Part shown: in pieces, positions 1-64,000 of the stretch
Layout of the letters: every line of letters begins with the position of its first letter
How positions within the stretch are numbered: the first letter of the stretch is position 1
Assembly (NCBI GenBank): GCA_016936595.1
Contig: JAFGXO010000171.1
Span: 1,584-65,583, forward strand
DNA from: Bacteroidales bacterium
Lineage (GTDB): Bacteria > Bacteroidota > Bacteroidia > Bacteroidales > JAFGUD01
Length of the DNA: 64,000 nucleotides
Direction: 5' to 3'
Notes under the pieces: model-generated
Database searches by the model: none
Seen by the model: the letters and a program-made list of their open reading frames with translations, nothing else
What the model was told of the DNA's origin: nothing
Program-made: the position numbers and the translations under genes

Positions 1-197
1 TATTTTTGAGTATTCCAATTTTTAGCCCCCAAAGGAGTAAAATCATCTCTAAGTACTTTGGTTGTATCCGGATCAACTATTGTATCAAATAAATTTTCCA
101 GATTGTAAAATGCGATGCAACGTACGTTGTATTGTTGGCCGTTAGAAAAAGCAATTAAACCAACTACAAATAATAAAACTACAGTAATTTTTTTCAC
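1..197 (-). CDS. Endonuclease/exonuclease/phosphatase (EEP)-family secreted protein, N-terminal fragment; the gene continues beyond the left window edge
   Basis: Absent from the ORF track because the window edge truncates it. The reverse strand from GTG (195-197) reads VKKITVVLLFVVGLIAFSNGQQYNVRCIAFYNLENLFDTIVDPDTTKVLRDDFTPLGAKNWNTQK without a stop. It has a signal-peptide-like start followed by the AFYNxENLFD opening typical of Bacteroidota EEP proteins. Confidence 0.5.
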   Translation of the reverse strand, partial: MKKITVVLLFVVGLIAFSNGQQYNVRCIAFYNLENLFDTIVDPDTTKVLRDDFTPLGAKNWNTQK

Positions 198-389
198 GAA
201 ATATGATTTAAAAAATAAACAATATATTAGTTACAAATTTAGTAAAAAAAAATCACCTTAAAAAAAAAAGACTGAAAAATAATATTTCAACATCTATAAG
301 TTCCTAAAGAACAAAAAGTTTGCTCTATTGTTGACGTACAACATTTTTATTTGTTACTTAATTTAATATTTTAGCAAAAAACAATTATT

Positions 390-1703
390 ATGAGAAATAC
401 ACCTATAAATTACGAAATAGTTAAGGAAAAAATAAATTCCTCTGGTTTAAAACCGGATATTTCGTCGTCAACAATTAGAGAAATTGTTAGATTAGTTAAC
501 GAAATTCAGGAGGCCACAGGCGAAAAGTATGTTAGAATGGAAATGGGCGTTCCGGGTTTGCCTACTCCCGAAATTTTACTTGAAGCCGGTAAAAATGCAC
601 TAAAAAGCAGTGTAACTTCAAAATATCCAATGATTGAAGGTGATGCTGATTTAAAAAAAGAAACAGCCAAATTCGTTAAACTTTTTATGAATTTAAACGT
701 TGAAGCAAAACATTGTATTCCGGCTGTTGGCTCCATGCAATCGGCTATGGCTTTATTTTTAACTGTAAATAGAACTTGTATCGACAGAAATAAAATTTTA
801 TTCTTAGATCCGGGCTTTCCTGTTCAAAAACAACAATGTCATGTTTTAGGTATAGATTATGAAACATTTGATGTTTATAATTTTAGAGGCGAAAAATTAA
901 AAGACAAAATAGAATCATATCTTAAAACCGGCAATTTTTCAAGTATTATTTTTTCTAACCCTAATAATCCCTCGTGGATTAGTTTTACTGAACGAGAACT
1001 TAAAATTATTGGTGAACTTGCAACAAAATACGAAACTGTTGTTTTAGAAGATTTAGCCTATTTTGGTATGGATTTTAGAAATGATTATTCGGTTCCCGGA
1101 CAAGCTCCTTATCAACCAAGTGTTGCTAATTATACTAATAACTATGTTATAATGCTTTCGAGTTCAAAAGTTTTTAGCTTTGCGGGTCAAAGATTAGGAC
1201 TTATGGTTGTTTCGCCAAATTTATTTGACAAATCTTTTGAAGGCTTACGCCGAAATTTTAAAAAAGACACATTTGGATATGCCTTAATTTACGGTTCTTT
1301 GTACACTTTATCTGCCGGAGTAAATCACTCGTCGCAAAAAGCAATGGCTGAAATGTTAAAACAAGTAAATGAAGGAAATTACAATTTTATTGAAGGAGTT
1401 AAAGAATATGCCGAAAGAGCTAAAACAATGAAACAATTATTTTTAGAAAACGGTTTTAAAATTGTTTATGATAAAGACGAGGATCAACCAATTGCTGACG
1501 GTTTTTATTTTACTTTTTCGTACGACGGACTTAGCGGAGACGAACTTTTAGAAGAATTGCTTTATTACGGTATAAGTGCAATTTCTTTAAAAATAACCGG
1601 AAGCGAACGAACCGAAGGCATGAGAGCTTGTGTTTCGCAGGTATTACCGGAACAATTTAAAACCCTTGAAGAAAGGTTGAAAAGATTTAAAGAAGATCAC
1701 TAA
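390..1703 (+). CDS. Pyridoxal-phosphate-dependent aminotransferase (class I/II fold)
   Basis: 437-aa ORF. It has the PLP-lysine motif LSSSKVFSFAGQRLGLMV (SxSKxxxxxGxRxG) and NPNNPSW upstream, matching class I/II aminotransferase architecture. Confidence 0.85.
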   Translation: MRNTPINYEIVKEKINSSGLKPDISSSTIREIVRLVNEIQEATGEKYVRMEMGVPGLPTPEILLEAGKNALKSSVTSKYPMIEGDADLKKETAKFVKLFMNLNVEAKHCIPAVGSMQSAMALFLTVNRTCIDRNKILFLDPGFPVQKQQCHVLGIDYETFDVYNFRGEKLKDKIESYLKTGNFSSIIFSNPNNPSWISFTERELKIIGELATKYETVVLEDLAYFGMDFRNDYSVPGQAPYQPSVANYTNNYVIMLSSSKVFSFAGQRLGLMVVSPNLFDKSFEGLRRNFKKDTFGYALIYGSLYTLSAGVNHSSQKAMAEMLKQVNEGNYNFIEGVKEYAERAKTMKQLFLENGFKIVYDKDEDQPIADGFYFTFSYDGLSGDELLEELLYYGISAISLKITGSERTEGMRACVSQVLPEQFKTLEERLKRFKEDH

Positions 1704-1713
1704 AAAAACAATA

Positions 1714-1746
1714 ACGCCGATTGATTTTTTCAATTGGCGTTTTTTT
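1714..1746 (+). terminator. Rho-independent terminator after the aminotransferase gene
   Basis: ACGCCGATTG (1714-1723) pairs with CAATTGGCGT (1731-1740), 10 bp with one G-U, loop ATTTTTT, followed by a T6 run. Confidence 0.6.
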
Positions 1747-1892
1747 AATACACTAATTAAAACGTCATAAACTCTAAATAAAAACACTCATAATCATTTT
1801 AAACACACCTTATAATACATTTATTTTAAACATTCCTTGCAAATGTACGTATAGTGTAATAAACATAAAGTAAACAACTTGACACACTTAAT

Positions 1893-2360
1893 ATGAAAAA
1901 ATTAATTTCCTTTGTTATTCTTTTTTTTATGATCATTACCACCTTTGCTCAAGATCCGTTTCAGCTTTATGTTGAAAAAGACACAGATTGGTATCCTACT
2001 ATTTTTCAAAAATACATAGAACAATATGCCGGAATAAAAGTAAATAAATATTTAATTGATGAAAATAATACCGAAACGATAAAAATTGCAATTGAACAAT
2101 TTGACTACACCGAAACAAAAGACTTTGATCAAGCAATTGATGCTGTTCAACACGGACAAAAAGTTTTCTTTTTTATAGAAACATGGGTTTGGGGCGGCCT
2201 TGAATTAGGAACTGTTTTTTCCGGAAGTTGGCAACGTCAAATGCCAATGTGCAGCGGATTTTATATTCATCAAAAAAAATGTTTCCAAAATCAGGGCATA
2301 AATTATCACTGCGGAAAAAAAGATAATGCACACGAAGTTGTATTTATTATTGTGAATTAA
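1893..2360 (+). CDS. Hypothetical secreted protein
   Basis: 155-aa ORF with an N-terminal signal peptide (MKKLISFVILFFMIITTFAQ). No family recognised. Confidence 0.45.
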   Translation: MKKLISFVILFFMIITTFAQDPFQLYVEKDTDWYPTIFQKYIEQYAGIKVNKYLIDENNTETIKIAIEQFDYTETKDFDQAIDAVQHGQKVFFFIETWVWGGLELGTVFSGSWQRQMPMCSGFYIHQKKCFQNQGINYHCGKKDNAHEVVFIIVN

Positions 2361-2492
2361 AGAGAATATAAAACAATACTATCCTGAATGTTTTTTGTAA
2401 TTAGCTTAATTTTAAGTGATTAATGCACCCTAACCCTCTCTGAAAATCGGGACAAGCTATTTTTTAAGGAAGAATTGTAACTCTATAGAAAT

Positions 2493-2533
2493 AAAAAAAC
2501 CGCCTCAAAAACTAATTTTTAGGGCGATTTTTA
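2493..2533. terminator. Bidirectional hairpin terminator between convergent genes
   Basis: AAAAAAACCGCCTCAAAAACTAATTTTTAGGGCGATTTTT is an imperfect GC-anchored stem (CGCC/GGCG plus an A/T extension) flanked by an A-run and a T-run. It lies just downstream of the oxidoreductase gamma-subunit stop (2552). Confidence 0.5.
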
Positions 2534-2551
2534 TATTAAAAATCACACGTT

Positions 2552-3103
2552 TTACAGTTGATTAATATATTTCACCTCTTCCATACCTTTACTAATAGCT
2601 TCTTCATTAATAGGTATCATGTGATGGTGACGTTCGGGCAATGATTTTTTAAGCCCTTTAATTACATTTTCAAATTTTACAATAGGTTTTACTTTTAAGA
2701 ATGCACCTAAAACAACCATGTTTGCAATTTTTGTATTTCCAAGAGCAGCGGCAACGTTTGCAGCCGAAATCATACAAATATTAATATCTTTACGTTCGGG
2801 GTGTCTGATAATTCCGTTATCATCATATAGTAATAGCCCACCGGGTTTTACAGCCTTTTCAAATTTATCCATAGATTGTTGGTTAAGGATAATAGCTGTG
2901 TCAAAAACTGTAAGAATAGGTGAACTAATTCTTTGGTCGCTAACAATAACAGTAACGTTTGCAGTACCGCCTCTCATTTCGGGTCCGTAAGACGGCATCC
3001 ACGATACTTCTTGGTCTTGCATTATTCCGGAGTATGCCAAAATTTTCCCCATAGAAAGAACACCTTGTCCACCAAATCCGGCAATTATTATTTCTTCTGT
3101 CAT
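2552..3103 (-). CDS. 2-oxoacid:ferredoxin oxidoreductase, gamma subunit
   Basis: 183 aa. The N-terminus IIIAGFGGQGVLSMGKILA and PSYGPEMRGGTANVTV are hallmark motifs of the gamma subunit (POR/KOR family). It is the last gene of the delta-alpha-beta-gamma cluster. Confidence 0.9.
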   Translation of the reverse strand: MTEEIIIAGFGGQGVLSMGKILAYSGIMQDQEVSWMPSYGPEMRGGTANVTVIVSDQRISSPILTVFDTAIILNQQSMDKFEKAVKPGGLLLYDDNGIIRHPERKDINICMISAANVAAALGNTKIANMVVLGAFLKVKPIVKFENVIKGLKKSLPERHHHMIPINEEAISKGMEEVKYINQL

Positions 3104-3118
3104 TTTTTTAAATTTTAA

Positions 3119-3208
3119 TTAAGTTTTTAAAGTTTTAAAGTTTTTAAAGTTTTTAAAGTCTGCTGAAAGTTAATTTTCTTTCAACAATATAACTTTAAAC
3201 TTTAAACT
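3119..3208. repeat. Short tandem (AGTTTTTAA x4) and inverted (AACTTTAAACTTTAAACT) repeats in the beta-gamma intergenic spacer
   Basis: Read directly: AAGTTTTTAAAGTTTTAAAGTTTTTAAAGTTTTTAAAGTC, then hairpin TGAAAG-TTAATTTT-CTTTCA, then AACTTTAAACTTTAAACT, which is the approximate reverse complement of the left repeats. Confidence 0.7.
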
Positions 3209-3210
3209 CA

Positions 3211-3990
3211 TTAATCAAGAGGATCTTCTTTTAGAGTTCCAAGATTATAGTATGGTAACATATTATCTTCAAGCCATTTAATAGATTGAAGAGGTGTTAA
3301 TTTCCAACCAGAATTACAGTTAGAAACTATTTCGACAAAAGCAGTTCCTTTTTTTGCTTTTTGATATTCAAAAGCTTTACGAATTGCTTTTTTAGTTTTA
3401 CGCACTAAAACCGGAGTGTGCACGGCATGACGAGCCACAAAACAAGTTCCGTCTAATTGAGCCACAAGCTCAGTCATTTTAAGCGGATTTCCCATCATTT
3501 GTGTATCTCTTCCATAAGGAGAAGTTGAGGTTTTCATTGCAGGAATAGTAGTAGGAGCCATTTGACCACCTGTCATACCATAAATTCCGTTGTTAATAAA
3601 AATAATTACAATGTTTTCGCCTCTGTTACAAGTATGTATTGTTTCGCCTGTACCAATAGCAGCCAAATCGCCATCGCCTTGATAAGTGAAAACAAATTTT
3701 TCGGGATATACTCGTTTTATTCCGGTAGCCATAGCAGTTGCACGTCCGTGAGCCGCTTCGGCCATATCGATATTCATAAATTCGTAAGACAATACAGAGC
3801 AACCAACCGGAGCAACTCCAATTACATTGTCGGTAATATTCATTTCTTCAATAACTTCGAGTACAAGCCTGTGTGCAACACCATGACCACAACCGGGGCA
3901 ATAGCTCAATGGTTTATCGGTAAAAAGAGGTGTTTTAGAAAAAACCTTATTCTCTTCTTTTATTATATCTTCAAGTTTTAATTCTGCCAT
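3211..3990 (-). CDS. 2-oxoacid:ferredoxin oxidoreductase, beta (TPP-binding) subunit
   Basis: 259 aa. It has an N-terminal CPGCGHG motif and the TPP-binding YQGDGDLAAIG...NNGIYGMTGGQ motif. Confidence 0.92.
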   Translation of the reverse strand: MAELKLEDIIKEENKVFSKTPLFTDKPLSYCPGCGHGVAHRLVLEVIEEMNITDNVIGVAPVGCSVLSYEFMNIDMAEAAHGRATAMATGIKRVYPEKFVFTYQGDGDLAAIGTGETIHTCNRGENIVIIFINNGIYGMTGGQMAPTTIPAMKTSTSPYGRDTQMMGNPLKMTELVAQLDGTCFVARHAVHTPVLVRKTKKAIRKAFEYQKAKKGTAFVEIVSNCNSGWKLTPLQSIKWLEDNMLPYYNLGTLKEDPLD

Positions 3991-3994
3991 ATTA

Positions 3995-5080
3995 TTATCC
4001 TCCTATAATTTTAGTTTTTAAAGCGTCAACAATTTCTTCGGGTGTAGGAATCATTCCACCTACCCTGCCGTAATGTTCAACGGGTACTTTAAATTCAGTT
4101 GCAAGTCTAACGTCTTCAACCATTTGTCCCAAGCTCATTTCAACAGTTAAAACTCCCTTTAATTGAGGCACCATTTCCATAATTTCTTTGTAAGGGAAAG
4201 GATATAAAGTTATAGGACGAAAAAGCCCAACTTTTAAGCCTTGTTCGCGAGCAATAGCAATTGATTTTTGGCAAATACGAGAACTTGAACCATAAGCTAC
4301 AAAAATATAATCGGCATCGTCGCACATTATTTTTTCGTATTTCACCTCAGTTTGTTCAATAATTTTATACTTTGCTTCTAATTTATGGTTAAATTTTTCT
4401 TGACGTTCAGGAACCAAATCAAGCGAAGTAATAACGTTATGTTCTCGTCCAGGAGTACGTCCTGTTAAAGCCCAATCGTCGTATTTATCTTTAATTTCTT
4501 GGTTTGTTAAACGCGGCATTTGTTCAAATAATTCAACTTTTTCCATCATCTGACCAATTACACCATCGCTCTGAATCATTACAGGATTGCGATATTTATA
4601 GGCTAAATCAAAAGCCCAAGGTACAAAATCCACCATTTCTTGAACAGATGACGGAGCTAAAACGATTAAATGATAATCGCCGTGTCCGCCGCCTTTTGTT
4701 GATTGAAAATAATCAGCCTGCGAAGGTTGAATAGTTCCTAATCCGGGTCCTCCTCTTACTACGTTAACAACAACGCAAGGCACCTCTGAGCCGGCAATGT
4801 ATGATAATCCTTCTTGCATAAGACTAACGCCGGGGCTTGAAGAAGTTGTTACCGTTTTTTTTCCGGTACAAGCAGCACCGTAAACCATATTTATTGCAGC
4901 AACTTCGCTTTCGGCCTGAAGAACAACCATTCCTGTTCGTTTATGAGGTTCTTCAGACATTAAATATTCAATAATCTCTGATTGAGGGGTAATAGGATAA
5001 CCGAAATAACCATCAACACCGGCTCTTATAAATGCTTCGGCGATGGCTTCATTTCCTTTCATTAATTTTATTTCTCCCAT
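3995..5080 (-). CDS. 2-oxoacid:ferredoxin oxidoreductase, alpha subunit (KorA/VorB-like)
   Basis: 361 aa. MKGNEAIAEAFIRAGVDGYFGYPITPQSEI is the typical alpha-subunit N-terminus. There is a 4-nt gap to the beta subunit. Confidence 0.92.
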   Translation of the reverse strand: MGEIKLMKGNEAIAEAFIRAGVDGYFGYPITPQSEIIEYLMSEEPHKRTGMVVLQAESEVAAINMVYGAACTGKKTVTTSSSPGVSLMQEGLSYIAGSEVPCVVVNVVRGGPGLGTIQPSQADYFQSTKGGGHGDYHLIVLAPSSVQEMVDFVPWAFDLAYKYRNPVMIQSDGVIGQMMEKVELFEQMPRLTNQEIKDKYDDWALTGRTPGREHNVITSLDLVPERQEKFNHKLEAKYKIIEQTEVKYEKIMCDDADYIFVAYGSSSRICQKSIAIAREQGLKVGLFRPITLYPFPYKEIMEMVPQLKGVLTVEMSLGQMVEDVRLATEFKVPVEHYGRVGGMIPTPEEIVDALKTKIIGG

Positions 5081-5114
5081 TATGTGATTTTTTTTTCTGA
5101 TTAAATAATTTTGC

Positions 5115-5345
5115 CTAAGATGGCTCTTTAACTCTGTAAACAGTTATTACTGTGTCCGGACATACAGTTGCACAATTCATACAACCAGTACAGGCTTCCG
5201 GGTTTGCCATGTAAGAGTAATGATACCCTTTTACATTTACCTTTTCGTGCATCGCCAAAACATTTGTAGGACACACCGCTGTGCATAACTCACAACCTTT
5301 GCATCTATCAATGTTTACGACAACCGCGCCTCTAACTTTTGCCAT
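5115..5345 (-). CDS. 4Fe-4S dicluster ferredoxin, delta subunit of the oxidoreductase
   Basis: 76 aa with two CxxCxxCxxxCP motifs (CKGCELCTAVCP and CTGCMNCATVCP). It is the first gene of the operon. Confidence 0.9.
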   Translation of the reverse strand: MAKVRGAVVVNIDRCKGCELCTAVCPTNVLAMHEKVNVKGYHYSYMANPEACTGCMNCATVCPDTVITVYRVKEPS

Positions 5346-5827
5346 AATTATTTTTTTATATTATTTATAATTATAAAAACCAATAAAAATACTGTGTTTT
5401 TAGCTTTTACTCTTTGAATGTTCCAAAATTATAAAAAAATTTGTATCTGAATTATGTTTTATAACAGAGTTAATTTTAAAAAATATTGATCTGTCTTATT
5501 TCGTCTTTTTTTTGTTGCCTATACATCAATTTATCTTATTTTAAAATAATAATCTATTTTGTTTTAATTTATGCTGCAGTAATTATACTAAAAAAATTAA
5601 GCCTTATTTTTTAAATTAACACTTGGTTATATTGCTAATTTTAGTAGTAAAAGCAAACTTTTTAAATTTATATACAACTATAAATCAATCAATTATTAGA
5701 TATCATCACAAAATCAATTAAACAAATACTCTTTAAAATGTTTTAACTACAATATTTTATGCAGAAAAAAAATTACGAAAAAATTAATTTCTAAAATTAA
5801 AAATAATTGTTAATTTTGAAAGAAAAA

Positions 5828-6001
5828 ATGAGTTCATTTATTTTAAAACATGAGCAAAACACATTTGAAAAAAAGGGTTGGAAAGGCTTGGCAATTTTTA
5901 CGCTTATTTTAAGAATGTTGTTCGGAATTGTTACATTTATTTTTACTATCACTGTTTTTAGTGAGGAAGTTAAAAATTTGAAAAAATATTTAAAAAAATG
6001 A
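5828..6001 (+). CDS. Possible small single-pass membrane protein (hypothetical)
   Basis: A 57-aa reading frame from ATG 5828 with one hydrophobic helix (GLAIFTLILRMLFGIVTFIFTITVF). It lies in an otherwise ORF-free AT-rich region and has no family support. Confidence 0.2.
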   Translation: MSSFILKHEQNTFEKKGWKGLAIFTLILRMLFGIVTFIFTITVFSEEVKNLKKYLKK

Positions 6002-6076
6002 AGCCCTGATTAGGGATTTTATAGTCAACGTAAGATAATACTTTATATCACAAAAAAAGATTAAATATTTTTAAAG

Positions 6077-6448
6077 ATGAAAAAACAATTTTTAGGTTTA
6101 CGTACTGTTGTTTATTTTGTGCCTAATTTAAAAGAAGCTAAAAAATGGTATTCTAAAATTTTTGAAACGGCTCCTTATTTTGACGAAGCTTATTATGTAG
6201 GGTTTAATATTGCCGGCTACGAATTGGGTTTACTACCCGAAGAAAAACCTATAACTGATAAAACAAACAGTGTAGTAACATATTGGGGGGTTGAAGATAT
6301 TAATTTTTCTTATGATTTTATGTTAAAAAATGGTGCTATTGAAGTTGAAAAACCAACTAACGTAGGAGGAGAATTAATGACAGCTTCAGTAAAAGATCCG
6401 TGGGGTAATGAAATTGGAATTATTTACAACCCTCACTTTAAAGTTTAA
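6077..6448 (+). CDS. VOC-family (glyoxalase/bleomycin-resistance fold) protein
   Basis: 123 aa. It matches the VOC pattern in size and in LRTVVYFVPNLKEAKKWY...GFNIAGYELGL...VKDPWGNEIGII. Confidence 0.7.
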   Translation: MKKQFLGLRTVVYFVPNLKEAKKWYSKIFETAPYFDEAYYVGFNIAGYELGLLPEEKPITDKTNSVVTYWGVEDINFSYDFMLKNGAIEVEKPTNVGGELMTASVKDPWGNEIGIIYNPHFKV

Positions 6449-6464
6449 TTAAATTCTATTTTTA

Positions 6465-7169
6465 CTACATATTTTGGAATTGTTGTCCCCACTCTAATCT
6501 TTTTTTCCGCACTTCGTAAGCTGTTAAAGGTCTGAGTTTTATCAACAAATCGTATGCTTCTTGTAAGTCGTATCCTAAAAACACAAGTAAAGCATAAGTA
6601 ATCATACCGGTTCGGTGTAAGCCGGCAGAACAATGTATATATATTTTATTGCCGGCTGTTAATTCGGATTTAATAATGTTGAATGTTTTTAAAATCAGGG
6701 GTAATAATTCCTTAGAAGGAGGATTTCCATTTTCGAGAGGTAGCCATAACCAATTTATTGACAAAGATTGAAATTCTTGTCCGATTTTTGATGCTCCTTC
6801 TCGTTCAGACAGCAAACTTAAAGCAGTATTAGTTCCTTCGTTTTTTAATGTGTTAAATGTTCCGTTTTTTTTTCCGGGAAGATGCCCGATTTTTAAAAAG
6901 CCTTTATAAATTTTAACCCAATAACTATTTTTATCTGTAATTAGTGGACGTTGCACCAACTTAATTCTCGGTTTTTTTATATCAGGTGCAAAAGTTTTTT
7001 TAAATTTAAATAATTGTCCAATTAGAGGTGCTAATTTTTCTCGTTGAGACGTGTTATTGCTAATTATTTCGCGAAGTTCTTCAATTAAGGCGTCAATTTT
7101 AGCTAAATCCACAACATCATCGAGCTGAATCTTTTTTACTTTTTCAAAAATATCAACCTCATGTTTCAT
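6465..7169 (-). CDS. Cys-based protein phosphatase (dual-specificity / PTP-like, CX5R)
   Basis: 234 aa. The active-site P-loop IHCSAGLHRTG (HCxxGxxR[ST]) lies in the C-terminal half. The N-terminal ~90 aa are unassigned. Confidence 0.8.
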   Translation of the reverse strand: MKHEVDIFEKVKKIQLDDVVDLAKIDALIEELREIISNNTSQREKLAPLIGQLFKFKKTFAPDIKKPRIKLVQRPLITDKNSYWVKIYKGFLKIGHLPGKKNGTFNTLKNEGTNTALSLLSEREGASKIGQEFQSLSINWLWLPLENGNPPSKELLPLILKTFNIIKSELTAGNKIYIHCSAGLHRTGMITYALLVFLGYDLQEAYDLLIKLRPLTAYEVRKKRLEWGQQFQNM

Positions 7170-7211
7170 TTTACTTTTTTTACAAAAAAATAGTTTACTC
7201 AGCTCTTAAAA

Positions 7212-7742
7212 CTACAAGTCTAAGATATAATTTTCGTTATTCAAATCATTGATGTAATTTTGGATAAAATTTGTGAAAGAATTAGCAACGAGTGAACGTT
7301 TTGGACTGTCGTGCAACACACGAATAACTTGTCCATAAATACCGTCGGTATCCGGATCTAAATCAATACAATAATGATTTCCGTAGCCATCGTAAGTAAA
7401 GGGTATCCACATTGGATTCCACCAATTATTTTTTATGCCTTTATCGGGGTTAGAATTTAATTGTTCAAATTTTTTATTATCAAACAATTGTTTCCATATT
7501 TTCCATTCAGCAACAATACGATTTAACGACAAAAGTTCCTCACCATAAATAATATTATCGGTCATTTCGTCTTGACCATTATGAATCATATAAAATTCAA
7601 TAAAATCATCAGGAAATTTTACTTTTAATTTTGCTTCGGCATCGGTTATTTCGTGTTCGCCGGCGGCATAGTTAAAAGTTTCTTCTAAATCAACATCATA
7701 TTGATAAAGTTCATTAAAAAGTTGATCCCATAAGTTTTTCAT
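7212..7742 (-). CDS. SMI1/KNR4 (SUKH-1) family protein
   Basis: 176 aa. AEAKLKVKFPDDFIEFYMIHNGQ...WIPFTYDGYGNHYCIDLDPD...GQVIRVLHDSP is the characteristic SUKH-1 pattern. Confidence 0.85.
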   Translation of the reverse strand: MKNLWDQLFNELYQYDVDLEETFNYAAGEHEITDAEAKLKVKFPDDFIEFYMIHNGQDEMTDNIIYGEELLSLNRIVAEWKIWKQLFDNKKFEQLNSNPDKGIKNNWWNPMWIPFTYDGYGNHYCIDLDPDTDGIYGQVIRVLHDSPKRSLVANSFTNFIQNYINDLNNENYILDL

Positions 7743-7864
7743 AACATAAAATTTAAGTTCTGTAAATGTCGAATATAGCTATAACTGCATGAAAATCAGA
7801 GCCAAAACACATACAGGAGTTTTACAAAAAGGAGCACAATATAAATATTTTTTAAAAAATTTAA

Positions 7865-8989
7865 TTAAATTATTTTTTCAAGATAAGAACTTGTTCCGGT
7901 TTTTAATATTTCTTGGATTACTTTAGCCGTAACATCACCTATTCCGTTAATGCTTGCAATTTGTTTTGGTTGAAGAAATTGTATGTTTTGTTCTATTTTA
8001 GATATTTGATAAGCTGCGTAGCCATATGGATTTTTATGTCCTCGTAATTTTAACAAGTAATCTAAATGCTCAAGAATAACCACAACTAAATCATTTTTAG
8101 AAACAAAACGATAGTATAATTTAGGAGGAATTCGCTTTGGAATTTTAAGATTTGTTGCAATTTTATCAAACAAATAATGAGCAGATTGGTTATAATCTTG
8201 GTGAGCTTCGCCCCATTTACTATTATGTTCGTAAATAATATCAAACTGAGTTGTTAAATCGGAAAAATGTTTATTTATTACGTTCATAAAATAATCTTTT
8301 TGTCGCCCCGGTTTAAGTGTCATTGTTCCAAAAATTACAAAGTCAATACCTACCTCTTTTCCTCTCCGAAGAGTTTCTTCCACCATTTTAGGACTGTCTG
8401 TAATAAATGGGATTAACGGCATTAAAAACATACCAACCGAAATACCGTTTTGTTTAAGCTTTTTAATTAATGTAAATCGTTCAGAAGGGCTTGCTACACC
8501 AGGCTCAAAAATTTTGCTGATATTATCGCTTGCCGACGAAAAACTAAAGCTAACAATTGCTCTGCTTTGATTGTTTATTTTTTTAATGATGTCAATATCT
8601 CGCTCTACGAGAGTTGATTTTGTTAAAATATGTACGGGATATTTGTATTTGTACAAGAGTTCTAATGTTTTACGTGCAAGTTCATATTTTTTTTCTGCCG
8701 GTTGATACGAATCACTAACTCCACCGCCAAGCATCATAAAACTTCGGGGCATGGGTTTTCTCTTTCGTGCCGGATCTAATTCTTTTTGCAAAATTTCAAT
8801 TGCATTTGTTTTTATAGAAATATCTCTGCCAAAATCTCCTTCTACGTAATAACCTTCGGCTCTGCCATCACAATAGGCACAATTATGTGAACAGCCTCTA
8901 TATAAATTTAGCCCGTAATGTGTTAAAAACCAACTTTCAATTTTTTTATTTTTTCTTAGAATTGTTTTTGCTTGTGTTTCGGTTATCAT
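7865..8989 (-). CDS. Radical SAM protein (SPL/PA0069-like) with a C-terminal helix-hairpin-helix
   Basis: 374 aa. It has the CxxxCxxC cluster motif CSHNCAYCDG near the N-terminus and a C-terminal IASINGIGDVTAKVIQEIL HhH-like motif. Confidence 0.8.
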   Translation of the reverse strand: MITETQAKTILRKNKKIESWFLTHYGLNLYRGCSHNCAYCDGRAEGYYVEGDFGRDISIKTNAIEILQKELDPARKRKPMPRSFMMLGGGVSDSYQPAEKKYELARKTLELLYKYKYPVHILTKSTLVERDIDIIKKINNQSRAIVSFSFSSASDNISKIFEPGVASPSERFTLIKKLKQNGISVGMFLMPLIPFITDSPKMVEETLRRGKEVGIDFVIFGTMTLKPGRQKDYFMNVINKHFSDLTTQFDIIYEHNSKWGEAHQDYNQSAHYLFDKIATNLKIPKRIPPKLYYRFVSKNDLVVVILEHLDYLLKLRGHKNPYGYAAYQISKIEQNIQFLQPKQIASINGIGDVTAKVIQEILKTGTSSYLEKII

Positions 8990-8990
8990 C

Positions 8991-9052
8991 TGTTAGGGTT
9001 TTGAGAGTTTCAATTTTCGGGTTTCGGGTTTCGGGGTGCGGGTTTCGGGGTT
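8991..9052. repeat. G-tract intergenic element (TTAGGGTTTT...GGGTTTCGGGTTTCGGGGTGCGGGTTTCGGGG)
   Basis: Five G3-4 runs separated by 3-4-nt loops at 9019-9050, in an otherwise AT-rich spacer. It shares TTAGGGTTT, TTTCGGGTT and TTTCGGGGTG blocks with the element at 17181-17237. Confidence 0.75.
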
Positions 9053-9069
9053 CATATTTTTGTGTCATT

Positions 9070-9897
9070 TTAATAATCGTGTCTGTAGTAAATTCGGTTT
9101 TTGTATTTGTATTTATCAATTTTAAGAATATCCATAACTTTTAATGGTTCATTTTTAACTAAATTTCTGCAGGCTCTATATGCTATCCAATATGAATTTT
9201 TATTGCCGGAATCTGCTAATTTTTGCACAATTTTGTAAACTCTTTCTTTATCAATTCTTGCCCAATCACTTAAATTATTGCCAACAGACGAACGCGGATA
9301 ATCTTTTGATTCTGCAAATAAGTTTTTAATAACTTCAAAACAAAATTCAGGATTTTTTTTCAGCCAACTATTATCAGCAACGGGTCTGATAGATTCGCTT
9401 GCAAACCGCCTTGACATTGGATTATCTGAAGTAACTTGCTTTAAATACCATTTTTTCATTCTATCGGGAAATGTTTTTACAAGTTTACGAACAAAGCCGG
9501 CTGAGCATTCTCTTACTTCCCATTTTTCATCTGTTGCCGCTTGTTCAAAAATTGGTAAAACTTCTTCAATTTTTTTTGTTTCAACGCCATAAATTGAAAT
9601 TATCTGAACGCCAAAACTTCTTACAAATTGCTCAAATTGAATATTTGTATATAAATTAGAAGCAAATTCAAGCACATCTATATCATTTTGTTTAAGCATA
9701 GGATACATTTCAATACCCAATTTTTTAATTATACCATATCTACCGTACGAAATACGCTTTTTTTCAGGAATATCATTTCTAATTATTGAAATAAGTTTGT
9801 CTATTTCAGCTGCAACTTCATCAATAGTCAATACATTTATATGTTTAACTATAGTTTCTGCTAATTTTAAATGAGCTTGATTTATTAGTTGAAACAT
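9070..9897 (-). CDS. HEAT-repeat DNA alkylation repair-like protein (AlkC/AlkD superfamily)
   Basis: 275 aa, all-helical repeat character. DEKWEVRECSAGFVRKL and SSVGNNLSDWARIDKERV resemble conserved blocks of DNA-alkylation-repair (COG4335-type) proteins. The assignment is by memory of motifs only. Confidence 0.55.
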   Translation of the reverse strand: MFQLINQAHLKLAETIVKHINVLTIDEVAAEIDKLISIIRNDIPEKKRISYGRYGIIKKLGIEMYPMLKQNDIDVLEFASNLYTNIQFEQFVRSFGVQIISIYGVETKKIEEVLPIFEQAATDEKWEVRECSAGFVRKLVKTFPDRMKKWYLKQVTSDNPMSRRFASESIRPVADNSWLKKNPEFCFEVIKNLFAESKDYPRSSVGNNLSDWARIDKERVYKIVQKLADSGNKNSYWIAYRACRNLVKNEPLKVMDILKIDKYKYKNRIYYRHDY

Positions 9898-10018
9898 GAA
9901 TTTATATTATCTTTAAAGTTTAATTATCTGAAAATAAAGATATCTAAAAATAAACTAAATTCAAATAAAAATATGTTTATCATCGTAAAAATATTTTTAG
10001 ACATCAATTTAAAAACAA

Positions 10019-12505
10019 TTAATCGTTAACTCTCCAAGCCTTCCAAACATTTTGAATTGCGGGATTAATATTAACGTTAGGAGTTTGGGCTTTAAACCCA
10101 TTTTGAGGATTTAAAGTAGTGGTATTAACCTCATTACTTATTTGATCAAATAATTGACCATAAGTTAAATTACCCTTAGTATTTTGCAAAGTTTTTAACA
10201 AATAATAAGTAAATAAACCGTGCTGTTTATCAATATATTCTTGCGAAATTTCTTTTTCGGAAGAAGCAGCAAAAACCACCAAATTAGAACTAACACTATT
10301 AGCATTTGGCGGACGATATAAACCGGTTTTTGCATTAACTAACAACTGACCACTTTTACCACCACCACTAAAACAAGCATCAACAAAAACAAAAACTTTT
10401 TTGTTTCCATCAGGGCTAATTTGAGCATAAAAATCGCCTAATTTAATTCCAAAAGTTCCTATATAATCAGATTTTACACCAACAGGCACTAAATACGATT
10501 CACCTTGGTCGTCTTGAGTTCCATGACCACTATAATAAACATAAAATTCGCTTCCGTCTGGTTTACTTTTAATAAGTTTTGCAAAATTATCAATATAAAG
10601 TTTAATGTAAGTAGCATTTGCATCTTCGATATAATAAATATGATTAGTATTATCCGGAACGCCCAAAACATTAACGCAATACTGTTTAAAAATTGAAGCA
10701 TCATTTATTGAAAAAAGAATATCAACCATATCGGAGCCATGTTCAATATAATGAGAATTACCAATAATTAGAGCATACCGATTGTTATTTGCAGACCCTG
10801 CTTGAGGTATATTAACATCAACATCGCTCTGGCCAACAACAACTTGAGTGTTATCATCAATTGTTGGATCATTTGTTGGAGCGGGCACAATATTTACAGG
10901 ATCAAAGTTATTAACAACCACTATTGAATTAAAAACAACAGGAATACTTGCATCGTAAAAATATGTTTTATTGTTTACAGGATTAGTTATAGTTGCCTGA
11001 TAAATCTCTAATTTGTCTTCGGACGTTAAATTATATTTCATGTCGGTAAAAGTAAGTTTTGAAAAACTATCTTCAAAAATAGGAGCTTCGTTGATAGGAA
11101 CCGGCACGTACATTGGATTAAAATAAGTTAAAGAAATTTTAAAAACTTCGCTTTCCGAATCATAATCAAGTGTAGAAAGTTTAATATCTTTAATAAAAAT
11201 TGGTTCGCCAATTTGGCCGAAAAAAGTATCGGTAAGTTCAGTTATTTTTTGTTGACGAGTATGGATTGTTACCCTAAGTTGATAATCTTCAAGCTTTTCG
11301 TAGCGTCCTTTTTGTTGCCAATCATTAATTTTATTTTCGATGTAAGTAGTTGCTCTTTCGCGAATAGAAAAGTTCAATTTTACTAACCATAAATCTTTTT
11401 TCCCTGCCCCCCTGGATTTTGTATGTCCAACAACAGCCAAACCACCGTCAAAAGTTTTGGTAAATGCAGTAGCCTTTTCTTCTTCGGAACCACCAAAAGT
11501 ATTTTCCCACAACAAATTACCCATGTTATCTATTCCTAAAATCCAATAGTCCCAATCGCCTGCCCCCGAAGATTTTGTACTTCCGGCAATTAAATACCCG
11601 TCACCATTTGGAATAATGCTACAAAGTTCATCATTTTGTCCACCGCCATAAGTTTTATTCCAAATTTTATTTCCGTTATCATCAATTTTTATAAGCCAAC
11701 CATCAATCCAACCTGCTCCATACGATGAAGTATTCCCTGCAATAAGATAACCTCCGTCGTTAGCTTTTACAACATAAACAGCTTCGTCGCCACCACCGCC
11801 TTCTAATGAGAATTCCCATTTTACTGTGCCGACTGCGTCAATTTTTAAAGCATATAAATCAGCAAATCCATCAACTGTTGCTTGGGAATACCCAACAATT
11901 AAGTATCCATTATCCGAAGTTTGGATAATCTTATTTCCAAAATTCTTATATTGACTTTGATAGGATTTTGTCCATTTTTGAGATCCATTTTTGTCAGTTT
12001 TATACAAATTGATGGAATATTTGTCTTCTACAGAACTTGAATTACCAAGCACCATCATACCTCCATCATTTGTATTTATTACATCTAATCCATAATTACT
12101 CTCATATTGTCCAAAACTTTTATTCCACTGATTACCCAAAGAACTGCTAAATTTTAGTAAAGAGATAGTATTCCCATCAACAGAGTTTGAGAAACCAAGT
12201 GTAGCATATCCATTATCAGAAGTTTGTATAACCGAACAATAATTGGCAATAAAAACTCCTCTTGGCGAATTTTCATTTAAAAGATTTCCTTCAATATCGG
12301 TTTTTATTATCCATGGAAGCCATCCAACTCCAATCGATTGATTTCCACCAATAACTAATTCATAGTTTCTACTTTGAATAATTGATGTTGCCGATTGATT
12401 TTTTTTGTCGCCAAAAGTTTTATCCCACTCAATTTGAAGCGAACTTTGCCCCATAACAAAAAAGGAAGAGAACAATAAAAATAAAAAAAATGATAATTTT
12501 TTCAT
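10019..12505 (-). CDS. Secreted beta-propeller-repeat / caspase (peptidase C14) fusion protein
   Basis: 828 aa. Signal peptide MKKLSFFLFLLFSSFFVMGQ. About 7 degenerate ~45-aa repeats follow (xDGGYLIAGxTxSxGAGxxDxWLIKxDxxGNxxW). The C-terminal caspase fold has RYALIIGNSHY, the His dyad residue in YYSGHGTQ and the Cys in FVDACFSGG. Confidence 0.85.
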   Translation of the reverse strand: MKKLSFFLFLLFSSFFVMGQSSLQIEWDKTFGDKKNQSATSIIQSRNYELVIGGNQSIGVGWLPWIIKTDIEGNLLNENSPRGVFIANYCSVIQTSDNGYATLGFSNSVDGNTISLLKFSSSLGNQWNKSFGQYESNYGLDVINTNDGGMMVLGNSSSVEDKYSINLYKTDKNGSQKWTKSYQSQYKNFGNKIIQTSDNGYLIVGYSQATVDGFADLYALKIDAVGTVKWEFSLEGGGGDEAVYVVKANDGGYLIAGNTSSYGAGWIDGWLIKIDDNGNKIWNKTYGGGQNDELCSIIPNGDGYLIAGSTKSSGAGDWDYWILGIDNMGNLLWENTFGGSEEEKATAFTKTFDGGLAVVGHTKSRGAGKKDLWLVKLNFSIRERATTYIENKINDWQQKGRYEKLEDYQLRVTIHTRQQKITELTDTFFGQIGEPIFIKDIKLSTLDYDSESEVFKISLTYFNPMYVPVPINEAPIFEDSFSKLTFTDMKYNLTSEDKLEIYQATITNPVNNKTYFYDASIPVVFNSIVVVNNFDPVNIVPAPTNDPTIDDNTQVVVGQSDVDVNIPQAGSANNNRYALIIGNSHYIEHGSDMVDILFSINDASIFKQYCVNVLGVPDNTNHIYYIEDANATYIKLYIDNFAKLIKSKPDGSEFYVYYSGHGTQDDQGESYLVPVGVKSDYIGTFGIKLGDFYAQISPDGNKKVFVFVDACFSGGGKSGQLLVNAKTGLYRPPNANSVSSNLVVFAASSEKEISQEYIDKQHGLFTYYLLKTLQNTKGNLTYGQLFDQISNEVNTTTLNPQNGFKAQTPNVNINPAIQNVWKAWRVND

Positions 12506-12669
12506 AATAATATAATTTGAGTTTTTTGCATTTCATTAAACTTCAAAATTAAATAAAGTTTAATACTAAACCTGAAAAACAAACATCAAATTTGTTTTTA
12601 ACCATTATAAAAGTAATTTTCTGTTCATTTAGATAATTTTTATACTTTTACACAAATAATTTTTGATAC

Positions 12670-14157
12670 ATGAAAAAAACAGCATTTATATTTTTCGCAA
12701 CATTTTTACTACTAAATATCAGTTGTATCAATTCACAAAATACAATATTAACTCCACTAAAAAGTAATTTTAATTTTAAAAGTAGAGAAGTAAAAAGCAC
12801 ATTGATAATAAATCAAACATTTTTAGGAAACTGGGAGCGAAATTATTACGGCAACGAAGCTCCAGATAATTTAAACATAAACTGGACATGTTTGCTCGGA
12901 ACGGGACAAACCAGAGTTGGGGCAAATTTAGTTAAATGGTCGGGAGCCGGGTGGACAGGACAACCTCTTATGGTGAAATTAAACAATGAATTGTTTATTA
13001 TTCAAGGTGCTTATGATCATCACTTGAAAAAAATTAGAGTTTCGGACGGAAAGGTTGTTGACCAGTATGAATATGACGACGTTATTAAAGGCACGGCATC
13101 AATATGGCAAAAAGTTGATGAAAACAATAATTTTGTAGATTTTTTAATTTTACAAGGAAGCCGAAAAGGATTACAATATAGCTTAAATTCCCCTATTGTG
13201 CCAAGTTACAGAGCTGTAGCTTTTTCTAATATGCAAGATGTTTGGAAATATAACAGCATAAAAATGAGATCGTACAGTAGAGACGTTGACGCATCGACTG
13301 TAATAATTAACGACACAGCGTACTTAGGCTTAGAAAACGGATTATTTATTGTTTTTAGCCCCGATCCAAAAGATGCCCAAATTATTGATGGGATTTTACA
13401 GCCTCTTATTTACGATGTTGACACATTATTTTATCCATCTGATGCAAATACCCATGGGGGAAATCTTGTTACGGAAGCTTCGCCTACGTATATGAACGGA
13501 AAAATTTACATTAGTTCAGGAGCCGGTCACGTTTTTGCCTACAATATGAAAACTAAAAATATTGATTGGGTTTTTGATACTGGTTCTGATATGGACGGTT
13601 CTCCCGTAGTAACAAACGACGGTTGCCTTATTATTACCATTGAAAAAGAATACATCAGCGGACAAGGAGGAGTGATGAAATTAAACCCCAATTTACCACC
13701 CAATAACGCTGTAGTTTGGTTTTTTCCAACAAAAAACAAACATTTTGCTTTATGGTACGGTGGTGTTATTGGATCGGTAGGAATAAGTGATTCTTACAGC
13801 TCAACTGACAATCTTGCAGTTTTTATTGCAATCGACAGCTTTTTATACGTAGTAAAACACGACGAAATTGACAATAACATCTTAGTTTTTGGTCCGATGA
13901 AAAAGTTCCAATATTCAACCCCAAAATTAGTTTTCAAATACCAAACAGGCCCTTCAATTTCAACACCTATTATTGTTGGGAATAAAATTATTGCAGCAAC
14001 TTACAATGGCGTATATCTTTTTGAATATGACGAAAATTTAAATTTTAAACTTCTATCTCATCAAGATTTAGGCTCATTTGAAGCTACTCCTTTTGTTTGG
14101 AACAAAAAAATATATGTAGCAGGCAGAGACGGTTTATTATATTGTTTTGGTAATTAA
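12670..14157 (+). CDS. Secreted PQQ-like (BamB-like) beta-propeller repeat protein
   Basis: 495 aa with a signal peptide. It has repeated G-K-I/V-Y-hydrophobic...G.hhAh....G...W blades (for example GKIYISSGAGHVFAYNMKTKNIDWVF and KKIYVAGRDGLLYCF). Confidence 0.7.
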   Translation: MKKTAFIFFATFLLLNISCINSQNTILTPLKSNFNFKSREVKSTLIINQTFLGNWERNYYGNEAPDNLNINWTCLLGTGQTRVGANLVKWSGAGWTGQPLMVKLNNELFIIQGAYDHHLKKIRVSDGKVVDQYEYDDVIKGTASIWQKVDENNNFVDFLILQGSRKGLQYSLNSPIVPSYRAVAFSNMQDVWKYNSIKMRSYSRDVDASTVIINDTAYLGLENGLFIVFSPDPKDAQIIDGILQPLIYDVDTLFYPSDANTHGGNLVTEASPTYMNGKIYISSGAGHVFAYNMKTKNIDWVFDTGSDMDGSPVVTNDGCLIITIEKEYISGQGGVMKLNPNLPPNNAVVWFFPTKNKHFALWYGGVIGSVGISDSYSSTDNLAVFIAIDSFLYVVKHDEIDNNILVFGPMKKFQYSTPKLVFKYQTGPSISTPIIVGNKIIAATYNGVYLFEYDENLNFKLLSHQDLGSFEATPFVWNKKIYVAGRDGLLYCFGN

Positions 14158-14161
14158 AATT

Positions 14162-15196
14162 TTACAACTTTTTAATATCATCAACAGATAAGCCTGTTTC
14201 TTTAGATATTTCTTCTACTGGTGTCCCTACTTGTAACATCATTTTTGCCATTTTATTTTGAAATGTATGCTTTTCGTGTTCAGCGTTTTCTTTCTCTTGT
14301 AATGCTTTTTCTTTTTCCTGTTGAGCTTTTTCTTTTTCCTGTTGAGCTTTTTCTTTTTCCTGTTGAGCTTTTTCTTTTTCCTGTTGAGCTTTTTGAACTT
14401 CTGTTATCGCCTTTTCTCTTGCTTTCAAAGCCTCTTCTTCTTTCTTTTGAGCCTCCTTCATTTTTTTTATAGCATCATCAATAGCAGAGCGTTCTATTCT
14501 TATTCTATCCCAATAATTATCATAATAGTCCAACTCGTTTTTTGAAAAAGCTGATACTTGCAAATGTTCCAAAGCTTCTTTTATTTCTTCGTCTGCATTA
14601 AAATCTTCATCAACATTGATAGTATTTTCATTTATCTCGGTTAAAAAACGCAACCACAAATTAGTTATTTTCTTTTCTGTAAATGATTTTGGTGTAAACT
14701 TTGGTAGTTCAATAAATATCAATTCAATACCATCAATTACTTCATTAGGAATTTCTTTATGAGCTAATTTATAATGATGATAAAATTTATCTTTATATTT
14801 TTCCTCTGTAAGATAAATATCATCAACTAAACTAAGCCCATAAACGGGCAGTAATTTATCGTATTTACCTCCTCTATCTAACTGTTTTACATACGCTTTA
14901 CCCGAATTAAAAAGCATACGACTCTTAAATGAATTAGTCCAATACATTTGCATTTCCACAATAAACTGTCGGCCAAAATTGTCTGTGCACTTTACATCTA
15001 CCACTGAATGTTTTAATTCGGGAATTTCAGGCAATAACGCAGGATCTTGATAAATTAAACTTTCAATATACTGGTCATCATTTAATGGCAATAGCGAATT
15101 TAAAAAACTTTTCATTATGTTGGCATTCTGACCAAATATTTTACGAAAAGTTAAATCATTTTTTGGATCTAAATATTTTATATTACGAAAGTCCAT
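14162..15196 (-). CDS. Rpn-family recombination-promoting nuclease / PD-(D/E)XK putative transposase with a C-terminal heptad-repeat tail
   Basis: 344 aa. The N-terminus LDPKNDLTFRKIFGQ and the nuclease core VVDVKCTDNFGRQFIVEMQ are typical of the PDDEXK_2/Rpn family. The C-terminus contains (EKAQQEK)x4. Confidence 0.8.
   Translation of the reverse strand: MDFRNIKYLDPKNDLTFRKIFGQNANIMKSFLNSLLPLNDDQYIESLIYQDPALLPEIPELKHSVVDVKCTDNFGRQFIVEMQMYWTNSFKSRMLFNSGKAYVKQLDRGGKYDKLLPVYGLSLVDDIYLTEEKYKDKFYHHYKLAHKEIPNEVIDGIELIFIELPKFTPKSFTEKKITNLWLRFLTEINENTINVDEDFNADEEIKEALEHLQVSAFSKNELDYYDNYWDRIRIERSAIDDAIKKMKEAQKKEEEALKAREKAITEVQKAQQEKEKAQQEKEKAQQEKEKAQQEKEKALQEKENAEHEKHTFQNKMAKMMLQVGTPVEEISKETGLSVDDIKKL
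14305..14388. repeat. Perfect 21-bp tandem repeat x4 (GCTTTTTCTTTTTCCTGTTGA) inside the Rpn-like CDS
   Basis: Four identical contiguous copies were read directly (14305-14325, -14346, -14367, -14388), plus degenerate flanking copies. They are in frame, 7 codons per unit. Confidence 0.9.
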
Positions 15197-15262
15197 TCTG
15201 TTTTTTTACAAAAATACAAAATTTTATTCGCAATTTGTTTTACTTTTGCCAAAATTTTTAAA

Positions 15263-16672
15263 ATGAGAAAAAAAAGAAACAATAAAGTTATAGAAAATCT
15301 TGAAATAATCGACATCGTACCCGAAGGAAAAGGTCTTGGACGAAAAGATGATTTAGTAATATTTGTAAAAAATGTTGTTCCGGGAGATATTGTTGATGTT
15401 GTTATTACTCGAAATAAACCTTCTTTTAAAGAAGGAAAAGCAATAAATTTTCATAAATATTCCAATTTACGAGTTAACGCAAAATGCAGCCACTTTGATC
15501 TTTGCGGAGGCTGTAAGTGGCAAAACATTACTTACGAACAACAGCTTAAATATAAACAAAAAATTATTGAAGATGCTTTTCAGCGAATTGCTAAAGTAGA
15601 AATTGATGAAATTTTTCCTATTATGCAATCGCCGGAAACTTACTTTTATAGAAATAAATTAGAATACACTTTTTCTTCTCGAAAATGGCTCGAAAAATCA
15701 CAACTGCAAGATACTGAAAACATTAACATGAATGGATTAGGATTTCACCTGCCCGGAATGTTCGACAGAATTTTAGACATTAACCAATGCTACTTACAAA
15801 GCACTATTTCAGATAAAATTAGAAATGGTGTTCGTGAATTTGCTTTTAAAAATGAATATACTTTTTACGATACTCGCGAACATCAAGGGTTTTTACGTAA
15901 TTTAATTGTACGCAGTTCAAATTCTACAGGCGAATATATGATTGTGCTTATTGTTGGCAAAAACGATGAACAAAAAATTTCTGATATTCTGAATTTTATT
16001 GCTGATAATTATAACGAAGTAACTTCAATATATTATATTGTTAACGAAAAGAAAAATGATAGTTACTCTGACTTAGAGCCGATTTTATTTAAAGGAAACG
16101 AATTTATCATCGAAAATTTAGGCAACTTAAAATTTCAGATAGGACCAAAATCTTTCTTCCAAACAAACACAAATCAGGCTAAACAAATGTACGATGTTGC
16201 ATTAAAATTTGCCGACCTCGATGGAACCGAAACTGTTTACGATTTATATACAGGAACCGGAACAATTGCATTATATGCTTCGCAAAAAGCCAAAAATGTT
16301 ATTGGTGTTGAAATTATTAAAGAAGCCATTGACGATGCAAACAAAAATGCAAAAATTAACAATATCTCAAATGCAAAATTTGTTGTGGGCGATATGAAAG
16401 ATGTTCTTAACAATCAATTTATTGCTGAAAATGGAAAACCTGACGTTGTTTTGCTTGATCCCCCTCGTGCCGGTGTACATCAAGACGCTTTAGAGGTTAT
16501 TAAAAATGCTGAACCAAATAAAATTGTTTATATTAGTTGCAATCCGGGTACTCAAGCAAGAGATGTTGCTATTCTTTCTGACAAATACGATGTTCTTAAA
16601 ATTATGCCCGTTGATATGTTTCCGCATACTTTTCATGTTGAAAATATAGCTCTGCTTAAACTCAAAAAATAA
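15263..16672 (+). CDS. rlmD: 23S rRNA (uracil-C5)-methyltransferase RlmD/RumA
   Basis: 469 aa. It has an N-terminal TRAM-like segment, the Fe-S cysteines CSHFDLCGGCKWQ, the SAM-MTase motifs DLYTGTGTIAL and LDPPRAG, and the catalytic Cys in YISCNP. Confidence 0.9.
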   Translation: MRKKRNNKVIENLEIIDIVPEGKGLGRKDDLVIFVKNVVPGDIVDVVITRNKPSFKEGKAINFHKYSNLRVNAKCSHFDLCGGCKWQNITYEQQLKYKQKIIEDAFQRIAKVEIDEIFPIMQSPETYFYRNKLEYTFSSRKWLEKSQLQDTENINMNGLGFHLPGMFDRILDINQCYLQSTISDKIRNGVREFAFKNEYTFYDTREHQGFLRNLIVRSSNSTGEYMIVLIVGKNDEQKISDILNFIADNYNEVTSIYYIVNEKKNDSYSDLEPILFKGNEFIIENLGNLKFQIGPKSFFQTNTNQAKQMYDVALKFADLDGTETVYDLYTGTGTIALYASQKAKNVIGVEIIKEAIDDANKNAKINNISNAKFVVGDMKDVLNNQFIAENGKPDVVLLDPPRAGVHQDALEVIKNAEPNKIVYISCNPGTQARDVAILSDKYDVLKIMPVDMFPHTFHVENIALLKLKK

Positions 16673-16736
16673 TTTAAACTTTATATTTATTGTTGATAAA
16701 ACTCTTTTCAGTTATTCAACTTTAAATAAAAAACTT

Positions 16737-17186
16737 ATGAAACTTAAAAAAATACATACAAGCAAATTGATTGAATTTTTCAGCGTTTCGACAATCTACA
16801 GCATTGAGTTACCGTTAATTGAAGCCGGTATTAGTGCCGGATTCCCTTCGCCGGCTGATGATTTTTTAGATATTTCAATCGACTTAAATAAAGAGCTTAT
16901 TAAAAATCCTTCGGCTACATTTTTTGGAAGAGTTAACGGCGATTCTATGAAAGATCTTGGTATTGATGATGGCGATTTACTTATCATAGATAAAAGTATT
17001 GAACCTCAAACCGGTAAAATTGCTGTTTGTTTTATTGATGGTGAATTTACTTTAAAAACTATTCAATTTGAAGCTAATTTATGCTGGCTTGTTCCGGCTA
17101 ACGAAAAATATAAACCTATAAAAGTTACTCCCGATAATGAATTTATTGTATGGGGTATAGTAAAACACGTAATTAAATCTTTTTAG
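16737..17186 (+). CDS. umuD: Translesion polymerase V accessory subunit UmuD (S24 LexA-like peptidase)
   Basis: 149 aa. It has ISAGFPSPADDF, the catalytic Ser in VNGDSMKD and a Lys in GEFTLKT. It lies immediately upstream of umuC. Confidence 0.85.
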   Translation: MKLKKIHTSKLIEFFSVSTIYSIELPLIEAGISAGFPSPADDFLDISIDLNKELIKNPSATFFGRVNGDSMKDLGIDDGDLLIIDKSIEPQTGKIAVCFIDGEFTLKTIQFEANLCWLVPANEKYKPIKVTPDNEFIVWGIVKHVIKSF

Positions 17187-17237
17187 GGTTTCGGGTTGTG
17201 AGCTGCAAGATACGGGTTTTCGGGGTGAGAGGAGAGG
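17181..17237. repeat. G-tract intergenic element, second copy, abutting the umuD stop codon
   Basis: TTTTAGGGTTTCGGGTTGTGAGCTGCAAGATACGGGTTTTCGGGGTGAGAGGAGAGG. It shares sequence blocks with 8991-9052 and fills most of the unusual 107-bp umuD-umuC gap. Confidence 0.75.
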
Positions 17238-17293
17238 TATTCTGGTTTTAAAAAATTGCAAGCTATTGGTTGTTAATTACAAATTACTTATAA

Positions 17294-18556
17294 ATGTTCG
17301 CTTTAGTTGATTGTAATAATTTTTACGCATCATGCGAGCGGGTTTTTCGCCCCGACTTGAATGGCAAACCCGTTGTAATACTCTCAAACAACGATGGTTG
17401 CGTTATTGCCCGAAGCAACGAAGCAAAAGCTCTTGATATTCCTATGGGTGCTCCGGCTTTTAAATTTGCCGAAATCTTTAAACAAAACAACGTTAATGTT
17501 TTCTCTTCTAATTTTGCTCTTTATGGCGATATGAGTGCCAGAGTAATGAATATTTTATCTGAAATTGCTCCCGAAATTGAAATTTACAGCATCGATGAAG
17601 CTTTTCTTAAATTTACAGGTTTCCAAAATTACGATTTAAACGATTACGGTTTAATGATTCGTAAAAAAATACTTAAACATACCGGTATTCCGGTTAGTGT
17701 TGGGTTTGCTCCCACAAAAGCTCTATCAAAAGTTGCCGTTCATGTTGCAAAAAAATTCCCCGAACGAACTAAAGGAGTGTATGTTATCGATAACGAAGAA
17801 AAAAGAATAAAAGCTTTAAAGTGGCTACAAATTGAAGATGTGTGGGGTATTGGACGAAAACATGCCGAAAAATTAAAAAATGTTGGAATCTTAAATGCTC
17901 TTCGATTTACCGAAACATCGGATTCGTGGATAAAAAAACACATGTCGGTATTAGGACTTCGTCTAAAAAATGAACTCCTCGGAAAATCAACTCTTGATTT
18001 AGATAAAGTTAAAAACAAAAAAAGTATAGCCACAACACGAACTTTTGAAAAAAATTATGCCGATTTTGAACTCATAAAAGAACGAGTTGTTACTTTTGCC
18101 GTAACTTGTTCTGAAAAACTACGTAAGCAAAAATCAAACTGCAATTCAATAATGATTTTTTTACACACAAATTGGCACAGAAAAGACTTACCACAAATAA
18201 ACCCAAATATTGTAATACAACTACCCTACCCTACAAACTCGGCTATTGAAATAGCAAAATTTGCCGTAAAAGGATTAAAACAAATTTTTAAAGAAGGATA
18301 TTTATACAAAAAAGCAGGTGTTGTAGTTATGAATTTTACGCCCGAAAATCCACAACAATTATCTATTTTTGAAAACTCAAATCCTAAGCACAAAAAGCTT
18401 ATGAAAACTATAGATCATATTAACAACAATATTGGAGCAAAAAAACTTAAACTTGCAGCTCAGGATTTAGAAAGAACATGGAAAATGAATCAAGAAAAAA
18501 TTTCGCCTCGATACACAACAAAAATCAACGAAATTTTAAAAATAAAAACCGATTAA
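17294..18556 (+). CDS. umuC: Y-family DNA polymerase V catalytic subunit UmuC
   Basis: 420 aa. MFALVDCNNFYASCERVFRPDL...VVILSNNDGCVIARS...YSIDEAF are canonical UmuC/DinB palm motifs. Confidence 0.9.
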   Translation: MFALVDCNNFYASCERVFRPDLNGKPVVILSNNDGCVIARSNEAKALDIPMGAPAFKFAEIFKQNNVNVFSSNFALYGDMSARVMNILSEIAPEIEIYSIDEAFLKFTGFQNYDLNDYGLMIRKKILKHTGIPVSVGFAPTKALSKVAVHVAKKFPERTKGVYVIDNEEKRIKALKWLQIEDVWGIGRKHAEKLKNVGILNALRFTETSDSWIKKHMSVLGLRLKNELLGKSTLDLDKVKNKKSIATTRTFEKNYADFELIKERVVTFAVTCSEKLRKQKSNCNSIMIFLHTNWHRKDLPQINPNIVIQLPYPTNSAIEIAKFAVKGLKQIFKEGYLYKKAGVVVMNFTPENPQQLSIFENSNPKHKKLMKTIDHINNNIGAKKLKLAAQDLERTWKMNQEKISPRYTTKINEILKIKTD

Positions 18557-18605
18557 ATTCAATTTTAATCAAAACTATAATAAATTTGCGTTTTATAAAA
18601 GTTAG

Positions 18606-19136
18606 ATGAAAAAAAATTTTTTAGCAATATTATTTATCTTAATGCTTACAGCTCCATTTTTAGGAAGCGTTATTTTTATAAAATTTCAGAAAAATGCTAT
18701 CAAAAATGAAGTGAAAAATTATTTGCTAAAAAACACAACAATTAACAACCTTTACAAGATAACTCTTTCTACTAAAGATGCTAAAAACCTAATAAATTGG
18801 AAAAGTAATTATGAATTTGAATATCAAAATAAAATGTTTGATGTTGCAAAATCCGAAATAAAAAAAGACTCCATTAGCTTTTGGTGCTTACAAGATTTTA
18901 AAGAAACTGAGTTAAATAAAAAAACCGGAATTATTGTTAATATTTTACTCGGAAATAATCAAACGAATAAAAACAACCAAAATAATTTTATATCATTTTT
19001 AAATAACCTTTTTTTTACAGATATTTTAAAATGGAAATTTCACATAAATCAATCAAAGTTAAATGATTTTAATATTTTGGTATTTTTTATGTCACAAAAT
19101 ATTTCGCCCTTAACTCCCCCTCCAAAATTATTTTAA
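18606..19136 (+). CDS. Hypothetical membrane-anchored protein
   Basis: 176 aa with an N-terminal TM/signal segment (FLAILFILMLTAPFLGSVIFI). It lies upstream of and co-directional with the TonB-dependent receptor. No family recognised. Confidence 0.45.
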   Translation: MKKNFLAILFILMLTAPFLGSVIFIKFQKNAIKNEVKNYLLKNTTINNLYKITLSTKDAKNLINWKSNYEFEYQNKMFDVAKSEIKKDSISFWCLQDFKETELNKKTGIIVNILLGNNQTNKNNQNNFISFLNNLFFTDILKWKFHINQSKLNDFNILVFFMSQNISPLTPPPKLF

Positions 19137-19333
19137 TTAAAATAATTTATTGTAATAATTAGTAGTTTTTGTAGCTAATTAACAAACATTGTTACCAAAA
19201 CACAACTAAAAATTGCACAAAAAAACCAACGACATACGGTTTTTAAATCATTAACATTCAACACATTAGCTATATGTTTAAATCTGTATTGCTATAACAG
19301 AACACATATGCATAATTAAAACAAAAAAAACTA

Positions 19334-21736
19334 ATGAAAAAAATATTTTTTATACTTATTGCATTATTGTTTTCAATATATGCAAACTCTCAAGTAATTA
19401 CAATTAAGAGTAAAACTAACGAGCAGCCACTTGATTTGGTTGGAATAACAAGTAATAAATCAAGTGCATTTTTAACAACAAATTCCAAAGGCGAAGCCGA
19501 TATATCAGTATTTAAAGGAGCAGATGAAATACACCTCCAATTAATTGGTTATGCAACAGTTATAAAAAGTTATGATGAACTAATAAATAACAATATTGTT
19601 TTTCTTGAAATGGAAAGCATAAACATGGACAGAATAGTTGTTTCGGCAAACCGTTCGGGACAATCGTCGGCAAGTGTGCCAACAAAAATTACATCTATAG
19701 CACGAAAAGACGTAACACTTTTAAATCCACAAACTGCAGCCGATTTACTAACAATTTCGGGAAACGTTTTTATTCAAAAAAGTCAACAAGGAGGCGGAAG
19801 CCCTATGATTAGAGGTTTTTCAACAAATCGTCTTTTATATACCGTTGACGGAGTGCGTATGAACACTGCTATTTTTAGAGGCGGAAACATTCAAAACGTC
19901 ATTTCTCTTGATCCTTTTGCAATTGAAAATACCGAGGTGTTTTTTGGCCCCGGCTCGGTTATTTATGGCAGCGATGCTATTGGTGGCGTAATGAGTTTTC
20001 AAACACTTGTAGCTGAACTTTCAGCTACCGATGAACCTTTTATTACCGGAAATGCCACTACCAGATATTCTTCGGCTAACAACGAAAAAACTGTTCATTT
20101 TGACGTAAATGTAGGTTGGAAAAAATGGGCTCTTTTAACAAGCATTAGCTCAAATGATTATGGAGATTTGCGTATGGGAACAAACGGTCCCGAAGAATAT
20201 TTGCGTCCGTTTTATGTTATTCGTCAGGATAGTGTTGATATTATCCAAACTAACAACAATCCTTTAATTCAAAAACCTTCAGGATATTCTCAAATAAATA
20301 TGATGCAAAAATTACGCTTTAAACCAAATCATAATTGGGACATTCAATACGGTTTTCATTATTCCGAAACATCTGACTATGCTCGTTACGATCGTCATAT
20401 CAGATATAAAAAAGGATTGCCAAGATACGGCGAATGGAGTTATGGTCCTCAAATTTGGATGATGAACAATTTAAACATCACAAATAATAATGATATTTTT
20501 TTATACGATCAACTTGCAATCAGATTAGCTCAGCAATATTTTGAAGAAAGCCGAATTAGCAGAGATATTAACGATGATTTAAGAGAAACAAGAACCGAAA
20601 AAGTTGACGCTTACTCGGCAAACATAGATTTATCTAAAACTATTGGTGTAAAAAATACTATTTTTTACGGAGGTGAATTTATTTTAAATAATGTAACTTC
20701 AACCGGTATAAACACAGATATTTCAACAAATGTAAGCGTTCCCGGACCTTCAAGATATCCTCAAGCATCGTGGTTATCTTACGGTGCTTATATTACTGAT
20801 AAAATTGAATTTAATGATAAATTTATTATTCAAGCCGGATTAAGATATAATCAATATCAATTAGATGCTGTTTTTGACACAACATTTTATCCGTTTCCGT
20901 TTACTACGGCTAATTTAAACGATGGAAAATTTAACGGAAGCTTTGGTTTTGTTTTTCGACCAACAAAAAAATGGATAATTTCGGCAAACGCCGCAACCGG
21001 TTTCCGTTCGCCTAATGTTGATGATGTTGGAAAAGTTTTTGATTCTGAACCCGGTTCGGTTATTGTTCCTAATCCAAATTTAAAAGCCGAATATGTTTAT
21101 AGTGCCGATTTTGGTGTTGCTAAAATGTTTGGTGATTTTATAAAAATTGATTTTAATGTTTACTACACAATATTAGAAAATGCTTTAGTTAGAAGAAATT
21201 ATACTTTGAATGGAATAGACAGCATTATGTACGACGGAACTTTGAGTCAAGTACAAGCCATACAAAATGCAGCCGTAGCAAACGTTTATGGTTTACAAGC
21301 AGGCTTCAACATAAAACTTCCAAGCGGATTTGCTTTAAAATCAGATTTTAATTACCAAAAAGGCCAAGAAGAACTCGACGACGGCACTGTTAGTCCTTCT
21401 CGACATGCTCCACCTTGGTTTGGTGTTACCAGATTAAGTTACTCAACAAATGACCTTAGTTTTCAGTTTTATTCTTTATATAGTGGTGAAAAAAGTTTTG
21501 AAGAAATGCCCGCCGAAGAAATAGGCAAAGATTACATGTATGCTATTGATGCTGAAGGAAATCCGTATTCTCCGGCTTGGTTCACTTTAAATTTTAAAAC
21601 CATGTATAAAATTAATCAAAACTTTACAGTTTCTGCCGGATTAGAAAACATAACCGATCAACGCTACCGTCCATATAGTTCGGGAATTGTTGCTCCTGGT
21701 AGAAATCTTGTGTTTTCGATGAAAGCAAAATTTTAA
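19334..21736 (+). CDS. TonB-dependent outer-membrane receptor with an N-terminal CarboxypepD_reg-like domain
   Basis: 800 aa. It has a signal peptide, plug motifs (DRIVVSANR, PMIRGFSTNRLLYTVDGVRMN, YGSDAIGGVMSF), a long beta-barrel region, and a C-terminal NLVFSMKAKF ending in Phe. Confidence 0.9.
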   Translation: MKKIFFILIALLFSIYANSQVITIKSKTNEQPLDLVGITSNKSSAFLTTNSKGEADISVFKGADEIHLQLIGYATVIKSYDELINNNIVFLEMESINMDRIVVSANRSGQSSASVPTKITSIARKDVTLLNPQTAADLLTISGNVFIQKSQQGGGSPMIRGFSTNRLLYTVDGVRMNTAIFRGGNIQNVISLDPFAIENTEVFFGPGSVIYGSDAIGGVMSFQTLVAELSATDEPFITGNATTRYSSANNEKTVHFDVNVGWKKWALLTSISSNDYGDLRMGTNGPEEYLRPFYVIRQDSVDIIQTNNNPLIQKPSGYSQINMMQKLRFKPNHNWDIQYGFHYSETSDYARYDRHIRYKKGLPRYGEWSYGPQIWMMNNLNITNNNDIFLYDQLAIRLAQQYFEESRISRDINDDLRETRTEKVDAYSANIDLSKTIGVKNTIFYGGEFILNNVTSTGINTDISTNVSVPGPSRYPQASWLSYGAYITDKIEFNDKFIIQAGLRYNQYQLDAVFDTTFYPFPFTTANLNDGKFNGSFGFVFRPTKKWIISANAATGFRSPNVDDVGKVFDSEPGSVIVPNPNLKAEYVYSADFGVAKMFGDFIKIDFNVYYTILENALVRRNYTLNGIDSIMYDGTLSQVQAIQNAAVANVYGLQAGFNIKLPSGFALKSDFNYQKGQEELDDGTVSPSRHAPPWFGVTRLSYSTNDLSFQFYSLYSGEKSFEEMPAEEIGKDYMYAIDAEGNPYSPAWFTLNFKTMYKINQNFTVSAGLENITDQRYRPYSSGIVAPGRNLVFSMKAKF

Positions 21737-22025
21737 ATTATTGAAGGATAACGAATAATAATTTGTTAAAATAACCTCTTTCTATAAACTCCTTATAAAA
21801 TCGGAATAACAAAACCTGTAAAACAACAAGTTTTGTACTACTCCGAAAAATAAGGAGTCTTTTTATAGTAAAAACATATTGAATTATAAACTCCTCCCAT
21901 CGTCAGAGAGACAAACGGTTCAAATTATTAATCATCTGTAATTATACTTTTAAATAGAATTAACCCCTCATAAAATTTTGCCCGTATAAATATAGTTTCA
22001 CCTATTTGTATTATCTTTGCTAACT

Positions 22026-23390
22026 ATGGAAGCCTTAAGATTATCAGAATTAACACTTTTAATAAAAGAAACAATTAACATTTCTTTTGCCGAATTTTAC
22101 ACTGTAATTGCCGAAGTTAACCAACTAAATGTTAATAATTACAGCGGGCATGCTTATTTGCAACTTGTTGAAAAAAAAGAAAATTCAGATTCTGTTATTT
22201 CAAACATCAGAGCAATAATTTGGGCAAATAAGTTTAAAATGTTACAAGCTTATTTTAGAACTATTACCGGAGCCGAAATTACCGAAGACATTAAAATTCT
22301 TGCAAAAGTTGAAGTAAGTTATCACGAAGTTTACGGAATGAGCTTAATTATACATGATATTGACCCAACTTACACTCTTGGAGATATTGAAAAACGACGT
22401 CAGGAAATTATAGACCAGCTAACAGATGACGGCGTAATTAATATGAACAAAAATATTGAATTTCCGCTTGTACCTCAACGAATTGCTGTTATTTCATCGG
22501 CAACGGCGGCGGGTTTATCCGATTTTTTGGATCATCTTACCAATAACGAGCAAGGATACAATGTCTCTTTCAAACTTTTTGAAGCTACAATGCAGGGCGA
22601 AAAAACTGAAAAAAGCATTATTAAAGCTTTAGATGATATTTTTAATAATGTAAATAATTTTGACCTTGTTGTAATTATTCGTGGCGGCGGTTCAAAACTT
22701 GATTTAAGTGCATTTGATTCCTACAATATTGCAGTTAATATTGCTCAATTCCCTTTACCTGTTATTACCGGAATTGGACACCACAGAGACTCTTCAATTG
22801 CAGATATTGTTGCATATAAAAGCCTTAAAACACCTACGGCTGTTGCCGATTTCATTATTCAAAAAATTGACAACTTTTACAATTATTTGTCAGAAAAATA
22901 CGACTATTTAACTAAAATAATTCAAGAAAAAATCAGCACCGAAGAATTTTATTTAGAAAAAGCTCAATCCAAACTTAAAATTGCTATTTCTGATTATATT
23001 TTTCAAAACCAAATCACTATAACTAATTTATCTAACAATTTAAAATATTCTTCATTAAAATTTATTGAAAATAAAATTCAATTTTTAAATCAAAAAAAAC
23101 ACGAAATAAAACTTTTATCAAAAAACAGTATTTCACAAAATATCAATAAGCTTCAAAAGCAAGAAATGTATTTTAATAATCAAATGAAAATTGCACTAAA
23201 TAATGCCGAAAACAAATTAAAAATAATTGATGCAAAATTGCAAACTATTGATCCTCAAAACATTTTAAATATCGGATTTTCAATAACATATAAAAACGGC
23301 AAAGCCATTAAAAATACAGAAAACTTAATAAAGGGCGATAAAATATACACAAAGTTAAAATCCGGAAATATTAACTCCACAGTTGAATAA
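22026..23390 (+). CDS. xseA: Exodeoxyribonuclease VII large subunit
   Basis: It has an N-terminal OB-fold region (LSELTLLIKETIN...GHAYLQL), catalytic-region motifs IAVISSATAAGLSDF, IRGGGSKLDL and TGIGHHRDSSIADIVA, and a C-terminal coiled coil. I chose ATG 22026; the ORF-track start 22017 is TTG. Confidence 0.85.
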   Translation: MEALRLSELTLLIKETINISFAEFYTVIAEVNQLNVNNYSGHAYLQLVEKKENSDSVISNIRAIIWANKFKMLQAYFRTITGAEITEDIKILAKVEVSYHEVYGMSLIIHDIDPTYTLGDIEKRRQEIIDQLTDDGVINMNKNIEFPLVPQRIAVISSATAAGLSDFLDHLTNNEQGYNVSFKLFEATMQGEKTEKSIIKALDDIFNNVNNFDLVVIIRGGGSKLDLSAFDSYNIAVNIAQFPLPVITGIGHHRDSSIADIVAYKSLKTPTAVADFIIQKIDNFYNYLSEKYDYLTKIIQEKISTEEFYLEKAQSKLKIAISDYIFQNQITITNLSNNLKYSSLKFIENKIQFLNQKKHEIKLLSKNSISQNINKLQKQEMYFNNQMKIALNNAENKLKIIDAKLQTIDPQNILNIGFSITYKNGKAIKNTENLIKGDKIYTKLKSGNINSTVE

Positions 23391-23481
23391 ACTAAAACCT
23401 ATAAATATCCGTTCATCAAATAAATTTGGATAAAAATTTACTTTAACTTACTTTTAATGCGAATTTTAAAATCTTACTATC

Positions 23482-24564
23482 ATGTTAAAATCTTTTGAAG
23501 AGTTATCTCAAGACGGATTGAATTATCAAGAATTTGAAACAATTCGCCAAGAAGCCCATGCAAAAAGCAAAAAAGGGCTTATGATTGGAGGTATTATTGG
23601 CGGCACATTGGTTGTTGTAGGTATTATTTTATTTGCAGTTTCTAATCCTGCAATTGGATTTTTTACTATTTTTATAGGTGCAATTATTTTTGGTATTTAC
23701 TACGCTATTGTTAATTCGAAAGCTAAAAAACAAGTAAAAGAAAAAGTTCTTGGAGACCTTCTAAAATCAATAGACCCAACTTTTAACTACTCCAAAGGCG
23801 ATCGGGAATTTGTTCCAAACTTTAGAAAAGCAGGCTTTGTTAAATCAACTTCGGCTGTTCATGTTGACGATGTTTTTATAGGCCAAATTAACGGTTTACA
23901 ATTTAGTTTAGGTGAACTAAAAGTTACCAGACAACAAGGTAAAAACAAACATATTACTGTTTATCAAGGACCATTTGCTTTTACTACAACATCAGCAAAC
24001 TACGGCTTTACTTCAATAATTCCTGACACAATGGAAAAATCACTTGGAGGAATAGGAAAACTTCTTCAAAAAGCCGATATTAGCCGACTAAATCAAAAAA
24101 ATATTAGAATAGACGAAGATCCTGATTTTGAACGAACTTTTGCTGTATGGACAAAAGATGAAACCACTACACGACAAATTTTAAATCCTGAATTTAGAAG
24201 CTATTTAACAGGTTTAGCCACTTTAAGCAGAACATACATAGGCTGGAGAGATAACAATATTTATTTTGGAATGGACAATCGTAGAGATTTATTTAACCTA
24301 AAACTAAAAAATGTAATTTCTCAAAGCACTGTTCGACAATTTTATGACGATTTTGCTCAATATTACAATATTTTAGAAAATATCATTTCGTTTGTAACAA
24401 CAGGTATTGGAGCAGAAAGCAGTACAAATATTAACTCAGGAGATGTACCTCCGCCGCCGGCTGCAAACAATAACGAATATTATGGGGGCAACCAAAATGA
24501 AACTCCGCCACCACCGCCAAGTGGAAATACTACTCCCCCGCCGCCGCCAAAACCTAAATTTTAA
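23482..24564 (+). CDS. DUF3137-like membrane protein with a proline-rich C-terminal tail
   Basis: 360 aa. It has two N-terminal TM helices and a central block (VDDVFIGQINGLQFSLGELKVTRQQGKNKHITVYQGPFAFTT) resembling DUF3137. The tail is PPPPAANNNEYYGGNQNETPPPPPSGNTTPPPPPKPKF. Confidence 0.55.
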   Translation: MLKSFEELSQDGLNYQEFETIRQEAHAKSKKGLMIGGIIGGTLVVVGIILFAVSNPAIGFFTIFIGAIIFGIYYAIVNSKAKKQVKEKVLGDLLKSIDPTFNYSKGDREFVPNFRKAGFVKSTSAVHVDDVFIGQINGLQFSLGELKVTRQQGKNKHITVYQGPFAFTTTSANYGFTSIIPDTMEKSLGGIGKLLQKADISRLNQKNIRIDEDPDFERTFAVWTKDETTTRQILNPEFRSYLTGLATLSRTYIGWRDNNIYFGMDNRRDLFNLKLKNVISQSTVRQFYDDFAQYYNILENIISFVTTGIGAESSTNINSGDVPPPPAANNNEYYGGNQNETPPPPPSGNTTPPPPPKPKF

Positions 24565-24575
24565 ATCTTAATTAA

Positions 24576-24601
24576 CAGCCCTATCAAAGGGCTGTTTTTT
24601 A
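24576..24601 (+). terminator. Rho-independent terminator after the DUF3137-like gene
   Basis: CAGCCCT-ATCAA-AGGGCTG hairpin (7-bp stem) followed by a T6 run. It overlaps the 3' end of the convergent MFS gene. Confidence 0.55.
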
Positions 24602-25984
24602 TTTATTTATATTTTGCTCTAATAATTGTTTTTCCTGTTCTTTATTTTTTAATCTTAATGCCACAAACGTTATAACAACAAGAATAACAACAAGATACAA
24701 AAATGTGTTTTTATAACCATTAACCTGACCAAATTCAGAAACAACAACTCCTATGGCAGCTGCACCAACAATTTGACCTAAACTAATAAAAATTGTAAGC
24801 ATTCCTTGAGTAACAGCTCTATCGGTTGCCGGAACTTCATTTAACATAATATACCTCAATGAACTACCTGATAAAACAGATAAACCAAGGCCAATAAAAA
24901 CTCCTGAGAAATAAAATAAAAATTTACTATCGATTACACGATACAATAAATAAAAACCCACAAAAGTTAAAATAATACCCGTAATTACAACAATTTTAGA
25001 ACCATAACTATCTATTAACCGGCCAAATACAGGAGCTCCAATAGCTGTAGCAATAACAATTGGCAAAAGCATAAAACTTGCAGCCGCAGGCTCTACATCA
25101 AATACACCTGTTGCAAATGTTGGAATAAACACAAACGACGATTGAACTAAACCTGTTGTAAAAGCAATAATTCCAACAATTCTTATTTCTTTATTTCTAA
25201 AAAAACTTAATTTAATAATTGGAGCAGGTGCTTTTCTTTCAATATAAATTGAAATAAAAAATAGAATAATTGAAAAAACTACAAATGGAAAAACATGAAT
25301 AGACAAAATACTTTGTGCTAAATTTTCACTGTCGATATTGTTAACACCGTAAGCAAACGAGCCAAGAGTAAGTCCAATAGTGATTATTCCTTTCCAATCA
25401 AAAAAAGTATATTCTAAACTTTTAGTATTAGGCAAAATTTTAAAACTTCCTAAGATTATAATAATAGCAATAGGAATATTAATTAAAAAAAGCGAATGCC
25501 AAGAAAAATAATGCAATAAAACTCCTGCAATTACAGGTCCTATTATAAAAGCAATGCCAAAAACAGCTCCTATAAGTCCCAAAATTCGACCTCTTTTTTC
25601 CGGTGGAAAAACATCACCAACTACGGCCGAAGCAACGGGCAAAAATCCACTTGCCCCAAATCCTTGAATTGATCTGCCAATCAATAATACAGTAAAGTCA
25701 TTTGAGAAAGAAACAACTATAGAACCTAAAGCAAAAATCGAAACAGCAACAACATAAATAATTTTGCGGCCAAAAATATCAGATAATTTAGCAAATAAGG
25801 AAATTCCTATTAAATTGAACAATATGTATATAGAAAAAATCCACCCAAGCATTCGAGGCTCTATTGAAATTGTTGTTTCAATAGATGGAATTGCCGGACC
25901 AACTATAGAAATATCCAAAGCTCCCATTAAAACACCGGTAAATAACAGTGCTATAAGCCATTTTTTACTGCTTTTTTGTTCCAT
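24599..25984 (-). CDS. MFS transporter (DHA2/EmrB-QacA-like drug:H+ antiporter)
   Basis: 461 aa with about 14 predicted hydrophobic helices. It has the MFS motif-A-like LSDIFGRKIIY and IGRSIQGFGASGFLP. Confidence 0.85.
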   Translation of the reverse strand: MEQKSSKKWLIALLFTGVLMGALDISIVGPAIPSIETTISIEPRMLGWIFSIYILFNLIGISLFAKLSDIFGRKIIYVVAVSIFALGSIVVSFSNDFTVLLIGRSIQGFGASGFLPVASAVVGDVFPPEKRGRILGLIGAVFGIAFIIGPVIAGVLLHYFSWHSLFLINIPIAIIIILGSFKILPNTKSLEYTFFDWKGIITIGLTLGSFAYGVNNIDSENLAQSILSIHVFPFVVFSIILFFISIYIERKAPAPIIKLSFFRNKEIRIVGIIAFTTGLVQSSFVFIPTFATGVFDVEPAAASFMLLPIVIATAIGAPVFGRLIDSYGSKIVVITGIILTFVGFYLLYRVIDSKFLFYFSGVFIGLGLSVLSGSSLRYIMLNEVPATDRAVTQGMLTIFISLGQIVGAAAIGVVVSEFGQVNGYKNTFLYLVVILVVITFVALRLKNKEQEKQLLEQNINK

Positions 25985-26057
25985 TATATAAATATTATCT
26001 CGACAAAATTAAAAAAATATTTTAATTTTGTTATATTTATACAATATTCAAACTATC

Positions 26058-26543
26058 TTAATTTAAAAAATCAGATGTAATTTCTTGAATTTGAAACGAC
26101 CAGTAGAAACTATTTTTAATCATTTTTGCAAATGAACTTCCATTAGAGCAAAAAAACACAAAATTAACAATCATATCATTATTTGTTTTTTGAGCATAAA
26201 TAAAATCCTGTTTATTAGGCGAATATAAATTTATTTCATTAATATTGTCTAAATTTTTCAGCTCGTCGGCATTAATTTTAATTTGCGGATTAATTTTTAT
26301 ATCATCATCAATTTTTGTAATCCAACCATCTGTTAAAGAATAAATAAACTCTACAACAATCAACTGATTTGCTGCTTTTGTATGATTTGGAGTTTGTAAA
26401 TCATAATACTGAGACGTAGTATCAATATAATCACTAAGCTTATAAACAATAACAGGAGGTGTTCCGTCTGAAATAGCAAATACTGAATTTGAAAAAACAA
26501 GAAACAAAACGATGAAAACAGGTTTAATTATAGTCATAATCAA
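26058..26543 (-). CDS. Hypothetical secreted protein
   Basis: 161 aa with a signal peptide (IIKPVFIVLFLVFSNSVFA). No family recognised. Confidence 0.45.
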   Translation of the reverse strand: MIMTIIKPVFIVLFLVFSNSVFAISDGTPPVIVYKLSDYIDTTSQYYDLQTPNHTKAANQLIVVEFIYSLTDGWITKIDDDIKINPQIKINADELKNLDNINEINLYSPNKQDFIYAQKTNNDMIVNFVFFCSNGSSFAKMIKNSFYWSFQIQEITSDFLN

Positions 26544-26756
26544 TGTGTATTAAATGAGCAAAATAGAAAATGTATATTATTAAAACGAAAAAAAAATTAG
26601 AGTAGAGTCCCACATTAAAAAAAAGGGACGGTTCTACACAGTACATTAAATCGCTTAAAATAAGATAGTTAAAACAAATTTATAAAAATGGGAAATTAAG
26701 TTTTTCCTTTTGGACAAAAAAAAATAAATTTACACCTGTAAAACAAAAATAATTTA

Positions 26757-27851
26757 ATGAATTTTATTTTAATAATAGGCTTAGTTATCAGTTTAGGTTT
26801 TTCAACTTATTTTTATGCAATAAGTTTAAAACAATCAAATGTTGACAAGTATCTCGGTGTTGTTTTTTTTATGATTTTTCTTACATTTTTATACAATTAT
26901 TTATGGTATAACGATTTTTTAAAAAATCACCCCGATTATTTATTTTTAGACATTGGTATTCCTTTTTTACTTGGTCCGATGATATGGTTTTATGTTCAAA
27001 GTCTTACTAATCAGAACAAGCCAAAACCGGCAAAATTTATGCACTATGTTCCGGTAATAATAATTTACATGAGTATTTTTGATCTGCTTATATTGCCTGC
27101 CGATCAAAAATTAGAAATTGTTTCGCAACAAGCCCGTCAAGCCGGCTTACGATTTAGCATTTTAACAATTATGCAATTTTTACCCGTGCCTATTTATTTA
27201 ACAGCCGGAATAATAAGAGTAAAAAAATATGAGAAGAGCCTAAAAAACGTTTTTTCATCGGTTCAAACAATCAATCAAAAATGGTTAATAATTCTTTTGT
27301 TTGCTTTTTTAATTTTTTGGCTGATTATTTCAATCGGATTAGTTATTTTAAACTTCTTTATACTTAAAAAAGTATTGTCTTACATTGTTATTATCACATT
27401 TATTGTTTTCCTGTTATTTGTTGGAATATACGGCATTCATAAAAATAAAAGCATAAAAAAATCTAATGAAATAATTGAAAAGACAAAAATCTCAAACGAA
27501 AATAGTTCAAAGAAAACAGAAAAAAAATATGATTTTATTGATGTTTACGTTGCCGAAAAAAAACCTTTTTTATCGGCTGATTTAACCATTAACGATTTAG
27601 CGAAGTCATTAAAAATGCCACCTCACAGATTATCAAAAATATTAAACAACCAATATAACAGCAACTTTTTTGATTATATAAATTTAAAACGAGTAGAAGA
27701 ATTTAAAGAAAAAATTAACAATAATGAACACAAAAAATACTCTATACTATCGTTAGCCTATGAAAGCGGATTTAACTCTAAATCAGCATTTTACAGATAT
27801 TTTAAAAAAATAGAAGGTATTACTCCCGGAGAATTTATTAAACAAAAATAA
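26757..27851 (+). CDS. Membrane-embedded AraC-family transcriptional regulator
   Basis: 364 aa. About 6-7 N-terminal TM helices are followed by a C-terminal AraC HTH (LTINDLAKSLKMPPHRLSKILN...LSLAYESGFNSKSAFYRYFKKIEGITPGEF). Confidence 0.8.
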   Translation: MNFILIIGLVISLGFSTYFYAISLKQSNVDKYLGVVFFMIFLTFLYNYLWYNDFLKNHPDYLFLDIGIPFLLGPMIWFYVQSLTNQNKPKPAKFMHYVPVIIIYMSIFDLLILPADQKLEIVSQQARQAGLRFSILTIMQFLPVPIYLTAGIIRVKKYEKSLKNVFSSVQTINQKWLIILLFAFLIFWLIISIGLVILNFFILKKVLSYIVIITFIVFLLFVGIYGIHKNKSIKKSNEIIEKTKISNENSSKKTEKKYDFIDVYVAEKKPFLSADLTINDLAKSLKMPPHRLSKILNNQYNSNFFDYINLKRVEEFKEKINNNEHKKYSILSLAYESGFNSKSAFYRYFKKIEGITPGEFIKQK

Positions 27852-27920
27852 AATTTTGCATCTGTAATTTTTTTAAAAATTGCAACCATTTTATAAAGCA
27901 AAAACTTTTCTGTCTTTATT

Positions 27921-28510
27921 TTAGCATTTTTGTTTAAATTTACTCAAAACAGGTTCAAATTTAAATCCGCTAATTTCATCTAACAGTTCAAAACATAATT
28001 TAAACTCTCCTTTGTATCTGTTCAGTTCTACTGCAAAAATTTTCTGGTTATTATCTGTTAAATCTAACAATTCCAAAAGTTTGTTTATATTACTTTTCCA
28101 TAACAAATTATATTTTAATTTTGAAATTATTTTATTTTTGTTTCTCGAAAAATCATAAAATTTCCACAAAAGATGTTGCCTTAAAAAAACTCTTCATCGG
28201 TTGATCTAAAAACTTTTTTTCCAAAGCTTCGGCATACTCTTCGATGGATAAAAAATCAGATTTTTAATAATCATCGTTTATAATATAAATTGATATTTTT
28301 TTATTAATCTACTCTACTTCATTTGTTTTTTCAAGCCAATAAATAGTGCCACATTTTTTGCACTTTATTATTGCTGGATATTCCGGCAACATTGGTGCAC
28401 TTAAATATCAATCGGAATATCTAATTGAACCAAATGTATTACCACTTAATAAGCTTTTTTTAAAAATCCTTTTTTTACATTTAGGACATTCTTAAATTAA
28501 AGCAGGGCAT
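27921..28510 (-). pseudogene. Decayed gene for a small zinc-ribbon protein (multiple in-frame stops and frameshifts)
   Basis: My own reverse-strand translation gives MPCFNLR/(fs)/ECPKCKKRIFKKSLLSGNTFGSIRYSD*YLSAPMLPEYPAIIKCKKCGTIYWLEKTNEVE*INKKISIYIINDDY*KSDFLSIEEYAEALEKKFLDQPMKSFF/(fs)/LRQHLLWKFYDFSRNK...KQKC*. Only the last 82 aa survive as an ORF (27921-28169). Confidence 0.5.
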
Positions 28511-28554
28511 GGTTAAATATTGTTGTTTTTATTTATAAAAAACAGCTACAAAAA

Positions 28555-30867
28555 CTAATTATTAACAATAATAAATTTACTGTTTAAAACGATATGCTTA
28601 TTTGAAAAATCATTTACAACAGCAGAAATAAAATAAATTCCATTAGTAAAATTTGACACATCAATTGATAATATTTCATCTGAATTTTCGAATAACGAAT
28701 AAATAATTTTTCCGTTAATATCATAAATCTTTACACTTTCAATATTGCCTTGAGCAAACTTAGCATTTAAAATATCCGAAACAGGATTTGGAAATAATTG
28801 TAATTCAATATTTGTTGAAATGGTTGAAATATTTGCATTATTATTTGAATATCCTGGGGTTGACGACGAAAAAAACACATAATTTGGGCTTGCATCTGTT
28901 TGGCAGCCAAACGAAACATCAGTATTTTGAGCACCAAACGACAGAGTATCAACAACTAAATACTCATCACCATTTTTTAAGAACACTCCAATTTGTTCAC
29001 CGTCTTTACTTAATTTAAACGAAGCGTGTAAACTACCTTCTTCGGAATCGCTATCAGTCCAAACTAACAAAAATTCGTGTGGTTGCAAATGCATATCGGG
29101 TAAACGCCACATTCCGGCATCCTGCAAATCATCGGTTAAATAAATATCACCCAAAAAAATGGCATCATTTCCATAGTTGTAAAGCTCAAGCCAATCCTCA
29201 AAAATTCCGGATTCATCGGCTATTGTAGAAGAGTTATCTGCCATAAATTCATTGATAACAATAGTTAAATCTGATGCTTGCGGACTTACAACCGTAAAAT
29301 ATCCTTGATACGGCTCACGAGTTACATTTCCGGCATTATCTGTAAATTCATAAAAAAAATCAATTTGCATTACACCACTAAGTTGCTCTGTATTAACAGA
29401 ATAAACATTATCATTTGCTAATGTATCTCCATTATTTCCGGCATCGTTCATGTTTATATTATTCCATGCACCCTCATCTAAACTATAATTAAAAACAGCC
29501 GAAGTAATTGAACCATCATCTTCAACAAAAACTTCGGAGTTAAAAAAAGAATTATTTGTTAAAAAGCCATAATCAACAATTGAAACTATTGGACTAATTG
29601 GTTGCAAATCAAGCTGAGAAAGGGCAGAAATGATTCGTTTAGAGATATAAGGTTTTAAACCTTCTTTAACGTGCATACCAAGAGCTTGGATATAAGAGTT
29701 ATTAAAATCATCAACCGAAAAACCATAGTCGAGAGTTCTAAAATTATCAGCTTCGGCAAAAGGAGTAATCTTCGTTTTTAAGTCATCAATTATCGGATAA
29801 ATTAGAGATGTTTCAAAACTGGTTTCAATAATCAAATTAATATAAAAAGAAAATCTATCCCGATATACATCATTTTGAAGCAATTTATTAGCCAAGGGGC
29901 GATCATTTTCTGCCCAAGTATAAATATTTCTCTCTGTCCAATCTATATTAAACCAATCAATTCCAAAAGTATTATCCATATCGTAAGGAAGATATTCAAA
30001 TCGGTCGGTTGTTGGATTATGATACAAATAATAATTGTTTTGATTAAACGCATAACCGTCCCAATGCCCTGTTAATACTTCAAAAGCCAAAGTTTTAAGA
30101 TACAAATTAACATTAAAAACAGGTTCAAGATTTATTGGGAAGTCATCAACCGGAGTATTATTAAGAATATTAATAAAATTAGCTAAATCAGAATAATCGT
30201 CAACACTTTCATTTGATTTTAATTCATATATACGTCTTCCGTCTCCGTTTGTGAATTTATAATCGTCGGGATTATTACTTATAAACATCAAATTTGAACC
30301 CCAATAACATTTATATAAATTTCCAAACGAACGAGTATATCTTTTATCAAGAAAATTATCGTCAATATTTTCAACACTTATATAAAGTCCGAAATAATTA
30401 TTATTAATATAAACAGCAACATGATTTGCCCGAGCTGCCGGAATATGAATTTGTCGTAAAATATCACTATTTAATTTTGACCTAATTATTGAAGGATCGT
30501 TATGTTCGCCATTTAAATTTAAATTATCCAAATCGTAAAACTCAATATTTTCAAAAGTATTAAAACTTACTCTAAATGATTTTTTTTGAGCATAACGCGA
30601 GGTATTACCTCTTAATCTGAACCCCACTAAATTAAAAGTATCACACACCAAACTACTTGTAAAAATAAAAGTTGCCGGATATTCATGATCACTTTCAAGA
30701 TTTTCGGCGAGATAAAGTTCATCAAGAGAATCTTGGTTTATATAAATATCAATTCGAGGCACATCTTGATCAAAATATACAGGAGTTTGAATTGGAAAAT
30801 ATTGCTGAGATATTACATAAGTAAATAAACCAACCATTAATACAAATAAAAAGACTATTTTTTTCAT
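28555..30867 (-). CDS. CotH kinase-family protein with a lamin-tail domain (LTD) and a T9SS C-terminal sorting domain
   Basis: 770 aa. It has a signal peptide and an N-terminal CotH-like region (FRLRGNTSR, LNGEHNDPSIIRSKL, YLYHNP...EYLPYDMDNTFG). The LTD is VINEFMADNSS...FEDWLELYNYGNDAIFLGDIYLTDD. The C-terminal LQLFPNPVSDIL...VKIYDINGKIIYS...GIYFISAV is a T9SS CTD pattern. Confidence 0.85.
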   Translation of the reverse strand: MKKIVFLFVLMVGLFTYVISQQYFPIQTPVYFDQDVPRIDIYINQDSLDELYLAENLESDHEYPATFIFTSSLVCDTFNLVGFRLRGNTSRYAQKKSFRVSFNTFENIEFYDLDNLNLNGEHNDPSIIRSKLNSDILRQIHIPAARANHVAVYINNNYFGLYISVENIDDNFLDKRYTRSFGNLYKCYWGSNLMFISNNPDDYKFTNGDGRRIYELKSNESVDDYSDLANFINILNNTPVDDFPINLEPVFNVNLYLKTLAFEVLTGHWDGYAFNQNNYYLYHNPTTDRFEYLPYDMDNTFGIDWFNIDWTERNIYTWAENDRPLANKLLQNDVYRDRFSFYINLIIETSFETSLIYPIIDDLKTKITPFAEADNFRTLDYGFSVDDFNNSYIQALGMHVKEGLKPYISKRIISALSQLDLQPISPIVSIVDYGFLTNNSFFNSEVFVEDDGSITSAVFNYSLDEGAWNNINMNDAGNNGDTLANDNVYSVNTEQLSGVMQIDFFYEFTDNAGNVTREPYQGYFTVVSPQASDLTIVINEFMADNSSTIADESGIFEDWLELYNYGNDAIFLGDIYLTDDLQDAGMWRLPDMHLQPHEFLLVWTDSDSEEGSLHASFKLSKDGEQIGVFLKNGDEYLVVDTLSFGAQNTDVSFGCQTDASPNYVFFSSSTPGYSNNNANISTISTNIELQLFPNPVSDILNAKFAQGNIESVKIYDINGKIIYSLFENSDEILSIDVSNFTNGIYFISAVVNDFSNKHIVLNSKFIIVNN

Positions 30868-31104
30868 ACTATTGTTTTTTAAAAAATAAATATTTTTTAA
30901 ATGATTTTTATCAAAATTTGAGCAATAAATAATTCTTTATATGCTTAAAAACAACTATTTTAATTAAATTAATTTTTTAATAATTTAACATTTATTATGC
31001 TCCACTATCTACAAAGATACCATTTTATCTTAAAAAAAATATTTTATTCGTGCAAATAAAAAAAAAATTGCAACTTTGAAGAATTAAGAATCAAATATCG
31101 TATT

Positions 31105-31608
31105 ATGGAAATAAATTTTAAAAATAATTTAGTCCAAAATTTTAATGATGAAAAACTTGTTTTATTTGTAAACAAAAATAATGAGAATTTCACTTTTGCA
31201 ATGAAAATAGCACTTGCAGATGAACAACCTTACGCTTGGAGGGCAACGTGGGTTATTAATCATGCAACAAAAAATAATGACCCAAGACTAACAGAGTACA
31301 TATATTTAATAACAAAAGATTTACAAAAAAAACAAGACGGGCATCAACGAGAATTACTAAAACTCATTGAAAAAATTAAAATTGCAGAAGAAAATGAAGG
31401 CTTAATTTTTGACATTTGTATGACTATTTGGGAAGACGTTGATAAAATTCCTTCGGTAAGAATAATTGCACTTAAAATGTTAGTAAAAATCGTAAAAAAG
31501 TACCCCGAACTAATGAACGAACTAAAATTTATCACTCAAGAACACTACACAGAAACATTATCTCCCGGAATAAAAAATTCAATGAAAAAGATGATGAAAA
31601 ATTTATGA
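31105..31608 (+). CDS. Hypothetical helical protein
   Basis: 167-aa ORF with good coding character and predicted helical/HEAT-like composition. No family recognised. Confidence 0.45.
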   Translation: MEINFKNNLVQNFNDEKLVLFVNKNNENFTFAMKIALADEQPYAWRATWVINHATKNNDPRLTEYIYLITKDLQKKQDGHQRELLKLIEKIKIAEENEGLIFDICMTIWEDVDKIPSVRIIALKMLVKIVKKYPELMNELKFITQEHYTETLSPGIKNSMKKMMKNL

Positions 31609-31747
31609 ATTTAAACTAAATATTTTCCCTGATTTATTTATGAAAAATTGAACATCAGAACAAAAAAACTGCTCTGAGCTTACAAATTTTAATCATTAAA
31701 ATAATAACTTTGCACACTGAATAAAAAATAAAATAAAGCAAAATATC

Positions 31748-32851
31748 ATGGCACTAAAAGTAGGAATTATTGGACTAACAAACACCGGCAAAACAACCAT
31801 ATTTAACTGTTTTTCAAACACTAAAGCCGAAACTTCAAATTATAGTTTTTCTACAAATAAATCAAACTTTGGCATGGCGTATGTTCCCGACGCCCGACTA
31901 CATAAACTTTCTGAACTTGTTCCCACAAAAAAAATAGTTTACACAACTATGGAATTTGTTGATATTCCGGGCTTAACAAAAGGAGCATCAGAAGGACAAG
32001 GAATAGGAAATTCTTTTTTATCCGACATCAGAAACGTTGACGCAATAATCCACGTTACCCGTTGTTTTGAAGACGAAAATTTACCCCACGTTGAAGGTTC
32101 TATTAATCCCGTAAGAGACATTGAAATTCTTAATCTTGAACTTCAAATTAAAGACCTTGACAGTATTGAAAAACGCTTAGATAAAGTTGCTAAAAAACTT
32201 AAAGCCGGCGACAAAGAAGCAAAAAAAGAACACGAAATTCTTACTAATTACAAAGATCATTTAGAAAATTTTGAAAACGCACGAAGTATTGATATCAAAG
32301 AAGAAGATAAAAAATTCGTTGACGATTTATTCCTTTTAACCAATAAACCGGTAATGTATGTTTGTAATGTTGATGACGATTCAGCAAATTCGGGAAACAA
32401 ATACTCTAAAGAAGTAGAAAAGTATATTAAAGAAAACGACGCAAACGCAGATGTTCTTTTTATTGCTGCAAAACTCGAAGCCGATATCGCAGAACTTGAA
32501 AGCCAAGAGGATAGAGTGGAATTTTTAAAAGACGCCGGCCTTACTGAACCCGGAATAAACAAACTAATTCAAAAAGCATACGAACTACTAAATTTAAGCA
32601 CTTTTTTTACTGTTGGCGAACAAGAAAACAGAGCTTGGACTATTCACGCCGGCATAAAAGCCCCCGACGCTGCCGGAGTTATTCATAGCGACCTTAAACG
32701 TGGATTCATTCGTGCCGAAGTTATTGCTTACAACGATTTTATTGCCTTAGGTTCTGAACACGCCTGCAAAGAAAACGGAAAACTCCGACTTGAAGGAAAA
32801 GAATATATTATTAACGAAGGCGACATTTTACACATCAGATTTAACGTGTAA
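31748..32851 (+). CDS. ychF: Redox-regulated ribosome-binding ATPase YchF
   Basis: 367 aa. It has the P-loop GIIGLTNTGKTTIFN, G-motifs DIPGL and the YchF-type NVDD, plus a C-terminal TGS-like domain (RAWTIHAGIKAPDAAGVIHSDLKRGFIRAEV). Confidence 0.93.
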   Translation: MALKVGIIGLTNTGKTTIFNCFSNTKAETSNYSFSTNKSNFGMAYVPDARLHKLSELVPTKKIVYTTMEFVDIPGLTKGASEGQGIGNSFLSDIRNVDAIIHVTRCFEDENLPHVEGSINPVRDIEILNLELQIKDLDSIEKRLDKVAKKLKAGDKEAKKEHEILTNYKDHLENFENARSIDIKEEDKKFVDDLFLLTNKPVMYVCNVDDDSANSGNKYSKEVEKYIKENDANADVLFIAAKLEADIAELESQEDRVEFLKDAGLTEPGINKLIQKAYELLNLSTFFTVGEQENRAWTIHAGIKAPDAAGVIHSDLKRGFIRAEVIAYNDFIALGSEHACKENGKLRLEGKEYIINEGDILHIRFNV

Positions 32852-33020
32852 ACTAATTAAATAAATCAACAAAAAAATCCCTTTAAACTGCATACTATCA
32901 CAAAAAATGAAAAAAAAAAGCAATTTATCGGGATTTTTTTGTACTTTTAAAACCCAAATATTACGCGTACACAAAAACCAACAATATTTTTTTCTTTGTA
33001 AAACAATAAAAAACAATAAC

Positions 33021-33953
33021 ATGAAAAAAATCTACTTTATCTTTTTCGCCATTTTAATTACCCTTTCATCTTGCGAAAAAAAAGGGAATATAACTATCAA
33101 TAACTTAGATTATTATATAAAAAATAACACCGCACCATATGAAGTTGAATTATATCGCGCTGTAACTTATCAACCCTCCGAAGCAACAATAACTTGGGAT
33201 TTTGGCGACGGAACAACCTCTAATGACAAATCGCCTGTTCATATCTACGAACAAACCGGAAAATACAACGTAAAACTTACAATTGTTAACTACAAAACAA
33301 TTTCCGAAGAAACTATTATTATAGATGTAAGCCAAGACCCTATGCCTATAAAAAGCGATTTTGATTATCATTTTTTAACCAATAAAAGATACGCTCCATG
33401 CGAAGTTCAGTTCTACAATACCTCGCAATACGCATCAGATTTTTTCTGGAATTTTGACGACGGATTAGGTTCTAACGATGATTCTCCAAGCCATATTTTT
33501 GATTCAGTAGGTATCCATCGCGTTTATCTATACGCAATGAGTGGCGGTGATACTGCTGCATCTGTGCTTGAATTAGAAATTCTTCCTCCTCCCGAAAAAA
33601 TATCGGTTGATGTTGTTAGTATTTGGTTGCCAGGCACTTTATTAGGAGAGGATTACAGTCTTTATTATTATCTCGATATTTTTAATGAAACGCCTACAAA
33701 TTTACCTATGGTTAATGCTTCAACTATTCCTTTTGGTTGGATAATTGATAAAGAACTTTTCTTTTTTAATGGCGAATATAATTCCGATAATTTATATTTT
33801 GAAGTATGGAGCCCATACAATAACCAAGCTCCAACGTATAGTTTTGGTATTAGAATGGAAGAAATTCAAGACTTATACTACCCCGACACACTGTTTTGGG
33901 ACAACGGAAACGGATATGCCGCCGAAGTTCTTTTATCATATTATGATGATTAA
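33021..33953 (+). CDS. PKD-domain lipoprotein
   Basis: The start was moved to ATG 33021, giving MKKIYFIFFAILITLSSCEKK (lipobox LSSC). There are two PKD-like repeats (TWDFGDGTTSNDKSPVHIYEQTGKYNVKLTIVN and FWNFDDGLGSNDDSPSHIFDSVGIHRVYLYAM). Confidence 0.75.
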   Translation: MKKIYFIFFAILITLSSCEKKGNITINNLDYYIKNNTAPYEVELYRAVTYQPSEATITWDFGDGTTSNDKSPVHIYEQTGKYNVKLTIVNYKTISEETIIIDVSQDPMPIKSDFDYHFLTNKRYAPCEVQFYNTSQYASDFFWNFDDGLGSNDDSPSHIFDSVGIHRVYLYAMSGGDTAASVLELEILPPPEKISVDVVSIWLPGTLLGEDYSLYYYLDIFNETPTNLPMVNASTIPFGWIIDKELFFFNGEYNSDNLYFEVWSPYNNQAPTYSFGIRMEEIQDLYYPDTLFWDNGNGYAAEVLLSYYDD

Positions 33954-34041
33954 ATTTTAAATATTGAATTTTATTCTATTAATTGCTTTTTTTCTATCAT
34001 ATTAAATTAAAAACTTAAAACACAAATAATAACACCAAATC

Positions 34042-34653
34042 ATGAAAATATTTTGCATAGGCAGAAATTACCTTAATCATGCCAAGGAATTAAATAATTC
34101 TGTACCCACAGAACCCGTTGTTTTCTTAAAACCCGACACTGCTCTTTTACGTAATAATGACCCTTTTTATTTACCCGATTTTTCTGATGAAATTCATCAT
34201 GAAATTGAACTTGTTGTTAAAATTAACAAAGTAGGAAAACACATTGCCAAAGAATTTGCCCACAGATATTACAACGAAATAGGACTGGGTGTTGATTTTA
34301 CTGCAAGAGACCTTCAAGCAAAACTAAAAGAAAAAGGTTTACCCTGGGAAAAAGCAAAAGCATTCGATTTTTCTGCCCCAATTTCTACAAATTTTATTAA
34401 CAAAGAAGATTTAGAGCTCGAAAATTTGAACTTTTCGTTAGAAATTAACAACAAAATAGTACAAAATGGCAATACAGCCGATATGATTTTTAAAATTGAT
34501 GAGTTAATTGAACATATTTCAAAATTTTTTACTCTAAAAATTGGCGACTTAATTTACACCGGAACACCGGCAGGTGTTGGCAAAATAGAAATTGGAGATC
34601 ATTTACAAGGCTTTATTAATGAAAAAATAATGCTCGATTTTTTGATAAAATAA
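34042..34653 (+). CDS. Fumarylacetoacetate hydrolase (FAH)-family protein
   Basis: 203 aa. It has KIFCIGRNYLNHAKEL, HHEIELVVKI (metal ligands) and GDLIYTGTPAGVG. Confidence 0.85.
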   Translation: MKIFCIGRNYLNHAKELNNSVPTEPVVFLKPDTALLRNNDPFYLPDFSDEIHHEIELVVKINKVGKHIAKEFAHRYYNEIGLGVDFTARDLQAKLKEKGLPWEKAKAFDFSAPISTNFINKEDLELENLNFSLEINNKIVQNGNTADMIFKIDELIEHISKFFTLKIGDLIYTGTPAGVGKIEIGDHLQGFINEKIMLDFLIK

Positions 34654-34698
34654 CAAACCATTTGTTTTTTAATAAAAATTCAACTTTTATAGAACATA

Positions 34699-34735
34699 AA
34701 AACCGCCTAATAATTAAAATTAGGCGGTTTTTTCT
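34699..34735 (+). terminator. Rho-independent terminator after the FAH gene
   Basis: AACCGCCTAA-TAATTAAAA-TTAGGCGGTT is a perfect 10-bp stem followed by a T-run. Confidence 0.75.
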
Positions 34736-34897
34736 ATAAAAATCACATCTAAAAAATTATTCAGAAAAATTCAATTATCTAAACTTTTCAAAGATATGTA
34801 AATAAGAAATTTACACTTGATTTTTTGGTATATTTGTTTTATATTTGGAATCAAATTTGCACGGTAATTTTTACTAACCTTTAAAAACATCACAAAG

Positions 34898-36844
34898 ATG
34901 AAAAAAATTTACACTATTTTTTTATTGCTCTCTTCACTTTTGCTGAATTTACCTCATTTAAATGCACAAGTAGCAGTAAATACCACTGGAGCCGCACCTA
35001 ACTCAAGTGCCATGCTCGACGTTTCGGCAACTAACAAAGGAATACTAATTCCAAGAGTTACTTTAACTGCCGTAAACGATGCAACAACTATCCCCAGCCC
35101 GGCAAACGGTTTAATGGTTTTTCATACAGGAACCGGTTCAATGCAAGAAGGCTTTTATTTTTGGTCATCTACTGATAGCAATTGGAAACTTTTATACAGC
35201 GGTAATGTCCCCTCTGTGCCCGGAAATACAGTATATTGGGTTCGTCCAACCGGAATGCCTTACATACAGCCGGAAGGAAATGACTATATAAGAGTAAACG
35301 ATGCAGGTGAATCATACGGACTTTATTATAATGGAGCAACTAACCAATATGGTATTTTTTCAAGAACAACAGATGGAACAGGTACTACTGCGGCCATAGT
35401 GGGTTTTTCTGATGTTACGGGAAATCAAACGTATGGTTATTTGGGTTATAACGGTACATGGAATCCTCCTGCCTATAGTGGATTCGGAGCAATAAATGGA
35501 GCAGCAGTATATGGTGTGGTTGATGACCCCGGAAGAATTGCAGGTTTTTTTAGAACAACCTCAAACGCAAGCTATGCTGCAAACATTGGTTATTCCGATG
35601 TTTGGATAGCCGGTTATTATTATGCTGATGTAAATAGCACTTCATATAACTCACGTCCAGCTCTTTATGGACAAATGAATGTTTTTGTTGACAAAGCCGG
35701 TTACCAAAACGGAATTAAAGGTATTTCCTTTTACGAAGGTAGCGGTGGCACATCTGGTATTTCAACAGGTGGTTCTTTTATCGGTATTGGATACTCTCAA
35801 AAAGCTGTGGGTTCTTATGGTTATGCTTATGGAGAAACAGCAGGATTAGGTTATTTATATGAACTTTCAAATTCCGTTGGAGCAGTAGGCTTATCTGAAC
35901 ATTCTGGTTTAAATTATCCAGATGCAAGCATGTATCAATTTGGAGTTATTGGACAAAAATACCAGGACTGGTCAGGATCATATGGCTACGATTTAAGAAG
36001 TGGTGGAGTTTTAGGAGTTACTTTTAGAATTGACAATTCCACTATTCAATCGTGGGGGGCTTTGGGTTATAAATCTTCTAGCGGAGTAAATTACGGAGCA
36101 TACTTTGGCACAGGAGGTTCAGGAGCCGGTGGAGGAAAAAAACCAGCTATAGCTCAAAATATTGGTTTTGGTAGCAACTCAGACTTAATGGGAGGATGGG
36201 TATCCGGTGATATTTATGGTTTAGCTGTAAGTGGCGACAGATTTAGCTTATATGTTGATGGACGACAATATAATAACGATGTTATCACTCAATTTTCTAA
36301 TAACGGCTCAGATATTAGAACTTCAACTTATGTTCCAACATCAACGTCAGTTGATATTATTGCAAAAGGTACTGCAATTTTATCCGAAGGAAAAGCTACA
36401 ATAATTTTTGATGAAAATTTCACAAATATTGTGTCTGCTTCTGAACCAATTATTATAACAGTTACTCCTCAAGGAAAAACTCAGGGCGTCTATGTTGATG
36501 CAGTAAAGAACACAGGCTTTATTATTGCAGAAAATAATGACGGAAAATCCTCAACAACAGTAAATTGGATTGCTATTGGAACTAAAAAAGGATATGAAAA
36601 CATTGACGAACCAACAGAATTGATCTCAAATGATTTTGATAATAATTTAAAAAAGGTTATGTTTAATGAAACCTTAACCGGTAGTGCAAGTCCTATTTGG
36701 TGGGATGGACAACAGCTTCGATTTGACGCAATCACAAAAGATATTGATAAATCAATTTTTACTCAACCTGTAAATATTAATAATATCAATGCCACTAAAC
36801 AAAATAATCAACCTAATAATCCAAATAACAATATAAAGAACTAA
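34898..36844 (+). CDS. Secreted Gly/Tyr/Ser-rich protein of unknown function
   Basis: 648 aa. It has a signal peptide and an N-terminal module (VAVNTTGAAPNSSAMLDVSATNKGILIPRVTLTA...PANGLMVFHTG) that recurs in Bacteroidota surface proteins. A long G/Y/S-rich central region follows, and the tail is Asn-rich. Confidence 0.6.
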   Translation: MKKIYTIFLLLSSLLLNLPHLNAQVAVNTTGAAPNSSAMLDVSATNKGILIPRVTLTAVNDATTIPSPANGLMVFHTGTGSMQEGFYFWSSTDSNWKLLYSGNVPSVPGNTVYWVRPTGMPYIQPEGNDYIRVNDAGESYGLYYNGATNQYGIFSRTTDGTGTTAAIVGFSDVTGNQTYGYLGYNGTWNPPAYSGFGAINGAAVYGVVDDPGRIAGFFRTTSNASYAANIGYSDVWIAGYYYADVNSTSYNSRPALYGQMNVFVDKAGYQNGIKGISFYEGSGGTSGISTGGSFIGIGYSQKAVGSYGYAYGETAGLGYLYELSNSVGAVGLSEHSGLNYPDASMYQFGVIGQKYQDWSGSYGYDLRSGGVLGVTFRIDNSTIQSWGALGYKSSSGVNYGAYFGTGGSGAGGGKKPAIAQNIGFGSNSDLMGGWVSGDIYGLAVSGDRFSLYVDGRQYNNDVITQFSNNGSDIRTSTYVPTSTSVDIIAKGTAILSEGKATIIFDENFTNIVSASEPIIITVTPQGKTQGVYVDAVKNTGFIIAENNDGKSSTTVNWIAIGTKKGYENIDEPTELISNDFDNNLKKVMFNETLTGSASPIWWDGQQLRFDAITKDIDKSIFTQPVNINNINATKQNNQPNNPNNNIKN

Positions 36845-36871
36845 AAAAAGGGGCTTATAATGCCCCTTTTA
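36844..36871 (+). terminator. Rho-independent terminator
   Basis: AAAGGGGC-TTATAAT-GCCCCTTTT hairpin directly after the stop codon. Confidence 0.7.
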
Positions 36872-36956
36872 AAAAATCAATTTAAATTCGTCAAAATTTG
36901 TTTGGATTTTATTAAAGCTTTATTTATATTTGAACAAAAATAAAAAACAAATAAAC

Positions 36957-37349
36957 ATGAAAGAGAATTTTAAAAAAGTAAGAGAATTTTTGTTTGACTT
37001 AGAAATGACTATTGTCAGCGAAGATACTGTAAACGAAATATTTGTTGTTCAAAAAGAAGATGATGGAGTAATGAACATGGTTATTGCACTTGCAGATCCT
37101 GTATTAATTCTCGAACAACAACTTTTTGAAATAAAAACAGAAAGCATTGATTTATACAAACAACTTCTGATGAAAAACCGAGACATAATACATGGTGCTA
37201 TGGTTTTAGACGAAGAAGGAAAAACCCTTTTGTATAGAGACACCTTAGAGTTAGAAAACTTAGACTTAAATGAACTCGAAGCTTCTGTAGAATCTCTATC
37301 TTTACTTCTATCTGAATTTGGAGAAGATATTTTAAAATACGCTCAATAA
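36957..37349 (+). CDS. YbjN-like / secretion-chaperone-like small acidic protein (hypothetical)
   Basis: 130 aa from ATG 36957 (the ORF-track start 36930 is TTG). It is acidic, and the pattern FLFDLEMTIVSED...IFVVQKEDDGVMNMVIAL...LYRDTLELENLDLNELE resembles the YbjN/T3SS-chaperone-like fold family. This is a weak assignment. Confidence 0.45.
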   Translation: MKENFKKVREFLFDLEMTIVSEDTVNEIFVVQKEDDGVMNMVIALADPVLILEQQLFEIKTESIDLYKQLLMKNRDIIHGAMVLDEEGKTLLYRDTLELENLDLNELEASVESLSLLLSEFGEDILKYAQ

Positions 37350-37360
37350 AAACAAACATA

Positions 37361-37388
37361 AAAAAACCTCCGCAATGGAGGTTTTTTT
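37361..37388. terminator. Bidirectional terminator between convergent genes (also ends the ribosomal super-operon after rplQ)
   Basis: AAAAAACCTCC-GCAAT-GGAGGTTTTTTT is a hairpin flanked by an A-run and a T-run. Confidence 0.7.
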
Positions 37389-37395
37389 ATAGTAT

Positions 37396-37962
37396 TTATT
37401 TGTCGTCTTCTTCTTTATTTTCTTCTTTTATCTCTTCAACTTCATTAGTAATTTCTTCAGTTAAATTTTCAACAATCTCTTCAACATCAGGTTTTACTTC
37501 TTCAACTTTGTTACTTAAAACTTCTTGAGTTGCGTCAGAAGTTTTTTTACCACGACGAGAGCGGCGTTTTTTGCCATCTGATTTTTCGTTTGGAGCATAA
37601 GTTGTATTAAAATCTACAAGCTCAATATAACATATTTCAGCATTGTCACCAACTCTATGTCCAATTTTTAAAATCCTTGTATATCCACCCGGACGATCGC
37701 CCACTTTAGGGGCAATTGTTCTAAAAAGTTCACTTACTGCATATTTATCTCTAAAATATCTAAATGCAGTTCTTCTATTATGAGTAGTATCATTTTTGGC
37801 TTTAGTAATAATTGGTTCAATGTATGTGCGTAAAACTTTTGCTTTTGCAAGCGTGGTTTTAATACGTTTATGCATAACAAGCGAGGTTGCCATATTCGCA
37901 AGCATTGCTTTTCTGTGCGATGCAGTTCTGCTTAAATTGTTATTCTTATTTCTATGTCTCAT
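37396..37962 (-). CDS. rplQ: 50S ribosomal protein L17 (with a long Lys/Glu-rich C-terminal tail)
   Basis: [28 protein letters not shown]... is the L17 signature. It is the last gene after rpoA. It is 188 aa because of a ~60-aa charged tail. Confidence 0.96.
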
Positions 37963-38000
37963 CTTTTAAAGTATTTTATTGTTAAAAAAAATGACCTGAA

Positions 38001-39002
38001 TTATTCTTCGTCATCGAGGTTATATTTAGAGGTATCGAGCCCAAAGTCAAGATTAAGATTATCAAGTAAAAGTTCTAACTCAGAAAGAGATTTTTTGCCA
38101 AAATTTCTGAACTTTAACAAGTCTTCTTTTTGATAACTTACTAAATCTCCAAGAGAATGAACATCAGCACTTTTAAGGCAATTTAATGCTCTAACAGACA
38201 AGTCCATATCAACTAATTTTTTCTTAAGCAGCTGTCTAACTCTTAAAAATTCTTCGTCAAATTCTTGTGTTTTTTTCTTCTCTTCAGTTTCAACAGTTAT
38301 TTTCTCATCAGAAAATAGCATAAAGTGATAAATTAAAATCTTAGCAGCTTCTTTTAAAGCCTCTTTAGGATGTATAGAGCCGTCAGTAGAAATTTCTAAT
38401 GCAAGTTTTTCGTAGTCTGTTTTTCTACCTACGCGATAATTTTCAATAGTAAATTTCACGTTTTTAATAGGTGTAAAAATTGAATCAATAGCTACAGAAC
38501 CAAAAGGCATATCATCTATTTCGTTATCTTCTGCTTGGATATATCCTCTGCCTTTTTCTACATCAATTTCTATTTGTAGTTTAACAAAACTCTCTAATTT
38601 ACAAATAGTTAAATCTTTGTTAATAACTTCAAAATTGGCTAAAAATTTATCTAAATCTCCTGCTTTAAACTCTTCTTGACCGGTTATTGTAACAAATATT
38701 TTTTCTCCATCTAAATCATCTTCTTCGCTTTTTCTTCTGAATCGAACTTGTTTAAAATTTAAAACTATTTCTGTTACGTCTTCAACAACTCCAGTAATAG
38801 TACTAAATTCATGGTCGACACCTTCAATTTTTATTCTGGTAATAGCAAAACCTTCAAGAGAAGACAAAAGAATTCTTCTGATTGTGTTACCTATTGTCAT
38901 ACCAAAACCGGGTTCGAGAGGTCTAAACTCGAACTTCCCATAAAACTCATCAGACTGAAGTTGTATAACTTTTTCAGGTTTTTGGAAGTCTAAAATTGCC
39001 AT
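38001..39002 (-). CDS. rpoA: DNA-directed RNA polymerase alpha subunit
   Basis: [12 protein letters not shown]...; the NTD is followed by a CTD ([21 protein letters not shown]). I chose ATG at 39000-39002 over the TTG-extended ORF-track start (39026). Confidence 0.96.
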
Positions 39003-39064
39003 AAAGCTAAATTTGTTTTTTAACAAATCTGTTGTGCATAATAAACATGCCCAACAGAATATTA

Positions 39065-39673
39065 TTATTTTGAATATAATTCAACGATAAGTTGTTCGTT
39101 GATTTTTTCAGGAATATCCTCGCGAGCAGGAGTATTAATCATCTTTCCGCTCATCAACTTTACGTCCCACTCTAACCAAGAGTATTGTCCGGCGCGTCCT
39201 CTTTCAACACTTTCGGTAATAGCTAAAAGAGATTTTGATCTTTCTCTTACGCTAATAATATCGCCAACTTTCACTTCGTAAGAAGGAATGTTTAATACTT
39301 TACCGTTAATTAAAATATGTTTGTGTGAAACTAACTGACGTGCAGCCCTTCGAGTTGGAGCAATGCCCAAGCGAAAAACCATATTATCTAATCGAGCTTC
39401 CAATAATTGAAGCAAAATTTCGCCTGTAACTCCCTCTTTACGTGTTGCCTTATCGAAAGTTTTTCTAAACTGTCTTTCAAGTACGCCGTAAGTATATTTT
39501 ACTTTCTGTTTTTCATTTAACTGAATACCGTAAACTGAAAGTTTTTTTCTACGGTTCAATTTTCCATGTTGACCGGGAGGATAATTTCTTCTTTCTAAAT
39601 ATTTATCAGGTCCGAATAATTGTTCTCCAAAACGTCTGGAAATTTTTGTTGTTGGTCCAGTATATCTTGCCAT
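39065..39673 (-). CDS. rpsD: 30S ribosomal protein S4
   Basis: [21 protein letters not shown]...; alpha-operon position. Confidence 0.97.
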
Positions 39674-39693
39674 TTTATTTTTTTATTTTGAAA

Positions 39694-40086
39694 TTAAACT
39701 CTTCTTCTTTTAGGAGGTCTGCAACCATTATGAGGTATTGGGGTAACATCAACTATTTCATTAACGTCAATACCAACCCCCGAAATAGCTCTTACGGCAG
39801 CTTCACGTCCGTTTCCGGGCCCTTTTACATAAACTTTAACTCTTCGAAGCCCTAAATTAAAAGCTTCTTGAGCTGCTTCTTCAGCTGCTGTTTGTGCAGC
39901 ATAGGGAGTGTTCTTTTTTGAGCCTCTAAATCCCTTTTTTCCGGCTGACGACCAACTTATTGTTTGCCCTTGGGCGTTGGTCAAGGTGATGATTATATTA
40001 TTGAACGATGAGTGGATATGTGCCTCACCCATAGGTTCAATATTAACCTTTTTCTTTCTTTTAACAACTTTTGTTTTTTTTGCCAT
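39694..40086 (-). CDS. rpsK: 30S ribosomal protein S11
   Basis: [28 protein letters not shown]...[13 protein letters not shown]. Confidence 0.97.
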
Positions 40087-40123
40087 TGCGAGATGTTTTT
40101 CACTAAATCAATGAATAAAAATT

Positions 40124-40504
40124 TTATTTTCTTGGTGCCTTTTTCTTTCCGGCAATAGTTTTTTTACGACCTTTTCGAGTACGCGCATTTGTACTGGTTC
40201 TTTGGCCATTTACAGGTAATCCTAGTCGGTGTCTAATACCGCGATAACAACCTATATCCTGAAGTCTTTTAATGTTCTGAATAACTTCTGATCTTAAAGC
40301 ACCTTCTACAGTGTATTCGTCGCTAACGATTCGTCTAATTTCAGAAACTTGTTCATCTGTCCAATCCTTAATTTTAATTGAACCATCAACTCCTGCTTTT
40401 TCTAATATTTCTGCAGAAATTGCTTTCCCGATCCCGTAGATATATGTAAGTCCTATATCACCGCGTTTATTCTTGGGTAAATCAATACCAACAATACGTG
40501 CCAT
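40124..40504 (-). CDS. rpsM: 30S ribosomal protein S13
   Basis: [26 protein letters not shown]... Confidence 0.97.
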
Positions 40505-40531
40505 ATTATTATTGTTTTTTTATATTAAAAA

Positions 40532-40648
40532 TTATCCCTGTCTTTGTTTAAATCGTGGGTTTTTTTTGTTTATGACGTATAAGCGTCCTTTGCGTTTTAC
40601 AATCTTGCAATCAGCACTTCTTTTTTTTATTGATGCTCTTACTTTCAT
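40532..40648 (-). CDS. rpmJ: 50S ribosomal protein L36
   Basis: It is not in the ORF track (38 aa). My own translation of the reverse strand is [38 protein letters not shown]. It sits in the canonical slot between infA and rpsM. Confidence 0.93.
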
Positions 40649-40717
40649 TATTTATATTTTTTTTAAAAAGTTTTTTAAAGTTTGCAAAAATAATCTTAAT
40701 TTATGAGAATCGAAAAA

Positions 40718-40939
40718 TTAATTTTTGTATCTAAAAACAATTCTCCCTTTTTCTAAGTCATAAGGCGATAATTCTACTTGTACTTTATCTCCCGGTAAGA
40801 TTTTTATGTAATTTAATCTCATTCTTCCGGCTAAGTGTGCAAGTATTACTCTCCCGTTTTCTAATTCTACTCTAAAACGTGCATTTGCTAATGCTTCTAC
40901 TACTACTCCGTCTTTTTGTATTGATTGTTGTTTTGCCAT
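40718..40939 (-). CDS. infA: Translation initiation factor IF-1
   Basis: 73 aa; [45 protein letters not shown]. Confidence 0.97.
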
Positions 40940-40941
40940 TT

Positions 40942-41742
40942 TTAAATTTTTGGTGCCGTTATAAATTCATTTTTTTCGATTGCCTCATAAATGTAATCAA
41001 ATGTAGATAAAATATCCACCTTATTTGCTTTTACAGCTATTGATAACTCATAATGAGCCGAAGGCATTCCATCTTTAGTTTTAGTTGTCCATCCATCATT
41101 TTCAATAAAAATTTCTTTGCCACCTAAATTTATCATGGGTTCTATTGCAATCGTTAACCCTTTTTTTATCTTTTTGCCTGACCCTCTTCTACCATAATTA
41201 GGAACCGAAGGATCTTCATGCAATCTTTTCCCTATTCCGTGTCCGGTCATTTCTCTAACAACGGTACAATTATTAGTTTCAGCAAAATGTTGAATTGCAT
41301 TTCCAATATCACCTATTCTATTACCTACAGTGGCAACACTTATGCCTTTATAAAGAGATTGTAACGTTGTTTCCATTAAACTCCAAACTTCTTTACTAAC
41401 TTCTCCAACAGCGTAAGTGAATGCAGAATCACCAACATAGCCATTTAATACTGTACCACAATCAACCGACACAATATCTCCATTTTTTAACTTATAATCT
41501 GAAGGAAAACCATGTACAACTACATCATTTACTGATATACAAAGTGTATATGGAAATCCATTATAATTAAGAAATGCAGGTTTTGCACCATTTGCTCTAA
41601 TAAACTCTTCGGCAATTTTGTCTAATTCTATAGTTGTTACTCCAGGTTTAATATGCTTTGCAATTTCAGCATGTGTTTTGCCTAAAAGTAAGTTGCTTTG
41701 CCTTAAAAGCTCAATTTCATTATCAGTTTTATAAAATATCAT
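40942..41742 (-). CDS. map: Type I methionine aminopeptidase
   Basis: 266 aa; [22 protein letters not shown]...GHGIG...IEPM metal-ligand blocks. Confidence 0.95.
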
Positions 41743-41744
41743 AA

Positions 41745-43085
41745 CTATAGAGCTGCACCAACACCAGCACGTCCTTTAAGTCGTCCACCTTTAGTAAATC
41801 CATCGTAATGACGCATTTTCATGTGGCTTTCTATTTGTTGTAAAGTGTCTAAAACAACGCCTACTAAAATTAGCAGAGAAGTTCCTCCATAAAAATAAGC
41901 AAATGCTCTATTTACTCCGGCCAACATTGCAAATGCAGGTAATATTGCAATAATTGCAAGTAATATTGATCCGGGTAAAGTAATTTTTGACATTACGCTA
42001 TCTAAATGTTCAACGGTTTTTCTTCCCGGTTTTATTCCAGGAATAAATCCCCCATTTTTACGCAAATCTTCGGCCATTTGTGTTGGATTAATAATTACTG
42101 CTGTATAAAAATAAGTAAAAAGAATAATCATTAAAGCATAAACAAAATTGTACCAAAAACCTGTTATATCAGAAAACGCAGCTCCAATACCAGACAATGC
42201 ATCTGATTTAAAACCAGAAAACATTAAAGGTATGAACATTAAAGCTTGAGCAAAAATGATTGGCATAACACCAGAAGCATTAACTTTAAGAGGTAAATAC
42301 TGTCGAGCTCCACCATATTGCTTGTTACCAATAATTCTTTTAGCATATTGTACAGGTACTTGCCTAACAGCCTGTATAAGAGCTATAGCAAAAACAAATA
42401 CTACAAAAAGAATTACTATTTCAACCAAGAATGCAATTAGCCCACCTCCTGTTGCTTCAAGACGTGACCCGAACTCATAAAAAACAGACGAGGGTAAATT
42501 AGCAATAATACCTATCATAATCAACAATGATATACCATTTCCAACACCTTTATCGGTTATCCTTTCTCCAAGCCACATAACAAAAATGGTACCTGTAGTA
42601 AGAATTAAAATAGAAGGAATTGTGAAGCCCCATTTACTGGTTACAACAAAAGCCTCCATTGGAAGTTGATAATTTAAGTTTGCTAAATATGCCGGTGCTT
42701 GGAAAAGAAGAATTAAAATGGTTAAATAACGAGTTATTTGATTTATTTTCTTCCGACCGCTTTCACCTTCACGTTGTAACTTTTGAAAATAAGGAACAGC
42801 CATACCTAAAAGTTGAACAACAATTGATGCAGAAATGTAAGGCATAATTCCCAAAGCAAAAACAGATGCGTTAGCAAATGCACCACCCGAAAACATATTT
42901 AATAAAGACATCAAGCCTTGATCGGATTGAGCTTTTAAATTTCCTAACATACCTGGATCTAATCCGGGTAAAACAACATGAGCACCAAATCTATAAACCA
43001 CAATAAATCCTAAAGTAACTAGGATTTTATTGCGTAGATCTTCTATTTTATATATTGTTTTAAATATTTCAATAAGTCGTTTCAT
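41745..43085 (-). CDS. secY: Preprotein translocase subunit SecY
   Basis: 446 aa with 10 TM helices; GIMPYISASIVVQLL and GGFIPGIKPGRKT motifs. Confidence 0.97.
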   Translation of the reverse strand: MKRLIEIFKTIYKIEDLRNKILVTLGFIVVYRFGAHVVLPGLDPGMLGNLKAQSDQGLMSLLNMFSGGAFANASVFALGIMPYISASIVVQLLGMAVPYFQKLQREGESGRKKINQITRYLTILILLFQAPAYLANLNYQLPMEAFVVTSKWGFTIPSILILTTGTIFVMWLGERITDKGVGNGISLLIMIGIIANLPSSVFYEFGSRLEATGGGLIAFLVEIVILFVVFVFAIALIQAVRQVPVQYAKRIIGNKQYGGARQYLPLKVNASGVMPIIFAQALMFIPLMFSGFKSDALSGIGAAFSDITGFWYNFVYALMIILFTYFYTAVIINPTQMAEDLRKNGGFIPGIKPGRKTVEHLDSVMSKITLPGSILLAIIAILPAFAMLAGVNRAFAYFYGGTSLLILVGVVLDTLQQIESHMKMRHYDGFTKGGRLKGRAGVGAAL

Positions 43086-43109
43086 CAGAATGATTTAATT
43101 AGTTTTTTT

Positions 43110-43556
43110 TTAGATAAGAACTGCTTCGGCGCCTAATTTTTCGATGGCTTCTTTAGCCGATTTAGAAAATGCGTGTGCGTGAACTGTAACTTTTTTTGTT
43201 ATTTCGCCATTTCCTAAAATTTTAACTTTGTCATTCTTAGCTACTAAGCTTGCTTCTCTAAGAATTTCAAAAGTAATAAGCTCAAGATTCTTATCTGTTG
43301 CTAATTTTTCAATTACAGATAAATTAATTGGTTTGTATTCAACGCGATTTCTGTTTTTAAATCCGAATTTAGGAACGCGTCTGGTTAAAGACATTTGCCC
43401 TCCCTCAAATCCAATTTTTTTGCTGTATCCTGAACGAGACTTTGCACCTTTGTGGCCTCTAGTAGAAGTTCCGCCACGTCCGCTTCCCTGACCGCGTGCA
43501 ATACGTTTGCGATTTTTAGTTGATCCTTTCGCAGGTGTTAAATTACTTAAGTCCAT
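43110..43556 (-). CDS. rplO: 50S ribosomal protein L15
   Basis: MDLSNLTPAKGSTKNRKRIARGQGSGRGGTSTRGHKG... Confidence 0.97.
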   Translation of the reverse strand: MDLSNLTPAKGSTKNRKRIARGQGSGRGGTSTRGHKGAKSRSGYSKKIGFEGGQMSLTRRVPKFGFKNRNRVEYKPINLSVIEKLATDKNLELITFEILREASLVAKNDKVKILGNGEITKKVTVHAHAFSKSAKEAIEKLGAEAVLI

Positions 43557-43600
43557 TGTTCTTAATTTTTTCAGTTTTTCGTATAATACGAAAATAATTT

Positions 43601-43780
43601 TTAAATATTTTCTACTTTAATTAGGTGATTTACCTTATTTACCATTCCTAAAACTTGAGGTGAGGCAGTATGCTCACTGCTAGAATTGATTTTTCTAAGC
43701 CCAAGTGCCTGAACGGTTCTTTTTTGACGTTTTGAAGCACCTATAATGCTTCTGATTAATGTAACTTTAATTTTTTCCAT
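43601..43780 (-). CDS. rpmD: 50S ribosomal protein L30
   Basis: MEKIKVTLIRSIIGASKRQKRTVQALGLRK... (59 aa). I trimmed the ORF-track start (43852), which overlaps rpsE, to ATG 43778-43780. Confidence 0.93.
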   Translation of the reverse strand: MEKIKVTLIRSIIGASKRQKRTVQALGLRKINSSSEHTASPQVLGMVNKVNHLIKVENI

Positions 43781-43793
43781 TTTGATAAAAATC

Positions 43794-44309
43794 TTAACCG
43801 TTAAAAACTTTTTGGATTGAAATACCTCTCTGCTCTGCAACAGTTTTTGCATCTCTAATTTCAGTTAATGCTTTGATAGTAGCTTTAACTACATTGTGAG
43901 GATTTGATGATCCTTTGGAACCGGCAAGAACATCGGTAATTCCGGCACTCTCAAGAACGGCACGCATTGCGTTACCGGCTTTAATTCCAGTACCACTTGT
44001 AGCCGGACGAACAAATACATGAGCTCCTCTGTATCGAGCTTCTTGTTCGTGAGGTATTGTTCCTTTATAAACAGGAACTTTTATTAGATTCTTTTTTGCT
44101 TGGTCAACTGCTTTAGAAATAGCACTATTTACTTCACCGGCTTTTCCTTGTCCGTAACCAACTATCATATCACCATTTCCAACAACAACAATTGCCGAAA
44201 ATGTGAATGTGCGTCCACCTTTAGTAACTTTGGTTACTCTTCTGATGTCAACAACCTTTTCTTGAAGGTCTAAATCGCTTACTTTAACTCTACGTATATT
44301 ATTTGCCAT
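43794..44309 (-). CDS. rpsE: 30S ribosomal protein S5
   Basis: [35 protein letters not shown]. Confidence 0.97.
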
Positions 44310-44324
44310 AATTTTTTTGTTTTA

Positions 44325-44687
44325 TTAAAAGATTAAACCTCCTTTTCTGATCCCATCTGCTAAAGATTTAACTCTACCGTGGTATCTGTATCCGCCTCTA
44401 TCAAAAACTACTGTTTTAATGGTTGAATTAAGTGCTTTTTCTGCCAACACTTTTCCAACTAATTCAGCTTGTTGAGATTTGTTTAAACCTTCCAATTTTT
44501 CGGCTACTTCTTTTGTTTTTGTAGATGCAGAAACTAAAGTTGAACCTTGTACATCGTCGATAATTTGAGCGTATATGTGTTTGTTGCTTCTAAAAATAGA
44601 GATGCGAGGTTTTTCAGTTGTTCCTGATATTTTTTTTCTTATTCTCGTCTTAACATTGTTTCTGCGAGATATTTTATCTAATGCCAT
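44325..44687 (-). CDS. rplR: 50S ribosomal protein L18
   Basis: [21 protein letters not shown]... Confidence 0.97.
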
Positions 44688-44740
44688 CTTTTTTGTATTT
44701 AAAAATTAATTAAATAAAGCAATGTAATAATTATGCTACT

Positions 44741-45292
44741 TTATTTAGAAGCAGTTTTACCTTGTTTACGACGTATTTCTTCGCCTTTGAATTTAATTCC
44801 TTTCCCTTTATATGGCTCAGGTGGTCTGTATGAACGTATCTTTGCAACAACCTGTCCTAAAAGTTGTTTGTCGTATGACTTTAAGGTTAATACAGGATTT
44901 GCACGCTTTTCTTGCAATACTTCTGCTTGAACTTCTTCCGGGAGTTCAAATAAAAGGTCGTGAGAAAATCCTAACGACATTTCTAATTGCTGAGCATTAA
45001 CAGTTGCTTTGTATCCTACGCCTACTAATTCAAGTACTGTAGTATATCCTTCCGAAACACCTTGAACCATGTTATTCAATAAAGAACGATATAATCCGTG
45101 CATAGAACTGTGTTGACGACTATCTGAAGGTCTTTTTACAAGGAGTTGATTATCTGCAATTTCTATAGTTATATCAGGGTGCAATTCTTGGGTTAATTCT
45201 CCTAATTTACCTTTAACAGTAACTATATTATTATCGTTTTTTATTTCAACGCCTTGAGGAATAACTATTGGTAATTTTCCTATTCTTGACAT
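44741..45292 (-). CDS. rplF: 50S ribosomal protein L6
   Basis: MSRIGKLPIVIPQGVEIK... Confidence 0.97.
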   Translation of the reverse strand: MSRIGKLPIVIPQGVEIKNDNNIVTVKGKLGELTQELHPDITIEIADNQLLVKRPSDSRQHSSMHGLYRSLLNNMVQGVSEGYTTVLELVGVGYKATVNAQQLEMSLGFSHDLLFELPEEVQAEVLQEKRANPVLTLKSYDKQLLGQVVAKIRSYRPPEPYKGKGIKFKGEEIRRKQGKTASK

Positions 45293-45311
45293 TTTTTTTG
45301 ACTTTTAGATT

Positions 45312-45710
45312 TTAATAAACATAGCAAATTACTTCGCCGCCAATTTTTTGAGCTCTGGCTTCTTTATCTGTCATAAGCCCAGCCGAGGTAGATATAATTG
45401 CTATACCTAAGCCGTTTAAAACGCGAGGCAAATTTTCACTATTTACATACTTACGTAATCCCGGTTTACTTACTCTGTCAATTTTTTTAATTGCCGGAGT
45501 TTTTGAAACAGGGTGATATTTAAGAGCAATTTTAATTTTGCCCTGAATTTTTTCATCAACAAACTTGTAGCTTAATATATAACCCTTATCAAAAAGAATT
45601 TCAGTCATTCTTTTTTTCATTTTAGAAGCAGGAATCTCAACAACTTTGTGTTTAGCACTCACGGCATTTCTAATTCGAGTAAGGTAATCTGCTATAGTAT
45701 CTGTATACAT
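45312..45710 (-). CDS. rpsH: 30S ribosomal protein S8
   Basis: [16 protein letters not shown]... Confidence 0.97.
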
Positions 45711-45737
45711 TTTATTCTCTGTTTATGATTAATAATT

Positions 45738-46025
45738 TTACCAGCTTGCTTTTTTAATTCCGGGAATGATTCCGTTAGAAGCCATTTCTCTAAAATTAAT
45801 TCTGCTGATTCCAAATTGACGCATGTAACCGCGAGGACGTCCCGAAAGTTTACAGCGATTTCTGTATCTGATAGAAGATGAATTTGCAGGAAGTTTTTGC
45901 AATTCTAACATAGCCTCGATATCCCCTTCTTTTACTCTTTTTTTGAGTTCTGCTCTTTTTTGAGCGTATTTGTCTATAAGGACCGCACGTTTTCTGTCAC
46001 GTGCTTTCATTGATTCTTTTGCCAT
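45738..46025 (-). CDS. rpsN: 30S ribosomal protein S14 (long, non-zinc type)
   Basis: [20 protein letters not shown]...[26 protein letters not shown]; it lacks CxxC pairs. Confidence 0.96.
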
Positions 46026-46049
46026 AGTATAGATTATATTTTTACTATT

Positions 46050-46601
46050 TTAGTTTTTCTTAAATGGAAATCCAAATTCTTTTAATAAATCGAAAGCGTC
46101 TTGGTCTGAGTCTGTGTTAGTTACAAAAGTGATATTATAACCCATAATTTTGTAAACTTTTTCGAGCTCAATTTCAGGAAAAATAATTTGTTCTTCTATA
46201 CCCAAAGTATAGTTTCCGTGTCCATCAAATTTAGTGTGAACACCATTAAAGTCTTTAATACGAGGCATTGCAGCAGCAATAAGTCTTTCCAAAAATTCGT
46301 ACATTCTTTGTCCTCTTAAAGTAACTTTAACTCCAATTTTTCTGCCTTTACGAAGTTTAAAGTTTGAAATATCTCGTTTAGAAACAGTAGCAACAGGTTT
46401 TTGTCCGGTAATAGCAGCTAATTCTTCTAAACCTTTTTCAATAAATTTTTTATCATTCAAAGCTTGTCCTAAACCCTGATTAATAACTATTTTCTTTAAT
46501 TGAGGAACCTGCATAATACTTTTATAACTTTTCTTTTCCATCATTGCAGGACGAATTTCCTCCAAGTATTTTGTCTTGTAATTAGGTATATATTTTTCCA
46601 T
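46050..46601 (-). CDS. rplE: 50S ribosomal protein L5
   Basis: YKSIMQVPQLKKIVINQGLG...; its start overlaps the rplX stop (TAATG). Confidence 0.97.
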   Translation of the reverse strand: MEKYIPNYKTKYLEEIRPAMMEKKSYKSIMQVPQLKKIVINQGLGQALNDKKFIEKGLEELAAITGQKPVATVSKRDISNFKLRKGRKIGVKVTLRGQRMYEFLERLIAAAMPRIKDFNGVHTKFDGHGNYTLGIEEQIIFPEIELEKVYKIMGYNITFVTNTDSDQDAFDLLKEFGFPFKKN

Positions 46602-46924
46602 TACTTAATCTCCACTTTATTATCCGATTTTTTAGAATATCTAACTAATTTACCGGCGTCATTAAGCTTTCTGCCGATACGAGTAGGTTTGCCTGTTTCG
46701 GGGCAAATTAACTTGAGATTTGAGAGATGAATAGGAGCTTCACTTTCTTCAATTCCTGTTTGACCTTCTTGTTTAGGTTTTCGGTGTTTTGTGACAATAT
46801 TAACGCCTTCAACAATTGCGAGGTTTTTTTCGGGTAATACTTTAAGTACTCTCCCTTGTTTTTCTTTGTCTTCACCGGTAATAACGTAAACAATGTCTCC
46901 TTTTTTAATATGTAACTTTGCCAT
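46601..46924 (-). CDS. rplX: 50S ribosomal protein L24
   Basis: [29 protein letters not shown]... Confidence 0.97.
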
Positions 46925-46945
46925 AGTTGTAAGGTGTTTTATAAA

Positions 46946-47311
46946 TTATATAACTTCGGGTGCTAAAGATACGATTTTCATGTATTCTTTTCTTAGTTCT
47001 CTCGGAACGGGGCCAAAAATACGTGTACCTCTAATTTCACCAGCATTATTGATTAGTACGCAAGCGTTATCGTCGAAACGAATATATGTACCATCAACTC
47101 TTCGTACTTCTTTTTTTGTTCTGACAACAACAGCTCTAGTAACAGTACCTTTTTTCATTTCTGTATTTGGAGCAGCACTTTTAACACTAACTACTATTTT
47201 GTCGCCAACTGAGGCATATCTTTTTTTAGTGCCACCAAGTACTCCAATACATAATACTTCTTTTGCGCCGGAGTTATCTGCAACTGCTAAGCGTGATTCT
47301 TTCTGTATCAT
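46946..47311 (-). CDS. rplN: 50S ribosomal protein L14
   Basis: [27 protein letters not shown]... Confidence 0.97.
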
Positions 47312-47313
47312 AA

Positions 47314-47574
47314 TTATTTAGCTCTTTCAAGTATTTCAACTAATCTCCACTTTTTGTTTTTACTTAGTGGACGTGTTTCCATTATTTTTACAGTGTCACC
47401 AACGTGACAAGTATTGTCATTGTCGTGAGCAAGGTAATTTTTCTTACGCATAATGAATTTCCCGTACTTAGGGTGTTTCATTTTTGTAGTAACCTCAACC
47501 TTTATAGTTTTGTCCATGCTGGTACCAACGACAACTCCTGTTCGTTGTTTTCTGAGTTTTCTTTGAGTTTCCAT
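47314..47574 (-). CDS. rpsQ: 30S ribosomal protein S17
   Basis: [30 protein letters not shown]... Confidence 0.97.
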
Positions 47575-47576
47575 TT

Positions 47577-47786
47577 TTAACTATTTTGTTTTTGTTCTTC
47601 TGCCATTCTTTTTGTCAATTGAGTTTTAAGTCTGGCAATAAGTCTCTTGGTTGATTTTAGTAAATGAGTTTGTTCTAGATTGCTAACAGCATGAGTTGCT
47701 CTAAGATTATAAAGTTTAACCTTTTGCTCCTCAATAGTTTCAACAATTTCTTTTGTAGATAGTTCGCGGATTTCAGAATTTTTCAT
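47577..47786 (-). CDS. rpmC: 50S ribosomal protein L29
   Basis: [29 protein letters not shown]... Confidence 0.96.
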
Positions 47787-47805
47787 CGCTTTAATTTTTT
47801 ATTTT

Positions 47806-48222
47806 TTAAACGTAGTCACGTCGTACAATAAACTTTGTTTTAACTGGTAATTTTTGAGCAGCAAGTCTAAGAGCTTCTTTAGCTAAATCTAATTCAACTC
47901 CTTCAACTTCAAAAAGGATTCTTCCCGGATTAACACGAGCAACATATTGATCTATATCACCTTTACCTTTACCCATTCTAACCTCTGCCGGTTTAGATGT
48001 AATAGGTTTGTCAGGAAAAATACGTATCCAAATTTTACCCTGACGTTTAAGGTGACGGGTAACAGCCTGACGAGCAGCTTCTATTTGTCGAGATGTGATA
48101 AATTTTTGTTCTAAAGTTTTTATCCCAAAATCGCCAAAAGCAAGTTGATGTCCTCTCTGCGCGTTACCTTTCATCTTGCCTTTTTGAGGCTTTCTATATT
48201 TTAATTTCTTTGGTTGTAACAT
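47806..48222 (-). CDS. rplP: 50S ribosomal protein L16
   Basis: [19 protein letters not shown]... Confidence 0.97.
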
Positions 48223-48244
48223 CGTCTTGAAATTTGTAAATTAG

Positions 48245-48952
48245 TTAATTACTTTTTTTTCTACGTTTAGTAGTAGTCTTTTTTTGCTTCAATTTTTTAT
48301 TAACGTTTGGAGCTAAATCGGGGCGTCCGTAAATTTCGCCTTTAAAGATCCATACTTTAACACCTAATCTACCAACTTTAGTGTGAGCTTCAACCCAAGC
48401 ATAATCAATGTTTGCACGAAAAGTATGAAGTGGTGTACGTCCTTCTTTATATGTTTCTGTACGAGCCATTTCAACACCGTTTAAACGTCCTGATACCTGA
48501 ACTTTGATACCTAAAGCACCCATTCGCATAGTAGTAGAAATTGAGTTTTTAACTGCTCTACGATATGCCACACGACCTTCTATTTGACGTGCAACTGAAT
48601 TTGCTACGATTAACGCATCAAGTTCGGGGCGTTTAACTTCTAGTATGTTTACTTGAACCTCTTTATCACTTGTTATTTTTTTCAGCTCTTCTTTTAACTT
48701 GTCAACATCTTTTCCGCCTTTTCCGATAATTATTCCGGGGCGTGCAGTATTGATAGTAACAGTAATTAGTTTAACTGTTCTTTCAATTATTATTCTTGAA
48801 AGATTGGCTTTTGCTAAACGAACATTTAGATATTTTCTGATTTTGTCATCTTCAACTAAATTATCGGCATAGTTATCGCCACCAAACCAGTTTGAATCCC
48901 AACCTCGAATAAAGCCAAGTCTGTTACTTATTGGATTAACCTTTTGTCCCAT
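48245..48952 (-). CDS. rpsC: 30S ribosomal protein S3
   Basis: [23 protein letters not shown]... Confidence 0.97.
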
Positions 48953-48966
48953 TCTGCTTTATAAAT

Positions 48967-49377
48967 TTAATTATTTTCTTCTTTTTGAATAGTGTCTAAA
49001 TAAATAGTTACGTGATTTGAACGTTTTCGTACTCTAAAAGCTCTACCTTGAGCTCGTGGTTGAATACGTTTTAACGTTTTTGCTTGATCCACGTTTACAG
49101 TTTTAATATACAAATCAGAAACAGAATATTCTGAACCTTGATTTTTTTGCTCCCAATTAGAGATTGCTGAAAGTAGTAATTTTCGAAGTCTTCCAGCAGC
49201 ATCTTTTGGAGAGAATGCAAGAATATTTAAGGCGTCTTCAACTGCTTTTCCTCGTACTAAATCAACAACTAGTCTCATTTTTCGTGGTGAAACGGGGCTA
49301 TTGCGTAGTACAGCATAAGTTGAATTTCCTTTTTGCTCTTTAAGTTTTTCAGCACTTAAGCGTTTTCTTTTTCCCAT
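48967..49377 (-). CDS. rplV: 50S ribosomal protein L22
   Basis: VSPRKMRLVVDLVRGKAVEDALNIL... Confidence 0.97.
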   Translation of the reverse strand: MGKRKRLSAEKLKEQKGNSTYAVLRNSPVSPRKMRLVVDLVRGKAVEDALNILAFSPKDAAGRLRKLLLSAISNWEQKNQGSEYSVSDLYIKTVNVDQAKTLKRIQPRAQGRAFRVRKRSNHVTIYLDTIQKEENN

Positions 49378-49415
49378 TGTCTTATATTTTAATAAGCTTT
49401 TATGCTTTTAAATTT

Positions 49416-49691
49416 TTACTTCTTTTTCTTTTTCTTATCAGCGTGCCCGCGATATGTTCTTGTGGGCGCAAATTCACCTAATTTGTGTCCAACCATGTTT
49501 TCTGTAACATAAACAGGGATAAATCTGTTTCCATTATGAACTGCTAATGTATGCCCAACAAAATCAGGAATTATCATTGAGCTTCGTGACCAGGTTTTAA
49601 TGGTTTGTTTTTTCCCTGAATCATTCATCAGACTTATTCTCTTCCAAAGTTTGTGATGTACAAATGGACCTTTTTTTAATGAGCGACTCAT
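49416..49691 (-). CDS. rpsS: 30S ribosomal protein S19
   Basis: [15 protein letters not shown]... Confidence 0.97.
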
Positions 49692-49716
49692 ATTATAAAA
49701 TTTTCTTAATTATTAA

Positions 49717-50556
49717 TTATTTTTTTCTCTTTCGTGATCTGGCACGTTCTAAAATAAATTTATTAGAGATTTTTTTAGGTGAACGTGTAGGCATACCTTT
49801 TGCGTAAAGTCCATTTCTTGAACGTGGGTGTCCTCCGGATGATCTTCCTTCTCCTCCGCCCATTGGGTGATCTACAGGGTTCATTGCAACACCTCTTACT
49901 CTTGGTCTGCGTCCTAACCATCTTCTGCGTCCGGCTTTACCGTGTTTAACGTTTTTATGATCAGAATTTGAGACATAACCTATGGTTGCTTTGCAGGTAA
50001 CCAAAATTTTTCTTGTTTCACCTGATGGTAACTTAACAATTGCATATTTACCTTCGCGTGCAACTAGTTGAACATAAGTTCCGGCACTACGAGCCATTAT
50101 TCCGCCCTTGCCTGGATATAATTCAACGTTATGTACTATTGTACCTAAAGGAATATCTGATAAAAATAGTGTATTTCCAATTTCAGGAGAAACACCTTTT
50201 CCTGACATAACTTCTTGCCCTACTTCTATACCACGAGGAGCCAAAATGTATCTTTTCTCTCCGTCTTTGTAAAAAAGTAATGCAATTCTTGCGCTTCTGT
50301 TTGGATCGTATTCTATAGCGTTAACTATTGCAGGAATACCATCTTTGTTGCGTTTGAAATCGATAAGTCTGTATTTTTTCTTGTGACCACCACCAATATT
50401 TCTGGTAGTCATACGCCCATCACTGTTGCGTCCTCCACTTCTTGTTTTTGAAGTAGTTAAGCTCTTTTCGGGCGATGTTTTAGTTATATTATCGAATACT
50501 GGAGCAATTTTTCCTCTTTGTCCCGGTGTAGTGGGTTTTATTTTCTTTACAGCCAT
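49717..50556 (-). CDS. rplB: 50S ribosomal protein L2
   Basis: [16 protein letters not shown]...[15 protein letters not shown]. Confidence 0.98.
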
Positions 50557-50574
50557 TGTTAATAATTTTCTGAA

Positions 50575-50859
50575 TTAGTTGTTGAAAATATCAATTTTAT
50601 CTCCCTCAGCTAAAGTGACATAAGCTTTTTTAAACGAACGTTTTTTCCCTTTTACAAGACCGGTTTTTGTGAAACGTTCTTTTCTTTTACCTGCGTATAT
50701 TACTGTGTTAACGTTGGTCACTTTAACATCATATAATTTTTCTACTGCACCTTTAACCTGAATTTTGTTTGCATTTTTATGAACAAAAAATAAGTATTGA
50801 TTTAGCTTTTGTAGTTCCGCAGATTTTTCTGTATTTACCGGTTTTAATAAAATGTCCAT
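50575..50859 (-). CDS. rplW: 50S ribosomal protein L23
   Basis: 94 aa; LLKPVNTEKS...VKGAVEKLYDVKV. Confidence 0.96.
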   Translation of the reverse strand: MDILLKPVNTEKSAELQKLNQYLFFVHKNANKIQVKGAVEKLYDVKVTNVNTVIYAGKRKERFTKTGLVKGKKRSFKKAYVTLAEGDKIDIFNN

Positions 50860-50910
50860 CTTTGACAGTTTTTTTTTAATTACAATAATAAGATGTTTAA
50901 CAACAAATCA

Positions 50911-51534
50911 CTATAGAATACTATTTAAAAATTCAACTGATCCTTCCGAAAGCACTAAAGATTTATTGTTTAAAATCTTGTAAGTGTTTAATTCATTGAC
51001 AGTTATAACGCTTGTATTCTGTAAGTTACGCGACGACAAATATACGTTAATATTTGTATTTTTAAAAACAAATACCGATTTTTTATCGTTAATTTTCAGA
51101 TTTTCTTTAAGTTTTAGCATTTCCTTAGTTTTGGGAGCGCTAAAATCAAAATCTTCAATTATAATTATTTCGTTGTTATTGAATTTAGTTGATAGTGCAG
51201 AACGACGTGCTAATTGCTTAACTTTTTTGTTTATTTTAGAATCATAAGTACGTGGTCTTGGGCCAAAAACTCTTCCTCCGCCTCTAAAGAGTGGATTTTT
51301 TATACTACCAACTCTGGCAGCTCCGCTTCCTTTTTGACGTCTAAGTTTTTTTGTACTTCCGGCAATTTCACCTCTTTCTTTCGATTTATGCGTTCCTTGA
51401 CGTTTATTCGCTAAGTGTTGTTTTACGTCTAAGTAAATCGCATGCTCATTAGGCTCGATATTAAATATTGAATCTTTCAATTCAATAGTACGGCCTGTCT
51501 CTTGTCCTTGTGCATTTAAAACTTTAACTTCCAT
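50911..51534 (-). CDS. rplD: 50S ribosomal protein L4
   Basis: 207 aa; RQGTHKSKERGEIAGSTKKLRRQKGSGAARVGS. Its start overlaps the rplC stop (TAATG). Confidence 0.97.
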   Translation of the reverse strand: MEVKVLNAQGQETGRTIELKDSIFNIEPNEHAIYLDVKQHLANKRQGTHKSKERGEIAGSTKKLRRQKGSGAARVGSIKNPLFRGGGRVFGPRPRTYDSKINKKVKQLARRSALSTKFNNNEIIIIEDFDFSAPKTKEMLKLKENLKINDKKSVFVFKNTNINVYLSSRNLQNTSVITVNELNTYKILNNKSLVLSEGSVEFLNSIL

Positions 51535-52151
51535 TACTTTTCGATTATTAAATATGAACCTTTATATCCCGGCACTGCGCCTTTAACAAGAAGCAAATTA
51601 TCTTCTGGAATAATTTTAATTACTCTAAGGTTTTGAATTTTAACTTTTTGGTTACCGGTTCTTCCGGCCATTCGCATTCCCTTAAATACTCTAGATGGAT
51701 CAGAAGATGCTCCGATAGATCCAGGTGCTCTTAAACGGTTGTGCTGTCCGTGGGTACTTTGTCCTACTCCGGCAAAACCATGTCTTTTTACTACGCCTTG
51801 AAAACCTTTTCCTTTCGATAGACCTGTTACATCTAACCAAGTATCGCCTTCAAATAAGTCAACAGTGATTACTGAACCTAAGTTTAGTTCTTCAAATTTA
51901 CCTCTGAATTCTACAATCTTACGTTTAGGAGTTGTTCCTGCTTTTTTAAAGTGTCCTAATTCAGCTTTAGTTGAATTTTTCTCTTTTTTGTCGTCGTAAG
52001 CTATTTGGATAGCATCATATCCGTCGATATCTGAAGTTTTAACTTGAGTAACAACGCAAGGCCCGGCTTGGATGATTGTACATGGAATATTTTTTCCTTG
52101 CTCATCGTAAATAGAGGTCATTCCTATTTTCTTTCCTATTAATCCTGGCAT
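51534..52151 (-). CDS. rplC: 50S ribosomal protein L3
   Basis: [32 protein letters not shown]... Confidence 0.97.
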
Positions 52152-52189
52152 TTTATCTGTGTTTGGTTAATAATTAAATAAATTAGAAC

Positions 52190-52495
52190 TTAAATTTTAA
52201 TTTCTACATCAACACCGCTTGGTAGTTCCATGTTTCCCAATGCGTCTATTGTTTTACCTGTAGCATTGTAAATATCGATAACTCTTTTATGAGTTGACAA
52301 TTGAAACTGTTCTCTAGCTTCTTTATTTACAAATGTTGAACGGTTAACTGTAAAAATTCGTTTGTGTGTTGGTAAAGGTATAGGACCTCTGATAAAAGCT
52401 CCAGTATTTTTTACCGTCTTAACGATCTTTTGTGCCGAATTATCAACCAAATTGTGATCGTATGATTTTAACTTTATTCTGATCTTTTGGGTCAT
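52190..52495 (-). CDS. rpsJ: 30S ribosomal protein S10
   Basis: [25 protein letters not shown]... Confidence 0.97.
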
Positions 52496-52532
52496 AAGGT
52501 CAAAAAATTTAAATGTTTTTCTTAATAACTTT

Positions 52533-54641
52533 TTAATTCATAAAATAAATTCGACCAGTAACTGTATCGATTATCTTCTGTTGTATTTCATTAGGAACAT
52601 GTTCAAAGTGAATAAATTCCATTGATGAATTTGCTCTTCCGGAGGACATGCTGCGTAATTGAGTAATATATCCAAAAGTTTCGGATAGAGGCACTAAACC
52701 ATAAATTACTCTTAATCCGTTTTTTACATCGGATTTTGTTACATTTCCTCTTCTCTTATTTAAATCAGAAACTACATCTCCGTAGTATTCATCAGGAGTA
52801 GTGATTTCGATTTTCATAATAGGTTCAAGTAAAACGGGTGCTGCATTTTTTGTTGCATTTATTAATGCTTGACGTGCTGCTATTTCAAAAGCTAATGCGT
52901 CGGAATCAACCGAGTGTGTTGCTCCATCAATAAGTTCTACTTTTAAACTGTTAATTTTATATCCAACAAGCGGTCCATTGCTCATTGCGGATGTTAATCC
53001 TTTTTCTATTGCAGGGATAAATTCTTTAGGAATTGCTCCTCCTCTAATTTTATTTTCAAAAACTAAACCTTTAAACTCGTCATCTTTGCAAGGACTAATT
53101 CTAATAGTTAAATCTGCAAACTTACCTTTTCCTCCGGTTTGTTGTTTGAATATTTCGTGATGTTCAATAGTTTTTGTTATTGCTTCTTTATATGTAACTG
53201 TAGGTTTTCCTTGATTACAAACGACCTTAAATTCATTAATTAAGCGATCAGCAAGAATATCGAGATGCAATTCGCCCATTCCACTCATGATTGTTTGGCC
53301 TGTTTCTTCGTTTATTTGTATTTGTAAACTTGGGTCTTCGTCTTCTAATTTTCTAAGAGCACTTACAAGTTTTTCGGTATCGGCTTGTGTTTTTGCTTCA
53401 ACAGCAACACTAATAACAGGTTCGGGGAAAATAATATTTTCTAAAGCAATTGGGTGAGAATTATCGGATAAAGTATCACCGGTTTTGATGTCTTTAAAAC
53501 CAACAATTGCTCCAATATCTCCAGCTTTTAATTCATCAACCAAAGTTTGTTTGTTTGCATGCATTCTGTATAAGTTTGCTATCCGTTCTTTTTTATCAGT
53601 ACGAGAATTATAAACTATACTTCCGCTTTTAAGAATTCCGGAATAAACGCGAACATAAGCTAAACTTCCAACAAAAGGATTATTAGCTATTTTAAAAACA
53701 AGTGAAGAAAGAGGTTTATTAAAATCTGTTTCTCTTGTTTCTTCTTTTTGGTTGTGAGGGTTAATACCTGTAACGGCATTAACATCTATTGGGCTTGGGA
53801 GGTATTGTGTAACGGCATCAATTAAGGGTTGAACACCTTTATTTTTAAGAGAAGAGCCACATAAAACAGGTGTAAGTTTAAGATTTAGAGTGAGTTTACG
53901 AAGTAAAACATTTATCTCTTCAACTGATAAATTTTGAGGAGAATCTAAATATTTTTCCATAAACTGATCGTCAAAATCAGATAGTTTATCAAATAATTTT
54001 TCTCTCCATTCTTGTGCTTCTTCTAAATATTTTTTAGGAATATCATTTGCAAAAAATTTAATTCCTTCGTCGTTATCCCAAGTAATAGCTTTAAAAGTAA
54101 TTAGATCAATAATTCCTTCAAATTCATCTTCGAGCCCCATTGGAATTTGAATAACAACAGGATTAGTTTTAAGTTTATCTTCAATTTCTGCAACAACACC
54201 AAAAAAATCGGCACCAATTCTATCGAGTTTATTAACAAATGCTAATCGAGGAACTTTGTATTTATCAGCTTGTCTCCAAACAGTTTCAGATTGAGGTTCA
54301 ACACCTCCCACGCCACAAAAAACAGCAACTGCTCCGTCTAATACACGAAGCGAGCGCTCAACTTCAACTGTGAAGTCAACGTGTCCGGGGGTATCAATTA
54401 TGTTAATTTGAAATATTTGTTTATTGTAATTCCAATAAATGGTGGTAGCAGCAGATGTGATAGTTATACCTCTTTCTTGCTCTTGTTTCATCCAATCCAT
54501 AGTGGCAGCACCTTCGTGAACTTCGCCCATTTTGTGTATAATGCCCGAGTAGAACAAAATACGCTCAGTGGTTGTAGTTTTTCCGGCATCAATGTGCGCC
54601 ATTATGCCAATGTTTCTGATATGTTTTAAAGTGTCAATCAT
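52533..54641 (-). CDS. fusA: Translation elongation factor G
   Basis: 702 aa; [40 protein letters not shown]-motifs. Confidence 0.98.
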
Positions 54642-54715
54642 AGCTCTTGGACCATCGGATTGAATGAATTTTGAATATTAATAAATCTAAATTATTTAAA
54701 GAACATCGAATGAAA

Positions 54716-55192
54716 TTACATTCTAAAGTGGGCAAAAGCTTTATTTGCATCTGCCATTCTGTGAATTTCTTCTTTTCTTTTAAAAGCTCCTCCTTCTTCG
54801 TTGTAAGCTGCAATAATTTCTTCCGCTAATCTTTGAGCCATTTCTTTTCCTCTTCTTTTTCGTGCGAACGAAATCATATTTTTCATACTGATAGATAATT
54901 TTCTGTCGGTACGAATTTCCATAGGAACTTGAAAAGTGGCACCACCAATACGGCGGCTTTTAACTTCAACGTTAGGAGTAACGTTTTCAACAGCTTTTTT
55001 CCAAATTTCTAAAGGTGATTTTTCTTCACTACTTAATTTTTCACTTACGATATCAAGCGCGTGGTAAAAAATCTTGAATGATTTATTTTTCTTTCCGTCT
55101 AACATCAAATTGTTAACGAATTTTGTAACCATTGCGTCGTTAAACTTAGGATCGGGAAGTATATATCTTTTTTTAGGTGAACCTTTTCTCAT
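54716..55192 (-). CDS. rpsG: 30S ribosomal protein S7
   Basis: [26 protein letters not shown]... Confidence 0.97.
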
Positions 55193-55210
55193 TTTTCAAT
55201 AAATTTTCGA

Positions 55211-55585
55211 TTATTTTTTAGGTTTTTTAGCGCCATACTTAGATCTTTGTTGACGTCTTCCTTCAACGCCGTCGGAGTCTAAAGTTCCACGAACGATGTG
55301 ATATCTTACACCGGGTAAATCTTTTACTCTTCCTCCACGTACAAGAACTATTGAGTGTTCCTGCAAGTTGTGACCTTCACCTGGAATGTATGCATTTACT
55401 TCTTTTCCGTTAGTTAATCTAACACGGGCAACCTTACGCATTGCTGAATTAGGTTTTTTCGGTGTAGTGGTGTAAACTCTTACACATACACCTCTTCTTT
55501 GGGGACAACTATCTAATGCCGGAGATTTACTCTTCTTCGTAAGTTGCTTACGTCCCTTTCTAATAAGTTGTTGTATAGTTGGCAT
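55211..55585 (-). CDS. rpsL: 30S ribosomal protein S12
   Basis: [15 protein letters not shown]...[22 protein letters not shown]. Confidence 0.98.
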
Positions 55586-55642
55586 AAATCAAATAATGAT
55601 TTTGAAGTTTGGTTAATAAATTAACGTATTCTTTTTCGGACT

Positions 55643-55674
55643 GCAAAAGTAGGTCTTTAATTTATGTAATGCAA
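55643..55674 (-). promoter_or_regulatory. Candidate Bacteroidota sigma-A promoter for the rpsL super-operon (-33 TTTG / -7 TAnnTTTG)
   Basis: The reverse strand reads TTTG-cattacataaattaaagacc-TACTTTTG, a 20-nt spacer. The -7 box ends about 57 nt upstream of the rpsL ATG. It matches the published Bacteroides consensus form. No experimental support. Confidence 0.45.
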
Positions 55675-55820
55675 ATTTTTCTTGCTATTTTTTTTAAGTA
55701 ATGTTGAAAACTTAATTTATTTTACTGATTTTCAATCACTTAAACAAAAAAATATTTTTTTCAAAAAAAATATCCTGTCTAAACAAGCTTTTACAAATCT
55801 GCATACAATATAATATTGTT

Positions 55821-56336
55821 TTATGTGAAAATTAGTTTAAGTCTTTTTTCATCAATTTTTTCGATATTGATTTTAGTGTTGTATTTTTCGCCTATTTGAG
55901 ATAGTATATTTTTAGCTAATTCAATTAATCCACGTGAGGAGATATAGGTTAAAATTAATTCGTTTTCATTTATCCAATCAAATTCAAAAACAGGAGGTGT
56001 TGCATTTAGCACGCTTTCGGTCATAAAATCGTGAATAGAAGGAATATTTTTTATAAATTCACGGGCTGATGAAAACTGAAAAGAGGGGTAAACCTCAGAA
56101 ATATATGAAAAGATCCAATATTTTGCATATTCAGATAATAGATCATCTTTGGATATATTTAGTACTTGGGCTGAATTTTTTAAAATGCCCATAACTTTAT
56201 CATCAGAAACATCATCTCTTATTAAAAAAACATGATCTTTTTCAAAGCCTGTTCTATAAAGAATTTCTTCCCATTTTTCAACTCCATAAGTTGAGATAAT
56301 CATTCTTTCGGCGGCTTTAACAATGGTTCCTTTCAT
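55821..56336 (-). CDS. Stand-alone H-NOX (haem NO/O2-binding, HNOB) domain protein
   Basis: 171 aa. The N-terminus MKGTIVKAAERMIISTYGVEKWEEIL fits the HNOB opening. Proximal His102 is in PSIHDF (codon 56031-56033), Pro114/115 is in ATPP, and the YxSxR haem-propionate motif is Y131-I-S133-S-R135. Confidence 0.85.
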   Translation of the reverse strand: MKGTIVKAAERMIISTYGVEKWEEILYRTGFEKDHVFLIRDDVSDDKVMGILKNSAQVLNISKDDLLSEYAKYWIFSYISEVYPSFQFSSAREFIKNIPSIHDFMTESVLNATPPVFEFDWINENELILTYISSRGLIELAKNILSQIGEKYNTKINIEKIDEKRLKLIFT

Positions 56337-56339
56337 AGC

Positions 56340-59333
56340 TTAATTATTCATATTTTTTAGTTCTTGAATTTGTTTTTTAAGAATATAAATTTCTGCATCT
56401 TTTTGTTCAAGTAATACATCTAATTTTTCTAATTTTGTTCTAAATTCACGTGCTTTATGTTTATTTTTTTCTGCTTCTGCTTTGTATTGTTTATCTTTAG
56501 AAATTAATTGATTTCGCAAAGTTAAATCCTGAATTAAAGCGTATAAAAACAATTCATCTTTTTGAGTAAATGAAACCAAAGTAACATTTGCAGGGAATTC
56601 GGTTCCGTTACTTTTTTTATGCACCCATTCAAATGAATTAAAACCTTTTTCGATGGCGATATTAATCATTTCTGCAACTTTTTTCATTGAATTTTGACCA
56701 TCGGGCTGAAGTTCAGGAGATACAAATGATGGGGATATTCCAATAAATTCGTCTTTACTTTCAAACTCAAATAGTTCTAAAGTGGCATTGTTACAATCAA
56801 TAAAATTGCCGTTTTTAATTACTTGAATTGAATCAGAAGAATGCTCAAAAAGAAATTTAAATTGTTCGGCTTGATATTCGGCTCTTTTAACCAATTCTTC
56901 ATTTTTTTTGAGTTGCAAATTATTTCTTTCAAGTGATTTTTTTAAAACATCTTCAGAAGCATGAATTTTTTGGGATAATTCCTGAGCAGCTTTTTTCTCT
57001 TTAAGAGCTAAATCAGAAACAGATTGTAATTCATTTATTTTTTTAAGAATTTCTTGTTCTTTAATTTGAAGTTCATTTGTTTGAGTAAGTAATTCTTCTT
57101 GCATTTCAATTTGTTCGGTAATTTCAATAATTATGCTTATAAACTTAATTACCTCACCTGTTTTATCAGTAAAAGGCACAATATACAGCTTGAACCAGAA
57201 TATTTTATTTGTTTTAACAAATTTTAATTGATGTTGAGTTTCTTTGCCTTCAATTAAATCTTGCCATAAATTTAAATCAGCCAGCCTACTTTCTTCATTG
57301 TAATCAAATTCAGATATATGATGTCCAATAATGTCGTTGCTTTCCATCTCAAAAGTTTTATTTAATCTTTCGGGAACCGACACAATGTTACCATCAACAT
57401 CTAACTCAATAATAAATGCGGCTTTATTAATTGCAGAAAGCAGGTTATTAAGCTCAGATTCTCTCTGAGTTGCTCTTTCTTGAGTTGCCTGAAGCTCTTC
57501 AAGGTTTTGCCTTAACTCTTCTTCTTTAAGAGACCGTTGTTCGGCTTCAATTTTTGCCGAATCAAGAAGCTTAACAGTTCGTTGATTTATTTTTGCAATA
57601 GAGATAGTTGAAGCAATTGATTCGGCAATTTTTTCAACAAATACTATTTGATGTTTTTCTAACTTATTAAAAGAAGCAAGCTCGATAACACCCAAAACAT
57701 TTTCTTCAAACTTAAGCGGAACAATAAGCAAACTTCGAGGATTAGCACCACCCAAGCCTGAAGTAATACTGATATAATCTTCGGGTATTTCGGTCATGTA
57801 AATTGTTGCCTTTTCAACAGCACAAGTTCCAATTAACCCTTCTCCCATTAAAAATTCTTTTCTCTTTTTCCTTTCTTTACTATAAGCATAAGAAGCAATT
57901 AATTCAATAATTTTATCTTTATGTTCATCATTTATAATAAACATTCCTCCTTGATTTGCTTCTAAATAATTAACTAAGTCTTTAATAATAAGAGAAGCTA
58001 ATTCAGAAATATCTTTTGTTGATTGACGCAAAACATCTGAGAATTTAGCAATACCGGTATTAACCCACTCTCTAATTTTATCCTCTTCTTTTCTTTTTAC
58101 ATCTTCAATTTGGGCATTTTTCAAATTATCTCTTAAAAGAATAAGAGCATTACCCAGTTCATCTTGGTCGCTAACAGGCGAATAATTATATTTAAAATTA
58201 CCATTACCAATTTCAGAAGCAAACACGGAGGCATCTTTGAGCGATTTTACAACCAGACCAATAGTGTCGGACATTTGTACTAATTCGGAAAAATATTTAG
58301 GCTCAAAAACAAAATCGGGTATTCTACCAGTTTTAAGAGGTTCAATAAATTCTTTCAATTCCTGAATTCTACGAAATAAAATTCGAGGAAGGAAAATATT
58401 AATAAGCATAAAAAACAAGAAAAAAGAAACAGCGAGATATAAAATAAACTTTTTAGTTTCAACTCTTTTTGATGTAACATCTTGAACGATATAATTTACT
58501 GAAGTAATAAATGCGTCTTCAAAAGAATTATTTATATCACTCCATTGCATCATTAAATTGGCTTGGTCGTTCAAAAAGAGTTTTCTGTCGATATTAACTA
58601 ATTTACTGAAAGATTGTTTATAATCATTTACACTTGAAATAAATTCGCTAGAGATGTTATTTGAAACAGGAATAAATTGAGTTGTGTCGATAACACCTGT
58701 ATCTCTAACGATTTGTTGTTGGCGAACGTATGAATTAAGGTACGTAAAATAATCTAAATATTCTTCGTAGCTGTCAAAATTTGGAGAATTAAGATAAGCT
58801 AAGAAATTATTGTTCATTGAATTGAGATAGCGTAGAATTTGTGGATCATTAGTGGAGCTTATTGCAGTTTGATAAAAAGAGAAACAGTTGCCAATTATTC
58901 CGGTTTTTTTAGACCCCCGAAGGAACAGATTATGAGAGATTTGGAAAAAAACATCTTTAATTTGTTCAATATTTTCGGTGTAAAGTTGAATATCATCACC
59001 TAACTCCAATTTTTCGGTAAGCTCCAAGGCTTTTAAAGAATCCATGGTTAATTTTGCATCAGAAAGGATAATTTCTTGTCTTTTAAGGAATTTACTTTGT
59101 TCGGTTTGAAAAAAAACAGGATCGTTTTCGTAATGAATTAAGAAATCTTTTTGGGCTTGCTGTGCTTTAGTCCATTTCAAATAGGCTTTTCTAAATGAAC
59201 TTGAATAATCGATATAATTATATGTTTTTGATACGTCGTCAACGAGTCCGATGAACACTATTAGAAAAAAAACTGACGTAATAGTTAATATAAGAATAAG
59301 AAATAGACGAATACTTATTTTTTTCATGAGCAT
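56340..59333 (-). CDS. Membrane multi-sensor protein: TM, ~270-aa extracytoplasmic domain, TM, HAMP, GAF, coiled coil, PAS, coiled coil, PAS, coiled coil; no recognisable output domain
   Basis: 997 aa. TM1 is LFLILILTITSVFFLIVFIGL and TM2 is FILYLAVSFFLFFMLINIFL. The HAMP-like segment follows. The GAF region is LANQGGMFIIND...GEGLIGTCAVEKATIYM...LIVPLKFEENVLGVIELAS. Two PAS-like segments are present (FIIELDVDGNIVSV... and FKFLFEHSSDSIQVI...FEWVHKKSNGTEFPANV). I found no H-box/HATPase, GGDEF/EAL, MCP or HTH motif. Its stop lies 3 nt before the H-NOX start. Confidence 0.8.
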   Translation of the reverse strand: MLMKKISIRLFLILILTITSVFFLIVFIGLVDDVSKTYNYIDYSSSFRKAYLKWTKAQQAQKDFLIHYENDPVFFQTEQSKFLKRQEIILSDAKLTMDSLKALELTEKLELGDDIQLYTENIEQIKDVFFQISHNLFLRGSKKTGIIGNCFSFYQTAISSTNDPQILRYLNSMNNNFLAYLNSPNFDSYEEYLDYFTYLNSYVRQQQIVRDTGVIDTTQFIPVSNNISSEFISSVNDYKQSFSKLVNIDRKLFLNDQANLMMQWSDINNSFEDAFITSVNYIVQDVTSKRVETKKFILYLAVSFFLFFMLINIFLPRILFRRIQELKEFIEPLKTGRIPDFVFEPKYFSELVQMSDTIGLVVKSLKDASVFASEIGNGNFKYNYSPVSDQDELGNALILLRDNLKNAQIEDVKRKEEDKIREWVNTGIAKFSDVLRQSTKDISELASLIIKDLVNYLEANQGGMFIINDEHKDKIIELIASYAYSKERKKRKEFLMGEGLIGTCAVEKATIYMTEIPEDYISITSGLGGANPRSLLIVPLKFEENVLGVIELASFNKLEKHQIVFVEKIAESIASTISIAKINQRTVKLLDSAKIEAEQRSLKEEELRQNLEELQATQERATQRESELNNLLSAINKAAFIIELDVDGNIVSVPERLNKTFEMESNDIIGHHISEFDYNEESRLADLNLWQDLIEGKETQHQLKFVKTNKIFWFKLYIVPFTDKTGEVIKFISIIIEITEQIEMQEELLTQTNELQIKEQEILKKINELQSVSDLALKEKKAAQELSQKIHASEDVLKKSLERNNLQLKKNEELVKRAEYQAEQFKFLFEHSSDSIQVIKNGNFIDCNNATLELFEFESKDEFIGISPSFVSPELQPDGQNSMKKVAEMINIAIEKGFNSFEWVHKKSNGTEFPANVTLVSFTQKDELFLYALIQDLTLRNQLISKDKQYKAEAEKNKHKAREFRTKLEKLDVLLEQKDAEIYILKKQIQELKNMNN

Positions 59334-59643
59334 ACTATTTTATTAATACAAAATAAGAGAAACAAAACACATCTATTTAAAAATAATTTTAAAAGTCTTT
59401 GTTCAAAAAAATGATATTTTGACAAATTTATAAATTTTTATTTTAAATAAAAAAGGTAAAAAAAAGGCAGATACAAATATTTTGTTCCACAAGCATTAAT
59501 ATTCAATTAATCAACACATTACAAGTATTGTGATTATCTAAAAAAAAAAGAATAAAAAGTATGTACAGCAATATATTTTTCGATTTTTTCGATTTTTTTG
59601 ATATTATTGCCAAATATAAAACTTATCAGTAAAAATTTCAGTT

Positions 59644-61470
59644 ATGAAAAAAATTACGTTTTTGTTTATATCTTTTTTCCTTTTTCACCTAACAATATTA
59701 AGCCAAGGAAAAGATGCGATGATACAAGAAGACACAAACATTTATCCAATTGAGCTTGATTTTCAGATAAATAATAAAAGTGCAGATATAAATGATGGTT
59801 TTGTTATTGTAGATGTTTATGGAGGAGTTCCGCCATACAAGTATTACTGGTCAAAACCTGACTTATCTTTAAATACATCAATTGGTGAAAAATTAACTGA
59901 AGGGCAGAAATATGAACTCACTGTTTATGATTCAAATGGAGATAGTGCAACTGCAGAAATAATGGTTCCTGTAAAGTCTTTAAACGAAAGATTTAACTCT
60001 GCGTTGGTTCCAGTTGTAAATATGATGAGTAAATTTATTATGGCTGATATATTTGCGTTGCTTAATTTGTACGACCCCATAATAAGAGATGATCAAGGTG
60101 AAATTTTACGTTCACCAAACGGAGATCCACAAAAAGTGAGTATTCCATTTATTGTAGTTTGGTTAATAATTGGAGCAACATTTTTCACTTTATATTTAGG
60201 ATTTATAAATATTAGGGGTTTTAAACTTGCGATACAACATGTAGCCGGCAAATTTGACAAGAAGGAGCAAAAAGGAGAAGTATCTCATTTTCAGGCTTTA
60301 ACAACTGCACTTTCGGCAACAGTAGGGTTAGGAAACATAGCCGGAGTAGCAATTGCAATAGCCATTGGCGGACCCGGGGCAACTTTTTGGATGATTGTTG
60401 CCGGTTTATTAGGCATGTCAACAAAATTTGCTGAGTGTACTTTAGGTGTAAAATACAGAAATATAAATAAAGACGGAGTTGTTTCAGGTGGCCCCATGTA
60501 CTATATAAATAAAGCGTTTAAAGACCGAAAAATGGGTGGTTTAGGAAAAGTTTTAGCAGCAGTTTTTGCTGTGTTAATAATTGGAGGTTCGCTTGGCGGA
60601 GGGAATATGTTTCAGGCAAATCAGGCGTTTGCACAATTAAGCAATATGATGCCACAAATTAGCAACTTTGGAGCGTTGTTTGGAGTTATTTTAGCTGTTT
60701 TAGTTGGATCGGTTGTATTAGGAGGTATAAAAAGTATTGCAAAAGTTACAGACAAAATTGTTCCTTTTATGGCTTTATTTTATGTGCTTGTTGCATTTAT
60801 TATTATTATCATGAACATTAAAAATTCGGGACAAGCATTTCATTTAATTATTAATGGAGCTTTTAGTGCATCGGCATTAAAAGGAGGTGTTATTGGAGTT
60901 ATGATTGTAGGATTTCAAAGAGCAGCATTCTCAAATGAAGCCGGGGTTGGATCTGCTTCGGTTGCTCATTCGGCAGTAAAAACAGATGAGCCTGTTACAG
61001 AAGGACTTGTATCCTTATTAGAACCATTTATAGATACAGTTGTAATATGTACAATGACAGCATTAGTAATAATTTTTACCGGATTTTATAATAATCCGGG
61101 GGAATTAAACGGAGTTGAATTAACTTCGGCGGCTTTTGGCTCAGTTTTTTCATGGTTTCCATACTTGTTAATAGTTGCCATAATGCTATTTGCTTTTTCA
61201 ACAATGATTTCGTGGTCATACTATGGTTTAAACGGCTTTAAATATTTATTTGGCGGCATTATTAAAAACGAAAAAACTCTTAGAAATATATATTATGCAA
61301 TCTTTTTAATATTCATAGTAATAGGCTCTGCTTCAAGTTTAGGTGCAGTGATTGATTTTTCGGATATGATGATTTTAAGCATGGCATTACCTAATATATT
61401 TGCTCTTTATGTGCTTTCTAAAGAATTAAAACTTGATTTAAATAAATACTTGAAAAAAATAAAAAAATAA
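59644..61470 (+). CDS. Alanine/glycine:cation symporter (AGCS family) with an N-terminal signal peptide and SprB-repeat-like domain
   Basis: 608 aa. The core motifs are [30 protein letters not shown] and [11 protein letters not shown]. Residues ~25-105 read [24 protein letters not shown]...[26 protein letters not shown] and resemble a SprB repeat. Confidence 0.85.
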
Positions 61471-61521
61471 TCAATCTGCAAGTAAAGCTATAAATTTATA
61501 AAATTATTTAAAATTATTTTT

Positions 61522-63087
61522 TTGAAAAATAAATTCGTAAAATATTATTTAGGTTCAATTATACTATTGTTTATTGGTTTAGCCTTTTCAAAAATAATTA
61601 TAAGTTTATCCCAAATTGCATTATTAGTTATATGGATTTTTGAAGGTGATTTTAATCAAAAATTTAAAAATCTAAAACAAAACAAAGCTGCATTAATTTT
61701 TTTGTCGATATTTGGGTTATTTATCATTGGTATGTTATGGACGAATAACCTAAAAGCAGGATTAAATGAACTCAAATTAAAATTACCTTTATTCATACTT
61801 CCATTTATATTTTCTACAATTACACATTTTAGTAAAAAAGAACTGCAAATTATTCTGTCGGCGTTTGTTTTTGTTGTTTTTTCAAAAACTATCGAAAGCA
61901 GCTTTTTTATTATTGGCGGCAAATTTTCTCCATCATTGGAACAAATTTCAAATAAAATATCTCATATCAGATATTCTTTGATGATTGATTTTGCAATTTT
62001 TTCGATTATTTACATTATAACTTCCTATAAAAAAACAAAAACTAAATATAAAATACTATCGCTAAGTTTAATTGTTTGGTTTCTTGCTTTTCTAATTTTT
62101 ATTCAATCACTTACAGGAATAATAATACTTTTTTTATTAGTTATCGGATTAGGTATTTACTTTATTTCAAAATCAAATAAAATATCAATTAAAATTACAT
62201 CTCTAATTATTGTTCTTTTTCTAATTTTTTCCACTTCAATTTATTTATATAATCAATATAAAAACTTTTACACAATTAAAGATCCTAACTTTAATAGTTT
62301 GCCACAATACACCGAATCAGGAAACGAATATTATCATAATATTGATAATTTTAGATTTGAAAATGGACATCATGTTGGATATTTTTACTGCAAGAAAGAA
62401 ATTGAACAAGAATGGAATAAAATTAGCCACGTGAAATTTAATCAAAAAGGAAGCAATGGTTTTCTGATTAAATTTACGATAGTAAGGTATATGACTTCTT
62501 TGGGTTTACCAAAAGATTCGGTTGGAGTGTCAAAACTAACACCCACTGATATTGCTAATATTGAGAAAGGATTATCTAACTACAAATTTGCCAACACATT
62601 AAGCATTTCTAATAGAATATATAAAGTAATTTGGCAAATACACGAATACAAAAACACAAAAGACGCTAATAATCAATCAATTACACAAAGATACGAATAT
62701 TTATTAACAAGTTTTGAAATTATTCAGAAAAATTTATTTTTGGGAGTGGGAACCGGCGACGTAAAAGACGCATTTAAACAACAATACATTGAAGACAATA
62801 GTATATTAAAAGAAAAAAACAGACGCAGAAGTCATAATCAATTAGTTACTTTTATTCTTACTTTAGGTATTATTTTGGGTACTTGGTGTATTATAGCTCT
62901 ATTTTTACCTTTTATTATTAATAAAAAACATGCGGAATTTTTACCAACAATATTTTTAGTTATAAGTATTTTATCAATGCTAACAGACAATACTTTAGAA
63001 ACTTCGATTAGCGTGAGTTTTTTTGCTGTTTTTTATTCTTTATTGATTTTACAAATCACAGAAAAAAAATCAAATATTGACAATTAA
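61522..63087 (+). CDS. O-antigen ligase / polymerase-like polytopic membrane protein
   Basis: 521 aa (TTG start as tracked). It has many TM helices, a large loop (residues ~250-420), then the RRRSHNQLVTFILTLGIILG motif resembling the Wzy_C/O-antigen ligase signature. Confidence 0.65.
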   Translation: MKNKFVKYYLGSIILLFIGLAFSKIIISLSQIALLVIWIFEGDFNQKFKNLKQNKAALIFLSIFGLFIIGMLWTNNLKAGLNELKLKLPLFILPFIFSTITHFSKKELQIILSAFVFVVFSKTIESSFFIIGGKFSPSLEQISNKISHIRYSLMIDFAIFSIIYIITSYKKTKTKYKILSLSLIVWFLAFLIFIQSLTGIIILFLLVIGLGIYFISKSNKISIKITSLIIVLFLIFSTSIYLYNQYKNFYTIKDPNFNSLPQYTESGNEYYHNIDNFRFENGHHVGYFYCKKEIEQEWNKISHVKFNQKGSNGFLIKFTIVRYMTSLGLPKDSVGVSKLTPTDIANIEKGLSNYKFANTLSISNRIYKVIWQIHEYKNTKDANNQSITQRYEYLLTSFEIIQKNLFLGVGTGDVKDAFKQQYIEDNSILKEKNRRRSHNQLVTFILTLGIILGTWCIIALFLPFIINKKHAEFLPTIFLVISILSMLTDNTLETSISVSFFAVFYSLLILQITEKKSNIDN

Positions 63088-63112
63088 TTTTATAACTTTT
63101 AAAATTACAAAT

Positions 63113-64000
63113 ATGATTTCAAATCAACTAATTAACCCTAAAAGCATAGTAGTAATTGGGGGCTCAAACGATATAGAAAAACCCGGGGGGAAAGTATTAA
63201 AAAACATCATTGACGGAAAATTTGGCGGTGAATTATATGTGTCTAATCCAAAACTTGAAGAAGTTCAGGGAATTAAAAGCTACAAAAACCTTGAAAATTT
63301 ACCACAAGTTGACCTTGCAATTATAGCAATAGCTGCAAAATACACTGTTAAAACAGTTGAATATTTAGCCAATAATAAAAATACTCGCGGTTTTATTATA
63401 CTATCTGCCGGTTACAGTGAAGAAAGTACCGAAGGTGCTGAACTTGAACAAAAAATTGTTAATATTATTAAAGAGGTTAACGGTTCTTTAATTGGACCTA
63501 ATTGCATTGGACTTTTAAACACAAATTACAACGGAGTTTTTACAACACCTATTCCAAAACTCGACCCCACAGGAATAGACTTAGTATCCGGTTCGGGAGC
63601 AACTGCTGTTTTTATTATGGAATCGGCTTTACCAAAAGGGCTTACATTTAACAGCGTTTGGTCGGTAGGAAATAGTGCCCAGCTTGGAGTTGAAGACGTA
63701 ATTGAATATCTTGATGAAACTTTTGATCCCAAAACAAGTTCAACGGTTAAACTTTTGTACATCGAAAAAGTAGAAAAACCGCAAAAACTACTTAAACACG
63801 CTTCGTCGTTGATACGAAAAGGTTGTAAAATTGCGGCAATAAAAGCCGGAAGTTCCGACGCAGGTAGTAGAGCAGCTTCGTCGCATACCGGAGCATTAGC
63901 AAGCTCTGACGTTGCTGTAAGCACTTTATTTAAAAAAGCCGGAATTGTTCGTTGTTATGGACGCGAAGAATTAGCGACAGTTGCTGCTATTTTTCAACAA
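63113..64000 (+). CDS. ADP-forming acetate/acyl-CoA ligase family protein (CoA-binding N-terminal part); truncated by the right window edge
   Basis: It is not in the ORF track because no stop falls in the window. My own translation from ATG 63113 is open for 296 codons: MISNQLINPKSIVVIGGSNDIEKPGGKVLKNI...SLIGPNCIGLLNT...LVSGSGATAVFIME...GNSAQLGVEDV...IKAGSSDAGSRAASSHTGALASSD. The active-site His-loop (SHTGA) is typical of the NDP-forming acyl-CoA synthetase / succinyl-CoA synthetase-alpha fold. Confidence 0.85.
   Translation, partial: MISNQLINPKSIVVIGGSNDIEKPGGKVLKNIIDGKFGGELYVSNPKLEEVQGIKSYKNLENLPQVDLAIIAIAAKYTVKTVEYLANNKNTRGFIILSAGYSEESTEGAELEQKIVNIIKEVNGSLIGPNCIGLLNTNYNGVFTTPIPKLDPTGIDLVSGSGATAVFIMESALPKGLTFNSVWSVGNSAQLGVEDVIEYLDETFDPKTSSTVKLLYIEKVEKPQKLLKHASSLIRKGCKIAAIKAGSSDAGSRAASSHTGALASSDVAVSTLFKKAGIVRCYGREELATVAAIFQQ

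Follow-up and report, generated by a model that had tools for sequence, protein, structure and literature searches.

A predicted T9SS-sorted CotH kinase-fold protein with Ig-like and lamin-tail domains in a Bacteroidales bacterium

Within the window, i.e. the whole 64,000-nucleotide stretch of Bacteroidales DNA that was analysed, the minus-strand interval 28555..30867 corresponds exactly to a 770-aa open reading frame running from ATG to stop codon (Table 1). In the full-length AlphaFold model (pLDDT of 91.7, pTM of 0.79) and in profile searches, its product is composed, from the N-terminus onwards, of a signal peptide, a CotH kinase fold, an Ig-like sandwich, a lamin-tail domain (LTD), a flexible linker and a type-A T9SS sorting domain (CTD). 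The CotH, LTD and T9SS sorting domains were called by curated Pfam/NCBIfam cut-offs, which all three exceed. The protein is an ordinary member of a very large and already annotated family, and the rarity implied by the original prediction was overstated, as secreted CotH proteins of non-sporulating organisms, other phyla among them, have commonly been reported, fused to dockerin, Fn3, LTD, CBM or SH3 modules (including PMC6083626, PMC12345266 and PMC8665504), and thousands of database proteins show the exact architecture described here.

Table 1. Coordinates of the gene and of the features of its predicted product.
Feature	Residues	Position	Strand	Basis
Secreted CotH-IgLF-LTD-CTD protein, complete gene	770 codons and stop	28555..30867	-	ORF, domains, full-length model
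Sec signal peptide, predicted signal peptidase I cleavage between VIS and QQ	1-20	30808..30867	-	Inspection, family comparison
CotH atypical kinase domain	~35-420 (Pfam match 84-390)	29608..30765	-	PF08757, phmmer, Foldseek
N-lobe motifs RLRG, KKS (K95/K96), NGEHNDP (E121, D124), R129	84-129	30481..30618	-	Identical to aligned B. cereus CotH positions
Catalytic segment HWD270G, N278, YD296MD298N	266-302	29962..30072	-	Alignment to 5jd9
Ig-like beta-sandwich spacer	427-527	29287..29589	-	Model of domain alone, PDB fold matches
LTD	531-666	28870..29277	-	PF00932, beta-sandwich in model
Flexible Asn/Ser/Thr-rich linker	667-688	28804..28869	-	pLDDT 63-76, <50 at 681-684
T9SS type-A C-terminal sorting domain	689-770	28558..28803	-	PF18962, TIGR04183

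The PF08757 profile matches the kinase domain with 204.8 bits against a cut-off of 23.8 (E=3e-60), covering profile positions 2-306 of 322. Comparison with the B. cereus CotH structure 5jd9 yielded E=9e-28 using phmmer and E=7e-47 using the family profile, and Foldseek alignment of the model with 5jda/5jd9 returned an E-value of ~1e-25, a target TM of 0.87 and an rmsd of 3.7 Å at 26% identity. The CotH fold put forward by the original prediction is thus upheld by both profile and structural comparison.

Concerning the catalytic residues, phmmer aligns D270 and D296 with the 5jd9 chain residues D224 and D247, the spacing of which (23 residues) equals that of D228 and D251 in B. subtilis CotH. 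The B. subtilis numbering was transferred on the basis of this spacing and the 5jd9 alignment, via PMC7821199, and it is the substitutions D228Q and D251A that are reported to inactivate the B. subtilis protein (PMC7821199). Thirteen positions (R86, G87, K95, K96, E121, D124, R129, W269, D270, N278, D296, D298 and N299) do not vary among 117 aligned relatives with a mean identity of ~45%. The same core set, from R86 to N299 and including D270 and D296, is likewise without variation in a second group of 84 homologues, which were taken from the retrieved loci and belong to many FCB-group families, the two sets being compared at ~40-45% identity. K95/K96 and E121 are the same as the aligned B. 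cereus residues as well as invariant; contact with the nucleotide is assumed by analogy, and K96 and E121 may, as in protein kinases, represent the ATP-binding Lys-Glu pair. Because the residues matching the essential CotH aspartates are intact and invariant, as are K95/K96, E121 and N278, a pseudokinase is ruled out at the sequence level. The original prediction had named absent catalytic residues or a lack of profile support as the outcomes that would speak against it, and both the aspartates and the profile matches proved to be in place.

The intermediate region, which had been described as Ig-like, was found to be a beta-sandwich of eight strands when modelled by itself (pLDDT of 89.6), and its best PDB folds are those of the Ig-like domain of P. 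gingivalis PPAD (6i0x/5ak7/4ytb; E=4e-5 to 4e-4, TM of 0.65). A match to NCBIfam choice_anch_X over residues 471-493 remained sub-threshold (23.3 bits versus 25). Assignment of this domain as a carbohydrate-binding module was considered and rejected, its fold similarity to CBM56 being weak (TM of 0.47) in comparison with the clear match to the PPAD Ig-like domain, and no CBM exceeded the Pfam or NCBIfam profile thresholds anywhere in the protein. The LTD, in turn, is matched by PF00932 with 44.8 bits against a cut-off of 34.3 (residues 531-644, profile positions 3-107 of 109) and is modelled as all-beta across residues 536-666; the peptides VINEF (residue 537) and WLELYN (residue 559), from which this domain had originally been recognised, are both present. 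N539, E540, D551, E561, D579, W603 and H614 are invariant among the 117 and 84 homologues, and phmmer found no meaningful match in the PDB when queried with the LTD by itself.

With regard to export, the protein commences with MKK followed by a hydrophobic stretch, modelled as a helix at residues 2-17 with pLDDT values below 50 at residues 18-21, and inspection together with family comparison agrees with the signal peptide that had been predicted. The residue aligned at position +1 after the predicted cleavage is Gln in 115 of the 117 relatives, the Ser/Ala-Gln boundary is conserved, and the N-terminus is comparable in all aligned relatives displayed. At the other extremity, the predicted T9SS sorting domain was borne out by two models, PF18962 (Por_Secre_tail; 48.7 bits versus 27, residues 691-753 of 770) and TIGR04183 (34.4 bits versus a cut-off of 23), and the family profile matches the solved T9SS CTDs 8glj_D and 8glk_D (E ~7e-8), 7pzj, 5uyt and 5jvk, as well as, weakly, the CTD of RgpB (5hfs; E=0.57). 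Within this domain P693, P695, G719, G743 and Y745 are conserved among the 117 relatives, and the preceding linker is, by extension from the general processing of T9SS cargo, the likely region of CTD cleavage. The protein is very probably exported to the bacterial surface. As no T9SS machinery gene was detected among the ~30 ORFs scanned in the 64-kb window, we infer the T9SS competence of the host from its Bacteroidales taxonomy and from the CTD itself.

The family to which this protein belongs is widespread and is usually represented by a solitary gene in T9SS-bearing FCB-group bacteria. It numbers 2403 representatives at E ≤ 1e-30, with relatives found in no fewer than 491 species genomes of Bacteroidota, Balneolaceae and Ignavibacteria/Chlorobiota that include marine, sediment, wastewater and gut MAGs, and many of these have already been automatically named "CotH kinase family protein" in databases. 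Full-length relatives derive almost exclusively from FCB-group phyla carrying T9SS, and MAG labels in the family point to Paludibacter, Chryseobacterium and Chitinophaga lineages. Among the named relatives, Bacteroidales MAGs are the closest, and no sporulation gene was present among the window ORFs scanned, both of which accord with the non-sporulating Bacteroidota context originally proposed. Among the 84 locus-encoded homologues, pairwise identity amounts to 58% for the CotH domain, 52% for the LTD, 28% for the Ig-like domain and 26% for the CTD. Conservation of the LTD comes close to that of the kinase domain, and this level of sequence constraint suggests a functional role for the LTD. 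The overall pattern of constraint fits a catalytic domain and a functional LTD which would be joined by a spacer and followed by an export tag.

The gene is neighboured by an AraC-type regulator, an MFS transporter, ychF, a PKD protein and unknowns, and the window also encodes a TonB-dependent receptor and 2-oxoacid:ferredoxin oxidoreductase genes. When all ORFs within ±10 kb were clustered across 85 loci, no conserved partner emerged from these neighbourhoods, the most frequent genuine cluster (a GNAT/methyltransferase gene) being present in 19 of the 85 and further recurrent clusters representing a LytTR response regulator, an aldehyde dehydrogenase and an aldolase, all of housekeeping or regulatory character; the only cluster found in more than 19 loci was discarded as an artefact, as it consists of an antisense shadow ORF within the CotH gene. 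As no partner is conserved, genomic context is uninformative with respect to the substrate. Neither the polyphosphate polymerase nor the small membrane protein gene of the Gram-positive trio adjoins the gene or occurs in the recurrent clusters of the 85 loci, and no cotG/cotB-like substrates with Ser/Lys/Arg repeats are encoded by its neighbours. A six-frame search of the window using the family HMM detected this gene only, with no other CotH, LTD or CTD copies. Matches to sigma-70-type promoters in the window are at chance level (25 versus 25.8 ± 5.6). A Bacteroidetes-type TAnnTTTG motif is located 145 nt upstream of the gene (31012-31019, minus strand) and carries no evidential weight, since this motif occurs at chance frequency in the AT-rich window (123 versus 117 ± 10).

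Based on these findings, we consider it probable (roughly 60%) that the gene product belongs to the CotH atypical protein-kinase family as an enzyme exported by Sec and sorted by the T9SS, and that it would perform phosphotransfer outside the cell. The precursor would cross the inner membrane via Sec and fold in the periplasm, whereupon its C-terminal domain would be recognised by the T9SS translocon and removed by a cut within the Asn/Ser-rich linker, leaving a mature protein of ~650 residues that would be anchored to the surface or released. There, phosphate would pass from a nucleotide to a macromolecule on or outside the cell surface, in a reaction for which the CotH domain would use D270 as the catalytic base and D296 and N278 as ligands of a divalent metal. 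Ser/Thr residues of surface or secreted proteins would be the favoured acceptors, by analogy with the action of CotH on CotB/CotG and with that of Fam20C in the secretory pathway. The strongly conserved LTD may serve as a targeting or substrate-binding module and the poorly conserved Ig-like domain as a spacer, as in other T9SS cargo, e.g. PPAD. ATP is scarce both outside cells and in the periplasm, and an extracellular ATP-dependent reaction consequently requires explanation. A full-text literature search for T9SS-exported CotH proteins retrieved only an unrelated fungal paper, and the assertion of the original prediction that it is unresolved what CotH does outside the cell is in agreement with PMC12484212 and PMC12345266.

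One competing explanation retains an active phosphotransferase and alters its substrate to a glycan, capsule, exopolysaccharide or other non-protein surface molecule, perhaps with a donor other than free ATP; its model would be Fam20B, which phosphorylates xylose. We regard this as unlikely, though deserving of consideration, given that CotH domains of other lineages are fused to carbohydrate-binding or cellulosome modules (PMC6083626, PMC8665504, PMC11601372) and that the Pel polysaccharide locus of Streptococcus intermedius encodes, next to a predicted polyphosphate polymerase, a secreted CotH-Fn3 protein whose deletion alters Pel level and aggregation (PMC12345266). The sole biochemically defined CotH substrates, CotB and CotG, are however proteins (PMC7821199), and no gene for polysaccharide synthesis or a polyphosphate polymerase is conserved as a neighbour in the 85 loci. 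The CBM56-like fold of the middle domain might be thought to favour a glycan, but this likeness is far weaker than that to the PPAD Ig-like domain, and the protein is without a CBM above threshold.

It is more doubtful still that the protein has a mainly non-catalytic function, as an adhesin or binding protein of the cell surface with the kinase fold as no more than a scaffold. The scarcity of extracellular ATP and the resemblance of the tandem beta-sandwich domains to adhesin stalks would suit such a role, as would the finding that the CotH proteins of Mucorales are surface ligands of host GRP78 (PMC9973265) and the speculation that cellulosomal CotH proteins bind plant cell walls (PMC8665504). 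Against this stands the strict invariance of the catalytic core in both sets of homologues, at the identity level given above and across very different habitats, which is expected of selection on catalysis and not of a scaffold. That the protein is not T9SS cargo here, and stays in the periplasm or follows another export route with its C-terminal sandwich as a further Ig-like module, is very improbable: the window may lack a detected T9SS machinery gene, but the C-terminal domain passes both type-A CTD models, lies at the extreme C-terminus past a flexible linker and belongs to a family whose profile matches experimentally studied T9SS CTDs in the PDB, and the near-confinement of full-length relatives to T9SS-carrying phyla points in the same direction.

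Returning to the exported phosphotransferase, a more specific and decidedly tentative proposal is that the protein is a conserved, surface-anchored ecto-kinase of T9SS-bearing bacteria and their equivalent of Fam20C, a secretory kinase of animals. Its targets would be surface or matrix proteins or glycans, and the LTD would capture the substrate or the phosphate donor. If so, phosphorylation outside the cell would belong generally to the surface biology of Bacteroidota. Thousands of bacteria, and fungi as well, possess extracellular CotH-type kinases, and we know of no substrate or physiological role shown for them outside the Bacillus spore coat. Should members of the T9SS family truly phosphorylate extracellular targets, they would represent a form of surface modification that is widespread in Bacteroidota, gut and environmental species included, and has yet to be studied. 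The present copy adds little by itself, being typical and solitary and having a context without a hint of its substrate; the invariant catalytic core and the conservation of the LTD near the level of the kinase domain are nevertheless useful to anyone testing a tractable relative.

Of the systems with which the protein may be compared, Bacillus CotH (5JD9, 5JDA) shares with it the Pfam family PF08757, the fold, the catalytic/metal-binding aspartates and the KKS, NxE and DP motifs. Bacillus CotH is, however, a single-domain protein of ~360 aa that acts on CotB and CotG within the ATP-rich mother cell, whereas the protein described here possesses a signal peptide, an Ig-like domain, an LTD and a T9SS sorting domain, and is encoded by a non-sporulating Bacteroidales host with no cotB/cotG-like neighbour. 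CotH has been described as a distant relative of Fam20C (PMC7821199). The latter resembles our protein in its atypical kinase fold, its signal peptide and its secreted or extracellular substrates (the last by proposal here), and was not matched at the sequence level in the PDB searches. Fam20C acts in the lumen of the Golgi, which imports ATP, and no equivalent ATP supply is known at the bacterial cell surface.

In Clostridium thermocellum, CseP/Cthe_0044 consists of CotH and a dockerin, and Cthe_0239 is arranged as LTD-LTD-Fn3-CotH with a dockerin (PMC6083626). These cellulosomal proteins are likewise extracellular, are displayed at the surface through a C-terminal targeting module and, in Cthe_0239, similarly pair CotH with the LTD; their function is likewise unknown (PMC12484212). 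They differ in that targeting relies on dockerin-cohesin interaction within a Gram-positive cellulosome and the LTD stands ahead of CotH, whereas a T9SS CTD is employed here and no dockerin was matched in the protein (Pfam, NCBIfam, E up to 1). SIR_1594 of S. intermedius is also a secreted CotH followed by a beta-sandwich in a non-sporulator, to which no mechanism was assigned by its authors (PMC12345266), but in its polysaccharide operon it is accompanied by a predicted polyphosphate polymerase and an MgtC/ACT membrane protein, the three forming a conserved trio, in contrast to the solitary gene of this study. As regards layout, PPAD and RgpB, both T9SS cargo of P. gingivalis, likewise comprise a signal peptide, a catalytic domain, an Ig-like domain and a type-A CTD; the catalytic domain is a deiminase in PPAD and a protease in RgpB, whereas here it adopts a kinase fold, and an additional, strongly conserved LTD is placed between the Ig-like domain and the CTD.

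The gene under study is a complete ATG-to-stop open reading frame, and the three domains originally claimed for its product, namely a CotH kinase-fold domain, a lamin-tail domain (LTD) and a type IX secretion system (T9SS) C-terminal sorting domain (CTD), each score above the curated Pfam or TIGR04183 threshold (see table), with the quoted peptides VINEF and WLELYN located at residues 537 and 559, respectively. A sequence search of the PDB returned Bacillus cereus CotH (5jd9; E=9e-28), and the family profile matched the solved T9SS sorting domains 8glj_D, 8glk_D, 7pzj, 5uyt and 5jvk. The signal peptide is comparable among the N-termini of the relatives inspected, and in an alignment of the protein with 116 full-length relatives Gln directly follows the predicted cleavage site in 115 of the 117 sequences, in agreement with the preference for an N-terminal Gln reported for Bacteroidota signal peptidase I substrates.

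Features of the CotH protein (residues) and of the window (nucleotides)
Feature	Coordinates	Strand	Score or size
CotH gene	28555..30867	-	770 codons
N-terminal hydrophobic helix (model)	residues 2-17		
Alpha/beta domain (model)	about residues 35-420		
CotH, PF08757	residues 84-390		204.8 bits (cut-off 23.8)
Beta-sandwiches (model)	residues 427-527, 536-666, 689-767		
LTD, PF00932	residues 531-644		44.8 bits (cut-off 34.3)
Low-confidence part of Asn/Ser/Thr-rich linker before last sandwich	residues 681-684		pLDDT below 50
Por_Secre_tail, PF18962	residues 691-753		48.7 bits (cut-off 27)
TIGR04183			34.4 bits (cut-off 23)
Apparently decayed gene, immediately downstream of CotH gene	27921-28520	-	
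Remaining 3' ORF of the same	27921..28169		82 aa
Gene divergent from CotH gene, without Pfam match	31105-31608	+	167 aa
PTP phosphatase-domain protein	6465-7169	-	234 aa
SUKH-1 (SMI1/KNR4) protein	7212-7742	-	
Caspase (Peptidase_C14)-domain protein	10019-12505	-	828 aa
PD-(D/E)XK nuclease-family transposase-like gene, PF12784	14162-15196	-	
Gly/Ser/Tyr-rich protein	34898-36844	+	648 aa
H-NOX (haem-NO-binding)	55821-56336	-	
GAF/PAS signalling protein	56340-59333	-	997 aa

Structure prediction from the same alignment gave a confident full-length model (mean pLDDT 91.7, pTM 0.79), and Foldseek matched its first domain to B. cereus CotH at E about 1e-25 (target TM 0.87, 26% identity). The substitutions D228Q and D251A are known to inactivate Bacillus subtilis CotH (PMC7821199). 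These positions were mapped through their spacing of 23 residues and the alignment of 5jd9 with the studied protein, in which chain residues D224 and D247 form the sole conserved Asp pair so spaced; they align with D270 (HWDG) and D296 (YDMD). Both are invariant across the 117 sequences, as are R86, G87, K95, K96, E121, D124, R129, W269, N278, D298 and N299, and the same 13 residues are invariant in 84 homologues, from many families, translated from the fetched loci. The original prediction had named absence of the catalytic residues, and hence a pseudokinase, as the outcome that would speak against it; since the aligned residues are invariant, this is not what is found. By analogy, K96 and E121 may contact ATP.

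Constraint differs strongly between the domains of this family, which represents a small new point: mean pairwise identity is 58% in the CotH domain, 28% in the Ig-like spacer, 26% in the CTD and 22% in the signal peptide. At 52%, as against the 28% of the spacer, the LTD is conserved in the manner of a functional domain rather than of a spacer, and it retains an invariant acidic/aromatic set (N539, E540, D551, E561, D579, W603 and H614). Bacterial LTDs have been proposed to direct proteins to membrane-associated structures, and the nuclease ExeM without its LTD has reduced, not abolished, activity (PMC6085458). In five giant relatives (P0122, P0136, P0158, P0159 and P0210), which are 1800-2300 aa long, 7-11 separate stretches match the query, with the highest score in the LTD region, which suggests many tandem LTDs together with a CotH domain.

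The protein adds one member to a large family of orthologues that is restricted to T9SS-bearing bacteria of the FCB group. In a word-indexed search, 3614 proteins scored E ≤ 1e-10; 116 of the best 120 are 700-900 aa long, nearly all are annotated with CotH, LTD and CTD, and several already carry the NCBI name 'CotH kinase family protein'. An exhaustive search of 50%-identity representatives gave 2403 relatives at E ≤ 1e-30, the best 150 being mostly collinear and 740-800 aa long, and at least 491 stretches among GTDB contigs (one genome per species) encode a relative. The hosts include Bacteroidales, Rikenellaceae, Lentimicrobiaceae, Marinilabiliales, Saprospiraceae, Lewinellaceae, Flavobacteriales, Chitinophaga, Balneolaceae and Ignavibacteria/Chlorobiota. 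Among the matches listed, the closest database protein is 89% identical and the closest genome match, a Bacteroidales MAG, 64%. The Bacteroidales MAG MFD01299.bin.1.197 encodes two full-length copies on different contigs (L026 and L027); therefore the family is not always single-copy. The studied gene is ordinary for this very large family, is already auto-annotated and gives no special handle on the extracellular role of CotH.

The gene's neighbours are the divergent 167-aa gene, ychF, genes for a PKD protein, for an AraC-type regulator and for an MFS transporter, and a small decayed ORF. Only a close relative, located on the JGI contig L001, shares this arrangement; unrelated neighbourhoods surround more distant relatives. 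The 167-aa protein is 62% identical to that of the equally placed L001 gene, and the gene is absent in the other 83 neighbourhoods. The downstream remnant looks like a decayed gene: it has zinc-ribbon-like CPKC...CKKCG motifs and is interrupted by stop codons in frame and by one or more frameshifts. When all ORFs within ±10 kb were clustered across 85 loci, no partner gene occurred in more than 19, and the recurring neighbours were housekeeping genes or regulators. The second-largest cluster, an antisense ORF of ~113 aa within the CotH coding region (46/85 loci; L003 8727-9077 (-)), is most likely a shadow ORF arising from sense-frame conservation rather than a gene. The secreted CotH of Streptococcus intermedius has polyphosphate-polymerase and membrane-protein partners (PMC12345266), whereas these are absent at the studied gene; context therefore yields no substrate clue.

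Elsewhere in the window, the phosphatase domain is of the dual-specificity/polymorphic-toxin type (CX5R motif CSAGLHRTG) in a protein without a signal peptide, and its gene adjoins that for SUKH-1, as is typical of toxin-immunity modules; it lies 21 kb from the CotH gene and shows no evident link to it. The caspase domain lies at the C-terminus of its protein, in which roughly the first 575 residues match no Pfam family. H-NOX, directly downstream of and almost abutting the GAF/PAS gene, probably forms a gas-sensing signalling pair with it. The Gly/Ser/Tyr-rich protein carries a signal peptide and matches no Pfam family; the syntenic contig L001 encodes a partial homologue, and a PTL_trimer/PKD_6/Fib_succ_major protein of L002 matches it weakly. 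The transposase-like gene is flanked by beta-propeller protein and tRNA methyltransferase genes.

The original prediction was correct in both observation and interpretation. The protein has the predicted domain architecture, the CotH fold, an intact catalytic core and export signals. It would be exported via Sec, fold in the periplasm and be recognised by the T9SS through its CTD, with cleavage within the Asn/Ser/Thr-rich linker leaving a mature protein attached to the surface or released. The CotH domain may then perform metal-dependent phosphotransfer onto an extracellular or surface macromolecule, the LTD being a putative targeting module. Protein Ser/Thr would be the favoured acceptor, since all CotH substrates defined so far are proteins; a glycan would be the rival acceptor. 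A purely adhesive protein is a further alternative to phosphotransfer; however, the catalytic residues are strictly invariant across habitats, which speaks against it.

A literature search found no publication on a T9SS-exported CotH. Extracellular CotH proteins are well documented in non-sporulating organisms, their function being repeatedly described as unknown (PMC12345266, PMC12484212), with examples in cellulosomes of bacteria and anaerobic fungi and in the Streptococcus Pel locus (PMC12345266), as well as a stalk-associated protein of Zetaproteobacteria and DGR targets of Bacteroides. A Clostridium thermocellum cellulosomal protein likewise joins CotH and LTD (PMC6083626). The middle sandwich, modelled separately (pLDDT 89.6), most resembles the Ig-like domain of peptidylarginine deiminase from Porphyromonas gingivalis (E=4e-5, TM 0.65), a T9SS cargo in which a catalytic domain, an Ig-like domain and a CTD are arranged as in the studied protein.

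What the first reader, a model, noticed from the sequence alone, without database searches (positions are those of the whole stretch)
55821..59333. H-NOX haem sensor paired with an output-less HAMP-GAF-PAS-PAS membrane protein
The 171-aa ORF carries every haem-binding H-NOX signature at canonical spacing: His102, Pro114/115 and Y131-x-S133-x-R135. It starts 3 nt after the stop of a 997-aa protein, so the two are almost certainly co-transcribed and probably translationally coupled. In characterised bacterial systems the H-NOX partner is a histidine kinase, a GGDEF/EAL enzyme, or an MCP (sometimes fused). Here the partner has only input and transducer modules: a large extracytoplasmic domain, HAMP, GAF, two PAS domains and three long coiled coils. 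It ends in a ~60-aa coiled coil with no kinase H-box, ATPase, cyclase, MCP or DNA-binding motif that I can see. That points to one of two things: an undescribed H-NOX effector class (a scaffold or partner-switching transducer that combines an extracellular cue with a cytoplasmic gas signal), or a split system whose catalytic partner is encoded elsewhere. The gene order is also inverted relative to the usual H-NOX-first arrangement.
Basis: partly seen in the sequence, partly recalled or inferred. Interest (0 to 1): 0.75.

Follow-up and report, generated by a model that had tools for sequence, protein, structure and literature searches.

The report
NO-sensor H-NOX paired with output-less chemoreceptor-like protein
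A small haem gas-sensor gene (H-NOX) sits directly behind, and has co-evolved with, a large membrane receptor that has only sensing and relay modules and no enzyme. This is an H-NOX partner type I found in no paper, and the receptor's relatives suggest it signals through a phosphatase-based partner-switch encoded elsewhere.

Summary
The 171-aa ORF is a full-length H-NOX (Pfam HNOB 120.8 bits; His102, Pro114/115, Y131-S133-R135). It starts 3 nt after the stop of a 997-aa membrane protein.

That protein consists of an HBM-like periplasmic bundle, TM/HAMP-like region, GAF, PAS, PAS and a 59-residue terminal helix. Pfam, NCBIfam, PDB sequence search, an AlphaFold model and Foldseek find no catalytic or DNA-binding domain, and no unassigned segment is long enough to hide one.

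The pair recurs in 6 of 8 orthologous loci read directly (receptor identity down to about 52%). H-NOX is absent from 80 loci of the wider receptor family.

New findings:
- The C-terminal tail, with the motif [AS]R.[FY]R.K[LIV]EK.D, occurs only in H-NOX-linked receptors. It is deleted or decayed where H-NOX was lost, so it is a candidate docking helix.
- Related H-NOX domains are fused to the C-terminus of MCPs, in the same receptor-then-H-NOX order.
- The closest output-bearing paralogue of the receptor is a SiaA-like GAF-PAS-PAS-PP2C phosphatase. It lies in a conserved cluster: CheR, receptor, CheR, CheB, GAF, PP2C, SiaB-like, SiaC.

Best reading: H-NOX is an NO-sensing accessory subunit of a split, partner-switch-coupled receptor. 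The output step is inferred, not shown.

The parts
56340..59333 (-). Receptor gene, 997 aa (GenBank start is 2 codons later, 995 aa): an output-less HBM-like/TM/HAMP-like/GAF/PAS/PAS/coiled-coil membrane protein
   Evidence: ORF; domains; model; 100% identical to P0001 = MBN2664190.1
58452..59243 (-). Periplasmic all-helical sensor domain (residues about 31-294), helical-bimodular (HBM)-like, flanked by TM1 (59244-59312) and TM2 (58377-58451)
   Evidence: Hydropathy; AF2 domain model pLDDT 87.9, pTM 0.80; Foldseek best hits are the McpS ligand-binding domain 2yfa/2yfb (prob 1.00, TM 0.51-0.59), then TorS and PilJ sensor domains; no Pfam hit
58209..58376 (-). HAMP-like helix-loop-helix (residues about 320-375)
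   Evidence: AF2 helices 259-333 and 348-375 with a connector; the homologous segment hits PF00672 in relatives; Pfam HAMP is NOT detected on this sequence itself
57603..58163 (-). Family-specific pre-GAF helices plus GAF domain (residues about 391-577). This module is shared with the SiaA-like PP2C phosphatase and with a small membrane GAF protein
   Evidence: Pfam GAF_2 E 3.8e-14; 42% identity over 251 aa to residues 106-346 of the L059 GAF-PAS-PAS-SpoIIE protein; alignment
57423..57602 (-). GAF-to-PAS1 signalling helix with the near-invariant motif AEQRSLKEEELRQNLEELQATQERA
   Evidence: Near-identical in proteins that are only about 40% identical overall; also present in the Tenuifilum receptor and PP2C phosphatase
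57114..57422 (-). PAS1 (residues about 638-740)
   Evidence: Pfam PAS_9 and TIGR00229; AF2
56526..56846 (-). PAS2 (residues about 830-936), preceded by a 92-residue helix (56847-57113)
   Evidence: Pfam PAS_9 E 3.7e-10 on the isolated segment; AF2
56343..56525 (-). C-terminal 59-residue helix (the 'tail'), found only in H-NOX-linked receptors; candidate H-NOX docking site
   Evidence: AF2 helix 937-995; detectable by phmmer only in P0001-6, P0008-12 and P0014; among H-NOX+ receptors the tail is more conserved than the PAS core (67% vs 53%); no HisKA/HNOBA signal
56418..56453 (-). Tail motif AREFRTKLEKLD (residues 961-972), consensus [AS]R.[FY]R.K[LIV]EK.D
   Evidence: Present in all 10 H-NOX-associated receptors; decayed in P0005 and P0011 and internally deleted in P0007, all of which lost H-NOX
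55821..56336 (-). H-NOX gene, 171 aa, stand-alone, with no distal Tyr and no Cys
   Evidence: Pfam HNOB 120.8 bits; best PDB relatives are Nostoc Alr2278 H-NOX and sGC beta1; = MBN2664189.1
55932..56033 (-). Haem-binding core: His102 codon (56031-56033) through Y131-x-S133-x-R135 (55932-55946), including Pro114/115
   Evidence: Positions; invariant in the clade alignment; conserved in 142-149 of 151 sequences of the wider clade

Best explanation
The two genes encode a two-subunit sensor. The 171-aa protein is a haem-binding H-NOX of the NO/CO-selective type, because it has no distal-pocket tyrosine. The 997-aa protein is a dimeric, chemoreceptor-like transducer. It reads a periplasmic ligand through an HBM-like helical bundle and passes the signal along HAMP-like, GAF, PAS and PAS modules joined by long signalling helices. 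H-NOX most likely docks on the clade-specific C-terminal helix after PAS2 (motif [AS]R.[FY]R.K[LIV]EK.D). The gas-bound state of the haem would then bias the conformation of the same helical relay. This resembles H-NOX acting on the PAS and coiled-coil modules in soluble guanylate cyclase, or a C-terminally fused H-NOX acting on an MCP. The receptor has no enzymatic output of its own. By homology, it is a phosphatase-less paralogue of a membrane-anchored SiaA-like GAF-PAS-PAS-PP2C phosphatase. I propose that it signals by hetero-association, through the shared GAF/linker module, with such a phosphatase encoded elsewhere. That phosphatase would set the phosphorylation state of a SiaC-like protein against a SiaB-like kinase (a partner switch). 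Shown: domain content, haem-ligating residues, absence of an output domain, conserved pairing, tail/H-NOX co-distribution, and the existence and composition of the PP2C/SiaB/SiaC/CheR/CheB cluster around paralogous receptors. Inferred: haem and NO binding; physical docking on the tail (about 0.55); coupling to a PP2C partner switch in this organism (about 0.3).
For: H-NOX identity and haem residues. NO-type pocket: the residue equivalent to Tt Tyr140 / Ns Met144 is Leu140 (alignment), and it is L/F/I/V in about 90% of the clade. No output domain. Pairing: read directly in the window, L003/L008, L006, L009, L094 and L095, with gaps of 3, -1, -1, 11, 25 and 439 nt; three more pairs are inferred from shared contig lengths. 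Specificity: no H-NOX in 80 loci of the wider family. Tail link: the tail is found only in H-NOX-linked receptors. All H-NOX-less relatives either end right after PAS2, have the motif internally deleted (P0007), or have it decayed (P0005, P0011). Among H-NOX+ receptors the tail is more conserved than the PAS core, and less conserved than the core in P0005. A rough NJ tree puts the tail+/H-NOX+ state in three subclades, implying several independent losses. Fusion evidence: TM-HAMP-MCPsignal-H-NOX (P0324) and TM-MCPsignal-H-NOX (P0269) score about 70 bits to this H-NOX, against 56 bits for Nostoc and 39 bits for Caldanaerobacter. Output: the conserved cluster CheR, receptor, CheR, CheB, GAF, GAF-PAS-PAS-SpoIIE, DUF6272, SiaC is found in 7-9 metagenome loci and in the Tenuifilum thalassicum genome. 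DUF6272 and SiaC match the two chains of PDB 6KKO. The PP2C protein shares the receptor's HAMP-like/GAF/linker module at 42% identity. SiaABC is a known PP2C/kinase/phosphoprotein switch (PMC7647112).
Against: All H-NOX+ loci are one orthologous locus (Na/Ala symporter | receptor | H-NOX | rpsL) in one small clade of uncultured Bacteroidales. Vertical inheritance therefore explains part of the conservation, and the effective number of independent observations is small. H-NOX was lost at least five times while the receptor stayed, so it is dispensable for the receptor. Where the protein ends right after PAS2 (P0013, P0015, P0017, P0021), co-loss of tail and H-NOX could be a single deletion spanning the gene's 3' end and hnoX, rather than evidence of function. 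The tail motif was defined post hoc from the H-NOX+ set. P0011 shows only mild tail divergence. The L095 pair is 439 nt apart. The 64-kb window holds no PP2C, SiaB, SiaC, CheR or CheB gene, and I could not search the rest of the genome; ten PP2C homologues with accessions did not fall in this MAG's accession block. No physical interaction was modelled or measured. The tree is a quick NJ tree without support values.
Confidence: 0.5

Rival explanations
1. Co-transcribed but functionally independent. The H-NOX regulates an unlinked histidine kinase or GGDEF/EAL enzyme, as in characterised systems. Its position behind the receptor gene is a historical insertion next to the rpsL operon, maintained by descent.
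For: All pairs lie in one syntenic locus of one clade. H-NOX was lost repeatedly without loss of the receptor. One pair is separated by 439 nt. The more distant H-NOX genes sit in unrelated contexts.
Against: The gaps are 3, -1, -1, 11 and 25 nt in five of six pairs. A receptor tail and motif exist only where H-NOX exists and decay or disappear when it is lost. Related H-NOX domains are physically fused to the C-terminal end of membrane receptors. No kinase or cyclase gene lies within the flanks of any H-NOX+ locus.
Confidence: 0.15
2. H-NOX does regulate the receptor, but the receptor's output is not a PP2C partner switch. It could heterodimerise through its PAS/coiled-coil modules with an orphan PAS histidine kinase or another effector, or it could act as a dominant-negative or decoy subunit.
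For: The window and flanks of all H-NOX+ loci lack PP2C/SiaB/SiaC genes. Distant homologues of the HAMP-GAF module do carry HisKA/HATPase/REC (P0063-P0072). In L001 the receptor is followed by a TPR histidine kinase and a LuxR-type regulator. Most of the 80 family loci have no conserved output neighbour.
Against: The nearest output-bearing paralogue by far is the PP2C protein (42% identity over the module, against at most 30% for kinases). The only recurrent signalling neighbourhood of the family is the CheR/CheB-GAF-PP2C-SiaB-SiaC cluster. The L001 kinase neighbourhood is a rearrangement found in a lineage that lost H-NOX.
Confidence: 0.2
3. The receptor is a degenerate or truncated enzyme (for example a histidine kinase that lost its catalytic half), or the gene pair is an assembly or annotation artefact.
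For: The two ORFs are in the same frame and separated by a single TAA. The tail sequence AREFRTKL superficially resembles an H-box (ELRTPL; my own recollection of the HisKA consensus).
Against: Output-less termination is the norm across at least 434 relatives, which carry 0, 1 or 2 PAS after GAF. Orthologues from independent assemblies have the same length and ends. The His in the tail is not conserved. There is no HisKA signal even on the isolated tail. In other genomes the two ORFs overlap by 1 nt in different frames.
Confidence: 0.02

Closest known systems
Stand-alone H-NOX with an operon-encoded histidine kinase (HnoK/HahK/HqsK; Shewanella, Vibrio, Caulobacter) or a GGDEF/EAL enzyme (HaCE; Shewanella woodyi, Legionella)
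   Same: A small stand-alone H-NOX with His/YxSxR and a hydrophobic distal pocket, encoded next to, and presumably regulating by direct binding, a signalling protein (partner classes as listed in PMC8738867 and PMC12329717).
   Different: The partner here has no HisKA/HATPase, GGDEF or EAL domain. It is a membrane receptor with its own periplasmic sensor. The gene order is receptor first. The host is an uncultured Bacteroidales lineage recovered from anoxic, sulfidic sites.
H-NOX fused to methyl-accepting chemotaxis proteins (Caldanaerobacter/Thermoanaerobacter Tt H-NOX, PDB 1U4H; and the C-terminal MCP-H-NOX fusions P0269/P0324 found here)
   Same: H-NOX attached to a membrane, chemoreceptor-type, coiled-coil transducer. 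In P0269/P0324 the H-NOX follows the receptor's C-terminal helix, mirroring the gene order here. The periplasmic domain here is of chemoreceptor type (McpS HBM-like).
   Different: Here there are two polypeptides. The MCP signalling domain is replaced by GAF-PAS-PAS. Tt H-NOX is N-terminal and has the O2-binding Tyr140, whereas this one has Leu140.
Soluble guanylate cyclase (beta1 H-NOX - PAS - coiled coil - cyclase; PDB 6JT0)
   Same: An H-NOX without a distal Tyr working with a PAS domain and a coiled coil. sGC beta1 is among the best sequence matches of this H-NOX.
   Different: No cyclase domain. There is no Pfam HNOBA signal in PAS2 plus tail. H-NOX is a separate protein.
SiaABCD partner-switch of Pseudomonas aeruginosa (PP2C SiaA, kinase SiaB, phosphoprotein SiaC; PDB 6KKO; PMC7647112)
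   Same: Paralogous receptors sit in clusters with a membrane-anchored HAMP-like PP2C phosphatase, a SiaB homologue (DUF6272, E 2e-14 to 6KKO_A) and a SiaC homologue (E 1e-13 to 6KKO_C).
   Different: No SiaD diguanylate cyclase was seen. The cluster adds two CheR, one CheB, an output-less receptor and a small GAF protein. None of these genes is in the window, so membership of the window's pair in such a pathway is inferred.
AppA-PpsR (PDB 4HH3)
   Same: A small cofactor-binding sensor protein that controls a multi-PAS, helix-linked partner by binding it, with no enzyme involved. PpsR is among the top structural matches of the receptor.
   Different: PpsR ends in a DNA-binding HTH. The receptor here is membrane-bound and has no HTH. 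The resemblance is one of logic only, not homology of the sensor.

Membership tests
H-NOX (Pfam HNOB, PF07700) | Full-length match to the family profile above the curated threshold | tested here: met
   120.8 bits against a cut-off of 25.5, covering model positions 1-162 of 163
H-NOX (Pfam HNOB, PF07700) | Proximal haem ligand His, the Y-x-S-x-R propionate-binding motif and the conserved Pro | tested here: met
   H102, Y131/S133/R135 and P114/P115; aligned to Nostoc H105 and Y134/S136/R138; invariant in the clade
H-NOX (Pfam HNOB, PF07700) | Binds haem and a diatomic gas (spectroscopy) | not testable with these tools
   Requires purified protein
O2-binding H-NOX subclass (Tt H-NOX type) | Distal-pocket Tyr (Tt Tyr140) H-bond network | tested here: not met
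   The equivalent residue is Leu140, and the Trp9 and Asn74 equivalents are Ala9 and Trp74. The Tt numbering comes from my own knowledge; the register was checked against the Nostoc alignment and clade counts
H-NOX / histidine-kinase two-component pair (HnoK type) | Adjacent partner carries HisKA (or HWE/HisKA_2) plus HATPase_c | tested here: not met
   No such hit at E<=1 on the whole protein or at E<=10 on the tail; no kinase fold in the model or in Foldseek
H-NOX / c-di-GMP enzyme pair (HaCE type) | Adjacent partner carries GGDEF and/or EAL | tested here: not met
   No hits; no room in the model
Methyl-accepting chemotaxis protein | MCPsignal (PF00015) cytoplasmic hairpin | tested here: not met
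   Absent. The periplasmic domain is nevertheless MCP-like (McpS HBM)
HAMP domain | Match to PF00672 | tested here: inconclusive
   No hit on this protein or on its isolated segment. The homologous segment in relatives hits HAMP, and the model shows helix-connector-helix after TM2
sGC-type H-NOX-associated module (HNOBA, PF07701) | PAS-like plus coiled-coil region matching HNOBA | tested here: not met
   PAS2 plus tail scanned alone at E<=10 gives only generic PAS families
SiaABC-type partner switch | PP2C phosphatase, SiaB-like kinase and SiaC-like phosphoprotein encoded with the receptor | tested here: not met
   None in the 64-kb window or in the flanks of H-NOX+ loci. All are present around paralogous receptors. 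The rest of this genome could not be searched
Output-less HAMP-GAF-(PAS)n receptor family (unnamed; defined here) | TM sensor, HAMP-like helix, family-specific pre-GAF helix plus GAF, conserved linker EEELRQNLEELQATQE, 0-2 PAS, then stop | tested here: met
   Alignment A2; architecture census of 85 loci; linker conservation

The most novel reading that the evidence does not exclude
Bacteroidales possess a CheA/CheW-independent, chemoreceptor-like signalling system. Its many membrane receptors (HBM/Cache sensor, HAMP, GAF, conserved Glu-rich linker, PAS) lack an MCP tip and any enzyme. They would couple through their shared GAF/linker module to a membrane-anchored SiaA-like PP2C phosphatase that drives a SiaB/SiaC partner switch, with CheR/CheB providing methylation-based adaptation on non-MCP substrates. 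In one receptor lineage, which includes the window's pair, a dedicated C-terminal docking helix recruits a stand-alone H-NOX. That adds a cytoplasmic NO input to a periplasmic ligand input, and it would be the first H-NOX effector that is a non-enzymatic transducer.
Probability: 0.25. Interest if true: 0.85.

Novelty: new variant of a known kind. Interest (0 to 1): 0.62.

Why it matters
Bacterial H-NOX signalling is currently described through three partner types: histidine kinases, c-di-GMP enzymes and fused MCPs (PMC8738867, PMC12329717). This pair would add a fourth type, an enzyme-less membrane transducer that integrates an extracellular ligand with a cytoplasmic gas signal. It also comes with a concrete, mutable candidate interface, a 12-residue motif in a terminal helix. 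In addition, it draws attention to a large, unstudied receptor family in Bacteroidales. That family's only recurrent genomic partners are CheR/CheB and a SiaABC-like PP2C partner switch, and the cluster is present in a cultured organism (Tenuifilum thalassicum). That makes two questions experimentally accessible: how output-less receptors signal, and what CheR/CheB do in bacteria where no CheA lies nearby. If instead the H-NOX acts on an unlinked enzyme, the finding reduces to a clade-specific gene adjacency of modest interest.

Tried and rejected
1. Cryptic output domain: rejected after Pfam, NCBIfam, PDB phmmer, a full-length AF2 model and Foldseek.

2. Degenerate H-box in the tail (AREFRTKL against ELRTPL): rejected. 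The nearby His is not conserved, and there is no HisKA signal.

3. LOV photoreceptor reading of PAS1, suggested by weak LOV hits: rejected by eye, because the flavin-binding NCRFL-type motif is absent from the sequence.

4. H-NOX remnants in the intergenic gaps of H-NOX-less loci: none found.

5. Genome-wide census from the H-NOX side: the genome-contig scan used a narrow peptide pattern and returned only 6 loci. Four were distant H-NOX genes in unrelated contexts, so this was of little use.

6. Locating the PP2C phosphatase in the window's own MAG through GenBank accession blocks: ten accessions were checked and none was in the MBN2664xxx or MBN2890xxx blocks. Inconclusive.

7. Promoter and terminator scans: at or below shuffle expectation. 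The Bacteroidetes TAnnTTTG motif is not enriched (123 found against 117 expected), so nothing can be said about internal promoters.

8. Literature: no paper in the held library links H-NOX with Bacteroidetes operons, with partner switching, or with DUF6272, or links CheR/CheB with SpoIIE/GAF.

9. Modelling the H-NOX/receptor complex: not attempted.

10. The idea that the conserved linker (LEELQAT) is a CheR methylation site resembling the MCP motif: this rests only on my memory of the Tsr/Tar consensus and fits it only partly. It is kept as speculation.

Full report
**Observation.** A 997-aa ORF lies at 56340..59333 (-) and a 171-aa ORF at 55821..56336 (-). They are separated by TAA-GCT-ATG, a 3-nt gap, and happen to be in the same reading frame.

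The small protein is a full-length H-NOX. Pfam HNOB gives 120.8 bits against a cut-off of 25.5, E 6.9e-35. His102, Pro114/115 and Tyr131-x-Ser133-x-Arg135 sit at the stated positions. Its best solved relatives are the NO/CO-type Nostoc Alr2278 H-NOX and sGC beta1, and His102 and YxSxR align to the Nostoc haem ligands. These residues are invariant in the close clade and conserved in 142-149 of 151 sequences of the wider clade.

The residue that aligns with Nostoc Met144 is Leu140. By my knowledge of the family, that position is also the O2-stabilising Tyr140 of Tt H-NOX. The protein therefore belongs to the O2-excluding, NO/CO-sensing type. It contains no cysteine, so the Zn/Cys redox site mentioned in PMC12329717 is absent.

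**Anatomy of the large protein.** Hydropathy gives two TM helices, at about 8-30 and 295-319. Pfam and NCBIfam find GAF (440-577) and two PAS domains (639-740 and about 823-940), and nothing else at E<=1. Scanning the putative HAMP, the linkers and the PAS2-plus-tail segment in isolation at E<=10 adds no HAMP, HisKA, HNOBA or other signalling family.

A full-length AlphaFold2 model built on 48 family sequences has mean pLDDT 80.5. It shows:
- an all-helical periplasmic domain;
- TM2 running into a helix-connector-helix;
- two short helices, then GAF;
- a 79-residue helix;
- PAS1;
- a 92-residue helix;
- PAS2;
- a single 59-residue terminal helix.

Every cytoplasmic stretch without a domain assignment is one helix, so there is no room for a catalytic or DNA-binding domain. 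Foldseek of this model against the PDB returns only tandem-PAS and GAF sensor modules (MmoS, PpsR, FixL, the DosP PAS region, LOV-PAS, phytochromes). PDB sequence search finds only weak LOV-type PAS matches.

The periplasmic domain modelled alone (pLDDT 87.9, pTM 0.80) matches best the helical-bimodular ligand-binding domain of the chemoreceptor McpS (prob 1.00, TM 0.51-0.59). The TorS and PilJ sensor domains follow. It rests on the model and on relatives whose homologous segment does hit PF00672.

**Is the output-less state real?** Yes, and it is the rule for the family. The homologue search returned 62 relatives, down to about 33% identity, from Bacteroidales and Bacteroidota metagenome assemblies. 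They carry varied sensor domains (dCache, sCache, 4HB) but no catalytic domain on record. Kinase domains appear only in hits of 30% identity or less.

A metagenome scan found at least 434 relatives. In the 80 loci fetched, the proteins end about 25, 125 or 300 residues after the GAF core, that is, after 0, 1 or 2 PAS domains. The GAF-to-PAS linker AEQRSLKEEELRQNLEELQATQERA is almost invariant, even between proteins that are 40% identical overall.

**Is the pairing conserved?** I read ten further loci directly.

| Locus (receptor) | Receptor identity to window | H-NOX present | Spacing / context |
|---|---|---|---|
| window | 100% | yes | 3-nt gap |
| L003/L008 (P0009) | 56% | yes | 1-nt overlap |
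| L006 (P0014, 1227 aa, extra PAS and sCache) | 52% | yes | 1-nt overlap |
| L009 (Acetofilamentum sp. MAG, = P0008) | 57% | yes | 11-nt gap |
| L094 (P0006) | 64% | yes | 25-nt gap |
| L095 (P0010) | 55% | yes | 439-nt gap |
| L096 (P0013) | - | no | still followed by rpsL |
| L099 (P0017) | - | no | still followed by rpsL |
| L100 (P0007) | - | no | still followed by rpsL |
| L001 (P0005) | - | no | downstream region rearranged |
| L098 (P0011) | - | no | downstream region rearranged |
| L097 (P0018) | - | no | paralogue at another locus |
| L005 (P0024) | - | no | paralogue at another locus |

The H-NOX+ loci all share the block Na/Ala symporter (-) | receptor | H-NOX | rpsL-rpsG-fusA. The H-NOX-less loci come, and tblastn finds no H-NOX remnant in any of the gaps. 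None of the 80 wider-family loci contains an H-NOX.

The pairing is therefore real and tight but clade-restricted, and H-NOX is dispensable for the receptor.

**The tail.** The 59-residue C-terminal helix is detectable only in P0001-6, P0008-12 and P0014. That is the H-NOX-linked set plus P0005 and P0011.

- All ten H-NOX-associated receptors carry the motif [AS]R.[FY]R.K[LIV]EK.D (AREFRTKLEKLD in the window, residues 961-972).
- P0005 (VRKYKEEIDKLY) and P0011 (VRELRELLENMD), which lost H-NOX at a rearrangement breakpoint, have lost the motif.
- P0007, which lost H-NOX but still abuts rpsL, has an internal deletion that removes the motif and keeps the last roughly 25 residues.
- P0013, P0015, P0021 and the out-paralogues stop right after the last PAS2 strand.

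Among H-NOX+ receptors the tail is more conserved than the PAS1-PAS2 core (67% against 53% mean pairwise identity). In P0005 the relation is reversed (43% against 53%). P0011 is only mildly affected.

A quick NJ tree places the tail+/H-NOX+ state in three subclades of the rpsL-locus clade. This implies an ancestral tail+/H-NOX+ state and several independent losses.

Caveats apply. I defined the motif after seeing the sequences. The tree has no support values. For the proteins that end at PAS2, a single deletion spanning the gene's 3' end and hnoX would give the same pattern with no functional link. P0007, P0005 and P0011 are not explained that way.

**Fusion evidence.** An exhaustive profile search of 1.84 billion representatives found 2,468 H-NOX relatives at E<=0.001 and 124 at E<=1e-30, nearly all stand-alone proteins of about 173 aa. 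Only three representative clusters belong to the narrow clade.

Two of the listed proteins carry the H-NOX at the C-terminus of a membrane chemoreceptor: P0324 is TM-HAMP-MCPsignal-H-NOX and P0269 is TM-MCPsignal-H-NOX. Their H-NOX domains score about 70 bits to the window's H-NOX, more than Nostoc (56) or Caldanaerobacter (39). The order 'membrane coiled-coil receptor, then H-NOX' therefore also exists as a single polypeptide. That supports a physical association at the receptor's C-terminal end, and it makes the 'inverted' gene order unsurprising.

**Where could the output be?** I clustered the neighbours of the 80 family loci. Twenty-two loci hold tandem receptor paralogues. Nine hold a conserved cluster, which Pfam resolves as follows:
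- CheR;
- receptor (790-900 aa; HAMP-GAF-PAS-PAS, no output);
- CheR;
- CheB methylesterase without a receiver domain;
- a roughly 260-aa GAF protein;
- an 870-aa GAF-PAS-PAS-SpoIIE (PP2C) protein;
- DUF6272;
- a SiaC-family protein;
- a TerB-ABC transporter.

The same cluster is present in the complete genome of the isolate Tenuifilum thalassicum (CP041345.1, 296058-318670). No CheA or CheW is called within 10 kb on either side there.

DUF6272 matches chain A of PDB 6KKO (E 2e-14, full length) and the SiaC-family protein matches chain C (E 1e-13). To my knowledge 6KKO is the P. aeruginosa SiaB-SiaC kinase-substrate complex, and SiaABC is described as a PP2C/kinase/phosphoprotein switch in PMC7647112.

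The PP2C protein is highly conserved and widespread in Bacteroidales: 2,713 hits at E<=1e-30, of which the best 120 listed are 65-97% identical. It has N-terminal hydrophobic segments, a HAMP-like helix, the family GAF and the same linker motif (EEELRQNAEEM..TQEE). It is 42% identical to the window receptor over 251 residues.

The window receptor is thus, in effect, this phosphatase with a periplasmic sensor added and the PP2C domain removed. That makes hetero-association through the shared module the most economical way for an output-less receptor to signal. It also fits a picture of many scattered receptors feeding one output cluster, as MCPs do.

However, the window contains none of these genes, and neither do the flanks of the other H-NOX+ loci. 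I could not search the rest of the genome, and an attempt through accession blocks was inconclusive. This step is inference.

**Comparison with what is known.** Reviews list histidine kinases, GGDEF/EAL enzymes and fused MCPs as bacterial H-NOX partners. They also describe a dichotomy: stand-alone NO sensors in facultative anaerobes, and Tyr-containing, MCP-fused O2 sensors in obligate anaerobes (PMC8738867; PMC12329717). The present H-NOX is stand-alone and lacks the Tyr. Its lineage is recovered from anoxic, sulfidic sites, judging by isolate names and by PFOR-type genes nearby.

Its partner fails the defining tests for all three partner classes. Full-text searches found nothing linking H-NOX to Bacteroidetes operons or partner switching, and nothing on DUF6272 or on a CheR/CheB-PP2C combination. 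The library is incomplete, so this is absence of evidence only. GenBank's automatic annotation already names both proteins by domain.

I rate it a new variant of a known kind: H-NOX signalling through a non-enzymatic, chemoreceptor-like transducer. The candidate docking helix is supported by co-distribution, and the partner-switch output is inferred from paralogues. My confidence is about 0.75 that the two proteins form a functional pair, 0.55 that the tail is the interface, and 0.3 that the output is a SiaA-like PP2C switch.

Interest is 0.62. The clade is small and uncultured and nothing has been shown biochemically. On the other hand, the case is specific and testable, and it points to a much larger undescribed receptor system.

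Noticed in passing
L101:4571-16758 (Tenuifilum thalassicum CP041345.1); also L033, L039, L042, L052, L055, L059, L081, with a variant in L074: A conserved cluster: CheR, output-less HAMP-GAF-PAS-PAS receptor, CheR, CheB (no receiver domain), small membrane GAF protein, GAF-PAS-PAS-PP2C, DUF6272 (SiaB-like), SiaC, TerB-ABC transporter. No CheA or CheW is called within 10 kb. This looks like a chemotaxis-style methylation module attached to a partner switch. I found no description of it in the held literature.
   Followed up: partly
window 57423-57602 (receptor residues 578-637) and the same segment in all family members: The GAF-to-PAS1 linker AEQRSLKEEELRQNLEELQATQERA is nearly invariant across proteins that are only about 40% identical, and it recurs in the PP2C phosphatase. 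Its Glu-Glu-x-x-Ala-Thr pattern loosely recalls MCP methylation sites (from memory), which is intriguing given the CheR/CheB neighbours. This is untested.
   Followed up: partly
window 56334-56345: The receptor and H-NOX ORFs are in the same frame, separated by one TAA and one Ala codon. Stop-codon read-through would therefore produce a receptor-H-NOX fusion like the natural MCP-H-NOX fusions. In L003 and L006 the genes instead overlap by 1 nt in different frames, so the shared frame is probably coincidental.
   Followed up: partly
P0269 (605 aa) and P0324 (660 aa), from the representative search: These are MCPs with an H-NOX domain at the C-terminus (TM-[HAMP]-MCPsignal-H-NOX). This is the opposite orientation to the textbook N-terminal Tt H-NOX-MCP. 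Their genomic origin is unknown.
   Followed up: partly
L099:4001-9883: In this contig the receptor stops inside PAS2 and fusA is split into two ORFs (296 + 260 aa). This suggests frameshift errors or pseudogenisation, so its 'tail-less' state should be weighted lightly.
   Followed up: no
L001:9587-12129: In the lineage of P0005, where H-NOX is lost, the receptor is followed after 600 nt of non-coding DNA by a TPR-HisKA-HATPase kinase and a LuxR-type response regulator instead of rpsL.
   Followed up: no
L095:8085-8523: A 439-nt spacer lies between the receptor and H-NOX in an otherwise syntenic locus, unlike the spacings of -1 to 25 nt elsewhere. H-NOX may have its own promoter there.
   Followed up: no
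L014, L021, L022 and about 19 other family loci; L050 and L072 lie on one 175-kb contig: Receptor paralogues with different sensor domains (dCache_1, dCache_2/sCache_2) occur in tandem and several times per genome, like MCP repertoires.
   Followed up: partly
window 55586-55820: An AT-rich palindrome (…ATATTTTTTTTGAAAAAAATAT…) follows the H-NOX stop, and a TACTTTTG motif (55644-55651, - strand) lies 59 nt upstream of rpsL. These may be an operon boundary and the rpsL promoter, but the motif is not enriched in the window.
   Followed up: partly

Follow-up and report, generated by a model that had tools for sequence, protein, structure and literature searches.

What is the extra domain that stands in front of the membrane core of a Bacteroidales amino-acid transporter, on which side of the membrane does it lie, and what could it do there? 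AGCS transporters are widespread, and few have been characterised according to the authors of the GutA work. The gene considered here lies in the window, which is the whole 64-kb stretch of DNA that was analysed. Its first part, 59644-60040, had been read in an earlier note as an amino-acid:cation symporter preceded by a secreted domain resembling the SprB repeat, a fusion that was regarded as unusual. That interval encodes residues 1-132 of the protein, which comprise the signal peptide, the linker, the Ig-like domain and the start of a membrane-proximal helix, and both peptides on which the reading was based are present in the open reading frame (23 letters at residues 51-73 and 26 letters at residues 84-109).

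Organization of the gene and its transport core

The features of the locus are as follows.

59334..59643, + strand: AT-rich intergenic region, bounded by a divergent GAF/PAS gene and the start codon and presumed to hold the promoter and 5' leader
59644..61470, + strand: AGCS symporter carrying a predicted periplasmic module at its N-terminus; complete open reading frame of 608 aa plus stop, ATG start
59644..59703, + strand: predicted signal peptide, residues 1-20 (MKK, 16 hydrophobic residues and ILS), with predicted signal peptidase I (SPI) cleavage before Gln21
59704..59748, + strand: variable linker, residues 21-35, probably disordered, with the most gap-rich and variable columns
59749..59979, + strand: single predicted SprB-type Ig-like beta-sandwich, residues 36-112 (77 aa), from the AF2 model, Pfam matches of orthologues and a profile
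59980..60144, + strand: conserved amphipathic helix (residues 113-139) and hairpin (about 143-165), from the AF2 model and family conservation
60145..60213, + strand: TM1, residues 168-190 (IPFIVVWL...), the peripheral AGCS helix, aligned with AgcS from residue 17, the start of its TM1
60214..61467, + strand: LeuT-fold transport core, residues 191-608 (PF01235, TIGR00835), of which the first part (191-215) is a K/R-rich cytoplasmic loop

Four elements precede the transporter core, namely the signal peptide, the variable linker, the 77-aa six-strand beta-sandwich, and the amphipathic helix plus hairpin that leads into TM1. The domain composition of the protein is a direct observation, as are the homology of both of its halves and their conservation across the phylum. 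Conservation climbs toward the membrane along the N-terminal module, with mean top-residue frequencies of 0.16 in the linker (computed over residues 22-35), 0.54 in the Ig-like domain, 0.65 in the helix-hairpin and 0.78 in TM1, next to 0.81 in the core. The helix plus hairpin (residues 113-167), which is better conserved than the Ig-like domain itself, had been overlooked in the earlier note.

The proposed symporter identity holds up by three concordant lines. PF01235 (Na_Ala_symp) matches residues 205-607 (E=1.9e-125, 419.7 bits against a cut-off of 24), TIGR00835 matches residues 170-602 (411.9 bits against 272.65), and the AgcS structure 6cse in the PDB aligns with residues 168-594 (E=1.6e-88). 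The full AF2 model (pLDDT 80.2) superposes on 6cse with a TMt of 0.91, an rmsd of 2.5 Å and 40% identity, and the predicted structure has the LeuT-type arrangement of 11 TM helices with a peripheral TM1. By homology and by the model, then, the gene product is assigned to the AGCS family (TC 2.A.25) of symporters. The identical database protein (P0001) bears the name 'amino acid carrier protein [Bacteroidales bacterium]', and "amino acid carrier protein" is the only name that databases give to AGCS proteins with this module.

Known AGCS substrates are Ala and Gly for AgcS and Gln for GutA, and the residues of the substrate and sodium sites are kept in the query (Q170/Q324, F273/F429, S274/S430, E276/E432, D308/D464, T366/T520 and W370/W524, AgcS/query) and vary little or not at all among 86 homologues. 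The sole exception among the ligand residues is AgcS Ile165, which is replaced by an invariant Gly (Gly319 in the query). Because of this replacement the pocket is probably roomier than that of AgcS, of which the I165A mutant admits Val and Leu, and the substrate range may be wider than or different from that of AgcS.

Upstream of the gene, a glycine riboswitch or other leader RNA was considered and rejected, since no Rfam family, the glycine riboswitch included, matched 59334..59643 at E<=1. The count of sigma-70-like matches in this upstream region was not above the shuffled expectation.

Signal peptide and membrane topology

How is the N-terminal module placed with respect to the membrane? 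The N-terminal segment has a Kyte-Doolittle 19-residue peak of 1.72 at residues 4-22, and its hydrophobic stretch is followed by a site that is conserved across the family, such that position 20 is A, S or G in 83/86 sequences and position 21 is Q in 75/86. Bacteroidetes substrates of signal peptidase I follow a Q-rule, with Gln at +1 after the cleavage site (PMC5837995), and the protein has the corresponding n-, h- and c-regions, a small residue at -1 and Gln at +1 (ILS followed by QG). The earlier suggestion of an N-terminal signal peptide is borne out by this combination, and signal peptidase I probably cuts before Gln21. One might instead read the segment as an uncleaved anchor, giving a 12-TM protein with its N-terminus inside and the Ig-like domain looped out into the periplasm between TM0 and TM1; the 16-17 hydrophobic residues after MKK and the AF2 helix at residues 2-18 (pLDDT 76-81) would suit such an arrangement. 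However, the h-region is poorly conserved in sequence (mean top-residue frequency 0.36) beside the conserved -1 and +1 positions, which is the signature of a Bacteroidetes SPI substrate, and the stretch after the predicted cleavage site is variable and probably disordered (pLDDT <50 for residues 24-32). An uncleaved anchor is for these reasons regarded as improbable.

The solved structure of AgcS has its N-terminus in the periplasm, its C-terminus in the cytoplasm and TM1 outside the helical bundle (PDB 6CSE). The corresponding TM1 of the query has a Kyte-Doolittle peak of 2.29 and is followed by a loop (residues 191-215) with 6 K/R against 3 D/E, and acidic residues outnumber basic ones in the hairpin ahead of TM1 (5 D/E, 3 K/R). 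Because the AgcS N-terminus is periplasmic, a K/R-rich loop follows TM1 and the (A/S/G)-Q site is conserved, the Ig-like domain is placed on the periplasmic face by homology to the solved structure, in agreement with the location on the outer face that had been proposed from the DNA.

The membrane-proximal part of the module carries the motifs E-K-I-N, P..V, MAD.FA, YDP and PNGDP, with invariant residues at 7/55 positions. AF2 predicts two helices (113-132, 136-139) followed by isolated strand bridges at 146-163, with a pLDDT of 75-81, and the hydrophobic moment of residues 113-132 is 1.46. The hydropathy of residues 121-139 reaches 1.62 over 19 residues, where the usual TM cut-off is about 1.6, and therefore sequence-only predictors might call an extra TM segment at residues 121-140. 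Were this segment a real TM helix, the Ig-like domain and the hairpin would lie on opposite sides of the membrane, and either the K/R-rich loop 191-215 would be outside or the signal-peptide-led domain would be inside, which contradicts the AgcS structure and the positive-inside pattern. Moreover, the helix holds K130, an invariant D135 and a high hydrophobic moment, and Flavobacteriaceae place a 90-aa soluble domain within the hairpin. A related objection is that the true start might lie downstream at the transporter core with the extension left untranslated. Residues 1-167 are conserved at the protein level in 120 homologues and 78 GTDB ORFs, and since all 120 homologues conserve the module at the protein level, a mis-called start is excluded. 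Taken as a pair, the extra TM helix and the downstream start deserve hardly any weight.

The predicted N-terminal sandwich as a diverged SprB-type repeat

The AF2 model of the isolated domain has six strands and a pLDDT of 86.5, and its Foldseek matches in the PDB are only Ig-like, intimin, PKD and FN3 domains (E>=3e-3, TMq 0.5-0.69). A structure search found no solved SprB repeat for structural comparison. The earlier assignment of this domain to the SprB repeat stands at the level of the family and not for the window copy on its own, which reaches 22.0 bits against PF13573 when the domain is taken alone and 17.8 bits within the full-length protein, short of the gathering score of 28. Among orthologous domains, 52/62 match PF13573 at E<=0.01 (best 6.3e-8), the copy of Salegentibacter salinarum exceeds the SprB threshold at 29.2 bits, and a precomputed annotation of PF13573 together with PF01235 is present in 8/120 homologues. 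The core motif D-G...G-G-x-x-P-Y-x-Y-x-W-S...L-x-x-G-x-Y-x-(V/L)-x-V-x-D is present in the domain.

A profile built from the module retrieves 41,774 proteins from a library of 1.84 billion representatives. The best 150 of these matches are all 2,400-7,400 aa long with 25-88 matched repeats each, and one of the giant proteins, P0227, has 32 Pfam SprB repeats. The matched unit in the giants is the whole repeat of about 75 aa. This search is saturated by giant adhesins, such that it neither counts fusions nor reveals other single-domain fusions. Comparison of the module with the adhesin repeats by hhalign gives a probability of 99.7%, the repeat set having been selected with the same HMM. The SprB resemblance can be said on these profile comparisons to exceed chance at the family level, and by sequence the sandwich is best described as a diverged SprB-type repeat.

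Which positions are shared with the adhesins, and which set the transporter domains apart? Columns were compared between the AGCS-linked domain and 381 adhesin repeats from 150 giant proteins. Thirteen positions agree with the SprB repeat (PF13573) of the giant T9SS-secreted gliding adhesins of Bacteroidota, namely N44, D51, G52, G60, G61, P64, Y65, W69, S70, L84, G87, Y90 and D96. At two columns the adhesin repeats carry Cys (58% and 97% of the 381), whereas the transporter copy has Ala47 and Asp100 and neither column is Cys in the AGCS family. Invariant residues occupy 4/77 positions of the Ig-like domain. Glu86 is invariant in AGCS-linked domains where adhesin repeats have Ala, and I49 and T85 are likewise family-specific, being conserved at columns that are Ala or variable in the adhesins. 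This residue pattern of I49, T85 and E86 points to a contact that would be specific to the AGCS-linked family.

A standard architecture in a Bacteroidota clade

The view that the fusion is unusual for AGCS did not survive, as it is already common. All of the best 120 database homologues carry the N-terminal module (60-100% identity, 569-662 aa, 93-100% query coverage), and a scan for the single TM1 motif IPF[VI]VVWL[VI] places the fusion in at least 266 GTDB species genomes, with the domain present in 78/78 ORFs recovered from 80 kept GTDB loci. The carrier lineages are Bacteroidales, Marinilabiliales, Flavobacteriales and MAGs of Chlorobiota, and the clade includes the cultured, tractable genera Salegentibacter, Christiangramia, Gelidibacter and Draconibacterium. 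The N-terminal 166 aa retrieved no homologues as a sole query, which reflects a word-index limit and not rarity because the full-length query gave the identical protein and 119 relatives. Joined to an AGCS core, the module is standard in a large clade of AGCS transporters in Bacteroidota.

The fusion often lies in a conserved housekeeping synteny with fbaA, accD, a ComEA-like gene, an acyl-CoA dehydrogenase gene and xerD; the neighbours of the window copy are wholly different from this set. Across 81 loci, no conserved non-housekeeping neighbour that could serve as a candidate partner gene was found, and no further copies of the SprB-type or Ig-like domain were found elsewhere in the 64-kb window or among the ORFs of related loci. 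ORFs of ~700 aa in Flavobacteriaceae were considered as the same module on a different transporter, a reading rejected on their sequences and Pfam matches, which identify AGCS proteins with a 90-aa insert.

A model for the periplasmic module

What would an Ig-like domain do on the outer face of a transporter? We hypothesize, with a probability of about one half, that the protein is an inner-membrane AGCS transporter with a rigidly mounted periplasmic Ig-like accessory domain that acts in cis. The Sec signal peptide would drive export of an N-terminal tail of roughly 145 residues, and the N-terminus of the mature protein would be a short floppy linker in the periplasm, followed by a cysteine-free SprB-type Ig-like sandwich joined without a flexible spacer to the amphipathic helix and hairpin. 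Helix and hairpin would sit on the periplasmic face, after which the chain would enter the membrane via TM1 (out-to-in) and continue into the ten-helix LeuT-fold core, the predicted site of cation-coupled uptake of a small amino acid. The helix-hairpin would hold the Ig-like domain in a fixed position, from which the domain could modulate, stabilise or shield its transporter on the periplasmic side or else serve in self-association. Within this model we infer that the signal peptide is cleaved, how the module packs against the transporter and what the module does there.

The geometry of the N-terminus is central to the model. The junction residues between the Ig-like domain and the helix (P109, S112, E115, N118) are nearly invariant, and the sole stretch of variable length and low pLDDT sits N-terminal to the Ig-like domain and not between the domain and the membrane. 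A domain that 'fishes' on a flexible tether is disfavoured, as the conserved, apparently rigid junction and the lack of a conserved partner gene nearby argue against it. Nevertheless, a conserved partner acting in trans, with its gene elsewhere in the genome, could account for the gradient of conservation as well, and docking in trans is the tentative second reading. Here the Ig-like domain would bind another envelope component and so link the transporter to it, the candidates being peptidoglycan, a glycan or a protein of the periplasm or outer membrane. In giant adhesins, Ig-like and SprB-type repeats typically serve to bind proteins or surfaces, E86 is an invariant candidate surface residue absent from adhesin repeats, and the second soluble, lipoyl-like domain within the Flavobacteriaceae module suggests an elaborated interaction platform. 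These points are set against the 81 loci with their housekeeping neighbours only, the missing tether before the membrane-proximal helix, and the literature searched, in which no ligand or partner for any SprB repeat was found; we consider docking in trans possible and on balance doubtful.

We do not think that the Ig-like domain acts as an adhesin or as a substrate trap. Substrate capture had been suggested in the earlier note, along with regulation and partner docking. In this reading the domain would bind amino acids or peptides and deliver them to the vestibule, much as a substrate-binding protein fused to a transporter does. Some ABC importers carry fused substrate-binding domains, which provides a precedent, and the invariant, acidic E86 might conceivably engage an amino group. 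However, a 77-aa six-strand sandwich is unlike periplasmic binding-protein folds, as the Foldseek matches reflect, most of its conserved positions are fold-defining residues that are also present in adhesin repeats, and LeuT-fold symporters, AgcS included, bind their substrate directly. Substrate capture is very improbable on these grounds.

A bolder reading treats the Ig-like domain and the helix-hairpin, together with the lipoyl-like insert of Flavobacteriaceae, as a built-in ancillary subunit that would gate, stabilise or oligomerise the transporter or tie it to the envelope. We offer this reading as a speculation that is unlikely.

Implications and comparison with known systems

A whole Bacteroidota clade of these transporters bears the conserved periplasmic module. 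Should the module have a regulatory or anchoring role, the protein would be one of the rare bacterial secondary transporters with a fused Ig-like ectodomain, the SprB repeat would gain its first function outside adhesins, and there would be a hint at how Bacteroidota tune periplasmic amino-acid uptake. No paper on the SprB repeat together with a symporter was found. If the module is instead a passive structural appendage, the fusion would be a routine lineage-specific domain architecture. Even then the result is of use for annotation, where the signal peptide and the SprB-like domain can be labelled and where topology predictors may mis-handle residues 121-140.

Among the known systems, AgcS of Methanococcus maripaludis (6CSE/6CSF) shares with the Bacteroidales protein 40% core identity, the 11-TM layout and the ligand and sodium-site residues, and differs in having about 16 residues before TM1, in contrast to 167. 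The SprB adhesin repeats share the 13 conserved motif positions with the transporter domain, for which a beta-sandwich fold is predicted; they occur in tandem arrays at the cell surface, whereas the transporter protein holds one copy, anchored to the inner membrane and predicted to face the periplasm. The Flavobacteriaceae orthologues (for example in Salegentibacter and Christiangramia; L046-L080) have the same signal peptide, Ig-like domain, helix, TM1 motif and AGCS core, but are about 700 aa long owing to an insert of about 90 aa in the hairpin between YDP and PNGD, whose resemblance to a biotinyl/lipoyl barrel-sandwich is weak (18.4 bits, cut-off 22.1). In these orthologous loci, two or three AGCS ORFs often lie together within about 4 kb.

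Eukaryotic solute carriers have single-pass ancillary subunits with Ig domains, such as basigin and embigin with the MCTs. The likeness is one of analogy and not of homology, in that an extracytoplasmic Ig-like domain is set beside a secondary transporter via one peripheral helix, which in the Bacteroidota protein would be TM1, the helix that lies outside the bundle in AgcS. By this analogy the Ig module might act as a chaperone or regulator in the manner of basigin and embigin, and if the ancillary-subunit reading is true, bacteria would have, fused in cis, an equivalent of the Ig-domain chaperones that serve eukaryotic solute carriers. Basigin and embigin are separate subunits, whereas the bacterial domain is fused in cis ahead of the transporter and has no sequence relationship to them.

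Transporter core and genomic setting

The symporter gene and its immediate neighbors in the window are:

56340..59333, minus strand: 997-aa GAF/PAS protein, divergent, upstream of the AGCS gene
59644..61470, plus strand: AGCS symporter ORF, 608 aa, ATG start
61522..63087, plus strand: polytopic membrane protein, 521 aa, 51 bp downstream of the transporter, TTG start in the ORF listing

Directly upstream of the AGCS ORF lies a 310-bp AT-rich intergenic region that matched no Rfam family; it carries a short tandem duplication, TTTTTCGATTTTTTCGATTTTTTT, at 59578..59600, ~45 bp ahead of the ATG. The divergent protein has a TM segment at its N-terminus, one GAF and two PAS domains, and extended coiled-coil-like regions, and Pfam recognized no output domain (kinase, GGDEF etc.) in it. 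The downstream protein shows a marginal Wzy_C/O-antigen-ligase match (32.2 bits vs 31.7).

Residues 168–608 belong to the AGCS symporter family, with E=1.9e-125 for Pfam Na_Ala_symp and 411.9 bits for NCBIfam TIGR00835 agcS, whose cut-off is 272.65. Residues 168–594 align with chain residues 17–434 of the solved Methanococcus maripaludis AgcS (PDB 6CSE) at E=1.6e-88, and the full-length AlphaFold2 model, computed with 86 homologues as input (mean pLDDT 80.2), superposes on this structure with a target-normalized TM-score of 0.91, an rmsd of 2.5 Å and 40% identity. The ligand and sodium-site residues of AgcS are kept as Q324, F429, S430, E432, D464, T520 and W524, and the core very probably takes up a small amino acid in a cation-coupled manner. 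One position departs from the otherwise conserved pocket, AgcS Ile165, which corresponds to an invariant Gly319 (window 60598..60600) in this clade. Because the AgcS I165A mutant also transports Val and Leu, and some AGCS members carry glutamine, the substrate range of the clade may be wider than Ala and Gly.

Anatomy of the N-terminal extension

AgcS has ~16 residues before TM1, whereas the window copy has 167 without an AgcS counterpart. AlphaFold2 secondary structure and column statistics of the 86 homologues divide this extension into four parts:

residues 1–20: MKK, then a hydrophobic core
residues 21–35: linker; variable, gap-rich, low pLDDT
residues 36–112: predicted six-strand beta-sandwich
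residues 113–167: amphipathic helix, then a hairpin with motifs YDP and PNGDP

The sequence of the hydrophobic core is not conserved among the homologues, but position 20 is A, S or G in 83/86 and position 21 is Gln in 75/86. This pattern is that of the Bacteroidetes "Q-rule", by which cleavage of Sec/signal-peptidase-I substrates exposes Gln (PMC5837995), and for this reason a signal peptide cut before Gln21 is predicted. The beta-sandwich modeled alone reached a pLDDT of 86.5. Its PDB neighbors are Ig-like decoration proteins, intimin, PKD and FN3 domains (TMq 0.5–0.69, none below E=3e-3), and a sequence-profile search returned phage Ig-like decoration domains as its sole, weak matches. The helix-hairpin, with a hydrophobic moment of 1.46 over residues 113–132, is more strongly conserved than the Ig domain, both in invariant positions (7/55 vs 4/77) and in mean top-residue frequency (0.65 vs 0.54).

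Topology

On which side of the membrane does the extension lie? The AgcS structure paper places the N-terminus in the periplasm and the C-terminus in the cytoplasm, with TM1 outside the helical bundle and without part in translocation. The loop behind TM1 (191–215) contains six K/R and the hairpin ahead of it is acidic, such that an out-to-in TM1 fits; together with the predicted signal peptide, this puts the entire module in the periplasm. The proposal in the earlier note of a module on the outer face of the transporter is thus borne out by the AgcS topology, the charge pattern and the signal peptide.

An alternative is that the membrane-proximal helix 121–140 (window 60004..60063) is an additional TM segment, since its Kyte-Doolittle value of 1.62 over 19 residues lies at the usual TM cut-off; sequence-only predictors may indeed read it so and invert the topology of the whole family. 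However, an extra TM here is unlikely, as it clashes with the topology solved for AgcS and with the positive-inside pattern, K130 and an invariant D135 lie within the helix, and the hairpin that follows accepts a soluble insert of ~90 aa, between YDP and PNGD, in the Flavobacteriaceae orthologues (loci L046–L080; ~700 aa, e.g. L047 5941..8016, Salegentibacter salinarum). This insert weakly resembles a biotinyl/lipoyl barrel-sandwich (PF00364, 18.4 bits, cut-off 22.1), and a lipoyl-lysine motif is not evident in it. In fourteen of these Flavobacteriaceae loci there are two or three AGCS ORFs, separated by a few kb, and in both three-ORF loci at least one ORF is a fragment starting within the insert (L050 463..2121).

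Distribution and synteny

The fusion architecture is solidly established as real and phylum-wide. All 120 best matches in a collection of 5.8 billion proteins carry the module (569–662 aa, query coverage 93–100%, identity 60–100%); where named, their label goes no further than "amino acid carrier protein" or "alanine/glycine:cation symporter family protein", and the named homologues come from Bacteroidales, Bacteroidetes or Chlorobi MAGs. A GTDB scan of one genome per species with the TM1 motif IPF[VI]VVWL[VI] confirmed at least 266 relatives, a lower bound because motif variants escape. Carriers include Bacteroidales MAGs, Draconibacterium and other Prolixibacteraceae, Chlorobiota MAGs and many Flavobacteriales, among them the cultured Salegentibacter, Christiangramia, Autumnicola, Gelidibacter and Haloflavibacter. 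The Ig domain is present in 78/78 ORFs recovered from 80 kept loci (weakly in L058), the short loci L021 and L066 having yielded no ORF above the search cut-off. With these counts the fusion is common, one of the outcomes that the earlier note named as refuting its reading. Both halves come from known families and their combination is already implicit in domain databases; our literature search found no paper mentioning an AGCS–SprB-type fusion. A 166-aa N-terminal fragment submitted alone to a word-indexed search returned no homologue, though the identical full-length protein was in the database, so short queries can produce a false "orphan" in such searches.

In 50–58 of 81 loci, the neighborhood comprises class II fructose-bisphosphate aldolase, AccD, AGCS, a ComEA-like helix-hairpin-helix protein, acyl-CoA dehydrogenase and a XerD-like recombinase. 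This housekeeping block spans Bacteroidales and Flavobacteriales (e.g. L004 3720..10299), and its conservation speaks for an ancient core gene passed on vertically. The copy in the window lies outside this block, between the GAF/PAS and Wzy_C-like proteins. Two MAG contigs labeled as other phyla carry the Bacteroidota-type fusion. L030 (PAVT01000070.1, labeled Verrucomicrobia) is likely mis-binned, since several neighbors, AGCS flanks included, share ~50–87% aa identity with Vicingaceae/Flavobacteriales loci; L043 (labeled Planctomycetota) shares no neighbors with the other loci and could reflect horizontal transfer or mis-binning.

Proposed role of the module

How might the module serve the transporter? 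We favor, with moderate confidence, a cis-acting accessory ectodomain. The rationale is that conservation rises toward the membrane, that the invariant residues peculiar to this family are suggestive of a specific contact, and that no partner gene is conserved near the AGCS gene in the 81 loci. The Ig-to-helix junction is nearly invariant (P109, S112, E115, N118) and the sole stretch that is flexible and variable precedes the Ig domain; the domain would therefore be rigidly mounted on the membrane-proximal helix rather than tethered on a line. A serious rival is docking to a partner whose gene lies elsewhere in the genome. Substrate capture, also raised in the earlier note, is unlikely given the predicted Ig-like fold. 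The module would be of greater interest if it turned out to regulate the transporter or to anchor it.

Relation to the SprB repeat

The earlier note's match to SprB-type repeats stands at the family level; the window copy taken alone is sub-threshold, scoring 17.8 bits (whole protein) or 22.0 bits (isolated domain) against PF13573, below the gathering score of 28. The same profile matches 52/62 orthologous domains at E<=0.01 (best 6.3e-8), a Salegentibacter orthologue exceeds the threshold at 29.2 bits, and 8 of the best 120 homologues carry precomputed PF13573 annotation. Conversely, a profile of the module found 41,774 matches among 1.84 billion representative proteins, and the best 150 are all 2,400–7,400 aa long with 25–88 matched stretches apiece, each spanning profile positions ~2–78, the entire Ig unit; one of these giant proteins, P0227, bears 32 Pfam SprB repeats. 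Taken as a family, the kinship is clear. Formal membership was rejected: the domain falls short of the Pfam cut-off, has no cysteine pair and does not form a tandem array.

Column-by-column comparison with 381 adhesin repeats separates what is shared from what is specific. The fold-defining positions N44, D51, G52, G60, G61, P64, Y65, W69, S70, L84, G87, Y90 and D96 are common to both. The adhesin repeats carry Cys at two columns (58% and 97%), whereas the transporter-linked domain has neither and instead conserves its own I49, T85 and invariant E86, where adhesins have Ala. The Ig-like domain is thus related to the SprB repeat but has diverged from it, occurs as a single copy and lacks the cysteines.
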